DNA from: Acidobacteriota bacterium
Lineage (GTDB): Bacteria > Acidobacteriota > Thermoanaerobaculia > UBA5066
NCBI GenBank assembly: GCA_037443065.1
Contig: JBBIPB010000003.1
Span: 1-48,735, forward strand
Reading direction: 5' to 3'
DNA length: 48,735 bases
The notes under the pieces were generated by a model, which had not been told where the DNA came from, ran no database searches, and worked only from the letters and a program-made list of their open reading frames with translations. Position 1 is the first letter of the stretch, and every line of letters begins with the position of its first letter. Positions 1 through 48,735 of the stretch are shown piece after piece. The position numbers and the translations under genes are program-made.

Positions 1-2
1 GG

Positions 3-269
3 ATGATCGTGAATCTGACCGACCTCGACCGGATCCTGAAGGAAGAGGTCGACCGGCCGCTGGACCACCGGCACCTGAACGCGGAGATCCCGGAATTCGC
101 GCGGACGGTTCCCACGGCCGAAAACCTCGCGCGCTGGATCTGGGACCGCGTCGCGGCCCGAATCGTCGCGGAGGGATGGCCCTGCCGCCTCGTCTCCCTG
201 GCGCTCCGCGTGACCCCGACCTTCGCGGTCGAACTCACCGACCCGGAACTCGCGAAGAGCTCCGGCTGA
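3..269 (+). CDS. queD: 6-carboxytetrahydropterin synthase QueD (PTPS family), 5' end outside the window
   Basis: The translation contains the PTPS/QueD-type LDHRHLN motif and the family's C-terminal beta strand. The ORF is open to the window edge. Confidence 0.75.
   Translation: MIVNLTDLDRILKEEVDRPLDHRHLNAEIPEFARTVPTAENLARWIWDRVAARIVAEGWPCRLVSLALRVTPTFAVELTDPELAKSSG
202..232 (+). repeat. Left copy of a 31-bp direct repeat (23 bp perfect: gtgaccccgaccttcgcggtcga) inside the queD 3' end
   Basis: Hand alignment of 202-232 with 833-863 gives 29/31 identical bases. Positions 210-232 and 841-863 are identical. Confidence 0.9.
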
Positions 270-294
270 CGCCGCCGCCGAGACCTCGTAGAAT
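266..294 (+). promoter_or_regulatory. Candidate sigma-70 promoter for the toxin-antitoxin cassette (CTGACG-17 nt-TAGAAT)
   Basis: A -35-like ctgacg lies at 266-271 and a -10-like tagaat at 289-294. A ggag RBS and the antitoxin ATG at 303 follow. Confidence 0.35.
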
Positions 295-302
295 CGGAGC
301 GT

Positions 303-566
303 ATGAGCCGAGCCGCCGCGAAGTCAGATCAGAAAAAGACAGCCGGGACAGGCTCCACCGGGCGCGCCCCGAGCGACCGCGTCGTCGACAGGGACCACCT
401 CGTCCTGCGCCGGGGCGGGAAAGCGGTGGGCGTCGTGATCTCGATGGACGAACTGCGCTACTTCCAGGAGCTGGAGGACCAGCTCGACGTCCGACAGGCC
501 GATACGGCGCTGGCGGACCCCAAGCGCACACCCTACGAGGAAGTGCGCCGCAAGCTCGGCCTGTAG
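303..566 (+). CDS. Type II antitoxin, Phd/YefM-like
   Basis: This 87-aa protein sits directly upstream of a RelE/ParE toxin, and its stop overlaps the toxin start by 1 nt. The core (VVISMDELRYFQELEDQLD) looks like the Phd/YefM family. The family call is by resemblance only. Confidence 0.65.
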   Translation: MSRAAAKSDQKKTAGTGSTGRAPSDRVVDRDHLVLRRGGKAVGVVISMDELRYFQELEDQLDVRQADTALADPKRTPYEEVRRKLGL

Positions 567-832
567 TGGCCTACACCGTCAAGACCACAAACTCGGCCGA
601 CAAGGATCTGGCCGCTCTCCCTCGCGACGTCCTCCTTCGCGTCGACGCGGCCCTCCTCGCCCTCGCCGACGGGCCGCGACCCCACGGAGTCGTCAAGCTC
701 AAGGGGACGAAGGGCGACCGCTGGAGAGTGCGCGTGGGCGACTACCGGGTCCTCTATGCAATCGACGACCGGCGAAAGCTCGTGGAGATCGCCCGCATCC
801 TGCACCGGCGCGAGGCGTACCGCGACCTCTGA
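566..832 (+). CDS. Type II toxin, RelE/ParE family
   Basis: The GTG at 566 is in frame with the C-terminal part of track ORF 176..832. The sequence AYTVKTT..A.KDL..LP....WRVRVGDYRVLYAIDD..K.V.I..I.HRREAY is the classic RelE/ParE signature. Confidence 0.8.
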   Translation: MAYTVKTTNSADKDLAALPRDVLLRVDAALLALADGPRPHGVVKLKGTKGDRWRVRVGDYRVLYAIDDRRKLVEIARILHRREAYRDL

Positions 833-863
833 CGCTTCGGGTGACCCCGACCTTCGCGGTCGA
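833..863 (+). repeat. Right copy of the 31-bp direct repeat flanking the toxin-antitoxin cassette
   Basis: See 202-232. This copy starts 1 nt after the toxin stop codon. Confidence 0.9.
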
Positions 864-897
864 GATCGAAGCTCGTCCGACGGCAGCGGAGGCCTGA
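841..897 (+). other. Displaced alternative 3' end of queD (VTPTFAVEIEARPTAAEA-stop)
   Basis: Reading from the repeat copy at 841 gives an open 18-codon tail ending at TGA 895-897. A deletion between the two repeats would join it in frame to queD. Confidence 0.55.
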
Positions 898-901
898 CCG
901 C

Positions 902-1723
902 TCAGATCGGGTGCGTCCGCCGCTCGCGGCGGCGGAAGGAGAGGTGCTCGGTCGCACCGGCATGAAGGGCCGCCGAGACTATCCGTTTCCGCCCCCACGC
1001 GACCTCGGCGGGGGCATGGGCGTCCGACGAGAAGACGATCGGGACGCCGGCGGCGACGAGCCGGCCGAGGAGGTCCGGAGCGGGATACTCCTCGTCGACG
1101 GTCTTCCGGAGGCCGGCGCTCGAGACCTCGACCACGACGCGCGCGTCCCGCGCCGCCGCGACCGCGTGCTCCTCCGCCGCCCGGAGCGAGTCCGGCATCC
1201 GGTTTCCGAACTTCTTCGGAAGGTCGAAATGAGTCATGACGTCGAAGAGTCCCGTCGCGCACGCCCGGGCGACGAGCCGCCAGTACTCCCACCAGAGGAA
1301 GACCGTTCCCTCGTCCCGGTGGCGCGCGGCCGCGCCCGGCGCATCGATCCAGCCCCCCGCCACCCAGTGCACCGAGCCGAGGACGACGTCCCATTCGTAG
1401 GCGTCGAGAATCTCCCGAAGCACGGCCTCGTGCCCTTCCGCGTAGTCGGCCTCGATTCCGAGGAGGACATCGATCCGGCCGCGGTATTCCTCGCGGAGCG
1501 CCTGGACTTCCTCGATGTATCCGGGGAGCTCGGCGCGCGTCATCGCGAGGTTCGGATCGGGGTCGTCGCCCGGCAGGAAATAGAGGGGGAGGTGGTCCGT
1601 GAAGGCGATCTCGGCGAGGCCGCGGGCGAGAGCCGACTCGACGAACTCGCGCATCGTCCCCCCCGCGTGGCCGCACCGGGCCGTGTGGACGTGGTAGTCG
1701 GTCGCGTACTCAGCCGGACGCAT
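902..1723 (-). CDS. Histidinol-phosphatase, PHP family
   Basis: The internal ATG at 1723 of track ORF 902..2176 gives MRPAEYATDYHVHT..CGHA. HVH, FTDH, GSVH and SSDAH are PHP-domain metal-binding motifs. Confidence 0.75.
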   Translation of the reverse strand: MRPAEYATDYHVHTARCGHAGGTMREFVESALARGLAEIAFTDHLPLYFLPGDDPDPNLAMTRAELPGYIEEVQALREEYRGRIDVLLGIEADYAEGHEAVLREILDAYEWDVVLGSVHWVAGGWIDAPGAAARHRDEGTVFLWWEYWRLVARACATGLFDVMTHFDLPKKFGNRMPDSLRAAEEHAVAAARDARVVVEVSSAGLRKTVDEEYPAPDLLGRLVAAGVPIVFSSDAHAPAEVAWGRKRIVSAALHAGATEHLSFRRRERRTHPI

Positions 1724-1765
1724 GGCCACCGAGTGTAAGCTGGTGCACGAGAGAGGGTGTCGACG

Positions 1766-2359
1766 ATGCCGATCCGGATCAACCGCGTCTACACCCGGGG
1801 AGGGGATGGAGGGGAGACGAGCCTCGTGGGGGGGCAGCGGATCGCGAAGGACTCGATCCGTATCGAGAGCTACGGAACGGTGGACGAGCTGAACGCCGTC
1901 CTCGGTCTCGTCCGCGTCGCGAACCGGGTCACGCCTGGAGGGACCGGCGCCGACGTCGCCCGGCTCGACGCCCTGATCGAAAGGACACAGAACGACCTGT
2001 TCGACCTCGGCTCCGACCTCGCGACGCTCCCCGGCGACCGCCATCCGAAGCAGCCGGTCGTCGAGGCGCGGCATGTCGCCGCGCTCGAGGCGGCGATCGA
2101 CGACTTCAATGAAGATCTCCCGGAGCTGACGTCCTTCGTCCTGCCGGGGGGAGGGTTCGTCGGCGCCTTCCTGCACCAGGCCCGGACCGTCTGCCGGCGC
2201 GCGGAGCGCCTCGTCACGACGCTCTCCCGGGAGGGAGCCATCGGCGAGCAGTGTCTCCCGTACCTGAACCGCCTCTCGGACCTCCTCTTCGTCCTTTCGC
2301 GATGGGCGGCGAAGATGCGCGGCGAGGCGGAGACCCTCTGGGACCCCCGTCGCCCGTGA
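1766..2359 (+). CDS. ATP:cob(I)alamin adenosyltransferase, PduO type
   Basis: The N-terminal YTRGGDGGETSL motif and the SYGTVDELN helix-bundle pattern match this family. The ATG at 1766 is preceded by gagaggg. An alternative GTG start lies at 1757. Confidence 0.8.
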   Translation: MPIRINRVYTRGGDGGETSLVGGQRIAKDSIRIESYGTVDELNAVLGLVRVANRVTPGGTGADVARLDALIERTQNDLFDLGSDLATLPGDRHPKQPVVEARHVAALEAAIDDFNEDLPELTSFVLPGGGFVGAFLHQARTVCRRAERLVTTLSREGAIGEQCLPYLNRLSDLLFVLSRWAAKMRGEAETLWDPRRP

Positions 2360-3900
2360 GGGCTCGGGCGGGAGCGGCGCTCGTCCTCTTCTGTCTCGCC
2401 CGGTCGGCCGCCGGCGAACCGGTGAGGATCACCGAGATCGAGATCCGGACGGACAACGTCTTCAGTCCCGCCGAGGCTTCGGCCTCCTTCTTCCCCTACG
2501 GGCTCGCGAACGCCCTGCACGTCGTCAGCCGCAAGAGACTCATCGAGAAGTTCCTCCTCTTCAGGGTCGGGGATCCCGTCGACCGGGACAAGCTCGCGGA
2601 AACGGAGCGGAACCTTCGAGCCACCGGCCTCTTCCGCTTCGTCGTCATCCGTGCCAACGGGACGAAAGTCGTCGTCGAGACCGGCGACGCCTGGACGCTT
2701 CTTCTCCGCGGCGGACTCTCGAGCAAGGGAGGCGTCACGACCTATCAGGTCGGCCTCGAAGAGGCGAATCTGCTCGGGGCGGGGCGCCAGCTGAAGTTCC
2801 TCTACGACAAGGACACGCAGAGGATCTCGCGCTCCTTCACTTTCGCCGACCCCGCCTTTCTGAAGCCCTACACGCTCCTCCGGCTCGTCACCTCGAACCT
2901 CTCCGACGGGACGTTCTACGAGGGGCGCCTTCAGCGTCCCTTCTACGCGCTCGATACTCGCTGGGCGGCGGGCGTTCTCTGGCAGGAATCCCGCTTCGAT
3001 CAGAAGATCTACGCCGGGGGCGAAGAGGTGTCGGATTGGTCGAACCGACAGAGGTTTCTTCGGGGAGACGGAGGAATCCGGATCGGGATCTCGGAGTCCG
3101 CCGCGACGCGGCTCCTCGGCAGTCTCGAGTGGAATGAAACGGCGGTGGAGGAAGGTCCTTTCGGCCCGCCCCCACCCGGCGACGGGCCGGCGCGCCGGTT
3201 CTTCTTCGTCGGAGCGGGGCTCGAGCGGGAGGCGAACCGCTGGATCGAGCGGGTCGACGTCGAGAAGATCGGCCGTGTCGAGGACTTCAATCTCGCCCCG
3301 GTCGGGCGGATCGAGCTCGCCGTCTCGCCGGAGGTCTTCGGAGCCACGGGAGGTGCGCGCGTGGTCGCGCGCGGCAGCGTGGGGACCCTCCTGCCGCACG
3401 GCTTCTCGGTCGCCTCCGTGACCGGCGAGACCCGCTACGAGGATGGCCCCCGCCAGGCTCTCGTCAGCGCCGACCTGCGCGCCGTCCTTCAACACCCCTC
3501 CACCACGTTCATCGCCCGTGCGGCGGTCGTCTCCGGCTGGCGCCTCGATCCGGACTACCAGATCTATCTCGACGGGGAGAACGGCGTCCGGGCCTACCGC
3601 CTTCATGCCGTCTCCGGGACCGGGCACCTGGTCGGGAACCTGGAACTCCGGACCGTCTTCTTCCGCGACGTCCTTCACATCGTCTCGTTCGGGGCGGCAG
3701 GCTTCCTCGAGGCCGGGCTGTCGTGGGGGCCGCCCGACGGCTACCGGCGGCTTGCGGACGCGGGAGTCGGCTTGCGGTTCGGCCTGACGCGCGCCGCCCA
3801 GATGTCCCTTCTTCGTCTCGACGTCACCCGCGCGTTCTACCCGGACCCGCTCGGGCGGACGGGGTGGCTCGTCTCCTTCGCATCGAGCCAGGCGTTCTGA
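2356..3900 (+). CDS. BamA/TamA-family outer-membrane protein (POTRA plus surface-antigen barrel)
   Basis: The GTG at 2356 overlaps the upstream stop (GTGA). It is followed by a signal-like LVLFCLARSAAG, a POTRA-like segment (FRVGDPVDRDKLAETERNLRATGLF) and a barrel ending in ..SSQAF. Confidence 0.65.
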   Translation: MRARAGAALVLFCLARSAAGEPVRITEIEIRTDNVFSPAEASASFFPYGLANALHVVSRKRLIEKFLLFRVGDPVDRDKLAETERNLRATGLFRFVVIRANGTKVVVETGDAWTLLLRGGLSSKGGVTTYQVGLEEANLLGAGRQLKFLYDKDTQRISRSFTFADPAFLKPYTLLRLVTSNLSDGTFYEGRLQRPFYALDTRWAAGVLWQESRFDQKIYAGGEEVSDWSNRQRFLRGDGGIRIGISESAATRLLGSLEWNETAVEEGPFGPPPPGDGPARRFFFVGAGLEREANRWIERVDVEKIGRVEDFNLAPVGRIELAVSPEVFGATGGARVVARGSVGTLLPHGFSVASVTGETRYEDGPRQALVSADLRAVLQHPSTTFIARAAVVSGWRLDPDYQIYLDGENGVRAYRLHAVSGTGHLVGNLELRTVFFRDVLHIVSFGAAGFLEAGLSWGPPDGYRRLADAGVGLRFGLTRAAQMSLLRLDVTRAFYPDPLGRTGWLVSFASSQAF

Positions 3901-3924
3901 CGCCGGGCTGGAAGCGCGTAATAT
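3897..3924 (+). promoter_or_regulatory. Candidate sigma-70 promoter of the desaturase gene (CTGACG-16 nt-TAATAT). It implies a leaderless mRNA.
   Basis: The -10-like taatat at 3919-3924 ends 8 nt before the ATG at 3933. No Shine-Dalgarno sequence lies between them. Confidence 0.3.
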
Positions 3925-3932
3925 CCGTGTTT

Positions 3933-5081
3933 ATGCAGGAACGCGCGCGCGATTGGACGAACATCCTCTTCCTCACGCTCTCGCCGCTCGTCGGGATCGG
4001 CGGCACACTCGTCTATTCGGCGCGCGTCGGCGTGGCCTGGTGGGAGCCGGTCCTCTGTCTCCTGTTCATCGTCACGATCGGCCTCTCGATCGGGGCGGGC
4101 TACCACCGGTACTTCGCTCACCGGACCTACGAGTGTCACCCGGCGGTGGAGGCGGTTCTTCTCTTCTTCGGGGCGATGGCGCTCCAGAACTCGGCCCTCC
4201 GGTGGTCCCGCGACCATCGGGACCACCATCGATTCGTCGACACGGACCGGGATCCTTACAGCATCAAGCGCGGAGCCCTCTGGGCCCACATCCTCTGGAC
4301 CTTCTACAAGGAGCCGTCCGGTCGCGGCTTCGAGAACGTTCCGGACCTCCTCCAGAACCCGCGCGTGATGTGGCAGCACCGGTGGTACCCGGTTCTCGGG
4401 GTGAGTATCGGCCTCGGCGTTCCGACGCTCGTCGGCTCCCTGTTCGGGAGCCCGCTCGGCGGCCTTCTCTGGGGCGGCTTCCTCCGGATCGTCCTCGTCC
4501 ACCACACGACGTTCTTCGTCAACTCGGTCGCGCACCTCTGGGGCGCGCGCCCCTATTCCACGGAGAACTCGGCGCGAGACAACTGGCTTCTCGCGTTTTT
4601 CACGCACGGAGAGGGGTACCACAACTTCCACCACAGGTTTCCTTCCGACTACCGCAACGGAATCCGCTGGTATCAGTGGGACCCGAACAAGTGGTGCATC
4701 CAGGGGCTCCGCTTCTCCGGGCTCGCGCGAGGCCTCCGGGTCACGCCGCCGCCCGTCATCGAGAAGGCAAGGCTGGCGGTCCTCGCCGCCTCGGCTGGCG
4801 ATAGATTGGCAAAGGCTCCGGAAGAGGTCGCCGGAGAGTGGGGTGCGCGCCTCAGCCGGGCTCAGGCCCGTGTGGAGGAGGCCCTGCAGCTCTGGAAGGA
4901 CGCCTACGTACGCCAGCGGGAGCTGCAAGGGGAGAGAGCCCGCGGTCTTCAGCCCCCCTCGGACGTGAGAAGCGCCGTTCGGCGGAAGGTGAGGGAGTAC
5001 GAGAGGCGGTTCCGGGAGAGCCGGCTCGAATGGCTGACGCTTCTGCGAAGCCTCGGAGACGCTCCGGGCATCGCTTCCTGA
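3933..5081 (+). CDS. Acyl-CoA (delta-9 type) fatty acid desaturase with a C-terminal coiled-coil extension
   Basis: Three histidine boxes are present (HRYFAH, HRDHH, HNFHH), along with membrane helices. The start is the internal ATG of track ORF 3723..5081. Confidence 0.8.
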   Translation: MQERARDWTNILFLTLSPLVGIGGTLVYSARVGVAWWEPVLCLLFIVTIGLSIGAGYHRYFAHRTYECHPAVEAVLLFFGAMALQNSALRWSRDHRDHHRFVDTDRDPYSIKRGALWAHILWTFYKEPSGRGFENVPDLLQNPRVMWQHRWYPVLGVSIGLGVPTLVGSLFGSPLGGLLWGGFLRIVLVHHTTFFVNSVAHLWGARPYSTENSARDNWLLAFFTHGEGYHNFHHRFPSDYRNGIRWYQWDPNKWCIQGLRFSGLARGLRVTPPPVIEKARLAVLAASAGDRLAKAPEEVAGEWGARLSRAQARVEEALQLWKDAYVRQRELQGERARGLQPPSDVRSAVRRKVREYERRFRESRLEWLTLLRSLGDAPGIAS

Positions 5082-5099
5082 CCGGACGACGGCTTACGA

Positions 5100-6062
5100 T
5101 CAGTGGATTCCCCGGCCGGAGAGCCAGCGTTCGGCGTCGATGGCCGCCTTGCACCCTTCTCCCGCGGCGGAGATTGCCTGCCGGTAGCTCGGATCGGCCA
5201 CGTCGCCCGCCGCGAAGACCCCTTCGACCGAGGTCTGCGTCGACGGGTGCCGGATCAGGAGGTAGCCCGTTTCGTTCATTTCGAGCTGGCCCCGGAAGAT
5301 CCCGGTGTTCGGCTGGTGCCCGATCGCGGCGAAGTAGCCCGAGACGGGAAGTGTTCGCCGCTCGCCCGTCTTCACGTTGCGGAGGGCGACGCCCGTCACG
5401 CCGCTCGCGGCACGCCCCGCCCCCGGTTCGCCGAGGATGTCCTCGACGACGGAGTTCCAGTGGAACTCGATCTTCGGGTTCGCGAGGAGACGCTGCTGCA
5501 TGATCTTCGAGGCGCGCAGCTCCTCGCGGCGGTGGACGACGTGGACTTTCGTGCAGAACTTCGTCAGAAACGAGGCCTCCTCGGCGGCGGTGTCGCCTCC
5601 GCCCACGACGACGACATCTTTCCCCTTGAAGAAGAAGCCGTCGCATGTTGCGCAGGCCGAGACGCCGTAGCCGAGGAGCCTTTTCTCCGCCGGCAGCCCG
5701 AGGTACCTGGCCGAGGCGCCCGAAGCGATGATCAGCGAATCCGCGGTCAGGCGGCCGGCCCCTTCGAAGGTGAGGGTGAAGGGGTGGACCCCGAGGTCGG
5801 CGCCCGTGACCGTATCGATCACGATCTCCGATCCGAAGCGCTCGGCCTGCCTGCGCGTGACGTCCATGAGGGCCGGTCCCTGGATCCCGTGCTCGAACCC
5901 GGGGAAGTTCTCGACGTCGGTCGTCGTCGTGAGCTGGCCGCCGGGCTGGGCCCCCTCGACGACGAGGGGGGCCAGAGCGGCGCGGGCGGCGTAGATGGCG
6001 GCCGTCAGGCCCGCCGGTCCGGATCCGATGATGACGACCCGGTAGTGGGTTTTCGCGGTCAT
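5100..6062 (-). CDS. trxB: Thioredoxin-disulfide reductase
   Basis: The protein has the FAD motif IIGSGPAG, the redox-active CATCDG and the NADPH motif VVGGGDTA. Confidence 0.9.
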   Translation of the reverse strand: MTAKTHYRVVIIGSGPAGLTAAIYAARAALAPLVVEGAQPGGQLTTTTDVENFPGFEHGIQGPALMDVTRRQAERFGSEIVIDTVTGADLGVHPFTLTFEGAGRLTADSLIIASGASARYLGLPAEKRLLGYGVSACATCDGFFFKGKDVVVVGGGDTAAEEASFLTKFCTKVHVVHRREELRASKIMQQRLLANPKIEFHWNSVVEDILGEPGAGRAASGVTGVALRNVKTGERRTLPVSGYFAAIGHQPNTGIFRGQLEMNETGYLLIRHPSTQTSVEGVFAAGDVADPSYRQAISAAGEGCKAAIDAERWLSGRGIH

Positions 6063-6072
6063 GGCGCGGACT

Positions 6073-6660
6073 CTACTTCGTCTTCGCGAAGAACTCCTTC
6101 GAGCCCTTCCAGTCCGCCTTCATCGTTCTGGTTCCGGGCTTCCAGTCGGCGGGGCAGACCTCGCCATGCTCGCGGACGAACTGGAACGCCTGAAGGACGC
6201 GTAGCGTTTCATCGACCGAGCGTCCAACGCCGAGGTTGTTCACCGTGGCGTGCTGGACGACGCCTTCGGGGTCGATCAGAAAAAGGCCGCGGAGGGCGAC
6301 CTTCCCGTCGGCCGAGAGGACGCCGTATTCGCGGGCCAGGTCCTTTCCGAGATCTTCGAGGAGTGGGTAGGCGAGTCCCTTGATCCCTCCCTCCTCGCGG
6401 GGCTTCTCGGTCCATGCCAGGTGGCTGAACTTCGAGTCGACCGAGGCGCCCAGCACTTCAGCGCAGAGCTTCCGGAACTCTCCCAGCCGGTCGGAGAAGG
6501 CGAGGATCTCCGTCGGGCAGACGAAGGTGAAGTCGAGCGGATAGAAGAAGAGCACGACCCACTTCCCGCGGTAGTCGGTCAGGCGGTAGATGGAAAAGTT
6601 GCCGTTCAGGACGCCGTCGAGGGCGAATTCGGGGGCCTCTTGGCCGACGATCTGGCTCAT
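6073..6660 (-). CDS. Typical 2-Cys peroxiredoxin (AhpC/Prx1 family)
   Basis: The peroxidatic motif is FTFVCPTE and the resolving Cys lies in EVCPADW. The gene lies 10 nt upstream of trxB on the same strand. Confidence 0.9.
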
Positions 6661-6722
6661 TGGGTCGGACTCCTCGTGTTCGATTCCGGGTGCGAGGGAT
6701 AGAGTAGCCCCCGGTGTTCTCT

Positions 6723-6751
6723 AGTTTAGATCGAATCTAAAGAAAAGTCGA
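6723..6751 (-). promoter_or_regulatory. Candidate sigma-70 promoter of prx-trxB (TCGACT-17 nt-TAAACT on the minus strand)
   Basis: The hexamers were read by hand on the minus strand. The spacer and -10 element are occupied by the 17-bp palindrome. Confidence 0.3.
6725..6741. promoter_or_regulatory. Perfect 17-bp palindrome TTTAGATCGAATCTAAA (7-3-7), a candidate operator
   Basis: tttagat is the exact reverse complement of atctaaa. The palindrome lies in the divergent region between prx (minus strand) and the rubrerythrin operon (plus strand). A third half-site, gTCTAAAtt, lies at 6780-6788. Confidence 0.6.
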
Positions 6752-6758
6752 GTCCCTC

Positions 6759-6787
6759 TTGACTCTTTCTTATACTCAGTCTAAATT
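6759..6787 (+). promoter_or_regulatory. Candidate sigma-70 promoter of the rubrerythrin operon (TTGACT-17 nt-TAAATT)
   Basis: The hexamers were read by hand. The RBS aaggagga and the ATG at 6815 lie downstream. Confidence 0.35.
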
Positions 6788-6814
6788 AGGGACCGATTCG
6801 AAGGAGGATCCGAC

Positions 6815-7237
6815 ATGCGCGAACTCAAGGGTACGAAGACCCACGAGAACCTCAAGCACGCCTTTGCGGGAGAGAGCCAGGCCAACCGCCGGTACCTCTA
6901 CTTTGCCGACAAGGCCGACGTCGAGGGACACCCCGAGATCGCGGGGAACTTCCGCGACACGGCGGAGGGGGAGACCGGGCACGCCCACGGCCACATGGAC
7001 TATCTGAAGCCCGCCGGCGACCCGGCCACCGGATTGCCGTTCGGCTCCACGGAGCTGAACCTCAAGTCGGCGATCGAGGGCGAGACCTACGAGTACACGC
7101 AGATGTACCCGGGCTTCGCGAAGATCGCCCGCGAGGAGAGCTTCGCGGAGATCGCGGACTGGTTCGAGACGCTCGCGCGCGCCGAGAAGTCGCACGCGAA
7201 CCGCTTCTCGAAGCTCCTCACCACGCTGCACGCCTGA
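6815..7237 (+). CDS. Rubrerythrin-family diiron protein without a rubredoxin domain (erythrin-like)
   Basis: The ferritin-like four-helix pattern has E..H pairs (GETGHAHGH and AEKSHANRF). At 140 aa it has no C-terminal CxxC pairs. Confidence 0.8.
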   Translation: MRELKGTKTHENLKHAFAGESQANRRYLYFADKADVEGHPEIAGNFRDTAEGETGHAHGHMDYLKPAGDPATGLPFGSTELNLKSAIEGETYEYTQMYPGFAKIAREESFAEIADWFETLARAEKSHANRFSKLLTTLHA

Positions 7238-7244
7238 GGACTCG

Positions 7245-7279
7245 CCGGGGGGAGGGGAGCGCCGCGCCCCTTCCCCCGG
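7245..7279 (+). terminator. GC-rich hairpin after the rubrerythrin gene (possible attenuator or terminator, no U tract)
   Basis: ccggggg-a-gggg ... cccc-tt-cccccgg can pair. The hairpin lies 8 nt after the stop codon. Confidence 0.25.
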
Positions 7280-7307
7280 GTTCCCCGTTCCGAGAAAGGA
7301 CGTTGTC

Positions 7308-8576
7308 ATGGGCGCTGTCGGCCAGCCGGTCAAGGTCACCGACGGAAAGTCCCTCTCAGCCGAACTCACGCGCATCGCCGACATCTGCCACGGCTGCCGG
7401 CGCTGCTTCTCGCTCTGCCCGTCCTTCGACGTCCTGTTCAAGGGGCTCGACACGGCGGAGGTGGACGGCGACGTGGAGAAGCTGCCAGCGAAGGTCTTCG
7501 ACGATTTCGTGGACCTCTGCTACGAGTGCAAGCTCTGCCTGCCGCACTGCCCGTACATCCCGCCGCACCGGTGGCACGTCGACATCCCGCACCTCGTCCT
7601 CGAGGCGCGGCGGACCCGGCGCGAGGCGGCCGGGCTTCCGCTCCGGGAGCGGATGCTCTCGAACCCGGACCGGCTCGGGCGCCTCGCGTCGCCGGTCGCG
7701 CCACTCGCGAACTTCGTGAACGCTCTTCCCGCCGTCCGGTGGGCCCTGGAGAAGACGGCCGGCATCTCGGCGAAGAAGGACCTGCCGCGCTTCGCCGGGG
7801 AGACGTTCACGGCCTGGTTCCGGAAGCGGCCGGCTCCGGCGGCGCGCCCGGATCCGTCCGCGAAGGTCGTCTTCTACCCGACCTGCTCCGTCGAGTGGAA
7901 CCGGCCGGAGATCGGGAAGGCGGCCGTCCAGGTCCTCGAGCATTCCGGTGTCGAGGTCGTCGTCGAGTACCCGCGCTGCTGTGGGATGCCGTTCTTCGAC
8001 GTCGGGGACGTTCCGTCCGCGGTCGAGGCCCGGACGGACGTCGTGCGCGCTCTCCTGCCCTGGGTGGAGAAGGGGTACGCCGTCGTCACCCCCGGTCCTT
8101 CCTGCTCGCTGATGATCAAGAAGGAGTACCCGTGGCTCGGCGGGGGGGACGCCGTGGAGCGGGTCGGAAAGGCCACCCGCGACCTCTTCGAGTTCCTGAT
8201 GGAGCTGAAGGGGAAGCGGCGCCTCGCCCTCGACTTCCCCCGCGCGCCGAAGTCGATTGCCTACCACCTCCCCTGCCACCTGAAGGTGCAGAACATCGGC
8301 TACAGGTCCCGCGACCTCCTCGCCCTCACCGGGGCGGCCGTGACGATGGTCGAGAAGTGCTCCGGACACGACGGGACCTGGGCGATGAAGGCCGAGTACT
8401 TCGACGAGTCGATGAAGGTGGGGAAGAAGCTCTTCGACGGCCTCGCCGCGGCCCAAGCCGAGGTCGTCGCGTCCGACTGTCCGCTCGCCGGCGTCCAGAT
8501 CCGGCAGGGGATGGGAGTCCCGGTCCTCCATCCGGCGGAGGTGCTCCGGAACGCCTACGGCCTGTCGACCAACTGA
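7308..8576 (+). CDS. Heterodisulfide-reductase-related (HdrD/GlpC-like) Fe-S protein with CCG domains
   Basis: Two CxxCxxCxxxCP ferredoxin motifs are present (CHGCRRCFSLCP and CYECKLCLPHCP). They are followed by two cysteine-rich CCG-type repeats (PTCS..RCCGMPF and LPCH..EKCSGHDG). Confidence 0.75.
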   Translation: MGAVGQPVKVTDGKSLSAELTRIADICHGCRRCFSLCPSFDVLFKGLDTAEVDGDVEKLPAKVFDDFVDLCYECKLCLPHCPYIPPHRWHVDIPHLVLEARRTRREAAGLPLRERMLSNPDRLGRLASPVAPLANFVNALPAVRWALEKTAGISAKKDLPRFAGETFTAWFRKRPAPAARPDPSAKVVFYPTCSVEWNRPEIGKAAVQVLEHSGVEVVVEYPRCCGMPFFDVGDVPSAVEARTDVVRALLPWVEKGYAVVTPGPSCSLMIKKEYPWLGGGDAVERVGKATRDLFEFLMELKGKRRLALDFPRAPKSIAYHLPCHLKVQNIGYRSRDLLALTGAAVTMVEKCSGHDGTWAMKAEYFDESMKVGKKLFDGLAAAQAEVVASDCPLAGVQIRQGMGVPVLHPAEVLRNAYGLSTN

Positions 8577-8593
8577 GAATCGAAAGGGAACGG

Positions 8594-9187
8594 ATGCGGA
8601 AGATCGAGCTCTCGGACGTCAAGAACCTCCATGAATACGAGCTGATCCGGGACGGCTGGCGCCGGAACGTCATCGCCGAGAAGGCGCGGCGGCGCATCCT
8701 CCTCGGCCCGATCATGTCGCTCGTCTTCGAGAACCGCCTGACGGTGCTCGGCCAGATTCAGGAGATGTGCCGCGCCGAGCGGATCGTGAGGCCCGACGCC
8801 ATCCGGCACGAGATCGACACGTACAACGAGCTTCTGCCTGACGCGGGAGAGGTGGCGGCGACTCTCCTGATCGAAATCACGGAAGAACGGGAGATCCAGG
8901 CCCGGCTGGACGGTCTCGTCGGCCTCACGACCGGGCGCCATCTCTTCTTCGAGCTCGGAGATCGCCGCGCGCCGGCCCGGTTCCTCGGCGGGCAGAGCCG
9001 GGAGGACCGGATCGCGGCCGTCCAGTACCTCCGGTTCTCTCTCGGCGACGACGAGGCGACGCGTGAAGCCCTTCTCGACCGCCGGGTCCCGGCGGCGATC
9101 CGCGCAGAGCATCCGAACTACGAGGCGGCCGCGTCCCTCTCTCTCGAGACGCGAAAGGAGCTGGCCCGCGACCTCGGGACGGAGTGA
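8594..9187 (+). CDS. DUF3501-like protein of unknown function
   Basis: The start is the internal ATG of track ORF 7526..9187. The 197-aa protein directly follows the CCG Fe-S gene, which I recall as the usual DUF3501 neighbourhood. The assignment is from memory, not a search. Confidence 0.5.
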   Translation: MRKIELSDVKNLHEYELIRDGWRRNVIAEKARRRILLGPIMSLVFENRLTVLGQIQEMCRAERIVRPDAIRHEIDTYNELLPDAGEVAATLLIEITEEREIQARLDGLVGLTTGRHLFFELGDRRAPARFLGGQSREDRIAAVQYLRFSLGDDEATREALLDRRVPAAIRAEHPNYEAAASLSLETRKELARDLGTE

Positions 9188-9191
9188 CGGC

Positions 9192-9683
9192 GTGAAGATT
9201 CATCTCCTGAGGCATGCCGAAGCCGAGGACTCGTCCCCCTCCGGCCGTGACGCCGACCGGCGGCTGACCGATGCCGGCCGGAAGAGGATGCGGCTCGTGG
9301 CGAAGGCCATCGCGAAGATGGACCCCCGGTACGACGCCATCCTCGTCTCGCCTCTCGTCCGGTCGCGCCAGACGGCCGAGCCTGTCGGCCAGGCCTGCGG
9401 CTTCCGGAAGGCGCTGCTGGTGACGCGGAGCCTCCTTCCGAACGCCGATCCCGAGGAGGTCCTTGTGGAACTCGGGAAGATCGGGGCCGGAAGCGTCCTC
9501 CTCGTCGGCCACCAGCCCCACTTCGGCCGGCTCCTCGGCCGGCTCGCGACCGGCCGGAGGGACGCGGAAATTCCGATGAAGAAGGCAGGACTCGCGGAAG
9601 TCGAGATCGACGGCGATCCGTCGGTCGCCCGGGCCGAGCTGAAGTGGCTCCTCTCGCCGCGCCTCCTCGAGGAGAGGGCCTGA
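9192..9683 (+). CDS. sixA: Phosphohistidine phosphatase SixA (histidine phosphatase superfamily)
   Basis: The GTG start gives VKIHLLRHAEA with the RHG-type motif. SPLVRSRQTAE and LVGHQP are also typical of SixA. Confidence 0.75.
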   Translation: MKIHLLRHAEAEDSSPSGRDADRRLTDAGRKRMRLVAKAIAKMDPRYDAILVSPLVRSRQTAEPVGQACGFRKALLVTRSLLPNADPEEVLVELGKIGAGSVLLVGHQPHFGRLLGRLATGRRDAEIPMKKAGLAEVEIDGDPSVARAELKWLLSPRLLEERA

Positions 9684-9752
9684 CGGGCGCCGGGCCGCGG
9701 TCCGCTCCATCCTGATAGCATTCCAGCCCCGAAAGGGAGGAGATCGGCATTT

Positions 9753-10352
9753 ATGGGTAAGGGCCTCGTCCTCGGTTGTCTCGTCTTCGTTCTCGTAGGC
9801 GTCCTCGTCCTCGGCGGCTGGGCCGCCGGCACCTACAACCGGCTCAACGAAGCGGATCAGAAGCTCACGGCGGCCTGGGCACAGGTGGAGAACCAGTACC
9901 AGCGCCGGATGGACCTGATCCCGAACGTCGTCGAGACGGTGAAGGGGGCCGCAACCTTCGAGAAGGAGACGCTCGAAGGGGTGATCAAGGCCCGCGCGTC
10001 GGCGACGCAGGTGAAGGTGGACGCCAACAGCATCAAGGACCCCGCCACATTCGCGCAGTTTCAGAAGGCGCAGGATCAGCTGGGAGGCGCTCTCGCGCGC
10101 CTTCTCGTCGCCGTGGAGAAGTACCCGGAGCTGAAGGCGGTCCAGGGCTTCCGCGACCTTCAGGTGCAGCTCGAGGGTACCGAGAACAGGATCGCCGTGG
10201 CGCGGCAGGACTTCAACAACGCCGCGCTCTCCTACAACACGCTCCGGCGCTCGTTCCCGACCGTCATCGTCGCCAACTTCGCCGGCTTCAAGGAGCGGCC
10301 GTACTTCAAGGCTGTCGAAGGCGCGGCGACACCGCCGGCTGTCAAGTTCTGA
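9753..10352 (+). CDS. lemA: LemA family protein
   Basis: An N-terminal transmembrane helix is followed by YNRL...AWAQVENQYQRR.DLIPN.V..VKG...FE, the LemA signature. Confidence 0.85.
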   Translation: MGKGLVLGCLVFVLVGVLVLGGWAAGTYNRLNEADQKLTAAWAQVENQYQRRMDLIPNVVETVKGAATFEKETLEGVIKARASATQVKVDANSIKDPATFAQFQKAQDQLGGALARLLVAVEKYPELKAVQGFRDLQVQLEGTENRIAVARQDFNNAALSYNTLRRSFPTVIVANFAGFKERPYFKAVEGAATPPAVKF

Positions 10353-11095
10353 AGAACCGCTGGCCATCCACGTTCCTGGGGCTCGCGCTGCTGGCGCTGG
10401 GCGCCGCTTCGTCGGCAGCTGCGCCCGTCGTGCCTCCCGCCCCGAAGGAGTTCGTGACCGATCGTGCCGGCGTCCTGACGCCGGCGACGCGCGCGTCGCT
10501 CGAGAGCCGCCTCCGGGAGTTCGAGGCCTCGACCTCGAACCAGTTCCTCGTTTACATCGACCGGCGGGTTCCCGACGGGACGACGCTCGAGGAGTTCACG
10601 GTGGCGACCGCGCGCGCCTGGCGGGCGGGAGACAAGGCGAGGAACAACGGTCTCGTCCTCTTCGTCTTCCCCGAGTCGCATGCGGCCCGGTTCGAGGTGG
10701 GCTACGGCCTCGAGGGGGCTCTCCCCGACGCTCTCGCCGGGAGGATTCTCCGGGACGAGGCGATCCCACATTTCCGTTCCGGCGACTGGGACGGCGGCGT
10801 CCGGGCCGCGGTCGACGGGGCGATCGCCGCGACGAAAGGGGAATACGTCGGGGCCGGCCGCCACACCTCGGCGCCGCGACAAGGCGGCGGAAACCCCTCC
10901 TTTGTCATCCTTCTCGTCATATTCATCGTCCTCCCGATCGTCTTCGGCGTCCTCCGCGGGGGCGGCGGCGGTCGGGGCCGCTACTGGTACATCGGCGGCG
11001 GCGGCTTCGGGGGCGGGGGTTTTGGCGGCGGCGGCGGCGGCTTTTCCGGAGGGGGAGGCTCGTTCGGCGGCGGCGGCGCGAGCGGGAGCTGGTGA
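10349..11095 (+). CDS. TPM-domain protein (YgcG-like) with a transmembrane helix and a Gly-rich tail. The start is uncertain.
   Basis: The protein has a signal peptide LGLALLALGAASSAAA, a TPM core (VTDRAGVL..., GYGLEG.LPD) and a GGGFGGGG tail. No ATG, GTG or TTG precedes the signal peptide, so CTG at 10349, which overlaps the lemA stop, is proposed. Confidence 0.7.
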   Translation: MKNRWPSTFLGLALLALGAASSAAAPVVPPAPKEFVTDRAGVLTPATRASLESRLREFEASTSNQFLVYIDRRVPDGTTLEEFTVATARAWRAGDKARNNGLVLFVFPESHAARFEVGYGLEGALPDALAGRILRDEAIPHFRSGDWDGGVRAAVDGAIAATKGEYVGAGRHTSAPRQGGGNPSFVILLVIFIVLPIVFGVLRGGGGGRGRYWYIGGGGFGGGGFGGGGGGFSGGGGSFGGGGASGSW

Positions 11096-11103
11096 GGGAC
11101 GTG

Positions 11104-11565
11104 ATGCCGAAACGAACGGTGACGAAGGACTTCTTCGAGGGGCTCGACCGCCCGGCCATCGTCGAGGCGATCCGGAAGGCCGAAGGGAAGGGGCGCGGCG
11201 AGATCCGGGTCCACCTCCAGCACGGACGGGTCGCCGACCCGCGAAAGGCCGCGGAGGCGACCTTCCTCCGGCTGGGGATGGACCGGACTGTCCACCGGAC
11301 GGGGTGCCTCGTCTTCATCGCCCCGGAGGAACGGTCGTTCGCCGTCGTCGGCGACGTCGCGATCCACGAGAAAGTGGGGGACGCCTTCTGGCTCGGCGCG
11401 CGGGACGCCGCGGCCGCACGGTTCGCGGAAGGGAAGTTCACCGAGGGGATCGTGGCGGCCATCGACCGGATCGGGGACGTCCTCGCGGAGCATTTTCCGA
11501 GGGCCTCCGGCGAGAAGGACGCGGACGAGCTGTCGAACGAGGTGAGCGAGGCCGGAAAGCCCTGA
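11104..11565 (+). CDS. TPM-domain protein (cytoplasmic-type, DUF477-like)
   Basis: I.AIRKAE..GRGEIRVHL, a FIAPEERSFAVVGD-type core and its position as third member of the LemA-TPM-TPM operon support the call. An alternative GTG start lies at 11092. Confidence 0.65.
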   Translation: MPKRTVTKDFFEGLDRPAIVEAIRKAEGKGRGEIRVHLQHGRVADPRKAAEATFLRLGMDRTVHRTGCLVFIAPEERSFAVVGDVAIHEKVGDAFWLGARDAAAARFAEGKFTEGIVAAIDRIGDVLAEHFPRASGEKDADELSNEVSEAGKP

Positions 11566-11577
11566 TTGGCCGTGACT

Positions 11578-11606
11578 TTGACAGTTGGGGTCCGGGGTGG
11601 TACTTT
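11578..11606 (+). promoter_or_regulatory. Candidate sigma-70 promoter of the rplU operon (TTGACA-17 nt-TACTTT)
   Basis: A perfect -35 hexamer lies at 11578-11583 and the -10-like element at 11601-11606, 34 nt before the rplU ATG. Confidence 0.4.
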
Positions 11607-11639
11607 TTGCGGCCCTTTTTTACCGGAGGTTTCGAGACC

Positions 11640-11960
11640 ATGTACGCCGTGATCCAGTCGGGAGGCAAGCAGGTCCGCGTCGCCGAAGGCGACGTGGTCC
11701 GCGTCGAGCGCCTCACGAAGGAGCCCCTCACGAAGGGGGCCGAAGTCGTCCTGAACGAGGTCCTCGCCGTCGGCAAGGATGACGGGCTCTTTCTCGGTTC
11801 GCCGCTCGTTTCGGGCGCGTCCGTCAAAGGGGTCGTGGTCCGGGAGATGCGCGGGCCCAAGCTGATCGTCTTCAAGAAGAAGCGCCGGAAGGGGTTCAAG
11901 CGGATGCACGGCCACCGGCAGAATCTCGTCGAGATCCGGATCGCATCCATCACGGCCTGA
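11640..11960 (+). CDS. rplU: 50S ribosomal protein L21
   Basis: [16 protein letters not shown] is the canonical L21 N-terminus. The start is the internal ATG of track ORF 10680..11960. Confidence 0.95.
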
Positions 11961-11982
11961 GTCGCCGGCGGAGGTCCTCACC

Positions 11983-12252
11983 ATGGCTCACAAAAAAGGA
12001 CAGGGTTCCTCCCGGAACGGGCGGGACAGCAACAGCCAGCGTCTCGGCGTGAAGCGCTTCGCGGGACAGCTCGTGACCGGGGGCTCGATCCTCGTCCGCC
12101 AGCGCGGAACGCCGCTCAAGCCCGGGGCGAACGTCGGGCGCGCGAAGGACGACTCGCTCTTCGCGAAGGTGGCGGGGATCGTCGACTTCCACGACAAGGG
12201 CCGCCTCGGCCGCTACGTCAGCGTCACGCCCGTTCCTCCCGCGTCGAACTGA
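11983..12252 (+). CDS. rpmA: 50S ribosomal protein L27
   Basis: [24 protein letters not shown] is the canonical L27 sequence. Confidence 0.95.
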
Positions 12253-13955
<1,703 letters not shown>

Positions 13956-14053
13956 TCCCGGCGGCTCCGCCTGCGATCTCCGCTCCGCTTCCGGGGCCGG
14001 CGCGGGAGACGGGAGCGGCCGAGGCGGCCGCCGACGAGCGGCTCGTCGCCCAG

Positions 14054-14383
14054 GTGAAGAGAGCGGTGGCGGCGCTCCTCGACAAGAAGGCGGAGAAGCT
14101 CGTCGTCCTCAATCTCGGCTCTCTGACGGCGATGTCGGACTATTTCATCCTTGCCTCGGCCACGAGCGACCGCCAGGCGCAGGCGCTCGCCGACGCCGTC
14201 GAGCAGGCGATGAAGGCGGATGGACGGCGTCCGCTCTCGACGGAGGGATACCAGCGCGCGACCTGGATCCTCCTCGACTACGGTGACGCCGTATTCCACA
14301 TCTTCCACGACGAGGCTCGGCGCTTCTATGGACTCGACCGGCTCTGGGGCGACGCGCCCGACGCCACCGCGCGCTTCAGTTAG
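14054..14383 (+). CDS. rsfS: Ribosome silencing factor RsfS (iojap-like)
   Basis: The sequence LLDKKAEKLVVLNL......DYFILASATSDRQAQALAD.V.....W.LLDYGD.V.HIF....R.FY.L..LW matches the family. The GTG at 14054 was chosen. There is no ATG in frame, and a CTG at 13952 is an alternative. Confidence 0.8.
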   Translation: MKRAVAALLDKKAEKLVVLNLGSLTAMSDYFILASATSDRQAQALADAVEQAMKADGRRPLSTEGYQRATWILLDYGDAVFHIFHDEARRFYGLDRLWGDAPDATARFS

Positions 14384-14387
14384 GGCG

Positions 14388-15338
14388 ATGGCCGGCGCCC
14401 GGCGCCCTCCGTCCCCGACCCCTCTCTTCGCGACCCGTCACCGCGGGCTGAAGCAGCAACTCGCGCGCCTCGAACGAACGCTCGACTCGGCGACGACCGT
14501 GCTGATCCTCGGCGCTCCGGGCACGGGGAAAGACCGGCTGGCCCGGCTCCTTCACGAGCGCTCGCGCCGGCACGCCGAGCCGTTCGTCCGCATCGATCTC
14601 GCGGCGATTCCGGACGACCTGTTCGAGAGCGAGCTCTTCGGTCACGAGCGCGGCGCCTTCACGGGCGCCGTCGCCGCCAAGCCCGGACTCCTCGAGGGGG
14701 CCGGAGAGGGGACGGTTTACCTGGACCGGATCGACGTCCTCTCGCCCCGCGCCCAGGGAAAGCTCCTCCGCGTCCTCGAGGAGCGGCTTTTTCGCCGGGT
14801 CGGGGGGACGCGTCCCCTCACCGTTCGGGCCCGGCTCGTCGCCTCGGCTGCGCCGGACCTTCCACGCCGCGCGCGGACCGGCGAGTTTCGCGAGGACCTC
14901 TTCTACCGGCTCGCCGTCGTGACCGTGCATCTCCCGACGCTCGCCGAGCGCCGCGGCGACCTCGTGGCTGGCGCGCGCGCGGCCGCGCGCGAGGCCGGAG
15001 GGCCCGAGCGGCTCACCCCGTCCGCCGAAGCGATGCTCCGGGAGCGTCCCTGGAGAGGGAACTGGCGCGAGCTCGAGAACGTCGTCCGGCGCGGCGCCAT
15101 CGAGGCGCGGAACGCCGGGGCTCCGGCGCTGGACGTCCACCATCTTCGGACGGTCGGATCGAACGACCCGGAGGCGCTCCTTTCCGAAGCGACACGCTCG
15201 GGCTGGACGCTCCGGCGCCTCACGGACGCCTACGTCGACGTCATTCTCGAGGAGTCGGGCGGGAACGTCTCGGAGGCGGCCCGGCGGCTCGGCATCGCCC
15301 GCAAGACGCTCTACGAGAGGCGCCGCAGGCGGCCATGA
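14388..15338 (+). CDS. Sigma-54-dependent transcriptional activator (EBP) lacking any sensory or receiver domain. Walker B is atypical.
   Basis: The protein has Walker A GAPGTGKD, an intact GAFTGA loop (HERGAFTGA), sensor II WRGNWRELENV and a Fis-type HTH (GGNVSEAARRLGIARKTLYER). Walker B reads VYLDRI (Asp-Arg) where the family has LDE. Only about 40 residues precede Walker A. Confidence 0.8.
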   Translation: MAGARRPPSPTPLFATRHRGLKQQLARLERTLDSATTVLILGAPGTGKDRLARLLHERSRRHAEPFVRIDLAAIPDDLFESELFGHERGAFTGAVAAKPGLLEGAGEGTVYLDRIDVLSPRAQGKLLRVLEERLFRRVGGTRPLTVRARLVASAAPDLPRRARTGEFREDLFYRLAVVTVHLPTLAERRGDLVAGARAAAREAGGPERLTPSAEAMLRERPWRGNWRELENVVRRGAIEARNAGAPALDVHHLRTVGSNDPEALLSEATRSGWTLRRLTDAYVDVILEESGGNVSEAARRLGIARKTLYERRRRRP

Positions 15339-15805
15339 AGATCCGCTTCCTCTTCGTCGGCAAGAACGACGACGCCGAGTACGCCCGGGGGATCGCGCGG
15401 TACGTGGAGCGGATCTCGCGGTTCGTCCCGGCCGAGACGGTCATCGTGAAGGAGGAGAAGACCGGAGTGAAGGCGGACCCGACGCGGGTGCGGAAAGCCG
15501 AGGGGGATCGGCTGCTCGCGGCCTTGAAGCCGAAGGACCTCTTCGTCCTCTGCGACGAGGCGGGGCCCGAGCGGACGAGCGGCGAGTTCGCGGCCGACCT
15601 CAGGAGCTGGCTCGATTCCTCCCCCTCGGCGCTGGTCTTCGGGGTCGGAGGAGCCTTCGGGCTGGACCCGGCTCTCCGGCGGCGGGCGCGTGCTATCCTC
15701 CCGCTCTCCCGAATGACCCTGCCCCATCAGCTCGCACGGCTCGTTCTGGCAGAGCAGGTCTATCGGGCGGTCGCGGCGCTTCGAGGCGTCGCGTATTCCA
15801 AGTGA
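15335..15805 (+). CDS. rlmH: 23S rRNA (pseudouridine1915-N3)-methyltransferase RlmH
   Basis: This is a SPOUT-class protein of 156 aa. The pattern F..GG..G........A.....LS.MT.PHQL.R..L.EQ.YRA is typical of RlmH. Its ATG overlaps the EBP stop (ATGA). Confidence 0.85.
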   Translation: MKIRFLFVGKNDDAEYARGIARYVERISRFVPAETVIVKEEKTGVKADPTRVRKAEGDRLLAALKPKDLFVLCDEAGPERTSGEFAADLRSWLDSSPSALVFGVGGAFGLDPALRRRARAILPLSRMTLPHQLARLVLAEQVYRAVAALRGVAYSK

Positions 15806-15822
15806 CCGGGGGATTCCAGACG

Positions 15823-16212
15823 ATGGCTCCCAAGAGCGCCACGGCGCCAGTCAAGATCGCGAAGAAGGACGGCCACGAGAGGTTCCGCAAGCGGCTCCTC
15901 GCCAAGCGGGAGGAGCTCCTGAAGGACCTCGAGAAGAACCGCGAGGTCACCGACGAGACGACGGACGAGTCCGCGCAGGACATGGTGGACCGCGCGACGT
16001 CGGCGTACACGAAGGAGTTCGTCTACTCCCTTTCCGAGAACGACCGCCGGATCCTCCTGCTGATCGACCAGGCCCTCGAGCGGCTGGACGCCGGCATCTA
16101 CGGCACCTGCGTCCACTGCAGCCAGCCCTGTCAGGAGAAGCGGCTCGAGGCCGTTCCCTGGGCCCGGCACTGCCTCGACTGCCAGGAGCTGCAGGACAAA
16201 GGGCTGATCTGA
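15823..16212 (+). CDS. DksA/TraR-family C4 zinc-finger protein
   Basis: A coiled-coil N-terminus is followed by CVHCSQPC...ARHCLDC (CxxC-N17-CxxC). The ATG at 15823 is preceded by ggggga. An alternative GTG start lies at 15802. Confidence 0.75.
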   Translation: MAPKSATAPVKIAKKDGHERFRKRLLAKREELLKDLEKNREVTDETTDESAQDMVDRATSAYTKEFVYSLSENDRRILLLIDQALERLDAGIYGTCVHCSQPCQEKRLEAVPWARHCLDCQELQDKGLI

Positions 16213-16303
16213 TTCGCAGGGGGGCGACGTCCGCCGATGCGCAGCGTGATGCCGGGTTCGCCCCCCCCGCTCTCCCCCCCGATCCCGTTCTAGGATCGGC
16301 TTC

Positions 16304-17746
16304 ATGGTCTCCCGTTCGACGCTTGATCCCTTTTCGCCGTTGGAGCCGCTCCTCGCGGCCGTTCGGCGCTCGCCACTCCCGCCCTTCCTTTTCATCTCCG
16401 GGGACGACGACTGGATCGTCGCCGAGGCCGTCAGGCGCCTCGCATCCGCCTTCCGCGAGGCCTTCGCCGAGGGCGAGGTGGCCGCGTACGAAGGCACGTC
16501 CGAAGGAGTGAAGGAAGCTGTCGCGGATTCCGCGACCGTCGCGCTCTTCGCGACGAACCGCCTCGTCCTTCTCGAGGCCACGGAGCTCCTCAGGACCCGA
16601 AAGCTTACGGCCGACGAGCTGGACGCGCTCCTCGACGAGGCAGCCGAAGCGGCCCCGCCGGAGTCCGGCGGATCCGCCCCTCCGGCCCTGCGCCGCGCGG
16701 CGCGGCGTGCCGCCGCGCTCGCCGCGGCAGCCGGGATCGGCGCGGCGCCGGATCCGGAGGAGGCCGCCCGGCGGCTCGCGGGACGCGTGAAGCGGGGCGA
16801 GAGGACGCCCGAGCTCGCGCAGCTCCTCTCCCTCGCGGCCGCGTGCGGCGAGACCGGCGAGGTGTCGGCGGCGCCGCTCGCCGACTACGCGTCGCGCGCG
16901 ACCCCGGGCGACAACGCGCTCGTCGTCTCCGCTGTCCTTCCAGACCCGGAGCACAGCGCCGCCGGCGCCCTTTCGCGCGCGGGCCTCGCGGCCGTCCTCT
17001 CCGCCTCCTCGGACGAGGCGCGGCGGGGGAGGCTCGTCGCGCTCGGCGCCGAACGGGCGGTCGAGCGGGGAGCGCTCGTCGATCCCGAAGTCTTCGGAGT
17101 CCTCACGCTTCGGGGCCGGCTTGCTGCGAGGGCCTTCCTTCTCGATCTCGACCGGCTGATCGACGGGGCAGCGGGAACGCGCGTGACGGAGGAGGACGCG
17201 GAACGGCTCGTCGCGGACGAAAGGAAAGAATACGGCTCGGATTTCGTGGAGGCCGTCGCGGCACGACGCTTCGTCGAGGCGATCGGGATTCTGGAAAGAT
17301 TGCTCTCCGGAGGGGAGTTCACGGCCTTCCGCCCGGCTCCCGGCCGCGAGGAGGGAGCGCCGCCGCGAAAGGGACCACGGGGCGACGCGGCTTTCTTCCC
17401 TCTCCTCGGCCTCCTCGCGGCGGATCTCCGCCGGATGCTCCTTCTCAGGGCAGCGCTTTCCGAGCGGGAACTCGAGAACGGAAAGGGGCGCCGCCTCGAC
17501 TACCGTGCGTTTGCCGACCGGCTCGTTCCCGCGCTCCGGACGGCCCCCCCGGGGACGCCTCCACTTTTCGCCGACGTCCACCCGTATCTCCTCTTCCGGT
17601 CTTTTCAGGCGCTCGAGGGCTGGACGGTCCCGGATCTCGTCCGGGCGCTCCGCGATCTCTCCGGCGTCGATCGCGGGGCCAAGAGCGGGGGAGGAAGCGG
17701 TTTTTCGCTGATGGAGGCCTGGCTGCTCGCCCGCGCCGGGCACTGA
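16304..17746 (+). CDS. holA: DNA polymerase III delta subunit (HolA)-like, unusually long
   Basis: The N-terminal pattern is PPFLFISGDDDWIVAEAV...ALFATNRLVLL and the C-terminal pattern is VHPYLLFRSFQA...L..AL..L..VD...KSGG, which resembles HolA. An Ala-rich insertion makes it 480 aa. The call is by resemblance only. Confidence 0.5.
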   Translation: MVSRSTLDPFSPLEPLLAAVRRSPLPPFLFISGDDDWIVAEAVRRLASAFREAFAEGEVAAYEGTSEGVKEAVADSATVALFATNRLVLLEATELLRTRKLTADELDALLDEAAEAAPPESGGSAPPALRRAARRAAALAAAAGIGAAPDPEEAARRLAGRVKRGERTPELAQLLSLAAACGETGEVSAAPLADYASRATPGDNALVVSAVLPDPEHSAAGALSRAGLAAVLSASSDEARRGRLVALGAERAVERGALVDPEVFGVLTLRGRLAARAFLLDLDRLIDGAAGTRVTEEDAERLVADERKEYGSDFVEAVAARRFVEAIGILERLLSGGEFTAFRPAPGREEGAPPRKGPRGDAAFFPLLGLLAADLRRMLLLRAALSERELENGKGRRLDYRAFADRLVPALRTAPPGTPPLFADVHPYLLFRSFQALEGWTVPDLVRALRDLSGVDRGAKSGGGSGFSLMEAWLLARAGH

Positions 17747-17759
17747 GGCCCCGGCGGCT

Positions 17760-18578
17760 TCAGCTCTTTCCAGCGCGCCGCCACTCCCACTCGGTGAGGC
17801 GCTCGGCGGCGCCGATTCCGATGGCCCGGTGAAAATCCTCGACGAGCCGGGCGGCGTCCGGGTCCGAGAACGGCGGCGGGCCGAGACGGGCCGGGATCGC
17901 GTCGGACGCCTCGCCGGGCATCGAGGGGATGGCGAGTGCCGACAAAGGTGTGAGCGGCGAGAAGAAATTCTCCGGTCGCGTGAGGGCCGCTTCCGGGAGC
18001 GGGACGGGAGCCTCCTGCTTCGGTGCGCTTCGCGCCGGCGCGGGGCCGGACGCGGCCGGCGCATCGATCTTACGGAGACGTCGGACAGCCTCCACGACCT
18101 CTTCCCGGCGCCAGCCCCGGAGCTCGAGGATGAGGAGAGGGTCCGAGACGAGCCGTGCGGCAATGGCCGAGTGGACGGCGAGAAGATGGCTGCAAGGGGG
18201 TGGATCTCCGCAGCTGCACGACTGCTCGACCTCGGCCGGACGGCGCGGGAGGAGGCCGTGACGCATGTCGGCAAACGCGGCATCCGCGTCGGCCGGGAGG
18301 CTTCCGGCGAGGAGACTCGCCGCGGACGCAGCGCGATGGGCGAGCTTTCGCATTCCGGCCTCGAACGTGCGCGGCGCGAGCGGCTCGAGGCGGATCCGGA
18401 CGCGGTGCGGCCCCGCGCCGGCCCGCACGGTCGCCACGACGCCTTCGGGCCCGGCCGAAAGGCGGGTCGTCCGCCCTTTCGGAAGCGGGACGGCCCAGCC
18501 GAACCCCCGGAGCGCGGCGATCCAGCGCTCCCGCCAGCCCGGGAGCTGCGACATCAGGCTCGGCCTTTTCGCCGTCAT
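17760..18578 (-). CDS. SWIM zinc-finger protein
   Basis: The start is the internal ATG of track ORF 17760..20255 (MTAKRPSL...). The SWIM CxC-Xn-CxH motif is CSCGDPPPCSHLLAVH. The ATG overlaps the SNF2 stop (ATGA). Confidence 0.75.
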   Translation of the reverse strand: MTAKRPSLMSQLPGWRERWIAALRGFGWAVPLPKGRTTRLSAGPEGVVATVRAGAGPHRVRIRLEPLAPRTFEAGMRKLAHRAASAASLLAGSLPADADAAFADMRHGLLPRRPAEVEQSCSCGDPPPCSHLLAVHSAIAARLVSDPLLILELRGWRREEVVEAVRRLRKIDAPAASGPAPARSAPKQEAPVPLPEAALTRPENFFSPLTPLSALAIPSMPGEASDAIPARLGPPPFSDPDAARLVEDFHRAIGIGAAERLTEWEWRRAGKS

Positions 18579-21500
18579 CCGTCGGCCTCCATCTCCACCG
18601 CCTCCCGGGAAAGGGCGACGAGATCGGCGATCTCGGCGTCCGTGAGAGTGGCGAGCCACGTCTCGCCGGAGCCGACGATCGTGCGCGCGAGGTTCCGCTT
18701 CTCGTCCAGGAGCCGGTCGATCCGCTCCTCGAGCGTGCCGCGGCAGACGAACTTGTGGACCTGGACGTTCAGGGTCTGCCCGATCCGGAACGCGCGGTCG
18801 GTCGCCTGCTCCTCCACGGCGGGATTCCACCAGCGGTCGAAGTGAAAGACGTGCGAGGCGCGCGTCAGGTTCAGGCCGCTCCCGCCCGCCCGGAGAGAGA
18901 CGACGAAGACGAGCGGAGGATCGGCGTCCTCCTGAAAGCGGCGGACCATCTCGACGCGCGCGCGGCGCGGGACCGCCCCGTGGAGGAAGAGGGCTTCCGT
19001 GCCGAAATGCTCCTGGACGGAGCGGACGAGGATCTTTCCCATCTCCGCAAACTGGGTGAAGACGAGGGCCGGCCGCCGCTCCGCGCTCGTCTCCTCGAGC
19101 AGGGAGAGAAGGCGCGCGAGCTTCGCGGAGCGGGCGGCGGGACGTCCGTCGCCCCGGTCGAGGAGGGCCGGGTGGTCGCAGATCTGCTTCAGGCGAAGGA
19201 GGAGCAGGAGAACGCGCGCGCGCCGGCTGCGGCCCCGGGCCGCCCCGATCCCCGAAAGGAGAGCCCGGGTCGTCGCGCGGTAGAGCGCGGCCTGCTCTCG
19301 GGTGAGGCCGACGAACTCCTTCGTCTCGATCTTCTCGGGGAGATCCGCGACGACCCCGGGGTCGGTCTTCGCGCGGCGCAGGAGGAACGGCCCGGTCAGC
19401 CGCCGCAGGCGTTCGGTCGCCGCGGGATCCCGCTGCCGTTCGATCGGAAGGGCGAAGCTCCTCCGGAACTCGTCGTCGGTTCCGAGGAGACCCGGGTTCA
19501 GGAAGTCGAAGATCGACTTCAGCTCGGCAAGCCGGTTCTCCATCGGCGTCCCGGTGAGGGCCGCGCGGCGACGCGCCCGCAGGGCCCGGACGGCTCGCGA
19601 CTGGGCGGCGGCCGGGTTCTTGACGTTCTGCGCCTCGTCGAGCGCCACGTACTGCCAGTCGACGGGCCCGAAGAGGGCGCGGTCGCGGTGGGCGAGGCCG
19701 TACGTCGTCACGAGGATGTCGGTTCGCGAGAGGAGTGCGCCGAAGGCGGCGCCCGCCGCCCGGTCGGGGCCGTGGTGGACGGCCACCGTGAGGGAGGGGG
19801 CGAAGCGTGCGGCCTCCGTGATCCAGTTTTCCGCGACAGAGGTCGGGCAGACGAGGAGGGAGGGGCGGATCTCTTCCCCCGCCTCCCTGGCGGCGAGGAG
19901 GACGGTGAGGTACTGAAGCGTCTTGCCGAGGCCCATGTCGTCCGCGAGGCAGGCGCCGAGCCCCCGGGACGTCAGAAAGCGCATCCAGGCGACGCCGCGG
20001 CTCTGGTACGGGCGGAGCGTTCCGACGAGAGCGGCGGGCGGCGTGAAGGATGCGATCTCGCGCCGCGCCTCCATCGGGTCGAGGAACGTCTGCAGCCAGC
20101 CGTCTCCAGCGACGCTCTCCACGGGGTAGGCGCCCGTCTCGGCGTCGAGGCCGCTCGCGAGGTGCAGGAACTCGCCGAGAGTCGTCCGCCCGGCGGGACG
20201 CCGGTCGAAGAGGCGAAGCGTCCGCGCGAGATGCTCGCGGTCGAGGAGGACCCACTCGCCACGGACGGGAACGAGCGGGATCTTGCGTGCGGCCAGCTCC
20301 TCGAACTCCTCGGGCGTCAGCACCGTGTCGCCGACGGCGACGCGCCAGTCGAACGCGACCACGGTCTCGAGGCCGAAGCGGGTCAGGGATCCTCCCCGGC
20401 CACCGTCACCGGCGTGAAGCCGGAGAGAGACGCTCGCGAGCCGCCCCTCGTTGGGCAGGAGGACGCGGACCCCCGCGACCGAGAGAAGAGGCGCCTCCCG
20501 TGTCAGGAAGGAGTAGGCCTCCTCGAGCGTCAGCGCGGCCTCGACGGGATGCCGCGCCTCCAGGCTTCGCGCCACGGCGGGCGAGAGCGTCGACGCCGTC
20601 GCAAGGCGGGCGAGGAGCGCTTCCTGCGGCGCCGTGAAGAGCCGTCCGGAGCGGCGAATCGCCCCTTCCTTGATTCTCCAGATCTCTGCCGCATCCAGCT
20701 CGATCGCCGTCTCGTCGGATGCGGCGAGGTGGTAGCGAAGCCGCCACGGCGACCCGGCGTCGCCCGGAGGCGGGAGAATGCGGATCCCGAGGACGAGGGC
20801 GCCTTCCGGAAGCGGCTCGAGGAGCGGCAGGCTGTAGTCCGCGAGGCGCCCGAGGATCTCCGGCTCGAGCGGGGAACCGGGGGGCGCCGCGAGCGCTGCG
20901 GCGACGGCCCCTTCCGGCCCGCTTCCCGCGCGCCGCTGCTCGGCCGGCAGGACGTCCCGGATGAACTCGCGGGCTGCGGCGTCGACGACCTCCTCGAGGA
21001 AGAGCCGGACGGTCCGGACGGGCGACGGAAACGGTGACGTGGCCCGGACGGCGCCGCGCTCGCTCTCTGCCGTGGCGGTGCGCACGGCGAGGGGGAGCGC
21101 GGCCGCGAAGCGCTGCAGGCGGTCCCGCTCCGCCGGATCGGAGAGGACCGGCTTCCAGAGGGGGACGAAGGCGTTCGCAGACGGAGCCACGCGGCGGTGG
21201 AGGAGAAGGTCGAACGCCCAGCGCGCGGCCTCGGCCCAGTAGTCGAGGTCGTCTCCGGATCGCAGTTTCTGCAGCCGGGCGCGGAGGCTCGCCGCGAGGT
21301 TCGGTACGAAGTCGAGCGTCTCGATCGCCGTGAGCCGGATCGCGGAGATCTCGAACCAGCGGAGAGAGGGAGCGCCGGAGGCTCCGGCGTCCCGGAGATA
21401 CGACGCCGGGGCGACGGGCCAGCCGCCGCGCGACGGAAGCGCGACGCGAACGGCGTTTGCACGCGTCCGTCCGCCCGGAGCGGACCCGAGGCCGAGCGGC

Positions 21501-21661
21501 CGCAGGGATTCCTCGAGAGCGGCCGACGGGAGTGCGCGCGGGTGGCGTTCGGGCGGGGGGGTGTCTGGAGCCTCCCCTTCGGCCCAGAGGAGGAAGCCGG
21601 TGAGGGGGGGCTCGGAGAGCTCCGGCACGTAGACGCCGTGGAGGAGGATCAAGCCGTCCAT
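18575..21661 (-). CDS. SNF2-family DEAD/DEAH-box helicase with a long N-terminal SNF2-associated region
   Basis: Helicase motifs are present: LADDMGLGKT (I), DEAQNVKN (II), LTGTPMEN (III) and a C-terminal lobe with GGSGLNLT and QATDRAFRIGQ. Confidence 0.9.
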   Translation of the reverse strand: MDGLILLHGVYVPELSEPPLTGFLLWAEGEAPDTPPPERHPRALPSAALEESLRPLGLGSAPGGRTRANAVRVALPSRGGWPVAPASYLRDAGASGAPSLRWFEISAIRLTAIETLDFVPNLAASLRARLQKLRSGDDLDYWAEAARWAFDLLLHRRVAPSANAFVPLWKPVLSDPAERDRLQRFAAALPLAVRTATAESERGAVRATSPFPSPVRTVRLFLEEVVDAAAREFIRDVLPAEQRRAGSGPEGAVAAALAAPPGSPLEPEILGRLADYSLPLLEPLPEGALVLGIRILPPPGDAGSPWRLRYHLAASDETAIELDAAEIWRIKEGAIRRSGRLFTAPQEALLARLATASTLSPAVARSLEARHPVEAALTLEEAYSFLTREAPLLSVAGVRVLLPNEGRLASVSLRLHAGDGGRGGSLTRFGLETVVAFDWRVAVGDTVLTPEEFEELAARKIPLVPVRGEWVLLDREHLARTLRLFDRRPAGRTTLGEFLHLASGLDAETGAYPVESVAGDGWLQTFLDPMEARREIASFTPPAALVGTLRPYQSRGVAWMRFLTSRGLGACLADDMGLGKTLQYLTVLLAAREAGEEIRPSLLVCPTSVAENWITEAARFAPSLTVAVHHGPDRAAGAAFGALLSRTDILVTTYGLAHRDRALFGPVDWQYVALDEAQNVKNPAAAQSRAVRALRARRRAALTGTPMENRLAELKSIFDFLNPGLLGTDDEFRRSFALPIERQRDPAATERLRRLTGPFLLRRAKTDPGVVADLPEKIETKEFVGLTREQAALYRATTRALLSGIGAARGRSRRARVLLLLLRLKQICDHPALLDRGDGRPAARSAKLARLLSLLEETSAERRPALVFTQFAEMGKILVRSVQEHFGTEALFLHGAVPRRARVEMVRRFQEDADPPLVFVVSLRAGGSGLNLTRASHVFHFDRWWNPAVEEQATDRAFRIGQTLNVQVHKFVCRGTLEERIDRLLDEKRNLARTIVGSGETWLATLTDAEIADLVALSREAVEMEADG

Positions 21662-21674
21662 TGTCGCAGAAAGA

Positions 21675-22235
21675 GTGGGGACGCGGCCCGAGCAGAGGAG
21701 CCCGGGTTTATCCTCCGCCCCGATGAAGCCTTACGAACTCTTCCGCCGCCTCTCCTCCGGGGAGAGCGCCGAGATCGTTCGGGCCGCGTGCGAGGACGAC
21801 GGCGTTCCGGACCGGCTCGCCGCCACCGTCCTCTCCGTCCAGAACATCAGCCTCGCGCGGTTCGGGCGCCTGCCGGAAGAGACGCGGAAGGCCTACGTGC
21901 GGCGGACCCTTCGGGACCGGCGCGCCGCCGAGCTCGGCCTCTTCGTCCTCTCGGCCGCCCTCGTCCGGCGGCATGAGGGGCTGATCGAGACATTCCTCTC
22001 GGCGGCCGGCCTCCCGCACGAAGGCGCTGTCGTGTCGGTGGAGGGCGAGATTCCCGAGCCTCGGGAGGCGACGGTGAATGCTGCGGTCGACCGGCTCCTC
22101 GCGCGATACCCTGAGCGGGACGCCGCGATCTATCTCCACGCCTTCGCGGCGCAGCCCGACGTGGCCTGGCCGTCTCTCGCGTCTCGGCTCGCCGCGGACG
22201 CGAGGCTTCAGGTCGAGGATCTCTCCGCGTCCTGA
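21675..22235 (+). CDS. Hypothetical protein
   Basis: The ORF has coding-like composition and no recognisable motif. An alternative ATG start lies at 21723 (MKPYELF). Its 3' end overlaps the convergent rsmI by 28 nt. Confidence 0.45.
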   Translation: MGTRPEQRSPGLSSAPMKPYELFRRLSSGESAEIVRAACEDDGVPDRLAATVLSVQNISLARFGRLPEETRKAYVRRTLRDRRAAELGLFVLSAALVRRHEGLIETFLSAAGLPHEGAVVSVEGEIPEPREATVNAAVDRLLARYPERDAAIYLHAFAAQPDVAWPSLASRLAADARLQVEDLSAS

Positions 22236-22924
22236 GGCGAGGCGTTCGCCGCGTTCGGCGCCACGGCGAGGGCGAGCTCGCCTTTCACTCCCGGACGCTC
22301 CGCCAGGGTCGTCGCGACTTCCGTGGCGCGTCCGCGGAGGATCTCCTCGTGGACCTTCGTCAGCTCGCGCCCGACGGCGACCTCGGGGTCGCCCCACGCG
22401 GCGGCGAGGGCCCGAAGCGACTCGACAATCCGGAACGGGGACTCGAAGAGGACTGCGGTTCCCTCGCGCCGGGAGCGCGAGGCGAGCCAGCGGTCGCGCT
22501 CCCCGCGGCGAGCCGGCGGAAAGCCGAAGAACGTGAAGGGGACTGCCGGAAAGCCGCTCGCGGCGAGGATTGCGAGGACGGCGGAGGGTCCGGGGAGCGG
22601 CTCGACCCGGTAGCCGGCCGCCGCCGCCGCCGCAACGAGCCGCTGGCCGGGGTCCGAGACCGCCGGCGTCCCGGCGTCCGAGACGAGGGCCAGAGTCTCG
22701 CCCTGCGAGAGGCGCGCGAGGGCCTCGGCGATCCGCCGGTGCTCATTGTGCTCGTGGCACGAGACGCGCGGCGTCGTCAGGCCGTGCCGCGCGAACAGGT
22801 GCTGCGTCCGGCGCGTGTCCTCGCAGTAGACGACGGCGGCCGACGCGAGCGCCTCGCGGGCGCGTGGGGAAAGGTCGTCGAGGTTCCCGATCGGCGTCGC
22901 CACGACGAGAAGCCGTCCGCTCAC
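22208..22924 (-). CDS. rsmI: 16S rRNA (cytidine1402-2'-O)-methyltransferase RsmI
   Basis: The GTG at 22924 gives SGRLLVVATPIGNLDDLSPRA...YCEDTR....L. SDAGTP.VSDPG and RELTK.HEE are RsmI signatures. Confidence 0.85.
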   Translation of the reverse strand: MSGRLLVVATPIGNLDDLSPRAREALASAAVVYCEDTRRTQHLFARHGLTTPRVSCHEHNEHRRIAEALARLSQGETLALVSDAGTPAVSDPGQRLVAAAAAAGYRVEPLPGPSAVLAILAASGFPAVPFTFFGFPPARRGERDRWLASRSRREGTAVLFESPFRIVESLRALAAAWGDPEVAVGRELTKVHEEILRGRATEVATTLAERPGVKGELALAVAPNAANASPQDAERSST

Positions 22925-22929
22925 GCCCG

Positions 22930-22954
22930 GATCGTAGCGCCCCTTGCTACGATC
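22930..22954. promoter_or_regulatory. Inverted repeat GATCGTAGC-N7-GCTACGATC filling the 35-bp rsmI / SurA-like divergent gap
   Basis: The two 9-bp arms are perfectly complementary, checked by hand. Confidence 0.5.
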
Positions 22955-22959
22955 GCACG

Positions 22960-23640
22960 GTGATCCCGGCGCCCGCCGCTCTGCTCTCGCTCCTTCTCGC
23001 CGCCCAGACCCCCGTTCCCGCGGCCGTGCCGCCGACGGCGACGCCCGCGCCCGCATTCGTCCTCGACCGGATCGCCGCCGTCGTGGGAGACGAGATCATT
23101 CTCGAGAGCGAGGTCGAGAAGCTCGTCGCCGTCCGCTACCTGCGGGGGATTCCCGGCGAGAGCCACGGCGCCTACCGCGACCGGGTCCTCGAGGAGCTCG
23201 TGACGGACGCGCTGCGCGACCGCGAGCTCCGGAAGGCCGGAGGGCTCGACCCGGACCCGGCCGAGGTGGAGCGCCGCATGAAGGCGCTCGCCGATCGCGT
23301 CGAGCGGGAGAGAGGAATGCCGTTCGACGAGGTCCTGAAGGGCGCGGGGATCTCCCGCGGAGAGGTCACGGCACGGGTCCGGAAAGGCCTCATGCTGGAA
23401 ACCTTCACGCGCGAGCGGCTGTCCGCGACCGTCCGCGTGACGGATGACGAGATCCGGGCGTTCTACGAAGGCCCGTTCCGGGACGAGGCGCGCGAAAAGG
23501 GTCTCGAGTCGCTTCCGCCGCTTTCCGAGGTCTCCGACGAGGTCCGGGAGCTGGTCCGCGAGCGGAAGCTGAACGACGCGATCGCACGCTGGACGGACGA
23601 TCTCCGGAAGTCGACCCGCATCCTGGTCTACCGGCGCTGA
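22960..23640 (+). CDS. SurA N-terminal-domain periplasmic chaperone-like protein (no PPIase domain)
   Basis: The GTG at 22960 is followed by a signal peptide and then DRIAAVVGDEIILESEV, the typical SurA_N opening. The protein is helical and Arg/Glu-rich, 226 aa. Confidence 0.6.
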   Translation: MIPAPAALLSLLLAAQTPVPAAVPPTATPAPAFVLDRIAAVVGDEIILESEVEKLVAVRYLRGIPGESHGAYRDRVLEELVTDALRDRELRKAGGLDPDPAEVERRMKALADRVERERGMPFDEVLKGAGISRGEVTARVRKGLMLETFTRERLSATVRVTDDEIRAFYEGPFRDEAREKGLESLPPLSEVSDEVRELVRERKLNDAIARWTDDLRKSTRILVYRR

Positions 23641-25964
23641 GGCGCGGGCTCGGCGAGGCGGTAGAGGCCGCGGTGGGAGAGGACCCGGCGCAGGTACGTC
23701 CGCGTCTGCGCATACGTGATCGCCGCGAGGAGCGCCTCGGCGGGTGACGTCGCCGCGCCGACCCAGAGGACCGTCTGTCCGGCACCGGCGTTGTATCCGG
23801 AGATCGTGCGGACCGGGTCGCCGTCGAACCGCGTGAGGAGCCCCCGGAGCGTCTGCGCCCCGAGGCGGAGAGAGCGGGCCGGCTCGTAGAGCTGCAGGTA
23901 GGCCGGCGGCTCCTCCGAGAGCTGGCGGGCCGCCTCTCCCGCCGTCGGAAGCGTCAGCTGCATCAGGCCGCGGGCGGCGGCCGGAGAGGCGGCCTCCCGG
24001 TCGAAGCCGCTCTCCTGCCGCATGACCGCGTAGAGGAGGTCGTGAGGCACGCCGCTCTCCCGCGCGGCGTCCGCCACGATGCGGTCGAAGGGACGAGGAG
24101 CGAGGGCGCGGCGGACGGAGAGCGGCGCGAGCTCGAGGAGAAAGTCCTTCGGGATCTTCCGCGCGAGCGCTTCAGCCGCCTCGAGCGCGAAGGGGCCGGC
24201 GTCCGCCTGCTCGGCGAGACGCGCCGAGGCCATGCACCCGAGGATCGTGTCGAGGCGCGCGGCGTCGCGGACGATCGGCGCCGCCTCCTCCGCGAGTCCG
24301 AGCTGGATGAGCCGGCACGCCCCCGCGTCACCGCAGAGCGTCGGGAGCGTGTCGGCTCCGAGCTCGGGGGCGAGGAGCACCTCGGAGTAGCCCGGGAGAG
24401 CGCCATAGGCGACACGAAGGAGGTCGCGGGCGGCGTCATCTCCCAGCGAGGCCGCGGCGAGGAGCGGCGCGAGGGCGTCGCGCGGAGCGCCGCGCGAGAG
24501 GGCCGCCTCCCCGAGTGCCCGGCGCTGCCGGACGAGGGCGGCCCGGACCGGCTCCGGGAGCCCGAGAGCACGCCGCCGCGCGAGCTCGGCCGCCTCTGAA
24601 GAGGGCTGGCGAGAGAGGAGGCGGGCGTACGCGGTGAGCGCCGCGCGAGGGTCTCCTGCCGCCTCGGCGACCCGGCCGTGCCAGAAGGAGATCTCCGATT
24701 TCCAGGGCTCGGGGAGGCGGCGGGCTCGCAGAAGCGAAACGACTCCGTCCAGCGCCCGCCGCGCGCCGGCGGCGTCGCCCGTCTCTGCGCGGCGGAGGAC
24801 GAGCGTCAGAAGCCCCTCGACTCGTCCGGGCTCGCGCGCGAGGACCGGATCGCGGAGGATCGCCTCCGCCGCGTCGAAACGCGAGAGCCGGGTCAGGATC
24901 CGGACCCGCTGGAGCATCGAGAGCTTCCACGGGCCTGTCCGCCCCTTCTCGGCGCGCCGGAGCTCGGCAGCAGCCGATTCGAGTTCCCCGAGCTTCTCGA
25001 GCGCCGCGGCGTAGTTGAACCGGACCCGTGTGAGGAAGCCGGCCGTCCCGGGGGCGTCGTCGCCCCGGTGCTTCGCGGGCTTCAGACTGGCCGGCGGGTC
25101 CGCGAGGAGGTCGCGAAAGAGGGCCGCGGCATCCACGAAGAGGCCGCGGGAGGCGTAGAGGCGGCCGAGCTCGAAGCGGGCCGCGAGGCGCTCCTCGGCG
25201 TCGCTGCCGGCGGCGGCGCGCCGGTCCCGCTCGACGAGGAGGCGCTGGGCGATCTCGAGATCCCGCTGCGCGCGCGCCGTGTCGACGAGGAGGCGGAGGA
25301 GCCGATCGGGAATCGCCGTCACGTCCGTGCCGCGCATCTCGCGGGCGAGGACGACGGCCGCGGCATCGTCGCGCCCGCCCTCCCGGAGGATCTCCTCGCG
25401 GAGGGCCGCGGCCTCCCGCGCGGCGCCGGCTGCCTCCAGATCGTCGGCGCGGAGGGCGATCAGGCGCCGCCGCTCGCGGGGAGCCGCAGGGGGGCGCGCC
25501 TTCAGCAGACGCGCGAGGACGGCCGGATCGCGCGTCGTCTCGAGAGCGTCGAGCGTGATCCGGAGGGCCCGACGGGCCACATACGTTCCTTTTCGCTGGA
25601 GGAGAGGGAGAAGGAGGTCGAGCGCGGCGTTCCCCTCCCCCGTCTGGAAGCGGATCTGGGCGGCCGCGAGCCGCGTGGGGACCTCGAAGAGGTCCTGGGG
25701 CGTGAGGAAACGCTCGAAGCGGGAGAGCGCCTCGGCGGGGTGCCCGGTGGCCGCAAGGGCCCTCGCCGCGAGGTAGTCGAAACGGCCGTCCGCGTACCGG
25801 TCGGGGCTCTCCTTCTGGAGTTCTTGCAGGGCGTCGAGGACAGCTCCCCACTCCCCGGCGAGCGCGGCGGAGCGCGCCGCCCGCTCGAGGTCGGCTTCCG
25901 CCCTCGCGGGTGCCGGGAGGGCGAGGAGAGCGGCGAGCGCGAGGACGCTCAGCCGGGGGGCCAA
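23628..25964 (-). CDS. Soluble lytic murein transglycosylase (Slt70-like superhelical N-terminus plus SLT domain)
   Basis: A signal peptide is followed by a long Ala/Leu/Arg-rich helical-repeat region. The C-terminal SLT catalytic motif is LLYAVMRQESGFD...S.A.A.GLMQL. Confidence 0.8.
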   Translation of the reverse strand: MAPRLSVLALAALLALPAPARAEADLERAARSAALAGEWGAVLDALQELQKESPDRYADGRFDYLAARALAATGHPAEALSRFERFLTPQDLFEVPTRLAAAQIRFQTGEGNAALDLLLPLLQRKGTYVARRALRITLDALETTRDPAVLARLLKARPPAAPRERRRLIALRADDLEAAGAAREAAALREEILREGGRDDAAAVVLAREMRGTDVTAIPDRLLRLLVDTARAQRDLEIAQRLLVERDRRAAAGSDAEERLAARFELGRLYASRGLFVDAAALFRDLLADPPASLKPAKHRGDDAPGTAGFLTRVRFNYAAALEKLGELESAAAELRRAEKGRTGPWKLSMLQRVRILTRLSRFDAAEAILRDPVLAREPGRVEGLLTLVLRRAETGDAAGARRALDGVVSLLRARRLPEPWKSEISFWHGRVAEAAGDPRAALTAYARLLSRQPSSEAAELARRRALGLPEPVRAALVRQRRALGEAALSRGAPRDALAPLLAAASLGDDAARDLLRVAYGALPGYSEVLLAPELGADTLPTLCGDAGACRLIQLGLAEEAAPIVRDAARLDTILGCMASARLAEQADAGPFALEAAEALARKIPKDFLLELAPLSVRRALAPRPFDRIVADAARESGVPHDLLYAVMRQESGFDREAASPAAARGLMQLTLPTAGEAARQLSEEPPAYLQLYEPARSLRLGAQTLRGLLTRFDGDPVRTISGYNAGAGQTVLWVGAATSPAEALLAAITYAQTRTYLRRVLSHRGLYRLAEPAPQRR

Positions 25965-26308
25965 GTGAAGGATCGTCCGGCGAGGAGATGCAGGTGGAGG
26001 TGGTCGACGCTCTGTCCCGCGCCGGCCCCGTTGTTCACGACGAGCCGGTAGTCGTTCGCGTTCTCGCCCCTCGCGATACCGGCGAGGACGAGGAAGAGAC
26101 GCGCGAGAAGCGGCGCGTCTTCGGGCGAGGCCGCGGAAAGCCGCGGGATGTGCTTCTTCGGGATGACGAGGACGTGCGTGGGGGCCGCCGGCGCCCTGTC
26201 GCGGAAGGCATAGAACTCGGCATCCTCGTAGACGGGCGCCGACGGGATCTCCCGGCGGGCGATGCGGCAGAAGAGACAGGAGGGATCCTGCGTCACGGCG
26301 TTTTGCAC
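25949..26308 (-). CDS. HIT-family (HinT-like) nucleotide hydrolase
   Basis: The N-terminal CLFCRI motif and the histidine triad HLHLHLL are present. Confidence 0.9.
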   Translation of the reverse strand: MQNAVTQDPSCLFCRIARREIPSAPVYEDAEFYAFRDRAPAAPTHVLVIPKKHIPRLSAASPEDAPLLARLFLVLAGIARGENANDYRLVVNNGAGAGQSVDHLHLHLLAGRSFTWPPG

Positions 26309-26318
26309 GAGGCGATTA

Positions 26319-27203
26319 TCACGCGGTCCGGAGCGCCGTCGCCGTACGGGGGATGCCGGCCGCGTCGAGTCTCACGGCGGCGAGCGCAAACGCGCCCGAG
26401 GCCGCGACGAGGTCGCTGACGTCCCGTGCCTGCCCGTAGCCGAATTCGAAGATGAACGGCGCGCCGGGGGCGAGGAAGGCCGGCAGCTCGCGCAGGAGGC
26501 GGCGAAGCGGGTCGAGCCCGTCCTCGCCGCCGTAGAGCGCGAGGGGCGGCTCATGCTCCGAGACTGTTTTCTCGAGGTGCGGCGCGTCCCGGACCGGAAC
26601 GTACGGGGGATTCGAAACGGCGAGCGAGAAGGGGGCGGAGGGCCTGAGGGCCGAGAGCCAGTCCGACGCGAGGAGGTGGACGCGCGGCGCGACGGCGTGG
26701 CGCCGCACGTTCTCGCGGGCGAGCGCGAGCGCCCCGGGAGAGCGGTCGAGGGCCACGATCGAGGCACCGGGCCGCACGAGCGCGAGCGTCACCGCGAGAA
26801 CACCGCTCCCGGTGCCGAGGTCGAGAATTCGCCGGGCTTCGGGTGCGGCGAGGCCGGCGACCTCCACGATTTCTTCCGTTTCGCCCCGCGGGATGAGGGC
26901 CCGCGGATCGACGTGGAACGTCCGGCCCAGGAACTCCCACTCGCCGAGGAGGTACTGGAGCGGCTCTCCGGCGGCGCGCCGCCCGACGAGCGCGCGAAGG
27001 GCGCGGGCGTCGGCCTCGGCGGCGCTCTCGCCGTGCCGGGAGAGGAACCAAGCGCGCGGGCGGCCACTCGCCCGCGCGAGCAGCTCTTCCGCCTCGAACG
27101 CGGGATGCTCCGGGGGCGGGAGACGCCGCCGGGACTCCGCGAGGAGTTCTCCCCAGGTCGGCGAGCTTTCCGACTCCGGCCTTTCCGCCGTTCGTCTCGT
27201 CAC
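26319..27203 (-). CDS. prmC: Release-factor glutamine N5-methyltransferase PrmC
   Basis: PLQYLLGEWEF.G, the SAM motif ILDLGTGSG and the catalytic NPPY (VSNPPYVP) are present. Confidence 0.9.
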   Translation of the reverse strand: MTRRTAERPESESSPTWGELLAESRRRLPPPEHPAFEAEELLARASGRPRAWFLSRHGESAAEADARALRALVGRRAAGEPLQYLLGEWEFLGRTFHVDPRALIPRGETEEIVEVAGLAAPEARRILDLGTGSGVLAVTLALVRPGASIVALDRSPGALALARENVRRHAVAPRVHLLASDWLSALRPSAPFSLAVSNPPYVPVRDAPHLEKTVSEHEPPLALYGGEDGLDPLRRLLRELPAFLAPGAPFIFEFGYGQARDVSDLVAASGAFALAAVRLDAAGIPRTATALRTA

Positions 27204-27250
27204 CTCTCGCTCCTTTCGCGGTCGTTCCGCCGGATGGCTAAGATGGCGGC

Positions 27251-28723
27251 GTGCCGTCGACCCCCATTCTGACCCGGACGTTCGCCGCGCTTGCGGGAGG
27301 CGTCTCCCGGCTCTTCCGGACTCCGGACCGGCGAGCAGTGACGAGGGCGGCGCCCGCGGTCCGCGTCGCGTTCGGTCCGGCGCTCGACGTTGCCGAGACG
27401 ATCGCCGTCTGCACCGTGGAGCGAAACGGACGGATCACCTACGGGAACTCGGGCGCGGCGAAACTGTTCGGCCGCCCGGCCCGCGAGATGGAAGGGGCGC
27501 CCGCCGCGGGGATCCTCGTCGCCGCGGACGAGGAGGAGGCGTTCCTGCAGGAGATCGAGGCGGTCTTCGCGAGTGGACGGGCGCGTCCGGGGCGGCGGAC
27601 CGCGGTGTCGGACGAGTGGGGACATCGCGTCGACGTTGCGCGGACGCTCCTGCCGGTCATCCGCTACGGAAAGACGGTCGAGGTGGCCGTCGTCTTCGTC
27701 GAGACCCGCACCGCGGGCGCGGACGAGCGACGGGCACGCCTCCTCGACGACGCGCCGATCGCCCTTCTCAGCCTCGACGGCGACGGACGGATCGAGACGG
27801 TCGGTGGACGTCTGTCGGAGTGGACGTCCCGGAGGGTCGAGATTCTGGAGGGGATGGAGGCGGCGCGCGCCGACATCTTTCCGCCGGGCCTCGGAGAAGC
27901 GCTCGACGCGCTCTCGCGCCGGGCACCGGGAGCCTCGGGGCTCCCCGCAACCGCCGAGTTCGACGAGATGCTCCTCCCGCTCGAAGGACCGCCGCGCCCC
28001 GTGCACGTCATCGCGGCGGCGCGTCCGGGCGGCGGGGCCTCCGTCGTACTCGTCGACGGCGCGTCCCGAAGGGCGCTCCTCGAGGAAGCAGCCACGGCGC
28101 GAAGCGCCCTCGTGGAGGCACGGCGGGCCGCCGCGGACGCCATCGAGTCGACGGCTCGGGAGCTTCGCGTCTCGGCCGAGAGCGTGGCCGACGCCATGCG
28201 GCGCGCGCACGACGGGCAGTCGGGACCGATCCAGAAGGCCAAGGCGGAAATCGACCTCGCGGAGACGACGCGGGAGTTCCTGCGCCGGATCGACGCCGTC
28301 CGGACTGGACGCCGCCCGTCGGCGCCCCGGGTCCTTCTCGTGGAGGACAACGACGAGAACCGCGAGCTGCTCGCCCATATGCTCCGGTCGCGCGGGGCCG
28401 GGGTCGTCGGCGTGAGTTCGGGGCGCGAGGCGCTCGAAGCCGCGTCACGCGAGCCCTTTTCGTTCGTCCTTCTCGACCTCCAGATGCCGGAGATGGACGG
28501 CTACCAGGTCCTGCGCCGGCTCCGTGCGCTCCCCGCCGGGGAAGCGCTTCCCATCGTCGCGTTGACGGCCCTCACCTCCGAGGACGTGAGGTGGCGCTGC
28601 GAGGCGGAGGGAATGAATGACTTCGTGACGAAGCCCGTGACGCTGGCGCGGATCAAGGAGCTCGTCGACCGCTGGGGAGGCGCGGCGGTCGTCCCCGGTC
28701 AGCGGCCCCAGCTCGACCGGTAG
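27251..28723 (+). CDS. PAS-PAS-(His-less DHp-like helix)-receiver protein
   Basis: The C-terminal REC domain has VLLVEDNDENRELL, LLDLQMPEMDG and FVTKP. Two PAS-like segments are present (RNGRITYGNSGAAKLFG and LSLDGDGRIETVGGRLSEW). No HATPase_c motifs are visible. Confidence 0.7.
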   Translation: MPSTPILTRTFAALAGGVSRLFRTPDRRAVTRAAPAVRVAFGPALDVAETIAVCTVERNGRITYGNSGAAKLFGRPAREMEGAPAAGILVAADEEEAFLQEIEAVFASGRARPGRRTAVSDEWGHRVDVARTLLPVIRYGKTVEVAVVFVETRTAGADERRARLLDDAPIALLSLDGDGRIETVGGRLSEWTSRRVEILEGMEAARADIFPPGLGEALDALSRRAPGASGLPATAEFDEMLLPLEGPPRPVHVIAAARPGGGASVVLVDGASRRALLEEAATARSALVEARRAAADAIESTARELRVSAESVADAMRRAHDGQSGPIQKAKAEIDLAETTREFLRRIDAVRTGRRPSAPRVLLVEDNDENRELLAHMLRSRGAGVVGVSSGREALEAASREPFSFVLLDLQMPEMDGYQVLRRLRALPAGEALPIVALTALTSEDVRWRCEAEGMNDFVTKPVTLARIKELVDRWGGAAVVPGQRPQLDR

Positions 28724-29124
28724 AGCATCAGGTAGACGACGACGCCGGTCACCGAGACGTAGAGCCAGAGCGGGAGCGTGACCCGGGCGAGGCGCCGGTG
28801 GGTCTCGAACCGACGGCGGCGCGCGAGGACGAATACGGCGACGGCGAGCGGCCCCGTTGCGGCGGCGAGGACCGTGTGCGTCAGAAGAACCGTGAAGTAG
28901 ACGGTGCGGGCCGTCCCGGTCCCCGGGAAGCGGACGCTTCCGACGGCCGCGTGGTACGCGAGGTACGACGCGAGGAAGAGGACCGAGCAGACGAAGGCGG
29001 CCGTCATTGCCCTCCGGTGGGCCTCCTTTCGTCCGGACCGGATCAGGATCCAGCCGGTGACGAGAAGGGCGGCGCTCGTGCCGTTCAGGACGGCGTTGAG
29101 CGTCGGCAGGTCGCGGAGCGTCAT
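28699..29124 (-). CDS. DUF420 membrane protein (CtaM-like)
   Basis: The start is the internal ATG at 29124, giving 141 aa with four predicted transmembrane helices. The opening LP.LNA.LN..SA.LL..G...I is typical of DUF420. The ATG overlaps the SCO gene stop (ATGA). Confidence 0.65.
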   Translation of the reverse strand: MTLRDLPTLNAVLNGTSAALLVTGWILIRSGRKEAHRRAMTAAFVCSVLFLASYLAYHAAVGSVRFPGTGTARTVYFTVLLTHTVLAAATGPLAVAVFVLARRRRFETHRRLARVTLPLWLYVSVTGVVVYLMLYRSSWGR

Positions 29125-29783
29125 GAGCGCGGAGCGCCCTCGGAGGCGAGGCGCCGGGCGTCCTGGGCGAGCGCCGCCATCGCCCCCGGCCTGTCGCTGT
29201 CGTAGTAGCCGCGGATGACGCCGGCCGTGTCGACGAGGACGAACCGGGTGGAGTGAAGGATCGGCTCGGCGGCCCCGGGCGCTGCGTCCTCGACGGCGAG
29301 CTTGAATCCCTCGCGGACGAGCCGCCGGAGGCCCGGCTTCTCGATCCGGAGAAAGCTCCACCGGGCCGGGTCGGCTCCGTGCTCGCGGGCGTAGCGGGCG
29401 AGCACCTCGGGCGTGTCGTTGTCGGGGTCGACGGTGAACGAGACGAAACGGACGCGAGGCTCGTCCCGAAGCCCCTCGGAGAGGGCCTTCATCTTCGCGG
29501 TCATCCCCGGGCAGATCCCGGTGCAGGTCGTGAAGACGAAATCGGCGACGACGACCTTTCCGCCGAGGTCGGCCCGGCGGATCGGGACGCCGCTCTCGGC
29601 CGTCGCGAGGAAATCGGGGACCTCGGAGAGGCGCGGGAGTTCCCCCTGTCCGTACCCGTGGGCCACCTTTCGAAGATTCCACGCATAGAAGAGAAGCGCG
29701 ACCGAGACGGCGAGGCCGAGGAACGCGAGTGCGAGGGGCAGGATCGGGAGGCTGCGGCTGGGCGTGGGGGCGGAGGCGGTCAT
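29121..29783 (-). CDS. SCO1/SenC-family copper chaperone
   Basis: The protein has one transmembrane helix, a thioredoxin fold with CTGICP (CxxxC) and the conserved distal His (ILHSTRFVLVD). Confidence 0.85.
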   Translation of the reverse strand: MTASAPTPSRSLPILPLALAFLGLAVSVALLFYAWNLRKVAHGYGQGELPRLSEVPDFLATAESGVPIRRADLGGKVVVADFVFTTCTGICPGMTAKMKALSEGLRDEPRVRFVSFTVDPDNDTPEVLARYAREHGADPARWSFLRIEKPGLRRLVREGFKLAVEDAAPGAAEPILHSTRFVLVDTAGVIRGYYDSDRPGAMAALAQDARRLASEGAPRS

Positions 29784-29814
29784 GCGGGAAGTCTGCGCCC
29801 CGAACGCGATCCGG

Positions 29815-31680
29815 TCACCCGGCCACGCGGTCGAAGACGAGGAGGAGCAGTACGGCGGGGAGCCAGCCGATCGAGGCGAGGAAGAGGCCGAGCGCCCGCT
29901 CGTCGGTCGCGGCGCGCGCGAAGCGGAACGAGGCGGCGAGGAAGAGAAGCGTCGCGGCGAGGGCTCCGATCGCGTAGACGTTTCCGGCCATGCCGATCGC
30001 GGAGGGCAGAAGGCTGACGGGGAGGAGGGCGAGGCACCAGAAGAGGGCGTGGCGAGACGTACGGCGGCCGGTCGGGTCGAGCGTCGGGAGGATGCGGACG
30101 CCGGCGGCGCTGTAGTCCGCGCGGTGGCGCCACCCGATCGCAAAGAAGTGGGGGAGCTGCCAGAGGAAGAGAAGGGCGAAGAGGACGAGGCCGGGAAGTG
30201 CGATGGCGCCGTGGGCCGCCGTGAACCCTCCGAGCGGCGGAAGCGCTCCGGGGACGGCGCCGACGATCGTCGAGAGAGGAGAGACCGTCTTCATCGGTGT
30301 GTAGAGGCAGACGTAGCTCACGAGCGTCGCTGCGGCGAGGAACGCCGTGAGGCCGTTGACGAAGAGGGCCAGCTCGACGACGCCGGCCGCGGAGAGAGCC
30401 GTCGCGAAGAGAAACGCTCCCGCGGGGGAAATGCGGCCGTCAGGGAGAGGGCGGCGGGCGGTCCGCCGCATCCGGCCGTCGAGGACCATCTCCGAGAGCT
30501 GGTTGAAGGCGCTCGTTCCCGAGGCGACGAGGGCCGTCCCGAGAAGTGTGTGAACGAGGAGAAGGACGTCGAGGGTTCCGAGCGTCCCGCGGGTCCCGGC
30601 CGCGAAGCCGACGAACGCGGTCAGGACGACGAAAATCGTGATGCGCGGCTTCGTCAGAGCCGCGTAGTCACCGAGCCGCGAGCGCATCGTCCTGCCGGCG
30701 TGACCTTCCGGGCGCGGCTCGGCGGACGGGCTCGAAAGAGCAGCGACGGCCGCGGTGCGGCCTCGACCCAGCGTGATCGCGAGGAGGATGCCGATCACCC
30801 AGACGAGCCCTCCGACGGCAAGGTGGGCGGCCGTGACCGGAACCGCCTTCTTCGTCCAGATCGAGAAGGTGCCGAGAGTGACCTGGAAAGCGAGCGCCGC
30901 GGCCCACCACGCCGAGAGCGACGCGGCGACCGGGAGGTGGTCCCGGAGGCGGAACGCCGCCCGGATCGCGAAGAGGACGAGAACCGTCACGACAGCGGCG
31001 CCGACGCGGTGGGCGAAGTGGATCGGGACCCCGGGGCGTGCGAACTCGGCGGCGGAGGGAACGAGCCGGCCGAAGGCGAGAGGGAAATCGGGGATCGCGA
31101 GGCCGGCGCCCGTGTGGCGCATCACGGCCCCGATGAGGATCTGGACGTACGCGGCCGCGGTCGCGGCGACGGTCCAGGAAAGCGCCCGGCCGAGGGCCGG
31201 CGTGTCGGCGGGCGAGACGCTCCCGGAGATCCGTCCCGAGGCCCAGCTGCGCGAGGTCATGAGAGCGATCGATGCCGTGAGAGCGAAGACGATCTGGGCG
31301 AGGCCCGCGTGAGCCGACGAGACGGCCGGCGGGAGGAGGAGCAGGACCGTCAGGCCGCCGAGCAGCGCCTGCGCGAGGATCGCTCCGAAGGCCATGAGGC
31401 CGAGCCTTCTCACGCTCCGGCGCGGCTCGCCCCAGAGGAGAATCGCGGCCTGGACGCCAACGAATAAGGAGACGAGGGCGGCGATCATCCGGTGGCCGTG
31501 CTCGTAGAGGATTCCGCCGACCATCGGCGGCATCAGCTTTCCGTAGGCGAGCGGCCAGTCCGGGACGGCGAGGCCCGACTCGGTCGACGTGACGAGTGCG
31601 CCCGCGATGAGCAGCAGGAAGACCGCGGTCGCGACGACCCGGGCCGAGATGCGTACGGTACGCGCGCTGATCGATTCCAT
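29815..31680 (-). CDS. ctaA-ctaB: Fused heme A synthase (CtaA/COX15) and protoheme IX farnesyltransferase (CtaB/CyoE)
   Basis: A single 621-codon ORF has no internal stop. The N-terminal half carries COX15 motifs (GLAVPDWPL, EHGHR, FAHR). The C-terminal half carries UbiA-type CtaB motifs (YAALTKPRI, NQ..E...D..M.RT..RPLP, LWQ.PHF). Confidence 0.8.
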   Translation of the reverse strand: MESISARTVRISARVVATAVFLLLIAGALVTSTESGLAVPDWPLAYGKLMPPMVGGILYEHGHRMIAALVSLFVGVQAAILLWGEPRRSVRRLGLMAFGAILAQALLGGLTVLLLLPPAVSSAHAGLAQIVFALTASIALMTSRSWASGRISGSVSPADTPALGRALSWTVAATAAAYVQILIGAVMRHTGAGLAIPDFPLAFGRLVPSAAEFARPGVPIHFAHRVGAAVVTVLVLFAIRAAFRLRDHLPVAASLSAWWAAALAFQVTLGTFSIWTKKAVPVTAAHLAVGGLVWVIGILLAITLGRGRTAAVAALSSPSAEPRPEGHAGRTMRSRLGDYAALTKPRITIFVVLTAFVGFAAGTRGTLGTLDVLLLVHTLLGTALVASGTSAFNQLSEMVLDGRMRRTARRPLPDGRISPAGAFLFATALSAAGVVELALFVNGLTAFLAAATLVSYVCLYTPMKTVSPLSTIVGAVPGALPPLGGFTAAHGAIALPGLVLFALLFLWQLPHFFAIGWRHRADYSAAGVRILPTLDPTGRRTSRHALFWCLALLPVSLLPSAIGMAGNVYAIGALAATLLFLAASFRFARAATDERALGLFLASIGWLPAVLLLLVFDRVAG

Positions 31681-31833
31681 CCCGGTCGTGCGGTCCTCGC
31701 CCCCTTCGTTCCCCCGGGCGCGCCTCCACGCGGGGAGCTTCCCGAAGAGGCGGGATCATCGTCCGGCGGCCGGAATCGGTCAAGCCGGGCTCCGGGCGCG
31801 CGGAATGCCCGATCTTCGGTGAGAATCCCGTCG

Positions 31834-32940
31834 ATGCGTATCGAGGCCGCGATTCTCCGGAGAGTCCGGATGCCGCTCAAGTTCCGGTTCAGGACCTCCT
31901 TCGGCGAGACGACGGAGAAGTCCTTCCTCCTCCTCGAGCTGAAGTCCCAGGGCCTCTCGGCATTCGGAGAGTGCGTCGCCGAGGAGGGGCCGTTCTACTC
32001 GCCGGAGACGGTCGGGACGGCGGGCCACGTCCTTTCGCGTTTCCTCCTCCCGCTCGTCGTGGGAAAGGAGATCGGAAAGCCCGAGGAGTTCGACGCGCGC
32101 TCGGCGCGGGTCCGCGGGCACCGAATGGCGAAGGCGGCCGTCGAGACGGCCCTTCGCGACCTCTTCGCGAAAGCGGCGGAAACGCCGCTCTCCCGGGCGC
32201 TCGGGGGCACCCGGACGGTGATTGAGGTCGGCGTCTCGCTCGGGATCGCGCCGACCGTCGCCGTGGCGGTCGAGAACGTCCGGAGGCACGTCGCCGAGGG
32301 GTACCGCCGGATCAAGCTGAAGATCGAGCCCGGCACGGACGTCGAGCACGTCCGAGCCGTCCGGGAGGCGTTCCCGGCGATCGTCCTGACGGTGGACGCG
32401 AACGCGGCGTACACGCTCGACGATGCCGACCACCTCGCGGCGCTCGACCCGTTCTGCCTCGACTACATCGAGCAGCCGCTGCACCACGAGGACCTCCTCG
32501 CGCACGCGGCGCTTGCCAGGAGGCTGAGGACCCCGATCTGCCTCGACGAGTCGATCCGGTCGGCCCACGACGCGAGCGCGGCGATCGCGCTCGGCGCGGG
32601 GCGCGTCATCAACGTGAAGATCGGCCGCGTCGGCGGACATGGCGAGGCGCTCCGGATCCATGAGCTGGCGACGCGGGCCGGGATCCCGCTCTGGTGCGGG
32701 GGAATGCTGGAAGCCGGCGTCGGTCGGGCCCAGAACGTCGCGATCGCGAGCCTCCCCGGTTTCTCGAAACCGGGAGACACGTCGTCCTCCTCGCGGTACT
32801 TCGAGGAGGACGTCGTCGCGCCGCCGCTCGAGGCGGTGAATGGCCTCATGCCCGTCCCGGCCGGGCCGGGCATCGGCGTCGAGGTGCGGCGGGACGTCCT
32901 CGCGCGATTCACGGAGGAGGAGACGGAGTTCGCCCCATGA
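31834..32940 (+). CDS. Enolase-superfamily enzyme, o-succinylbenzoate synthase / N-acylamino acid racemase (MenC) subgroup
   Basis: The KxK motif (RIKLKI), metal ligands in the VDAN, IEQP and LDES contexts, and a second catalytic Lys (NVKIGRVGG) are present. The start is the internal ATG of track ORF 31492..32940. Confidence 0.8.
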   Translation: MRIEAAILRRVRMPLKFRFRTSFGETTEKSFLLLELKSQGLSAFGECVAEEGPFYSPETVGTAGHVLSRFLLPLVVGKEIGKPEEFDARSARVRGHRMAKAAVETALRDLFAKAAETPLSRALGGTRTVIEVGVSLGIAPTVAVAVENVRRHVAEGYRRIKLKIEPGTDVEHVRAVREAFPAIVLTVDANAAYTLDDADHLAALDPFCLDYIEQPLHHEDLLAHAALARRLRTPICLDESIRSAHDASAAIALGAGRVINVKIGRVGGHGEALRIHELATRAGIPLWCGGMLEAGVGRAQNVAIASLPGFSKPGDTSSSSRYFEEDVVAPPLEAVNGLMPVPAGPGIGVEVRRDVLARFTEEETEFAP

Positions 32941-34082
32941 GCCCGGACCGCGTGCGGGAACTCTCGGCGCTCTTCGAAAGGCAGACGCAGCATCTTCTCG
33001 ACACCCTCGGAAGACTCGTGGAGGCGGAGAGCCCGTCGGACGATCCGCCCCGGGTCTCGGCGCTCTCTCATGCTCTCGCGGAGCGGCTCTCGACCGCGGG
33101 CGTTCCGGCCGCCTGCGTGCCGTGCCGGGGGCGCGGCGATGCCCTCCGGGCGCACACGGGCGGAGAGGGGGGAACGCTTCTCCTCGGCCATCTCGACACG
33201 GTCTGGCCGGCCGGGACGCTCGAGGAGATCCCTTTCCGGGTCGAGGGCTCGCGGGCGAAGGGGCCGGGCGTCTTCGACATGAAGGGGGGGATCGCCGTCG
33301 CCCTCGCGGTGCTCGAGGCCGTCGGCCGCGGCGAGGTCCGGCCGGGGCGGGGACTCTCGCTTCTTCTGACGCCGGACGAGGAGACGGGGAGCGCCGCCTC
33401 GCAGGAGCTTCTCGTCGCGGAGGCCCGGCGCCACGAGCGTGTCCTCGTTCTCGAGCCTGCCGGCGACGGTGGCGCCGCGAAGGTTGCGCGAAAGGGGATC
33501 GGCCAGGCCACGATCCGTTTCACCGGGCTCGCGGCGCACGCGGGCCTCGAGCCCGAGAAGGGCGCCTCGGCCCTCGCGGAGATGGCACGGTTCCTTCTCT
33601 TCGCGGAGGCCGTCGCTGACCCGGCCCTCGGGACCACGGTCGTTCCGACGCTCGCACGCGCGGGCTCGAAGGCAAACGTCGTCCCGGAGTCCGCCGAGAT
33701 CACCGTCGACTTCCGGATCTGGACCCGCTCCGAGGCGGCGCGCGTGGAAACGGCGCTCAGCGGGTACCACCCGGCGGACCCGCGTGTCCGGGTCGAGATG
33801 ACGGGAGGGTTGAATCGCCCGGCGATGGAGGAGACTGCGGCTACCAGGGTGCTCTACGAGGCGGCGTCCGGCCTCGCCCGGCGTCTCGGGTTTGCGCTTC
33901 CGGCGGTACGTGTCGGAGGCGCGTCCGACGGGAACCTGACCGCGAACGCCGGCGTCCCGACCCTCGACGGGCTGGGGCCTTCGGGGGGCGGCGCCCACGC
34001 GCGCTCCGAGCACCTTTTCGTCGAGGACCTTCCCCGGCGCGCGGCCCTTCTCGCCGCCCTCGTCGAGGAGGTGCAGGGGTGA
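32937..34082 (+). CDS. M20-family metallohydrolase (carboxypeptidase G2 / N-acyl-amino-acid deacylase-like)
   Basis: GHLDTV, GPGVFDMKGG, PDEETGS and GGAHA are M20 metal- and catalytic-site motifs. The ATG overlaps the upstream stop (ATGA). Confidence 0.8.
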   Translation: MSPDRVRELSALFERQTQHLLDTLGRLVEAESPSDDPPRVSALSHALAERLSTAGVPAACVPCRGRGDALRAHTGGEGGTLLLGHLDTVWPAGTLEEIPFRVEGSRAKGPGVFDMKGGIAVALAVLEAVGRGEVRPGRGLSLLLTPDEETGSAASQELLVAEARRHERVLVLEPAGDGGAAKVARKGIGQATIRFTGLAAHAGLEPEKGASALAEMARFLLFAEAVADPALGTTVVPTLARAGSKANVVPESAEITVDFRIWTRSEAARVETALSGYHPADPRVRVEMTGGLNRPAMEETAATRVLYEAASGLARRLGFALPAVRVGGASDGNLTANAGVPTLDGLGPSGGGAHARSEHLFVEDLPRRAALLAALVEEVQG

Positions 34083-34855
34083 GCAGCCGCGTCGTCATCC
34101 GCGAGCTGAAGTCGGCGGCCGAGTTTCACGAGACCGTCGTCGTCTCGAAGGAGGCCTGGAAGTTTTCCGACCGCGTTCTCTCTTCCTGGACGGACTTGAT
34201 CGCGGGGACGCACGCCGGTGGCATGACGGCCGGAGCCTTCGAAAACGGCCGGATGCTCGGCTTCGTCCACGGACTTCCGCGGACGAACCTTCCGGAGCCG
34301 GCCCACCATTCGCACCTTCTCGCGGTCCGCCCCGAGGCGCAGGGGCGCGGCCTCTCGGTGAAGCTCAAGCTCTTTCAGCGGCAGTGGTGCCTCGACAACG
34401 GAATCCGTCTCGCGACCTGGACGTACGATCCCTTCCTCCTCAAGAACGCCCGGCTGAACATCACCCGCCTGAGGGCCGTCGTCCGGAGCTTCCTGCCGAA
34501 CTTCTACGGGTTCATGGGGGGGATCTACGGAAACCTTCCGACCGACCGGTTCGAAGTGACCTGGCATCTCGACGATCCCGCGGCGGCCGCGGCCGCGCGC
34601 GGTGAAAGGGTCGCGGAGCCGGAGGACGCGGGGGCGGCTCCCCTCGTCCGCGGGAATACCCTCCCCGGCGCGACGCGGGTGGCGCTCCCGTTTCCGGCTG
34701 GGGCTCCCGGTATCTACCGGACCGACCATGCGGGGACGCTCCGCGCCCGCAAGCGCTTCGCCATTTCGGCGGGGGCGCTCTTTGCGGCCGGTTTCGAGGT
34801 GGACGGCGTCGCCGTGCTCGGCTCCGGCCCTGTCTACCTCCTCACGAAGCGCTGA
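34079..34855 (+). CDS. GNAT-family acyltransferase-like protein
   Basis: HLLAVRPEAQGRGLSVKLKLFQR resembles GNAT motif A (Q/RxxGxG/A). The GTG overlaps the M20 stop (GTGA). Confidence 0.55.
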   Translation: MSSRVVIRELKSAAEFHETVVVSKEAWKFSDRVLSSWTDLIAGTHAGGMTAGAFENGRMLGFVHGLPRTNLPEPAHHSHLLAVRPEAQGRGLSVKLKLFQRQWCLDNGIRLATWTYDPFLLKNARLNITRLRAVVRSFLPNFYGFMGGIYGNLPTDRFEVTWHLDDPAAAAAARGERVAEPEDAGAAPLVRGNTLPGATRVALPFPAGAPGIYRTDHAGTLRARKRFAISAGALFAAGFEVDGVAVLGSGPVYLLTKR

Positions 34856-34906
34856 GAATGCTCTGGTAGAGTCTGCGAAGGACCCAAAGACGAAGGAGGA
34901 GATTCC

Positions 34907-35194
34907 ATGAAGACACTTCGCATCGTTCTCGCCATCGCCGTCCTGACCGTTTGCTCCGCCCCGGCCTTCGGCATCGACCTGAAGTCCGACAGCTTCCAGG
35001 TCACCGGGACGATCGAGAAGATCGACGAGGGCACGATCACCGTGATGAAGGGGAAGGAGCGCTTCCACATCACGAAGGACGCCGCGACGAAGATCACGGG
35101 CGAATTGAAGGCGGGCGAAAAGGTGACCGTCCACTACAAGATGTACGCGGTCGACATCGAGGCGAAAGCGGCCGCCAAGTCGAAGAAGAAATAG
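34907..35194 (+). CDS. Small secreted protein with a Lys-rich tail (hypothetical)
   Basis: A strong RBS (gaaggagga) is followed by the signal peptide MKTLRIVLAIAVLTVCSAPAFG, a beta-rich body and an AKSKKK C-terminus. Confidence 0.65.
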   Translation: MKTLRIVLAIAVLTVCSAPAFGIDLKSDSFQVTGTIEKIDEGTITVMKGKERFHITKDAATKITGELKAGEKVTVHYKMYAVDIEAKAAAKSKKK

Positions 35195-35212
35195 CACGGA
35201 AGGGGTCAGGGG

Positions 35213-35239
35213 GAGCCAGGGTCTGGTTCCCCCTGGCTC
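35213..35239. terminator. Hairpin between the convergent small-protein gene and prfA (candidate bidirectional terminator)
   Basis: gagccaggg and ccctggctc form a perfect 9-bp stem with a 9-nt loop. No clear U tract follows. Confidence 0.35.
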
Positions 35240-36322
35240 TCAGCTCTTGCTGAGTTCCGCCTTGAGCTTCTCGGCCTGGTAGTACGCCACGAGCGGGTCG
35301 ATCAGCTCGTCGAGGCGCCCGTCGAGGATCTCCGAGAGGCGGTGTGACGTGAATCCGATCCGGTGGTCCGACACCCGGGACTGCGGGAAGTTGTAGGTCC
35401 GGATCTTCTCGGACCGGTCCCCCGAGCCGACCATCTTCTTCCGGTCGGCTGCGTAGGCCGCGTCGCGGCGTTCCCGCTCGACCTCGTAGAGGCGCGACTT
35501 CAGGACCCGCATCGCCTTCGCCTTGTTCTTGATCTGCGACCGCTCGTCCTGGCACTGGACGACCGTCCCGGTCGGAACGTGCGTCAGCCGGACGGCCGAG
35601 TAGGTCGTGTTGACCCCCTGGCCGCCCGGGCCCGAGGCGCAGAAGAGGTCGACCCGGATCTCCTTCTCGTTCAGCGCGACGTCGACGTCCTCGGCCTCCG
35701 GAAGGACGGCGACGGTGGCGGCGGACGTGTGGATCCGCCCCTGCGTCTCCGTCGCCGGAACACGCTGCACGCGGTGGACCCCCCCTTCGTACTTGAGTCG
35801 GGAGAAGGCTCCGTCCCCCTCGACGATCGCCTGGATCTCCTTGATCCCCCCGACGCCCCCGGCGTCGCTCCGCTCGACGACCTCCACTTTCCAGCGGCGC
35901 GACTCGGCGTACCGGACGTACATCCGGAAGAGCTCGGCGGCGAAGAGCGACGCCTCGTCCCCCCCCGTCCCCGCGCGGATCTCGAGGACGACGTTCCGCG
36001 AGTCGTTCTTGTCCTTCGGGAGGAGAAGGAGCTTGAGCTCCTCCTCGACGGCGGGGAGCCGCTCCCGGAGCGCGTCGAACTCCTCTTGGGCGACGGCACG
36101 CAGCTCGTCTCCGGCCGGGAGGGTGTCGAGGAGCTCCCGCGCACCGCCGATTTCCTCCTCGAGACGGCGAAGCTCACGCACCTTCTCGACGATCGGCGCG
36201 ATCTCCTTCATCGCCCGGACGGCCCGGGCGTACTCGACGTGGTCGGAGGCGACCTCGGGAGACTCGGAGCGCGCTTTCAGCTCGAGGTACTTCCGTTCGA
36301 TCTCGGCGAGCTTCTGGAACAT
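35240..36322 (-). CDS. prfA: Peptide chain release factor 1
   Basis: The PAT tripeptide (RVPATETQGR) specific to RF1 and the GGQ motif (SGPGGQGVNTT) are present. The start is the internal ATG at 36322. Confidence 0.95.
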   Translation of the reverse strand: MFQKLAEIERKYLELKARSESPEVASDHVEYARAVRAMKEIAPIVEKVRELRRLEEEIGGARELLDTLPAGDELRAVAQEEFDALRERLPAVEEELKLLLLPKDKNDSRNVVLEIRAGTGGDEASLFAAELFRMYVRYAESRRWKVEVVERSDAGGVGGIKEIQAIVEGDGAFSRLKYEGGVHRVQRVPATETQGRIHTSAATVAVLPEAEDVDVALNEKEIRVDLFCASGPGGQGVNTTYSAVRLTHVPTGTVVQCQDERSQIKNKAKAMRVLKSRLYEVERERRDAAYAADRKKMVGSGDRSEKIRTYNFPQSRVSDHRIGFTSHRLSEILDGRLDELIDPLVAYYQAEKLKAELSKS

Positions 36323-36375
36323 CGTCGTGGGGGGCCGCGGGGCAGCGTGGCCCGGCGGCGGGGCCGGCCCGGCCC

Positions 36376-36603
36376 TTACGCGGAAGCGGGCGCCTGGGCC
36401 TTCCCGGACTTTGCGTAGCGCTTCTGGAAGCGCTCGACACGGCCCGCGGTGTCGACGAGCTTCGCCTTCCCCGTGAAGAAGGGGTGGCACTGGGAGCAGA
36501 TCTCGAGGCGCAGCTCGGACTTCGTGCTGCGGGTCTTCCAGGTGTTCCCGCAGGCGCAGTGGGCCGTGACCTCGTGGTAGTCGGGATGGATCTTGGCCTT
36601 CAT
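36376..36603 (-). CDS. rpmE: 50S ribosomal protein L31 (zinc-binding type)
   Basis: [20 protein letters not shown]...[10 protein letters not shown] is the canonical L31 sequence with its Cys motifs. Confidence 0.95.
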
Positions 36604-36711
36604 GGGTCCCTCGGCGACCGGCCGCTTTTCGTGAGCCGTCGCGGAACCGGGGAGGATAGCACGGAGCCCGGCCCGACGCCCTCGGGACGGTTCATTGCTA
36701 GACTCCGCGCC

Positions 36712-38373
36712 GTGCTTCTCCTGAACGTCCGCGTTCCCGGCGAGCCGCCCCGCCGACTCCGGCTCGAACGGCCGGCCATGACGCTCGGCCGCTCCTCCAC
36801 CAACGACATCCCGCTCTCCGACCGAACCCTCTCCCGCGTTCACGCGCGCCTCGAGCAGGCCGACGGCGGCCTCATCCGCGTCGTCGACCTCGGCTCCCGC
36901 AACGGGACGATGGTCAACAGCGTCCGGATCGGCGACCCCGTGACGCTTCGCCCGGGAGACCGGATCCAGCTCGGCGAGACCGTCATCGACGTCCTCGAGG
37001 AGTCCACCACCCGCGTCGTTATCGACGCGAAGGAGGACGACAACGTCCGGAAGACGACTTTCCTCCAGTCGTCCCGGGACCTCGTCCGGGGCCATCGCGA
37101 GGAGAGCGCCGCCCGCCTCGGCGCCGAGGAGCTCGCACGGCTGAACGCCTCGCTCCGGATCCTCAACGAGGTCTCCGTCGAGCTTCTCTCCGACATCCCG
37201 CTCCCCCGCCTCCTCGAGCTCGTCGTCGACAAGGTCTTCACCTACCTCCAGCCGGACCGCGGGCTCCTGATGCTGGCCGACGAGAAGGGGGACCTCAAGC
37301 CGGAGCTCGTGAAGTTCGCCGAAGGGGTCGACCCGTCCGACATCCGGCTCTCGAAGACGCTCGTCCAGACCGTCGTCGACCGGAAAAACGGCGTCCTCGT
37401 CATCGACACGGCGTCGGACGGGCCGCTCGCGGCCGCCGAATCGATCCGGATCCAGGGAGTCACGTCGTGCATGGCGGCGCCTCTGTTCGTCGACGAGAAG
37501 GTCATTGGCCTCGTCTACCTCGAGGTGCGCCTCGGAAGGAAGAGCTTCACCGAGGAGGACCTCCGGCTTCTCTCTTCGCTCGCGAACACGGCCGCCGTGA
37601 AGATCCAGAACCTCCGGCTCCGCGAGAGCGCCATCGCCAAGGAGCGCTTCGAGCGCGAGATGTCGGTCGCCTGGGACATCCAGCGCCGCCTCCTTCCGGA
37701 GCGGGACCTCGAGCTTCCGAGGACCTCGATGCTGGGACGGACCGTCCCGTCGCGGCGCGTCTCCGGCGACTACTACGACTACTTCGAGCGCCCCGACGGG
37801 CGGGTCGACGTCGTCGTGGCGGACGTCTGCGGCAAGGGGATGGGGGCTTCGCTCCTCGCCGCGACGGTGCAGGCGGCCTACCAGGCGTGGGCCGGTGAGA
37901 ACCTCCCGCTCGACAAGCTCTGCTCGCGGCTGAACGACCTCGTTTTCCGGAAGACGAGCCCGGAGAAGTTCATCACGATGATCACGGCGCTCTACGACCC
38001 GGCCACGGGCGGGGCCGTCTGGACGAACGCCGGGCACAACGCCGGGATCCTCATCCGCGCGGAGGGGACGCACGAGCTGCTGAAGGCGCACGGTCCTCCG
38101 CTCGGTCTCTTCCCCGGAAAGGCCTACGGCGCCGGCAACGTGACGCTCCGGCGGGGAGATCTCGTCGTCCTCTACACGGACGGCATCACGGAGGCGTCGA
38201 ATCCCGAGGACGAGGAGTTCGGGATCGACCGCCTGCTGGCGGTCGTGAGGGACTCGCGCGCCAAGGCGGTCGGGGAGATCGAGGTCGACGTCCTCGCGGC
38301 GCTCGCGGCCTTCGTCCGGGGCGTCCCCTACGCCGACGACCGGACCTTCGTGCTCCTTCGCCGGGAGGGATAG
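36712..38373 (+). CDS. FHA-GAF-PP2C (SpoIIE-type) serine/threonine phosphatase
   Basis: FHA motifs are present (LGRSS.NDI.L.D..LSRVHA...GSRNGT.VN). A GAF-like middle region follows. The PP2C/SpoIIE motifs are [21 protein letters not shown] and [11 protein letters not shown] at 36712 was chosen as start. Confidence 0.8.
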
Positions 38374-38378
38374 GGGCG

Positions 38379-39767
38379 TCAGCGGGCGGTCTTCGGTCTG
38401 CCCTCGCGGTCCCGCGCCAGCATGCCGTGGCGCTTGAGCATTTCGTTGAGCGTCGTCGGCTTCAGGTGGAGGAGCTCCGCCGCCTTCTTCTGGACCCCGC
38501 CGGCCCTGTGGAGGGCGGCGGCGAGGAGGGACCGCCGATAGGCCTCCACGGCGTCCTGGAACGAGAGCCCCTCGGGCGGAAGCGCGGCCGGCCGGGGGAC
38601 GGCGTTGCGCACGGCGTCCGGCAGCTCCTCCACGTCGATGACACCGGGCCCGAGGATCAGCGCGCGCTCGAGGACGTTCTCCAGCTCCCGCACGTTTCCC
38701 GGCCAGTCGTAGTCGAGCAGCGCTTTCACGGCCGCCGGTGTAACGGTGGGGACGGGGCGCCCGTTCTCCGATGCGGCGCGCGCCACGAGCGCCTCGACGA
38801 GGAGCGGCACGTCCTCCTTCCGCTCGCGGAGCGGCGGAAGGTGGATCGTGATGACGCAGAGCCGGTAGTAGAGGTCCTCGCGAAAGCGCCCCTCGGCGAC
38901 GAGGCGGGGGAGGTCGGCGTTCGTCGCGGCCACGACCCGGACGTCCGAGCGGATCGGCTCCACGGCACCCACGGGAAGAAACTCGCGCTCCTGGAGGACG
39001 CGCAGGAGCTTCGCCTGGGTCTCGAGCGGAATCGTCCCGATCTCGTCGAAGAAGATCGTCCCGCCGTCGGCGACCTTGAAGAGCCCGCGCTTGTCCGCAA
39101 AGGCACCCGTGAACGAGCCGCGGACGTGCCCGAAGAGGTTGGATTCGAGGAGGTCGGGCGGCAGCGAGCCGGAGTTCACGGTCACGAACGCGCCGGCGGA
39201 GCGCGGCGAAAGGCGGTGGAGGGCCCGCGCCACGAGCTCCTTCCCGGTGCCGCTCTCGCCGACGATCAGGATCGTCGAGCGCGCGTTGGCGGCGTGGCGG
39301 ATCGTGTCGAAGACCTTCGCCATCGGGGCGGAGCGCCCCACGAGATCCCCGAGGCCGCCGCGCGTCCCGTCGAGCCGCGCCTTCAGCTCCCGGTTCTCGG
39401 CGACGAGACGGCGCTTCTCGAGAGCCTGCCGGACGACGTGGACGATCTCGTCGTTCCGGAACGGCTTCGGAAGATAGTGATACGCCCCCTGACGCATGGC
39501 GGAGATGGCGCTCTCGACGGACGAGTAGGCCGTGATGACGACGACGGGAAGCTCGGGCCAGCGCGCCCGGACCTCGGTGAGAACCTCGAGCCCGGGGCGG
39601 TCCGGGAGCATCAGGTCGAGAAGCAGGAGGTCGACGGGCTCGCTCGCGAGCCGCTCGAGGCCTTCGGCCGCGGTTCCGGCCTCAACGGCGGCAAAGCCGG
39701 CCTTTCCGAGGACCGTTCGAAGGACGTCCCGGATGACGGGCTCGTCGTCGAGGATGAGGATCGTCAT
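38379..39767 (-). CDS. Sigma-54-dependent response regulator (NtrC family)
   Basis: The REC domain has [17 protein letters not shown] and LPKP. The AAA+ domain has [14 protein letters not shown], a GSFTGA loop variant and [11 protein letters not shown]-terminal HTH is present. The start is the internal ATG at 39767. Confidence 0.9.
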
Positions 39768-39771
39768 GACG

Positions 39772-42525
39772 TCAGGAGCCGCGCGGCAGGAGGACCGTGA
39801 AGCGTGCGCCGCCACCCGGGCGCGGCGCGGCGTCGAGAGACCCCCCGTGCGCCCGGATGATATCCCGCGCGATCGTCAGCCCCAGCCCGATCCCGCCATC
39901 GGCCGTCTTCGTCGAGAAGAACGGATCGAAGAGACGCTCCCTTCCGGAGGCGGGGAGGCCCGGGCCGTTGTCCTCCACGAGGAACCGGACGAACCGCTCC
40001 TGGGTGTCGAGCGTGAGGGAGACGGCGGCTTTTCTCTCCTCGCCGCGATCCGGGACGGAGCGAGCAGCCTCGGCGGCGTTCTTGAGGAGGTTCACGAGTA
40101 CCTGGAGCAGGGCGTCGGCGTGCCCCGCGACGGCCGGCAGGCCGTCCGGAATCGAGACCGAGAGCGAGACGCCGCGGGTCCCGACCTCCTCCTCGAAGAT
40201 CCGGGCCGCCTCCCGCGCGAGGCCCGGCGGGTCGATCGCGACGCTCTCGCGCGGACGGCCGCGCGCGAGGTCGAGGAGGCTCCCGACGAGTCGCGAGGCC
40301 CGGAACGCCTGCCGCTCGATCTTCTCGAGGAGCGGGCGGCGCGGGTCGTCCGCGGGCGTCTCGTCCAGGAGGACGCGGGCGAAGCCGGTCACTCCGGTGA
40401 GCGGCGTGTTGACCTCGTGGGCGACACCGGCCGAGAGGGAGCCGAGGGCGGCGAGGCGCTCCTGCTCTGCGAGGGCCCGCTCGAGGCGGGCCGTCTCCGT
40501 CGCGTCGTGGAGAACGTAGACGCGGGCGCGTGTCCCGACGCTCATTCCCGGGAAGAGGGAGACCGCCACGTCGAGAACGCGCGTCCCGCCCCCGAGGTCC
40601 GCCTCGAGGCGGCGCGGCGGATCTTCGGCGAGGAGCGCGGCAGGCAGGACCTCGGCGTCCTCCCGTCCGATCAGCTCCGGAGCGGGGCGCCCCGCGAGGA
40701 GCGAGAAGGCGGGGTTCGCGGACGAGAGCCGCCCGGCGTCGTCCGTCGTGACGATCGCCGCGGCGGATCCGGCGACGACGTCCTCGTGAAACTCCTTCAG
40801 AGTCCGGTAGCTCTCGGCCTGGGCGCGGACCTCCTCGTAGAGCCGGGCGTGGTCGAGCGCGAGCGAGGCCGCCGCGAGGGCCGTCTCCAGAAGCTCGAGG
40901 TCCTCATGGGAGAGCGGGACCCGGCCGAGACGGTCACCAAAGGCGAAGAAGGCGAGCAGCCTGCCGGAGGCTGCGAGCGGCGCGACGGTCCGGAAGCCGG
41001 CGGCCCGGAGCCGTGCGATCGATTCCGACCGTCTCTCGTCGAGACGGCGTCTCGAGAGCCTCACCGTCCGGCGTGCTGTGTCTTCCCCAAGCTCGTCGAG
41101 CCGCAGGGCCGGCCCGCCGTCCACGGCTCCGGCGGGAATCCGTCCGTCCCGCGTGACGGGAAGGAGCGCGGCCGGGGCGACGGCCAGTGCCCTCGCGGCG
41201 CGGGAGACGAGCAGCTGTTCGATCTCGGGGGCCGACCGCGGCGCGGCCAGTTCGCGAACGAGAGCGAGGAGCTCCTCGCGTGCGGTCCAGGACTCGCCGT
41301 ACTGGATCCGTGCGAACGCAGCCGAGAGACCCCGCCGAACCGGGACGAAGCTGAGGGCGATGACGAGCCCGGCCGCGGCCTGCAGCGCTCCTCTGGCGTA
41401 CGGAATCGGCGGCACGACGGGGTTCGAGAGAAGGAGCTGCGCCGCCGCGAAGAGCGCGGCCCCCGTCAGACCGGCGCCGACGAGGGCGGCAGTCTCGCGG
41501 CCCAGGACCTCGGCGTCCCAGAGACGAAAGTGCGTGAGTGCGGCGAGGAACGAAAACGGGACGATGGCGATCGGGAGGATCGACATCGAGGAGAGGATCG
41601 GAATCGAGAAGCCGAAGAGGTCCGGGAGGAGGTTGAGGATCACGACCGGCAGGAGACCGATTCCGGTGCCGAGGAGGAGGTAGCGGGCCTGCTTTTCGGC
41701 GAGGAGGTCGCCCGGCCGCCGCCAGAGCCGTTCGAGCCGAAGCAGCGCGATACCCACGGCGGCCGCGATCCAGATCGACTGGAAGCGGTCGAGCGCCTCC
41801 ACGGCCCGAACCGGATCGTGTGCCCCCACGCCTCCGAAGTAGAGGCCGGCGGTCGCCGCCAGGAGCGCGAGCGCCGGGAGAAGGACCGCGAGGCGGAAGC
41901 CCGGAGAAGTCCGGCGGGGGAAGCTGAGAACGAGAACGAGGAGAAGAGCCGGGAAGAGCGCCCGTGCGGCGTCCTCCAGGAGAACCGAGATCCGGAAGAC
42001 GAGGTCGAGCGGCGGGGCCGGCGTGAGCCCGAGGACGAGACCGACGGTGAGTGAGAAGGCCGCGTAGAGCCTCGAAGCCCCGGACTGCGGCGAGCGCGCG
42101 GCCGTCGCGAGGGCTGTCGCCCCGGTCACGAGGAATGCGAGCGCCGTCGCAAAGAGGAAGAAGTACCGGATGTCCCACGGAGCCGGGACGGGCCGCGTCC
42201 GGAAAGTCCTGACTTCACCCGACCTGAGGACCGAAACCTCCGCCCCGTTTCGGGCGAGCCAGAGCGAGGGATCGCCGGCCGCCGTCGCTTCGGCCCCGTC
42301 TACGAGAAGCAGAAGATCCCCTCGCCGGAGCCCAGAGGCCTCGGCACTCCGGCCGATCCGGAGGATTCGAAGCCCTTCGGCTTCCGCCTGAACGAGGACG
42401 TCCGCCCGGCCCGCGAGAGCGATCTTCCGCGAAACGATCAGGGTGAGCGGAAACAGACTCGCGACGAAAGAGAGCGCGAGAAAGCCGGTCAGGAAGCGGT
42501 CGGCCCTCTTGAAGCGAAGTGACAC
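39772..42525 (-). CDS. Polytopic sensor histidine kinase with an N-terminal PDZ-like domain, GAF/PAS region, HisKA and HATPase_c
   Basis: A transmembrane helix is followed by a PDZ-like segment (GLRILRIGRSAEASGLRRGDLLLLVDG) and about eight further hydrophobic helices. The H box is AGVAHEVNTPL, and the N and G boxes are LVNLLKNA and DNGPGL...GGIGLGL. The start is GTG at 42525. Confidence 0.85.
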   Translation of the reverse strand: MSLRFKRADRFLTGFLALSFVASLFPLTLIVSRKIALAGRADVLVQAEAEGLRILRIGRSAEASGLRRGDLLLLVDGAEATAAGDPSLWLARNGAEVSVLRSGEVRTFRTRPVPAPWDIRYFFLFATALAFLVTGATALATAARSPQSGASRLYAAFSLTVGLVLGLTPAPPLDLVFRISVLLEDAARALFPALLLVLVLSFPRRTSPGFRLAVLLPALALLAATAGLYFGGVGAHDPVRAVEALDRFQSIWIAAAVGIALLRLERLWRRPGDLLAEKQARYLLLGTGIGLLPVVILNLLPDLFGFSIPILSSMSILPIAIVPFSFLAALTHFRLWDAEVLGRETAALVGAGLTGAALFAAAQLLLSNPVVPPIPYARGALQAAAGLVIALSFVPVRRGLSAAFARIQYGESWTAREELLALVRELAAPRSAPEIEQLLVSRAARALAVAPAALLPVTRDGRIPAGAVDGGPALRLDELGEDTARRTVRLSRRRLDERRSESIARLRAAGFRTVAPLAASGRLLAFFAFGDRLGRVPLSHEDLELLETALAAASLALDHARLYEEVRAQAESYRTLKEFHEDVVAGSAAAIVTTDDAGRLSSANPAFSLLAGRPAPELIGREDAEVLPAALLAEDPPRRLEADLGGGTRVLDVAVSLFPGMSVGTRARVYVLHDATETARLERALAEQERLAALGSLSAGVAHEVNTPLTGVTGFARVLLDETPADDPRRPLLEKIERQAFRASRLVGSLLDLARGRPRESVAIDPPGLAREAARIFEEEVGTRGVSLSVSIPDGLPAVAGHADALLQVLVNLLKNAAEAARSVPDRGEERKAAVSLTLDTQERFVRFLVEDNGPGLPASGRERLFDPFFSTKTADGGIGLGLTIARDIIRAHGGSLDAAPRPGGGARFTVLLPRGS

Positions 42526-42539
42526 CTATAAGGCGGCAC

Positions 42540-42554
42540 GCAATGGAGGTGCCA
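42540..42554 (-). promoter_or_regulatory. Sigma-54 (-24/-12) promoter, perfect TGGCAC-N5-TTGC
   Basis: The minus strand reads aagcgaTGGCACctccaTTGCgtgccgccttatagGTG. The -12 GC lies 14 nt before the kinase GTG. Confidence 0.6.
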
Positions 42555-42685
42555 TCGCTTCGATTGTCCGAAGTGACCTAAGACACAGGATTACAATGAA
42601 TTGAGATGAGAGTGGACGAGCGCAGCGCGATCCGCTTCTGATTCTTGGAGGGATTTCCAGATCTCCTGAATGCCGCTCTTCGAGG

Positions 42686-44566
42686 TCAGAAAGAGACGGC
42701 GAGCCCTCCCGCCAACCGACGGTTGAACCGGACCACCTCCTCGCCATCCTGACGTTTGGCGAGTTCGACGGAGAGGAGGGCCCGCCAGTCGGACGCGAGG
42801 GCCTGGAGAACCGGCAGCGGCAGAGACTGCGAGACACTCACGTCGAGCGCCGAGAGGTCGTTCCGAAGCAGTTGGGCGCTCTTCGCGAGGCTCTGCGAGA
42901 CCGAACGGTAGCCGAATCCGACCGAGGTTCCGGTCGCGACGAGGTGAATGCCCGCCGACGCGACGGCCCATGTCGCTTCATCGCTCTGGACCGTCGATGC
43001 TCGCTCGCCCGAGATGCGGCCGACGCGTGCAGAAAGCCGGCCCTCGACTCCCGTCGCGATCCGGCCCGACGCGGACGAGGAAAGCTCGGTCGCGACGTCC
43101 CCCGGGAGGAAATAGAGAGAGTCGAGCCGCTCGAAGAAGTCGGGATCGAGGAGAAGCCGGTGGATTCCCGTGATGCTGCGGCGGCTCGCTTCGAGGACGA
43201 CGGCAGCGCCCGAAGGCGAGTCGTATCGGATGCCTCCGGCGAAAAATGCGCTGGAGATCCGTGCGAGATCCGCCTCGTCGGCGCTCACCTGCGCCCAGGG
43301 AGTCCCGTCGTCCTGCCGCTGCTCGAACCGGCGGGCGGCGGAGGCGTAGATCCGGAACCGGGATCCCGGATGCAGCGAGATCGTCACTTCGGGAGTGATG
43401 CCTCGCGTCCGGTCGGTGAGGTCGCCGGTCGCCCCGGCCTCCACGGAAAGGACCGGGAGGACTTTCGCCTCGCCGACGGCGCCGACGCGCGTCTCGCTTC
43501 GCGCGATCTCGGACATGTTGACCGACTCCGGGGTCACGGCGTGCCGATACGCGGCGCTGAGCCGTACCGACCAGCGGTCGCTGAAGTCCGTCCGGTAGCC
43601 GGCAAAGAGGTCCATCTGGTCCGATGTGCTCGGGAAGAGGTCTCCGGCGGCCCCCTGCCGGAAGAGGTTCGACTGGCTGACGAGGCGGGCCGAGACGTTC
43701 GCCCGCGAGCGCTCGCCGGTCGCGGCCGACCAGTCGAGACTCTGGGCGGAGAACCGCTCCGGGTCGCTGTCGCCGAGAAGCCTGATCTGACGCTGCGTCG
43801 TCAGCTGCAGGTTCTGCGAGTCTCCGGCCGCGACGTTGACGGCGAAGCGGGAGGCGTCTCCCGCCGTTGCGCCATCGGAAGCGTCGAGACGGATGTAACG
43901 CCCGTCGACGCCCCACCGGACGCGCTCCCCGATGTTGCCGGTGACTCCGACGTTCGTGTCGCTCCGGATCGGACCGCCGGCCGAGCCGAAGCCCGCCGTG
44001 GACGCGAGGGACGCGCGGACCGGGAGGCGGGCCGCGGAGACGGGTGCGCCCGGGACCGCCCGCGGGGGCTGGGCTTCGGGTGAGGGTTCGTCCAGTGCCG
44101 CGAGGATCGCCGCCGCGTCGCGGAGGACGTCCCCCTGGACCACGGCCCGGGCGACGAAGGGATCGGCTTTACCCGAACCGGTCGCCGGAAGGATGCCGGG
44201 TGAGCTGCCGACGTCGAGGAGAACGAAGCTCACGGCCTCCGGTGAGGACGAGTGCGCGATCCGGGCGACGGCGAACGGGAATCGCGGGACGGTGGCGAGG
44301 AGTGTGTAGAGACCGGGCGGGGCATCGGGAACGACGAACGTGCCGTCCAGGTCGGACGTCACGACGCGGGTCGTGGATTCGCCTCGCGCCGTCATGGCCC
44401 GCACGACGACCGTCACGCCGGCGAGGGCGGCGCTTCCCGCCCGGACGATCCCCGAGATCGGCGCCCCGCGCGGCGCGCCGGCGGCCTCTGTCCCCAGCGC
44501 CCCGAGGAGCGCTGCGGCGCAGGCCAGGATGCAGGCGAGAAGGCTCCGCAATCTCCGCACGGCCAT
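42686..44566 (-). CDS. Outer-membrane beta-barrel protein with an N-terminal carboxypeptidase-regulatory-like domain
   Basis: The ATG at 44566 gives the signal peptide MAVRRLRSLLACILACAAALLGALG. ISGIVR....L.GVTV.V.......T.....DG.F.V.....G.Y.L matches CarboxypepD_reg. The protein has alternating beta-strand character and a terminal Phe (LAVSF). Confidence 0.65.
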   Translation of the reverse strand: MAVRRLRSLLACILACAAALLGALGTEAAGAPRGAPISGIVRAGSAALAGVTVVVRAMTARGESTTRVVTSDLDGTFVVPDAPPGLYTLLATVPRFPFAVARIAHSSSPEAVSFVLLDVGSSPGILPATGSGKADPFVARAVVQGDVLRDAAAILAALDEPSPEAQPPRAVPGAPVSAARLPVRASLASTAGFGSAGGPIRSDTNVGVTGNIGERVRWGVDGRYIRLDASDGATAGDASRFAVNVAAGDSQNLQLTTQRQIRLLGDSDPERFSAQSLDWSAATGERSRANVSARLVSQSNLFRQGAAGDLFPSTSDQMDLFAGYRTDFSDRWSVRLSAAYRHAVTPESVNMSEIARSETRVGAVGEAKVLPVLSVEAGATGDLTDRTRGITPEVTISLHPGSRFRIYASAARRFEQRQDDGTPWAQVSADEADLARISSAFFAGGIRYDSPSGAAVVLEASRRSITGIHRLLLDPDFFERLDSLYFLPGDVATELSSSASGRIATGVEGRLSARVGRISGERASTVQSDEATWAVASAGIHLVATGTSVGFGYRSVSQSLAKSAQLLRNDLSALDVSVSQSLPLPVLQALASDWRALLSVELAKRQDGEEVVRFNRRLAGGLAVSF

Positions 44567-44623
44567 TCCCAAGTGGGGATCATCGGCCCGGGGGCGCCGG
44601 CCCGTCAACAGGGGAAAGCGGCG

Positions 44624-45535
44624 TCAACTCCCGGACGGTCCCATTCCCAGCGTCGCGTTCACGATGTGGCGGGCGATCGAGGGGTTCTCCCGGAGCCGCC
44701 GCGTCGAATAGGCGTACCAGTCGCGGCCGTAGGGGACGTAGACGCGTAGCCGGTGTCCCGAGGAGATCAGGATCCGGCGCAACATCGGATCGACCCCGAG
44801 GAGCATCTGGAACTCGTAGGCGTCGGCCGGGAGCTTGAGGCGGTCGATCGTCGCGAGCGCGGCCTGGACACACGCCTCGTCGTGGGTGGCGATGGCCGCG
44901 TAGCACCCGGCGCCGAGGTGCCGCTCCACCATGGCGGCGTAGTTCCGGACGATGACGTCGTGGCCCTTGTACGCGAGCTCGCGCGGCTCGTTGTAGATCC
45001 CCTTGCAGATCCGGACGTTCATCCTGGCTTCGCCGAGCCGGGCGAGATCGGAGAGGCTCCTCCGGAGGCAGGCCTGCAGAACCGTCCCGACGTTTCCGAA
45101 CTCCGCCTTCAGGTCGAGGGCGACGCGGATCGTCTTTTCCGTGAAGGGGGTGTCCTCCATGTCGAGGCGGACGAAGATGCCGAGCCCGGCCGCCTTCCGG
45201 CAGATCGCGGCGAGATTCCGGCGCGCGAGGTCCGGGTCGATGCTGAGCCCGACGGCCGTCGGCTTGACGGACGTGTTCGCGGGAAGCCCGCTCGCCGCGA
45301 TCGCGTCGAGGACGCGAAGGTACTCTTCGCGCGCAGCGTCGGTCTGCTCGGGGCGGGTGACGCTCTCGCCGAGGAGGTCGAGGGTCGCCATCGCTCCCTC
45401 GGCGGCGAGGGACCTTGCGGCGGCAATCGCGTCCTCCAGCGTCTCACCGGCCACGTACCGGCGTGCGACCTGGCGAACGATGCCGCGCGGCACGAAGGGG
45501 ATCGAGGCGACGACGAAGCGGTCGAAGAGGCTCAT
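44624..45535 (-). CDS. Proline dehydrogenase (monofunctional PRODH)
   Basis: SVKPTA.GL, R.DMEDT, VLQA.L.R, VR.CKG.Y.E, ATHD and EFQMLLGV are PRODH barrel motifs. Confidence 0.85.
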   Translation of the reverse strand: MSLFDRFVVASIPFVPRGIVRQVARRYVAGETLEDAIAAARSLAAEGAMATLDLLGESVTRPEQTDAAREEYLRVLDAIAASGLPANTSVKPTAVGLSIDPDLARRNLAAICRKAAGLGIFVRLDMEDTPFTEKTIRVALDLKAEFGNVGTVLQACLRRSLSDLARLGEARMNVRICKGIYNEPRELAYKGHDVIVRNYAAMVERHLGAGCYAAIATHDEACVQAALATIDRLKLPADAYEFQMLLGVDPMLRRILISSGHRLRVYVPYGRDWYAYSTRRLRENPSIARHIVNATLGMGPSGS

Positions 45536-46284
45536 GCGTCTCCCTCCGGAGTCCGCGCGAGGATCGCGAGGTCGACGCGCCGTGCGCCGGCGTCCCGGAG
45601 CGCTTCGGCTGCCGCGAAAGCCGTCGCCCCCGTCGTCATCACGTCGTCGACGAGGAGGAACGTCCGGCCCCGGGCAACGGGGCGGCCCCGGAAGGCACCG
45701 GCGACGTTCGCGCGCCGCTCGGAGGCTCCCAGCGCGGACTGGGGTGGGGTCTCTTTCACGCGCCTCAACGCGGGAAGGACGCGAAGGGAGAGACGACGGC
45801 CGACCTCCGCGGCGAGAAGGGCGCCCGGATCGTAGCCGCGTTCCCGGTTTCGGCGGCGGGTCGACGGGATGGCCGCGACACCGTCAGGGGCGTCAATCCC
45901 CCCGCGCCGGACGGCCTCGGCGAGGAGGGCTCCGGCCGGCGCGGCGGCGATGTCGAAGCCCCGGAACTTCATCGCGTGGACGAGCTGCCTGAGGGTCCCC
46001 TCATACGGCCCGAAGGCGACCGCTCGGAGTACGGGCGGCTCCGATTCGGCGCAGCCGCGGCAGAGTCCGCCGCCGTTCGGGAGCGCGCACCGCGGGCAGG
46101 TCGAGCCCGCGTCGAAGCGGGGAAGTCCCGTCCAGCACGATCGGCAGAACCCGCCGCCTCCCGTTCCGCGGCGAGGCCTGTCGCACCCGGCGCATCGCGA
46201 GGGCGCGATCAGCGAGAGAAGCAGGGCGAGAGGCGTCTCAGGCGCCGGGACCCGGCCGGGGATCGTCGCGTCCAGGAGCGCCAC
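45532..46284 (-). CDS. comF: ComF-family phosphoribosyltransferase-like protein
   Basis: N-terminal Cys pairs are present (C.GC...C..C and CPRC...C.GC), and the PRTase motif is FLLVDDVMTTGAT. The stop overlaps the PRODH start (ATGA). The start at GTG 46284 is uncertain. Confidence 0.75.
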   Translation of the reverse strand: MALLDATIPGRVPAPETPLALLLSLIAPSRCAGCDRPRRGTGGGGFCRSCWTGLPRFDAGSTCPRCALPNGGGLCRGCAESEPPVLRAVAFGPYEGTLRQLVHAMKFRGFDIAAAPAGALLAEAVRRGGIDAPDGVAAIPSTRRRNRERGYDPGALLAAEVGRRLSLRVLPALRRVKETPPQSALGASERRANVAGAFRGRPVARGRTFLLVDDVMTTGATAFAAAEALRDAGARRVDLAILARTPEGDA

Positions 46285-46357
46285 GTCCCGGCATTCTAGT
46301 CGAGGCGTTCCCGTTCGTCGCGCCTCTCGCGCCCCGGATTTCCGATATCCTCTGCGG

Positions 46358-46942
46358 ATGATGAGCCTGCCGGAGCCGGCCGCCCTGTTCCGTCCTGTCC
46401 GCACCGCCGCGCTCGCACTTCTCCTTCTCGCGGCCTTGCCCGCCGCGGCGCAGAGCTTCGCCGCCGGAGCGGGCGGCGGCGCCGTCGCCGATCTCGGTGC
46501 GAGCGCCGCCCGGAGCGGCTTTCACAACTTCGGCGGGTACGGATTCTTCGAAGTCTCGATCGAGAGCTATGGAGCGCGCAACGAGGTCCTCCTCCAGGCC
46601 CGAGGAGAGTTCCTCACGCTCCCGGGGGGCGCCGCGGGCGCGCCGGACGTGAACGTCAGCTCCGGCCTCGGGATCGTCACATACCGCTTTCGCGAAGACT
46701 GGTGGGACGCGGGGCTCCTGGCCGGGGTCGGCGTCTTCGGCATCTCCCCGAAGTCTCCCTCGGCGAGTCAGGCCGCCGCCGACCCGTCCGAGACCGTCTT
46801 CGGATGGTGTGCCGGGGCGCAGACCGTCTTCCGGATCTCCCGCCGGGTCGATTTCCGTCTCGAAGCCTCCTGGCAGGTTCCCAGCACCCGGCTCCAACAC
46901 AAGTTCTTCTTCGTGACGGGTGGGTTCGGGTACCGGTTCTAG
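46358..46942 (+). CDS. Small outer-membrane beta-barrel protein (porin-family-like)
   Basis: The signal peptide is ALALLLLAALPAAAQS. The protein has alternating aromatic and hydrophobic strands and a C-terminal GGFGYRF with terminal Phe. Confidence 0.6.
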   Translation: MMSLPEPAALFRPVRTAALALLLLAALPAAAQSFAAGAGGGAVADLGASAARSGFHNFGGYGFFEVSIESYGARNEVLLQARGEFLTLPGGAAGAPDVNVSSGLGIVTYRFREDWWDAGLLAGVGVFGISPKSPSASQAAADPSETVFGWCAGAQTVFRISRRVDFRLEASWQVPSTRLQHKFFFVTGGFGYRF

Positions 46943-47008
46943 AGACCGCGTCTCAGGCCAGAGCGCGTAAGGCGGGCTCCGGACGCCCTCCGAACGCGGC
47001 GGGACCCA

Positions 47009-47027
47009 CCCGATCTTTCGGATCGGG
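47009..47027. terminator. Short hairpin cccgatc-tttcg-gatcggg in the convergent intergenic region
   Basis: The 7-bp stem is perfect, and no U tract follows on either strand. It could end the barrel-gene transcript (plus strand) or the candidate small transcript (minus strand). Confidence 0.25.
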
Positions 47028-47066
47028 CGGGGTTGCGGCGGCGGGATGTTCAGATGTGAGGAAGAA

Positions 47067-47147
47067 TCAGGAAGGATGGTAGAGGTGGGGCCGCTGGCTG
47101 GGAAGCCTGCGGGTACTGGGGAGGGTGTTTTTGAAGATCACGTGCAT
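47067..47147 (-). CDS. Candidate 26-codon small ORF (MHVIFKNTLPSTRRLPSQRPHLYHPS), speculative
   Basis: The ATG is preceded by aggga 7 nt upstream and lies about 30 nt downstream of the predicted sigma-54 start site. A hand count gives G/C at 14/26 first, 12/26 second and 21/26 third codon positions, which is coding-like for this genome. The ORF is too short to appear in the supplied track. Confidence 0.2.
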   Translation of the reverse strand: MHVIFKNTLPSTRRLPSQRPHLYHPS

Positions 47148-47190
47148 TTTGGTTTCCCTGATGTCGTTTCGATCTCCTGTCTTCTTTTAC

Positions 47191-47205
47191 GCAAACCAAG
47201 TGCCT
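47191..47205 (-). promoter_or_regulatory. Candidate sigma-54 promoter, AGGCAC-N5-TTGC
   Basis: The minus strand reads gAGGCACttggtTTGCg. GGCAC and TTGC have exactly the consensus spacing, with one mismatch to TGGCAC. It lies in a non-coding, AT-richer gap between convergent genes. Confidence 0.45.
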
Positions 47206-47269
47206 CTGGTTTTGCCACGGGGGCCCGACATCGTCTTCTTCAATGTTTGCAGTAACTTGGACCTGATTC

Positions 47270-47293
47270 TCGACCGAACGGCCGTTCGGTCGA
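47270..47293. promoter_or_regulatory. Perfect 24-bp palindrome TCGACCGAACGG/CCGTTCGGTCGA
   Basis: All 12 bp of each arm are complementary, verified by hand. Its centre lies about 100 bp upstream of the predicted start of the 47191-47205 promoter and 60 nt after the lrp stop. Confidence 0.55.
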
Positions 47294-47352
47294 TCATCCC
47301 ATTTGGGGGTCAGCCACGGACGAAATGACGCCCGGGGATGGCAGCCGGGGCC

Positions 47353-47811
47353 TCAGGCGCCTTCGCTCACGGAGAGGAGCGTCGAGTCCTTCTTGACCGA
47401 GAGCGAGAGTTCCACGCGCGTCCGGGCGACGCCGCGGAGCGTCTGAATCCTCTCGCGCAGGATCCGCTCGAGGTGATCGACGTCACGGGCACGAACTTTC
47501 AGCCGGTAGCCGAACTCCCCGGAGATCGCGCAACATTCCTGGACGTCGAGAAGAGTCTCGATCTCCTCGAGGAACGGGCGCTCGAAGCGTGGATGCTCGA
47601 GACCGACGTCCACGTAAGCGACCAGAGGCATGCCGATCAGGCGCGGATCGAGCAGGGCCGTGAAGCGGCGGATGAAGCCCCGGGTCTCGAGCTTCTTGAT
47701 TCGCTCGTTGACGGACGGCGTCGTCAGGCCGACGGCCTCCGCTATCCGGGCCTGGGAGAGCTTCCCGTCGCGCTGAAGGAGGTCCAGGATCTGACGATCG
47801 ATCTCGTCCAT
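47353..47811 (-). CDS. lrp: Lrp/AsnC-family transcriptional regulator
   Basis: The HTH region is MDEIDRQILDLLQRDGKLSQARIAEAVGLTTPSVNERIKKLE..G.I and is followed by a RAM/ACT-like C-terminal domain. Confidence 0.9.
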   Translation of the reverse strand: MDEIDRQILDLLQRDGKLSQARIAEAVGLTTPSVNERIKKLETRGFIRRFTALLDPRLIGMPLVAYVDVGLEHPRFERPFLEEIETLLDVQECCAISGEFGYRLKVRARDVDHLERILRERIQTLRGVARTRVELSLSVKKDSTLLSVSEGA

Positions 47812-47813
47812 AA

Positions 47814-47848
47814 AAAATTCGGGCGTTTTGCCTCGTAGCCCGAATTTT
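47814..47848 (-). terminator. Inverted repeat AAAATTCGGGC-N13-GCCCGAATTTT: glgC terminator and/or lrp operator or 5'-UTR hairpin
   Basis: The arms are a perfect 11 bp. On the minus strand the hairpin is followed by a T run (gaatttttt) that abuts the lrp ATG. Confidence 0.45.
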
Positions 47849-47872
47849 ATTTGGAGCGGGAGGGAGAATCAA
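47844..47872 (-). promoter_or_regulatory. Candidate sigma-70 promoter of lrp (TTGATT-17 nt-TAAAAT on the minus strand)
   Basis: The hexamers were read by hand. The -35 overlaps the glgC stop codon and the -10 overlaps one arm of the inverted repeat. Confidence 0.4.
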
Positions 47873-48735
47873 CCTGAAACCGCGACCTGAGCCCCCGGAG
47901 CGGCGATTTCGCTCCCTTTCGGGAGGACGACCACCCCCCCGTCGGAGACGTGGAACCGGCGGCGATCCTCCTCCTCGTCGAAGCCGATCTCGACCCGGGC
48001 CGGGATCTTCACGCCTTTGTCCGCGATGACCCGCCGGAGGCGCGCGTGGCGTCCCACCTCGACGCCGTCCATCAGGACGCACTCTTCGATGTGGGAGAAG
48101 GAGTTCACGCGGACGCGGGGGAAGAGGATGGACCGGTGGATCGTCCCGCCCGAGATGATGCAGCCGGAAGCGACCATGGAGTCCGTCGCGAGCCCGACGC
48201 GCTGCGAGACGGCGTCGGCGAAAACGAACTTCGCGGGAGGGAGCTGAGGCGAGTGGCTCTTGATCGGCCACTTTCCGTTGTAGAGGCTGAGAGGCGGTGT
48301 GACCGAGATCAGGTCCATCGAGGCGTCCCAGTAGGAATCCACGGTCCCGACGTCCCGCCAGTAGGGCGCGAGATCCTCCTCGCCGGGGACGCGGTTTGTC
48401 GAGAAGTCGTAGGCGTAGATACGTGCCCCGTCGCGGAGGGCGCCCGGGATGATCGTTTTTCCGAAGTCGTGCGACGTGTCCTGAAGTGCGTCGTGCTCGA
48501 GGGAGTCGATCAGGAAGTTCGCGCGAAAGACGTAGTTTCCCATCGATGCGAGGACGAGCCCGGGAGCCGAGGGAAGAGGGCGCGGCGCCTTCGGCTTCTC
48601 CTCGAATCCGATGACGCGCCCGGACGAGTCGACCTCGAGGATGCCGAAACGCGAGGCTTCGCCGATCGGAACCGGCACGGCCGCGATCGTCACGTCGTAG
48701 CCCCCTGCCTCGTGGAATGCGAGCATCGGGTTGAC
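47869..48735 (-). CDS. glgC: Glucose-1-phosphate adenylyltransferase, 5' end outside the window
   Basis: ASMG.Y.F, WRDVGT.DSYW, the left-handed beta-helix C-terminal pattern (S.V..GCIISGG.I..S.L...V.V) and other typical GlgC segments are present. The ORF is open to the window edge. Confidence 0.9.
   Translation of the reverse strand, partial: VNPMLAFHEAGGYDVTIAAVPVPIGEASRFGILEVDSSGRVIGFEEKPKAPRPLPSAPGLVLASMGNYVFRANFLIDSLEHDALQDTSHDFGKTIIPGALRDGARIYAYDFSTNRVPGEEDLAPYWRDVGTVDSYWDASMDLISVTPPLSLYNGKWPIKSHSPQLPPAKFVFADAVSQRVGLATDSMVASGCIISGGTIHRSILFPRVRVNSFSHIEECVLMDGVEVGRHARLRRVIADKGVKIPARVEIGFDEEEDRRRFHVSDGGVVVLPKGSEIAAPGAQVAVSG

Follow-up and report, generated by a model that had tools for sequence, protein, structure and literature searches.

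The question raised by this locus is whether the gap between lrp, which encodes an AsnC/Lrp family regulator, and a convergent beta-barrel gene contains a gene of its own. We analysed the gap within a window of 48,735 nucleotides, the whole stretch of acidobacterial DNA under study. A sequence-only reading of this window had described the gap as AT-richer and had listed in it a perfect palindrome, a sigma-54 promoter, a 26-codon open reading frame (ORF), and a short hairpin, together outlining a small transcription unit for either a protein or an sRNA. All four elements were verified at their coordinates (Table 1). The gap has a G+C content of 60.5%, compared with 70.3% for the whole window, and 200-nt windows within it fall to 52-56%. 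The two sigma-54 activators said to be encoded in the window are also present, at 14220-15338 (plus strand) and 38379-39815 (minus strand). Of the two proposed products, the sRNA is strongly supported by comparison with relatives, as a predicted minus-strand transcript of about 170-190 nt that starts near 47179 and ends past the 47027-47009 hairpin, and the protein does not stand. Our best explanation, to which we assign a probability of about 0.72, is that the gap holds a free-standing gene whose product is a structured non-coding RNA that depends on sigma-54 and an activator and acts in trans through C-rich motifs.

Table 1. Features of the lrp/beta-barrel gap and its border, in window coordinates.
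Feature	Position	Strand	Basis or remark
lrp, AsnC/Lrp family regulator	47353..47811	-	Pfam match; constant neighbour on the upstream side of the sRNA
Conserved upstream boxes, candidate activator-binding sites	47294..47331	-	Box alignment; at about -152 to -115 relative to the predicted +1
Perfect 24-bp palindrome TCGACCGAACGGCCGTTCGGTCGA	47270..47293	.	Centre at about -102; single copy in the window
Sigma-54-type promoter gAGGCAC-TTGGT-TTGCg	47190..47206	-	GGCA and TTGC invariant in 60/60 aligned relatives
Predicted sRNA, about 175-190 nt	46990..47179	-	One per locus in relatives; covariance model
Helix P1, GGAGAUCG (47177-47170) with UGAUCUUC (47140-47133)	47133..47177	-	94.5% of cells paired
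26-codon ORF encoding MHVIFKNTLPSTRRLPSQRPHLYHPS	47067..47147	-	Within the sRNA; not a conserved coding sequence
Helix P2, CCCGCAGGC / GCCAGCGGC hairpin	47090..47113	-	Compensatory double changes in 6/8 pairs
Unpaired C-rich linker, conserved CCYNCC motifs	47032..47089	-	Motif counts, invariant columns
Helix P3, CCCGCCCGAUCC-GAAA-GAUCGGGUGGG, GNRA-type loop	47005..47031	-	98.3% of cells paired

In the proposed promoter, a GG at -24 (47204-47203) and a GC at -12 (47192-47191) are separated by 10 nt in a TGGCAC-N5-TTGCW-like context, a spacing identical to that of canonical sigma-54 promoters (TGGCAC-N5-TTGCW). The two conserved blocks keep a fixed distance in every aligned relative, and the 5-nt spacer between them varies in sequence and contains no indels (60/60). 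An invariant GGCA/TTGC pair at a constant distance, with a spacer that varies in sequence, is, on this comparative evidence, a sigma-54 -24/-12 promoter, as had been claimed. The Holophagales-labelled clade reads TGGCAT-N5-TTGCG and the window AGGCAC-N5-TTGCG. Two details depart from canonical promoters: the T at -26 is replaced by A in the window and in 36/60 relatives, and a GTA(T)A sequence 3' of the -12 element is unusually conserved. The conserved TTGCGTATA includes a -10-like TATA, through which sigma-70 may contribute, and a consensus promoter scan of 46700-47600 reported no sigma-70 promoter.

Common background matches would have weakened this assignment, and a check on the window showed the pattern to be rare: GGCAC-N5-TTGC occurs twice, compared with 0.08 occurrences expected from shuffles. 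Both copies are intergenic and each faces a conserved downstream unit; the second, TGGCAC-N5-TTGC, precedes a kinase/activator operon. In the metagenome collection, the promoter-plus-5'-end pattern gave only two matches outside the family, both of which are sigma-54-type promoters, each preceding a small ORF of a low-GC organism. The caveat that the promoter core might instead form a plus-strand hairpin applies to the window's own subclade only; elsewhere the inverted repeat is gone and GGCA and TTGC are still invariant.

Promoter geometry places the 5' end of the RNA at the C/A of CAGGAGAUCG, at about 47179. The 3' end is uncertain and lies within 47004-46990. One copy of the element is present just downstream of lrp in all 59 loci with a close Lrp orthologue, taken from those GTDB species genomes that are Thermoanaerobaculia or "Holophagales" MAGs, and lrp is the upstream neighbour in 59/59 of these genome loci. 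A promoter-pattern scan of metagenomes supplied 55 further copies, and in each of the 49 that could be tested, lrp lies on the promoter's strand and ends 142-287 nt upstream of it. The distance from promoter to a CAGGAG sequence is constant among relatives. The family comprises more than 100 sequences from related Acidobacteriota, all of them from uncultured organisms, and its covariance model gives the window a score of 139 bits. Rfam contains no relevant family: Rfam 15, whose models include GlmY/GlmZ, Qrr, RsaE, 6S, and Acido-type motifs, gave no match to the whole window at the gathering threshold, and a search of 46800-47500 at E <= 10 returned only two spurious eukaryotic lncRNA matches. 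A literature search on sRNAs of Acidobacteria together with sigma-54 or RpoN yielded nothing of relevance and no description of this RNA. By these searches and by its promoter, the element is a new and previously undescribed family of predicted sigma-54-dependent sRNAs. Aligning the orthologous gaps, a check that the sequence-only reading had proposed for the palindrome, promoter, and ORF alike, bore out the promoter (conserved 60/60); the palindrome is poorly kept and the ORF does not behave as a coding sequence.

The predicted secondary structure of the RNA is conserved and supported by covariation. Across the three helices, 95.5% of cells are paired, compared with 32-53% in slid controls. 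Double changes occur at 10 pairs versus 3.0 +/- 1.2 in shuffles, none of which reached the observed value (0/500), and the covariation score is 0.127 versus 0.02-0.03. RNAalifold, run de novo on 42 independent metagenome sequences, predicted the same three helices, P1, P2, and P3. The fold z-score is -2.46 for the minus strand and +0.15 for the plus strand. P1 encloses a clade-variable insert and contains G-U pairs, at one position in 58/59 sequences; together with the GNRA loops, these pairs fix the strand of the RNA. One pair of P3 alternates between G-U (36 sequences) and G-C (21 sequences), which is possible on the minus strand only. P3 includes the 7-bp hairpin originally noticed at 47027-47009 and has 11 pairs when extended to its full span. 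On its 3' side lie another CCCRCC motif and, in most relatives, a short U-run.

The insert within P1 holds the ATG of the 26-codon ORF, and the alternatives to a non-coding product are a gene for a small protein, with 26 aa in the window and 23-32 aa in relatives, and a dual-function RNA that is translated as well. An open ATG or GTG ORF begins at the same alignment column in 42/60 sequences (40 ATG, 2 GTG), and several of the indels around its start have lengths divisible by three. The G/C counts reported for codon positions 1, 2, and 3 (14, 12, and 21 of 26) were reproduced, with the excess at the third position. An AGGAGA sequence lies upstream at 47178-47173, and no Shine-Dalgarno sequence was found at a usable distance from the start. 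The ATG is absent in 20/60 sequences, where it is replaced by TGG, AGG, or ACG in 18 (the Holophagales-labelled clade and one further locus, L041) and by GTG in two, and internal frameshifts that keep the P2 hairpin occur in 13/40 ATG-bearing sequences. The proposed check for codon-periodic substitution gave column entropies of 0.75/0.65/0.69 by codon position overall and 0.38/0.31/0.22 in the tightest subclade, where the third position is the least variable; the aligned relatives have no third-position substitution excess. As C makes up 40% of the RNA, stop codons are rarer than one per 130 nt in all three frames. As judged from the alignment, the 26-codon ORF is not a real protein gene, and we regard translation as an extremely remote prospect. 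Structure alone is no explanation for the conservation of the ATG in the 40 sequences that keep it, none of which belongs to the Holophagales-labelled clade or is L041. The case carries a caution: an ORF may look "coding-like", down to its conserved ATG and indels of 3 nt, simply because it lies in a C-rich, stop-poor, structured RNA.

The fixed position of the element after lrp allows a different account, in which the block is the 3' UTR of lrp, produced by read-through or processing, and GGCA...TTGC is a protein-binding or RNA element rather than a sigma-54 promoter. The same-strand arrangement downstream of lrp is found always, no clear lrp terminator lies in between, and 3'-UTR-derived sRNAs have a precedent in GlnZ (PMC9731577). 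We consider this account highly improbable. The bipartite invariant pattern with its fixed-length variable spacer matches the sigma-54 consensus exactly, and conservation of the RNA sets in at the predicted +1, 12 nt past the promoter, whereas the 40-60 nt upstream are variable. An outgroup contig (L141) bears on the same point. A distant homologue lies there in reverse orientation, detected by the covariance model with 23 bits and an E-value of about 2e-4; nhmmer on the outgroup loci gave this as its sole match, a marginal one (E = 1.6), so that detection needed the covariance model. The match starts 3 nt off the start predicted from the TGGCAC-N5-TTGCA promoter that the inverted unit retains as its own, and the unit points at lrp and away from the barrel gene. 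Because this homologue is inverted with its own sigma-54 promoter, the unit is self-contained.

On the other side of the sRNA, the downstream neighbour is the convergent barrel gene in 47/48 loci, and the unit is therefore not a 5' leader. The barrel gene stop codon, at 46942, is about 50 nt from the sRNA end, and a terminator scan of 46700-47600 reported no canonical intrinsic terminator. This proximity would fit a role in cis, with transcription past a weak terminator silencing the barrel gene by antisense RNA or polymerase collision. We give such a role little credence, because it would not require an RNA of 190 nt whose three helices covary and whose unpaired motifs are invariant, because the L141 unit faces lrp rather than the barrel gene, and because most relatives have the U-run 3' of P3. 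P3 is a strong G+C-rich hairpin, followed after a gap of 8-9 nt by a U-run of 2-7; the window itself has UU only. A candidate ORF at +66..584 downstream of the element in Holophagales-labelled loci was rejected as an element-led gene, being the antisense frame of the barrel gene.

Candidate sites for an activator lie upstream of the promoter. The palindrome had been put forward as the enhancer and, alternatively, as the lrp terminator, and neither role is borne out. It is kept imperfectly in only two relatives (L001 and L005) and absent from the others, it has no U-tract and drew no terminator call, and other boxes, at about -167 to -115, are conserved instead. The possibility that it belongs to a repeat family was rejected, since it is unique in the window. 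In the window, the first of the conserved boxes is GCGTCATTTCG (47331-47321) and the second is ACCCCCAAATGGGATGA (47310-47294). A regular-expression scan located a box of the GYGYC(R)WTTYYG type, fixed at -148 to -167, in about 36/60 relatives; related boxes can be seen by eye in most other aligned sequences, with further boxes about 20 nt downstream, and the boxes differ between clades. No box was attributable to an activator, and the boxes may alternatively be sites for Lrp or RNA-level elements in the 3' end of lrp. Between the upstream boxes and the sRNA 5' end, an 18-nt inverted repeat is restricted to one subclade of 17 sequences; a general pairing of the lrp 3' region with the first part of the sRNA was discarded because scores outside that subclade equal those of controls (about 12). 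As a separate observation, the boxes resemble the conserved region upstream of lrp, with TTTCG/CGAAA-type cores common to both, which is a likeness only. The nearest kinase/activator operon lies 5-9 kb from the sRNA, its synteny is conserved whether or not a genome has the sRNA, and no motif common to the upstream boxes and the kinase-operon promoter was seen. Synteny independent of the sRNA and the lack of a common motif provide no evidence either way on whether this operon encodes the cognate regulator.

The predicted elements suggest how the gene would be switched. RNA polymerase with sigma-54 would wait at the promoter as a closed complex, which an AAA+ enhancer-binding protein on the candidate boxes, about 115-167 bp upstream, would remodel. 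As such a promoter fires only upon remodelling, the RNA would be made only on that activator's signal. That the gene so strictly adjoins lrp points to a possible connection with the Lrp regulon, which reflects amino-acid/nitrogen status.

The released RNA would then act in trans on target mRNAs. Its unpaired linker carries a near-invariant AUCCCRCCGCCGCA block (core 47049-47035), and each RNA has 7.0 CCYNCC motifs compared with 2.5 in shuffles. Four or five anti-Shine-Dalgarno-like copies in the unpaired region are conserved, including those at columns 122, 139, 172, and 219 of alignment A2. The exposed CCYNCC / CCCRCCGCCGCA motifs, similar to the anti-Shine-Dalgarno sequence, would pair with G-rich ribosome-binding regions and lower translation, in the manner of other C-rich sRNAs. 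A search of the 48.7-kb window for the complement of the invariant block found only the sRNA locus itself, and duplex prediction between the sRNA and the start of the barrel gene gave only a meaningless long-loop duplex.

The same motifs could also serve a sigma-54-driven RNA that pairs with no mRNA and acts as a protein sponge or decoy, or as an RNA mimic in the way that GlmY acts for GlmZ. Repeated, regularly spaced unpaired motifs are the typical layout of a sponge RNA, and the search for a complement of the block in the window gave no mRNA target. We know of no bacterial protein that binds CCYNCC. The motif complements the Shine-Dalgarno core, which favours RNA pairing and has a precedent in RsaE/RoxS, and each locus has one copy with no homologous partner sRNA seen. 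In favour of a sponge or mimic, GlmY, the best-studied sigma-54-dependent sRNA of such size, acts as a decoy (PMC4152352, PMC7073468). On balance, we think a sponge or mimic unlikely, and we retain the trans-acting sRNA as the preferred reading.

Comparison with known systems places the predicted sRNA among sigma-54-dependent riboregulators without assigning it to any of them. GlmY and GlmZ of Enterobacteriaceae are about 150-210 nt long with three stem-loops, a size similar to that of the sRNA described here, and the Qrr RNAs of Vibrio are about 100 nt long, Hfq-dependent, and multi-copy. GlmY/GlmZ expression depends on sigma-54 and GlrR (QseF), with three upstream activator sites, and at E. 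coli glmY, as here, a -10-like TATA overlaps the -12 element (PMC3045617). The gene described here is like GlmY/GlmZ in its sigma-54 promoter, in an A/T-richer stretch between promoter and upstream boxes (here candidate activator sites), and in a conserved regulatory neighbourhood. The differences are that there is no match in sequence or structure (Rfam E <= 10), that the boxes do not have the form TGTC-N10-GACA, that lrp rather than a cognate two-component system is the neighbour, and that GlmY/GlmZ are without the anti-Shine-Dalgarno-like C-rich motifs. Vibrio Qrr sRNAs depend on sigma-54 and LuxO (PMC4878744, PMC11407668). They resemble our RNA as trans-acting sRNAs that require sigma-54 and an activator, where trans action and the activator are in our case predicted. 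The RNA here differs from them in its length of about 190 nt, single copy per locus, sequence, and lack of an Rfam match. RsaE/RoxS and other C-rich-motif sRNAs of Firmicutes, in which the motifs are reported to pair with G-rich or Shine-Dalgarno regions of several mRNAs (PMC6158497), similarly have repeated unpaired C-rich motifs, for which pairing is a prediction here, and differ in phylum, promoter type, length, and fold, again with no Rfam match.

A broader interpretation is that the RNA is a multi-site anti-Shine-Dalgarno mimic found throughout the class, switched by a sigma-54 activator and coupled to Lrp, in a cassette that behaves as a movable module invertible in place, as in L141. 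Taken jointly, these propositions are speculative and we hold them to be unlikely. If they were true, a single molecule could occupy several ribosome-binding sites or mRNAs at once through its four or five exposed CCYNCC motifs, the RNA would broadly slow translation initiation in response to a nutrient signal instead of regulating a few targets, and it would be the first characterised riboregulator in the Acidobacteriota. Riboregulation is almost wholly unstudied in this major, mostly uncultured phylum of soils and sediments. The predicted family is a phylogenetically distant addition to the small set of sigma-54-dependent sRNAs. Its assets are more than 100 sequences and a covariance model, a regulated promoter that is easy to recognise, and a fixed address between lrp and the beta-barrel gene. 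With these three attributes, it can be annotated in MAGs, found in metatranscriptomes, and tested in heterologous hosts.

Comparison with relatives bears out the core of the sequence-only reading, an unannotated sigma-54-dependent sRNA gene in the gap between lrp and the barrel gene: a sigma-54-type promoter, a covarying non-coding RNA and a fixed neighbourhood are all conserved. The 410-bp gap has a G+C content of 60.5%, against 70.3% for the window, and falls to 52-56% in 200-nt windows. A sequence check found every element named by that reading at its expected position, and coordinates are collected in the table. Rfam returned zero matches for the whole window at gathering thresholds and, at E <= 10 across 46800-47500, only two spurious eukaryotic lncRNA matches. 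No sigma-70 promoter or intrinsic terminator was detected by a simple scan of 46700-47600.

Coordinates of the sRNA element, its neighbours and related features (window coordinates unless a locus is named)
Feature	Position	Strand	Remarks
lrp	3' end at 47353	-	product with Pfam HTH_AsnC-type and AsnC_trans_reg
Beta-barrel gene	likely start 46358, ends 46942	+
Box 1, GCGTCATTTCG	47331-47321	-	GYGYC(R)WTTYYG type; candidate activator site
Second box, ACCCCCAAATGGGATGA	47310-47294	-	candidate activator site
Perfect 24-bp palindrome	47270-47293
gAGGCAC-TTGGT-TTGCg	47206-47190	-
AGGAGA	47178-47173	-
P1	47177-47170 / 47140-47133	-	RNAalifold, transcript-only alignment
26-codon ORF	47147-47067	-	G/C by codon position 14, 12, 21
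P2	47113-47105 / 47098-47090	-	RNAalifold, transcript-only alignment
P3	47031-47020 / 47015-47005	-	RNAalifold, transcript-only alignment
Hairpin	47027-47009, extending to 47031-47005	-	same as P3
Sigma-54 activator	14220-15338	+	AAA+ and HTH_8 domains (Pfam)
NtrC-type response-regulator sigma-54 activator	38379-39815	-	downstream of histidine kinase gene
Histidine kinase, 917 aa	39772-42525	-
Second sigma-54-type promoter, TGGCAC-CTCCA-TTGCG	42554-42539	-	intergenic, ahead of kinase and NtrC-type activator
Short lrp/convergent-barrel junctions	L083 10486-10500; L142 3486-3499; L143 3486-3554
Distant sRNA homologue	L141 10545-10835	inverted orientation	between lrp and barrel gene

We scanned the Lrp protein against one genome per GTDB species and obtained 59 loci (L001-L059) with 79-96% Lrp identity, plus 21 distant Lrp paralogues. 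All 59 are from MAGs labelled Acidobacteriota, Thermoanaerobaculia or Holophagales. The window minus strand from ~47212 to 47005 aligns with the DNA immediately downstream of lrp in these loci, and a profile built from the alignment finds one copy in each of them and in the window, always on the lrp strand, and no copy in the further loci L060-L080. In a reverse test, metagenome contigs were searched with GGCAY-N5-TTGCGTA-N8-CAGGAGATC, which covers the promoter plus nine bases from the predicted start. This pattern matched 57 loci, 55 of which hold the complete element. Of these, 49 have 300 nt or more upstream, and in every one an Lrp orthologue ends on the same strand 142-287 nt before the promoter. 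Downstream, 600 nt or more of sequence is available at 48 loci, and the convergent barrel gene is there in 47; because this neighbour is convergent, the element is, judged by gene order, not a leader. Metagenome loci L119 and L129 were rejected as family members: they belong to an unrelated low-GC organism whose TGGCAC-N5-TTGC stands ahead of a small ORF that has an ordinary ribosome-binding site. In these loci (L119 2563-2900, L129 11551-11779) the order is TGGCAC-TCGAT-TTGCG, AGGAGATC, then the ORF, which is acidic (MNSEKSTESEEILEYRF...). Their match to the pattern is fortuitous, and the unit looks like a true small-protein gene under sigma-54 control.

Two GGCAC-N5-TTGC sites are present in the window, where 0.08 would be expected. 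Across 60 aligned sequences that include the promoter, GGCA and TTGC are invariant, GGCA is followed by a pyrimidine (T or C) in 59, and the five spacer positions vary freely with no indel. GTA directly follows TTGC in 57-59 of the 60, then come seven variable positions and a conserved CAGGAGAUCG; the Holophagales-labelled clade carries TGGCAT-N5-TTGCG. Since the site is bipartite, with fixed spacing and a variable spacer, we assign it as a sigma-54 -24/-12 element and not an RNA hairpin. A plus-strand hairpin had been raised as a caveat, and the inverted repeat behind it (AAACCA...TGGTTT) proves to be confined to the window's own subclade. The predicted start, 47179/47178, lies 12 nt past the GC, and RNA conservation begins there. 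A sigma-54 system exists in this genome, as the window encodes two activators; in the one at 14220-15338, Pfam recognises neither a receiver nor any other sensor domain at the N-terminus. The operon of the kinase and the NtrC-type activator is probably autoregulated. The orthologous kinase in related loci L081 and L083 is likewise preceded by a TGGCA(C/T)-N5-TTG(C/A) site.

RNAalifold on the 60 transcript-only sequences predicts three helices, P1 to P3, separated by unpaired stretches, the longest of which is C-rich and lies between P2 and P3. Within the helices 95.5% of cells are paired, against 32-53% in controls with the partners shifted by 1-3 columns. Ten pairs are changed on both sides, compared with 3.0 +/- 1.2 in shuffles (none of 500 reaches 10), and the covariation score is 0.127 versus 0.02-0.03 in the control. 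P2 shows double changes in six of its eight pairs. On an independent set, 42 distinct metagenome sequences together with the window, RNAalifold finds the same three helices de novo, with compensatory changes in 8 pairs. Read on the opposite strand, several G-U pairs would turn into A-C mismatches (58 of 59 sequences have G-U at one of them; a second is G-U in 36 and G-C in 21), and the P3 loop is GAAA, GCAA or similar on the minus strand only. As these pairs and loops make sense there only, we read the RNA strand as the window minus strand; folding energies agree (z is -2.46 on this strand and +0.15 on the plus strand). C makes up 40% of the RNA, and there are 7.0 copies of the hexamer CC[CU]NCC per RNA (2.5 after shuffling). 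Those that are conserved and unpaired are found beyond P2, in mid-linker, in a near-invariant AUCCCRCCGCCGCA block (core 47049-47035) and in the 3' tail. Beyond P3, most relatives carry A(G)CCCRCC and a stretch of 2-7 U, which in the window is just UU.

The alternative product, a small protein from the 26-codon ORF, is rejected on the same alignments. At the column of the window ATG, 40 of 60 sequences have ATG; the 20 that lack it have GTG (L058 and L059) or TGG, AGG or ACG (18, the Holophagales-labelled clade and L041). Single-nucleotide indels frameshift 13 of the 40 ATG-bearing sequences within the ORF, and the P2 hairpin is kept. Column entropies by codon position are 0.75/0.65/0.69, with no third-position excess; in the tightest subclade (17 sequences) they are 0.38/0.31/0.22, and the third position varies least. 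Stops fall below one per 130 nt in each of the three frames because the sequence is C-rich, and the apparent N-terminal conservation, M-x-T-I/V-F, overlaps the 3' arm of P1. A dual function, in which the RNA is also translated, keeps a small probability because structure does not explain the conserved ATG in non-Holophagales clades.

Outgroups with ~61-64% identical Lrp keep the order DnaJ - lrp - barrel - comF - Pro_dh - kinase - activator. At three of the four outgroup loci that show the junction (L083, L142 and L143), lrp and the barrel gene are 12-67 nt apart without the sRNA; L144, whose contig stops soon after lrp, was left out of the count. The ~370-410-bp gap in the window's clade is essentially the inserted sRNA cassette with its upstream boxes. 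The fourth locus, L141, has a 350-nt gap with TGGCAC-CTCGC-TTGCA on the opposite strand. Downstream of it is a C-rich putative RNA of ~170-190 nt with a P2-like hairpin, a GAAA-capped P3, AGGCCCACC and UUUUU. A covariance model made from the transcript-only alignment matches this element over its full length at 23.1 bits (E ~2e-4, a rough value), beginning 3 nt from the start that its promoter predicts; in the window the model finds a single copy at 139 bits. The element could be imagined as a 3'-UTR of lrp. The L141 homologue is inverted and retains its own sigma-54 promoter, which argues strongly against a 3'-UTR and for an independent promoter-RNA cassette. The region upstream of the L141 promoter differs from the boxes of the window's clade: it has the heptamer GGTGGTA(G) in tandem and in inverted copies.

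Upstream of lrp itself (47812-47872, minus strand), the sequence TTGATT-N17-TAAAAT is sigma-70-like and shares bases with the glgC stop codon. Next come a hairpin (TTCGGGC, 47844-47838; GCCCGAA, 47824-47818) and U6 abutting the lrp ATG, which has no Shine-Dalgarno sequence. The hairpin arms covary in ~37 relatives and could form an lrp operator, a leader attenuator or a glgC terminator.

The palindrome, proposed earlier as the enhancer, finds no support in that role. It occurs once in the window, no U-tract follows it, and it is recognisable only in the close relatives L001 (GACCGAcCGGCTGaTCGGTC) and L005, the others having unrelated sequence there, so we regard it as a young, lineage-specific feature. 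Far more widely conserved is a GYGYC(R)WTTYYG-type box; in ~36 of 60 sequences a regular-expression scan puts it at a constant distance from the predicted start, -148 to -167; related boxes are seen by eye in the alignment of most of the remainder. One or two more boxes follow downstream of box 1 at ~20-nt steps, and several are imperfect 15-17-bp dyads (GGTGC-N6-GCACC in L043, for example). This layout is like that of the multiple activator sites ahead of glmY and glmZ (PMC3045617). The kinase/activator operon, 5-9 kb off, keeps its synteny both in relatives that have the sRNA (L081) and in those that lack it (L083), and we saw no motif common to its promoter region and that of the sRNA. The boxes have TTTCG/CGAAA-type cores in common with the conserved lrp upstream region, a resemblance only, which makes Lrp an alternative candidate binder. 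In a 17-sequence subclade (L037, L008, L021 and 14 others), the second box (GTGTCCGTTTTCGATCTC), at ~-145 to -124 from the sRNA start, matches the reverse complement of the sRNA 5' end (GAGATCGAAACGGACA) almost perfectly over 18 nt. This complementarity is absent from other clades and could let the sRNA pair with read-through RNA from lrp, or give one protein two binding sites.

We infer that an activator at the upstream boxes would drive transcription of the sRNA, whose exposed CCYNCC / CCCRCCGCCGCA motifs would act in trans on G-rich ribosome-binding regions. The C-rich motifs of RsaE/RoxS have been suggested to pair with such regions (PMC6158497). The main mechanistic rival would be a protein sponge or decoy, for which GlmY is a precedent. 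We likened the element to the sigma-54-dependent sRNAs GlmY/GlmZ and Qrr by comparison; it lies outside those families because it differs in length, fold and composition and matches no Rfam model. Full-text literature searches found no description of a sigma-54-linked sRNA from Acidobacteria. On this comparative evidence, the element is predicted to represent a new family among the sigma-54-dependent sRNAs.
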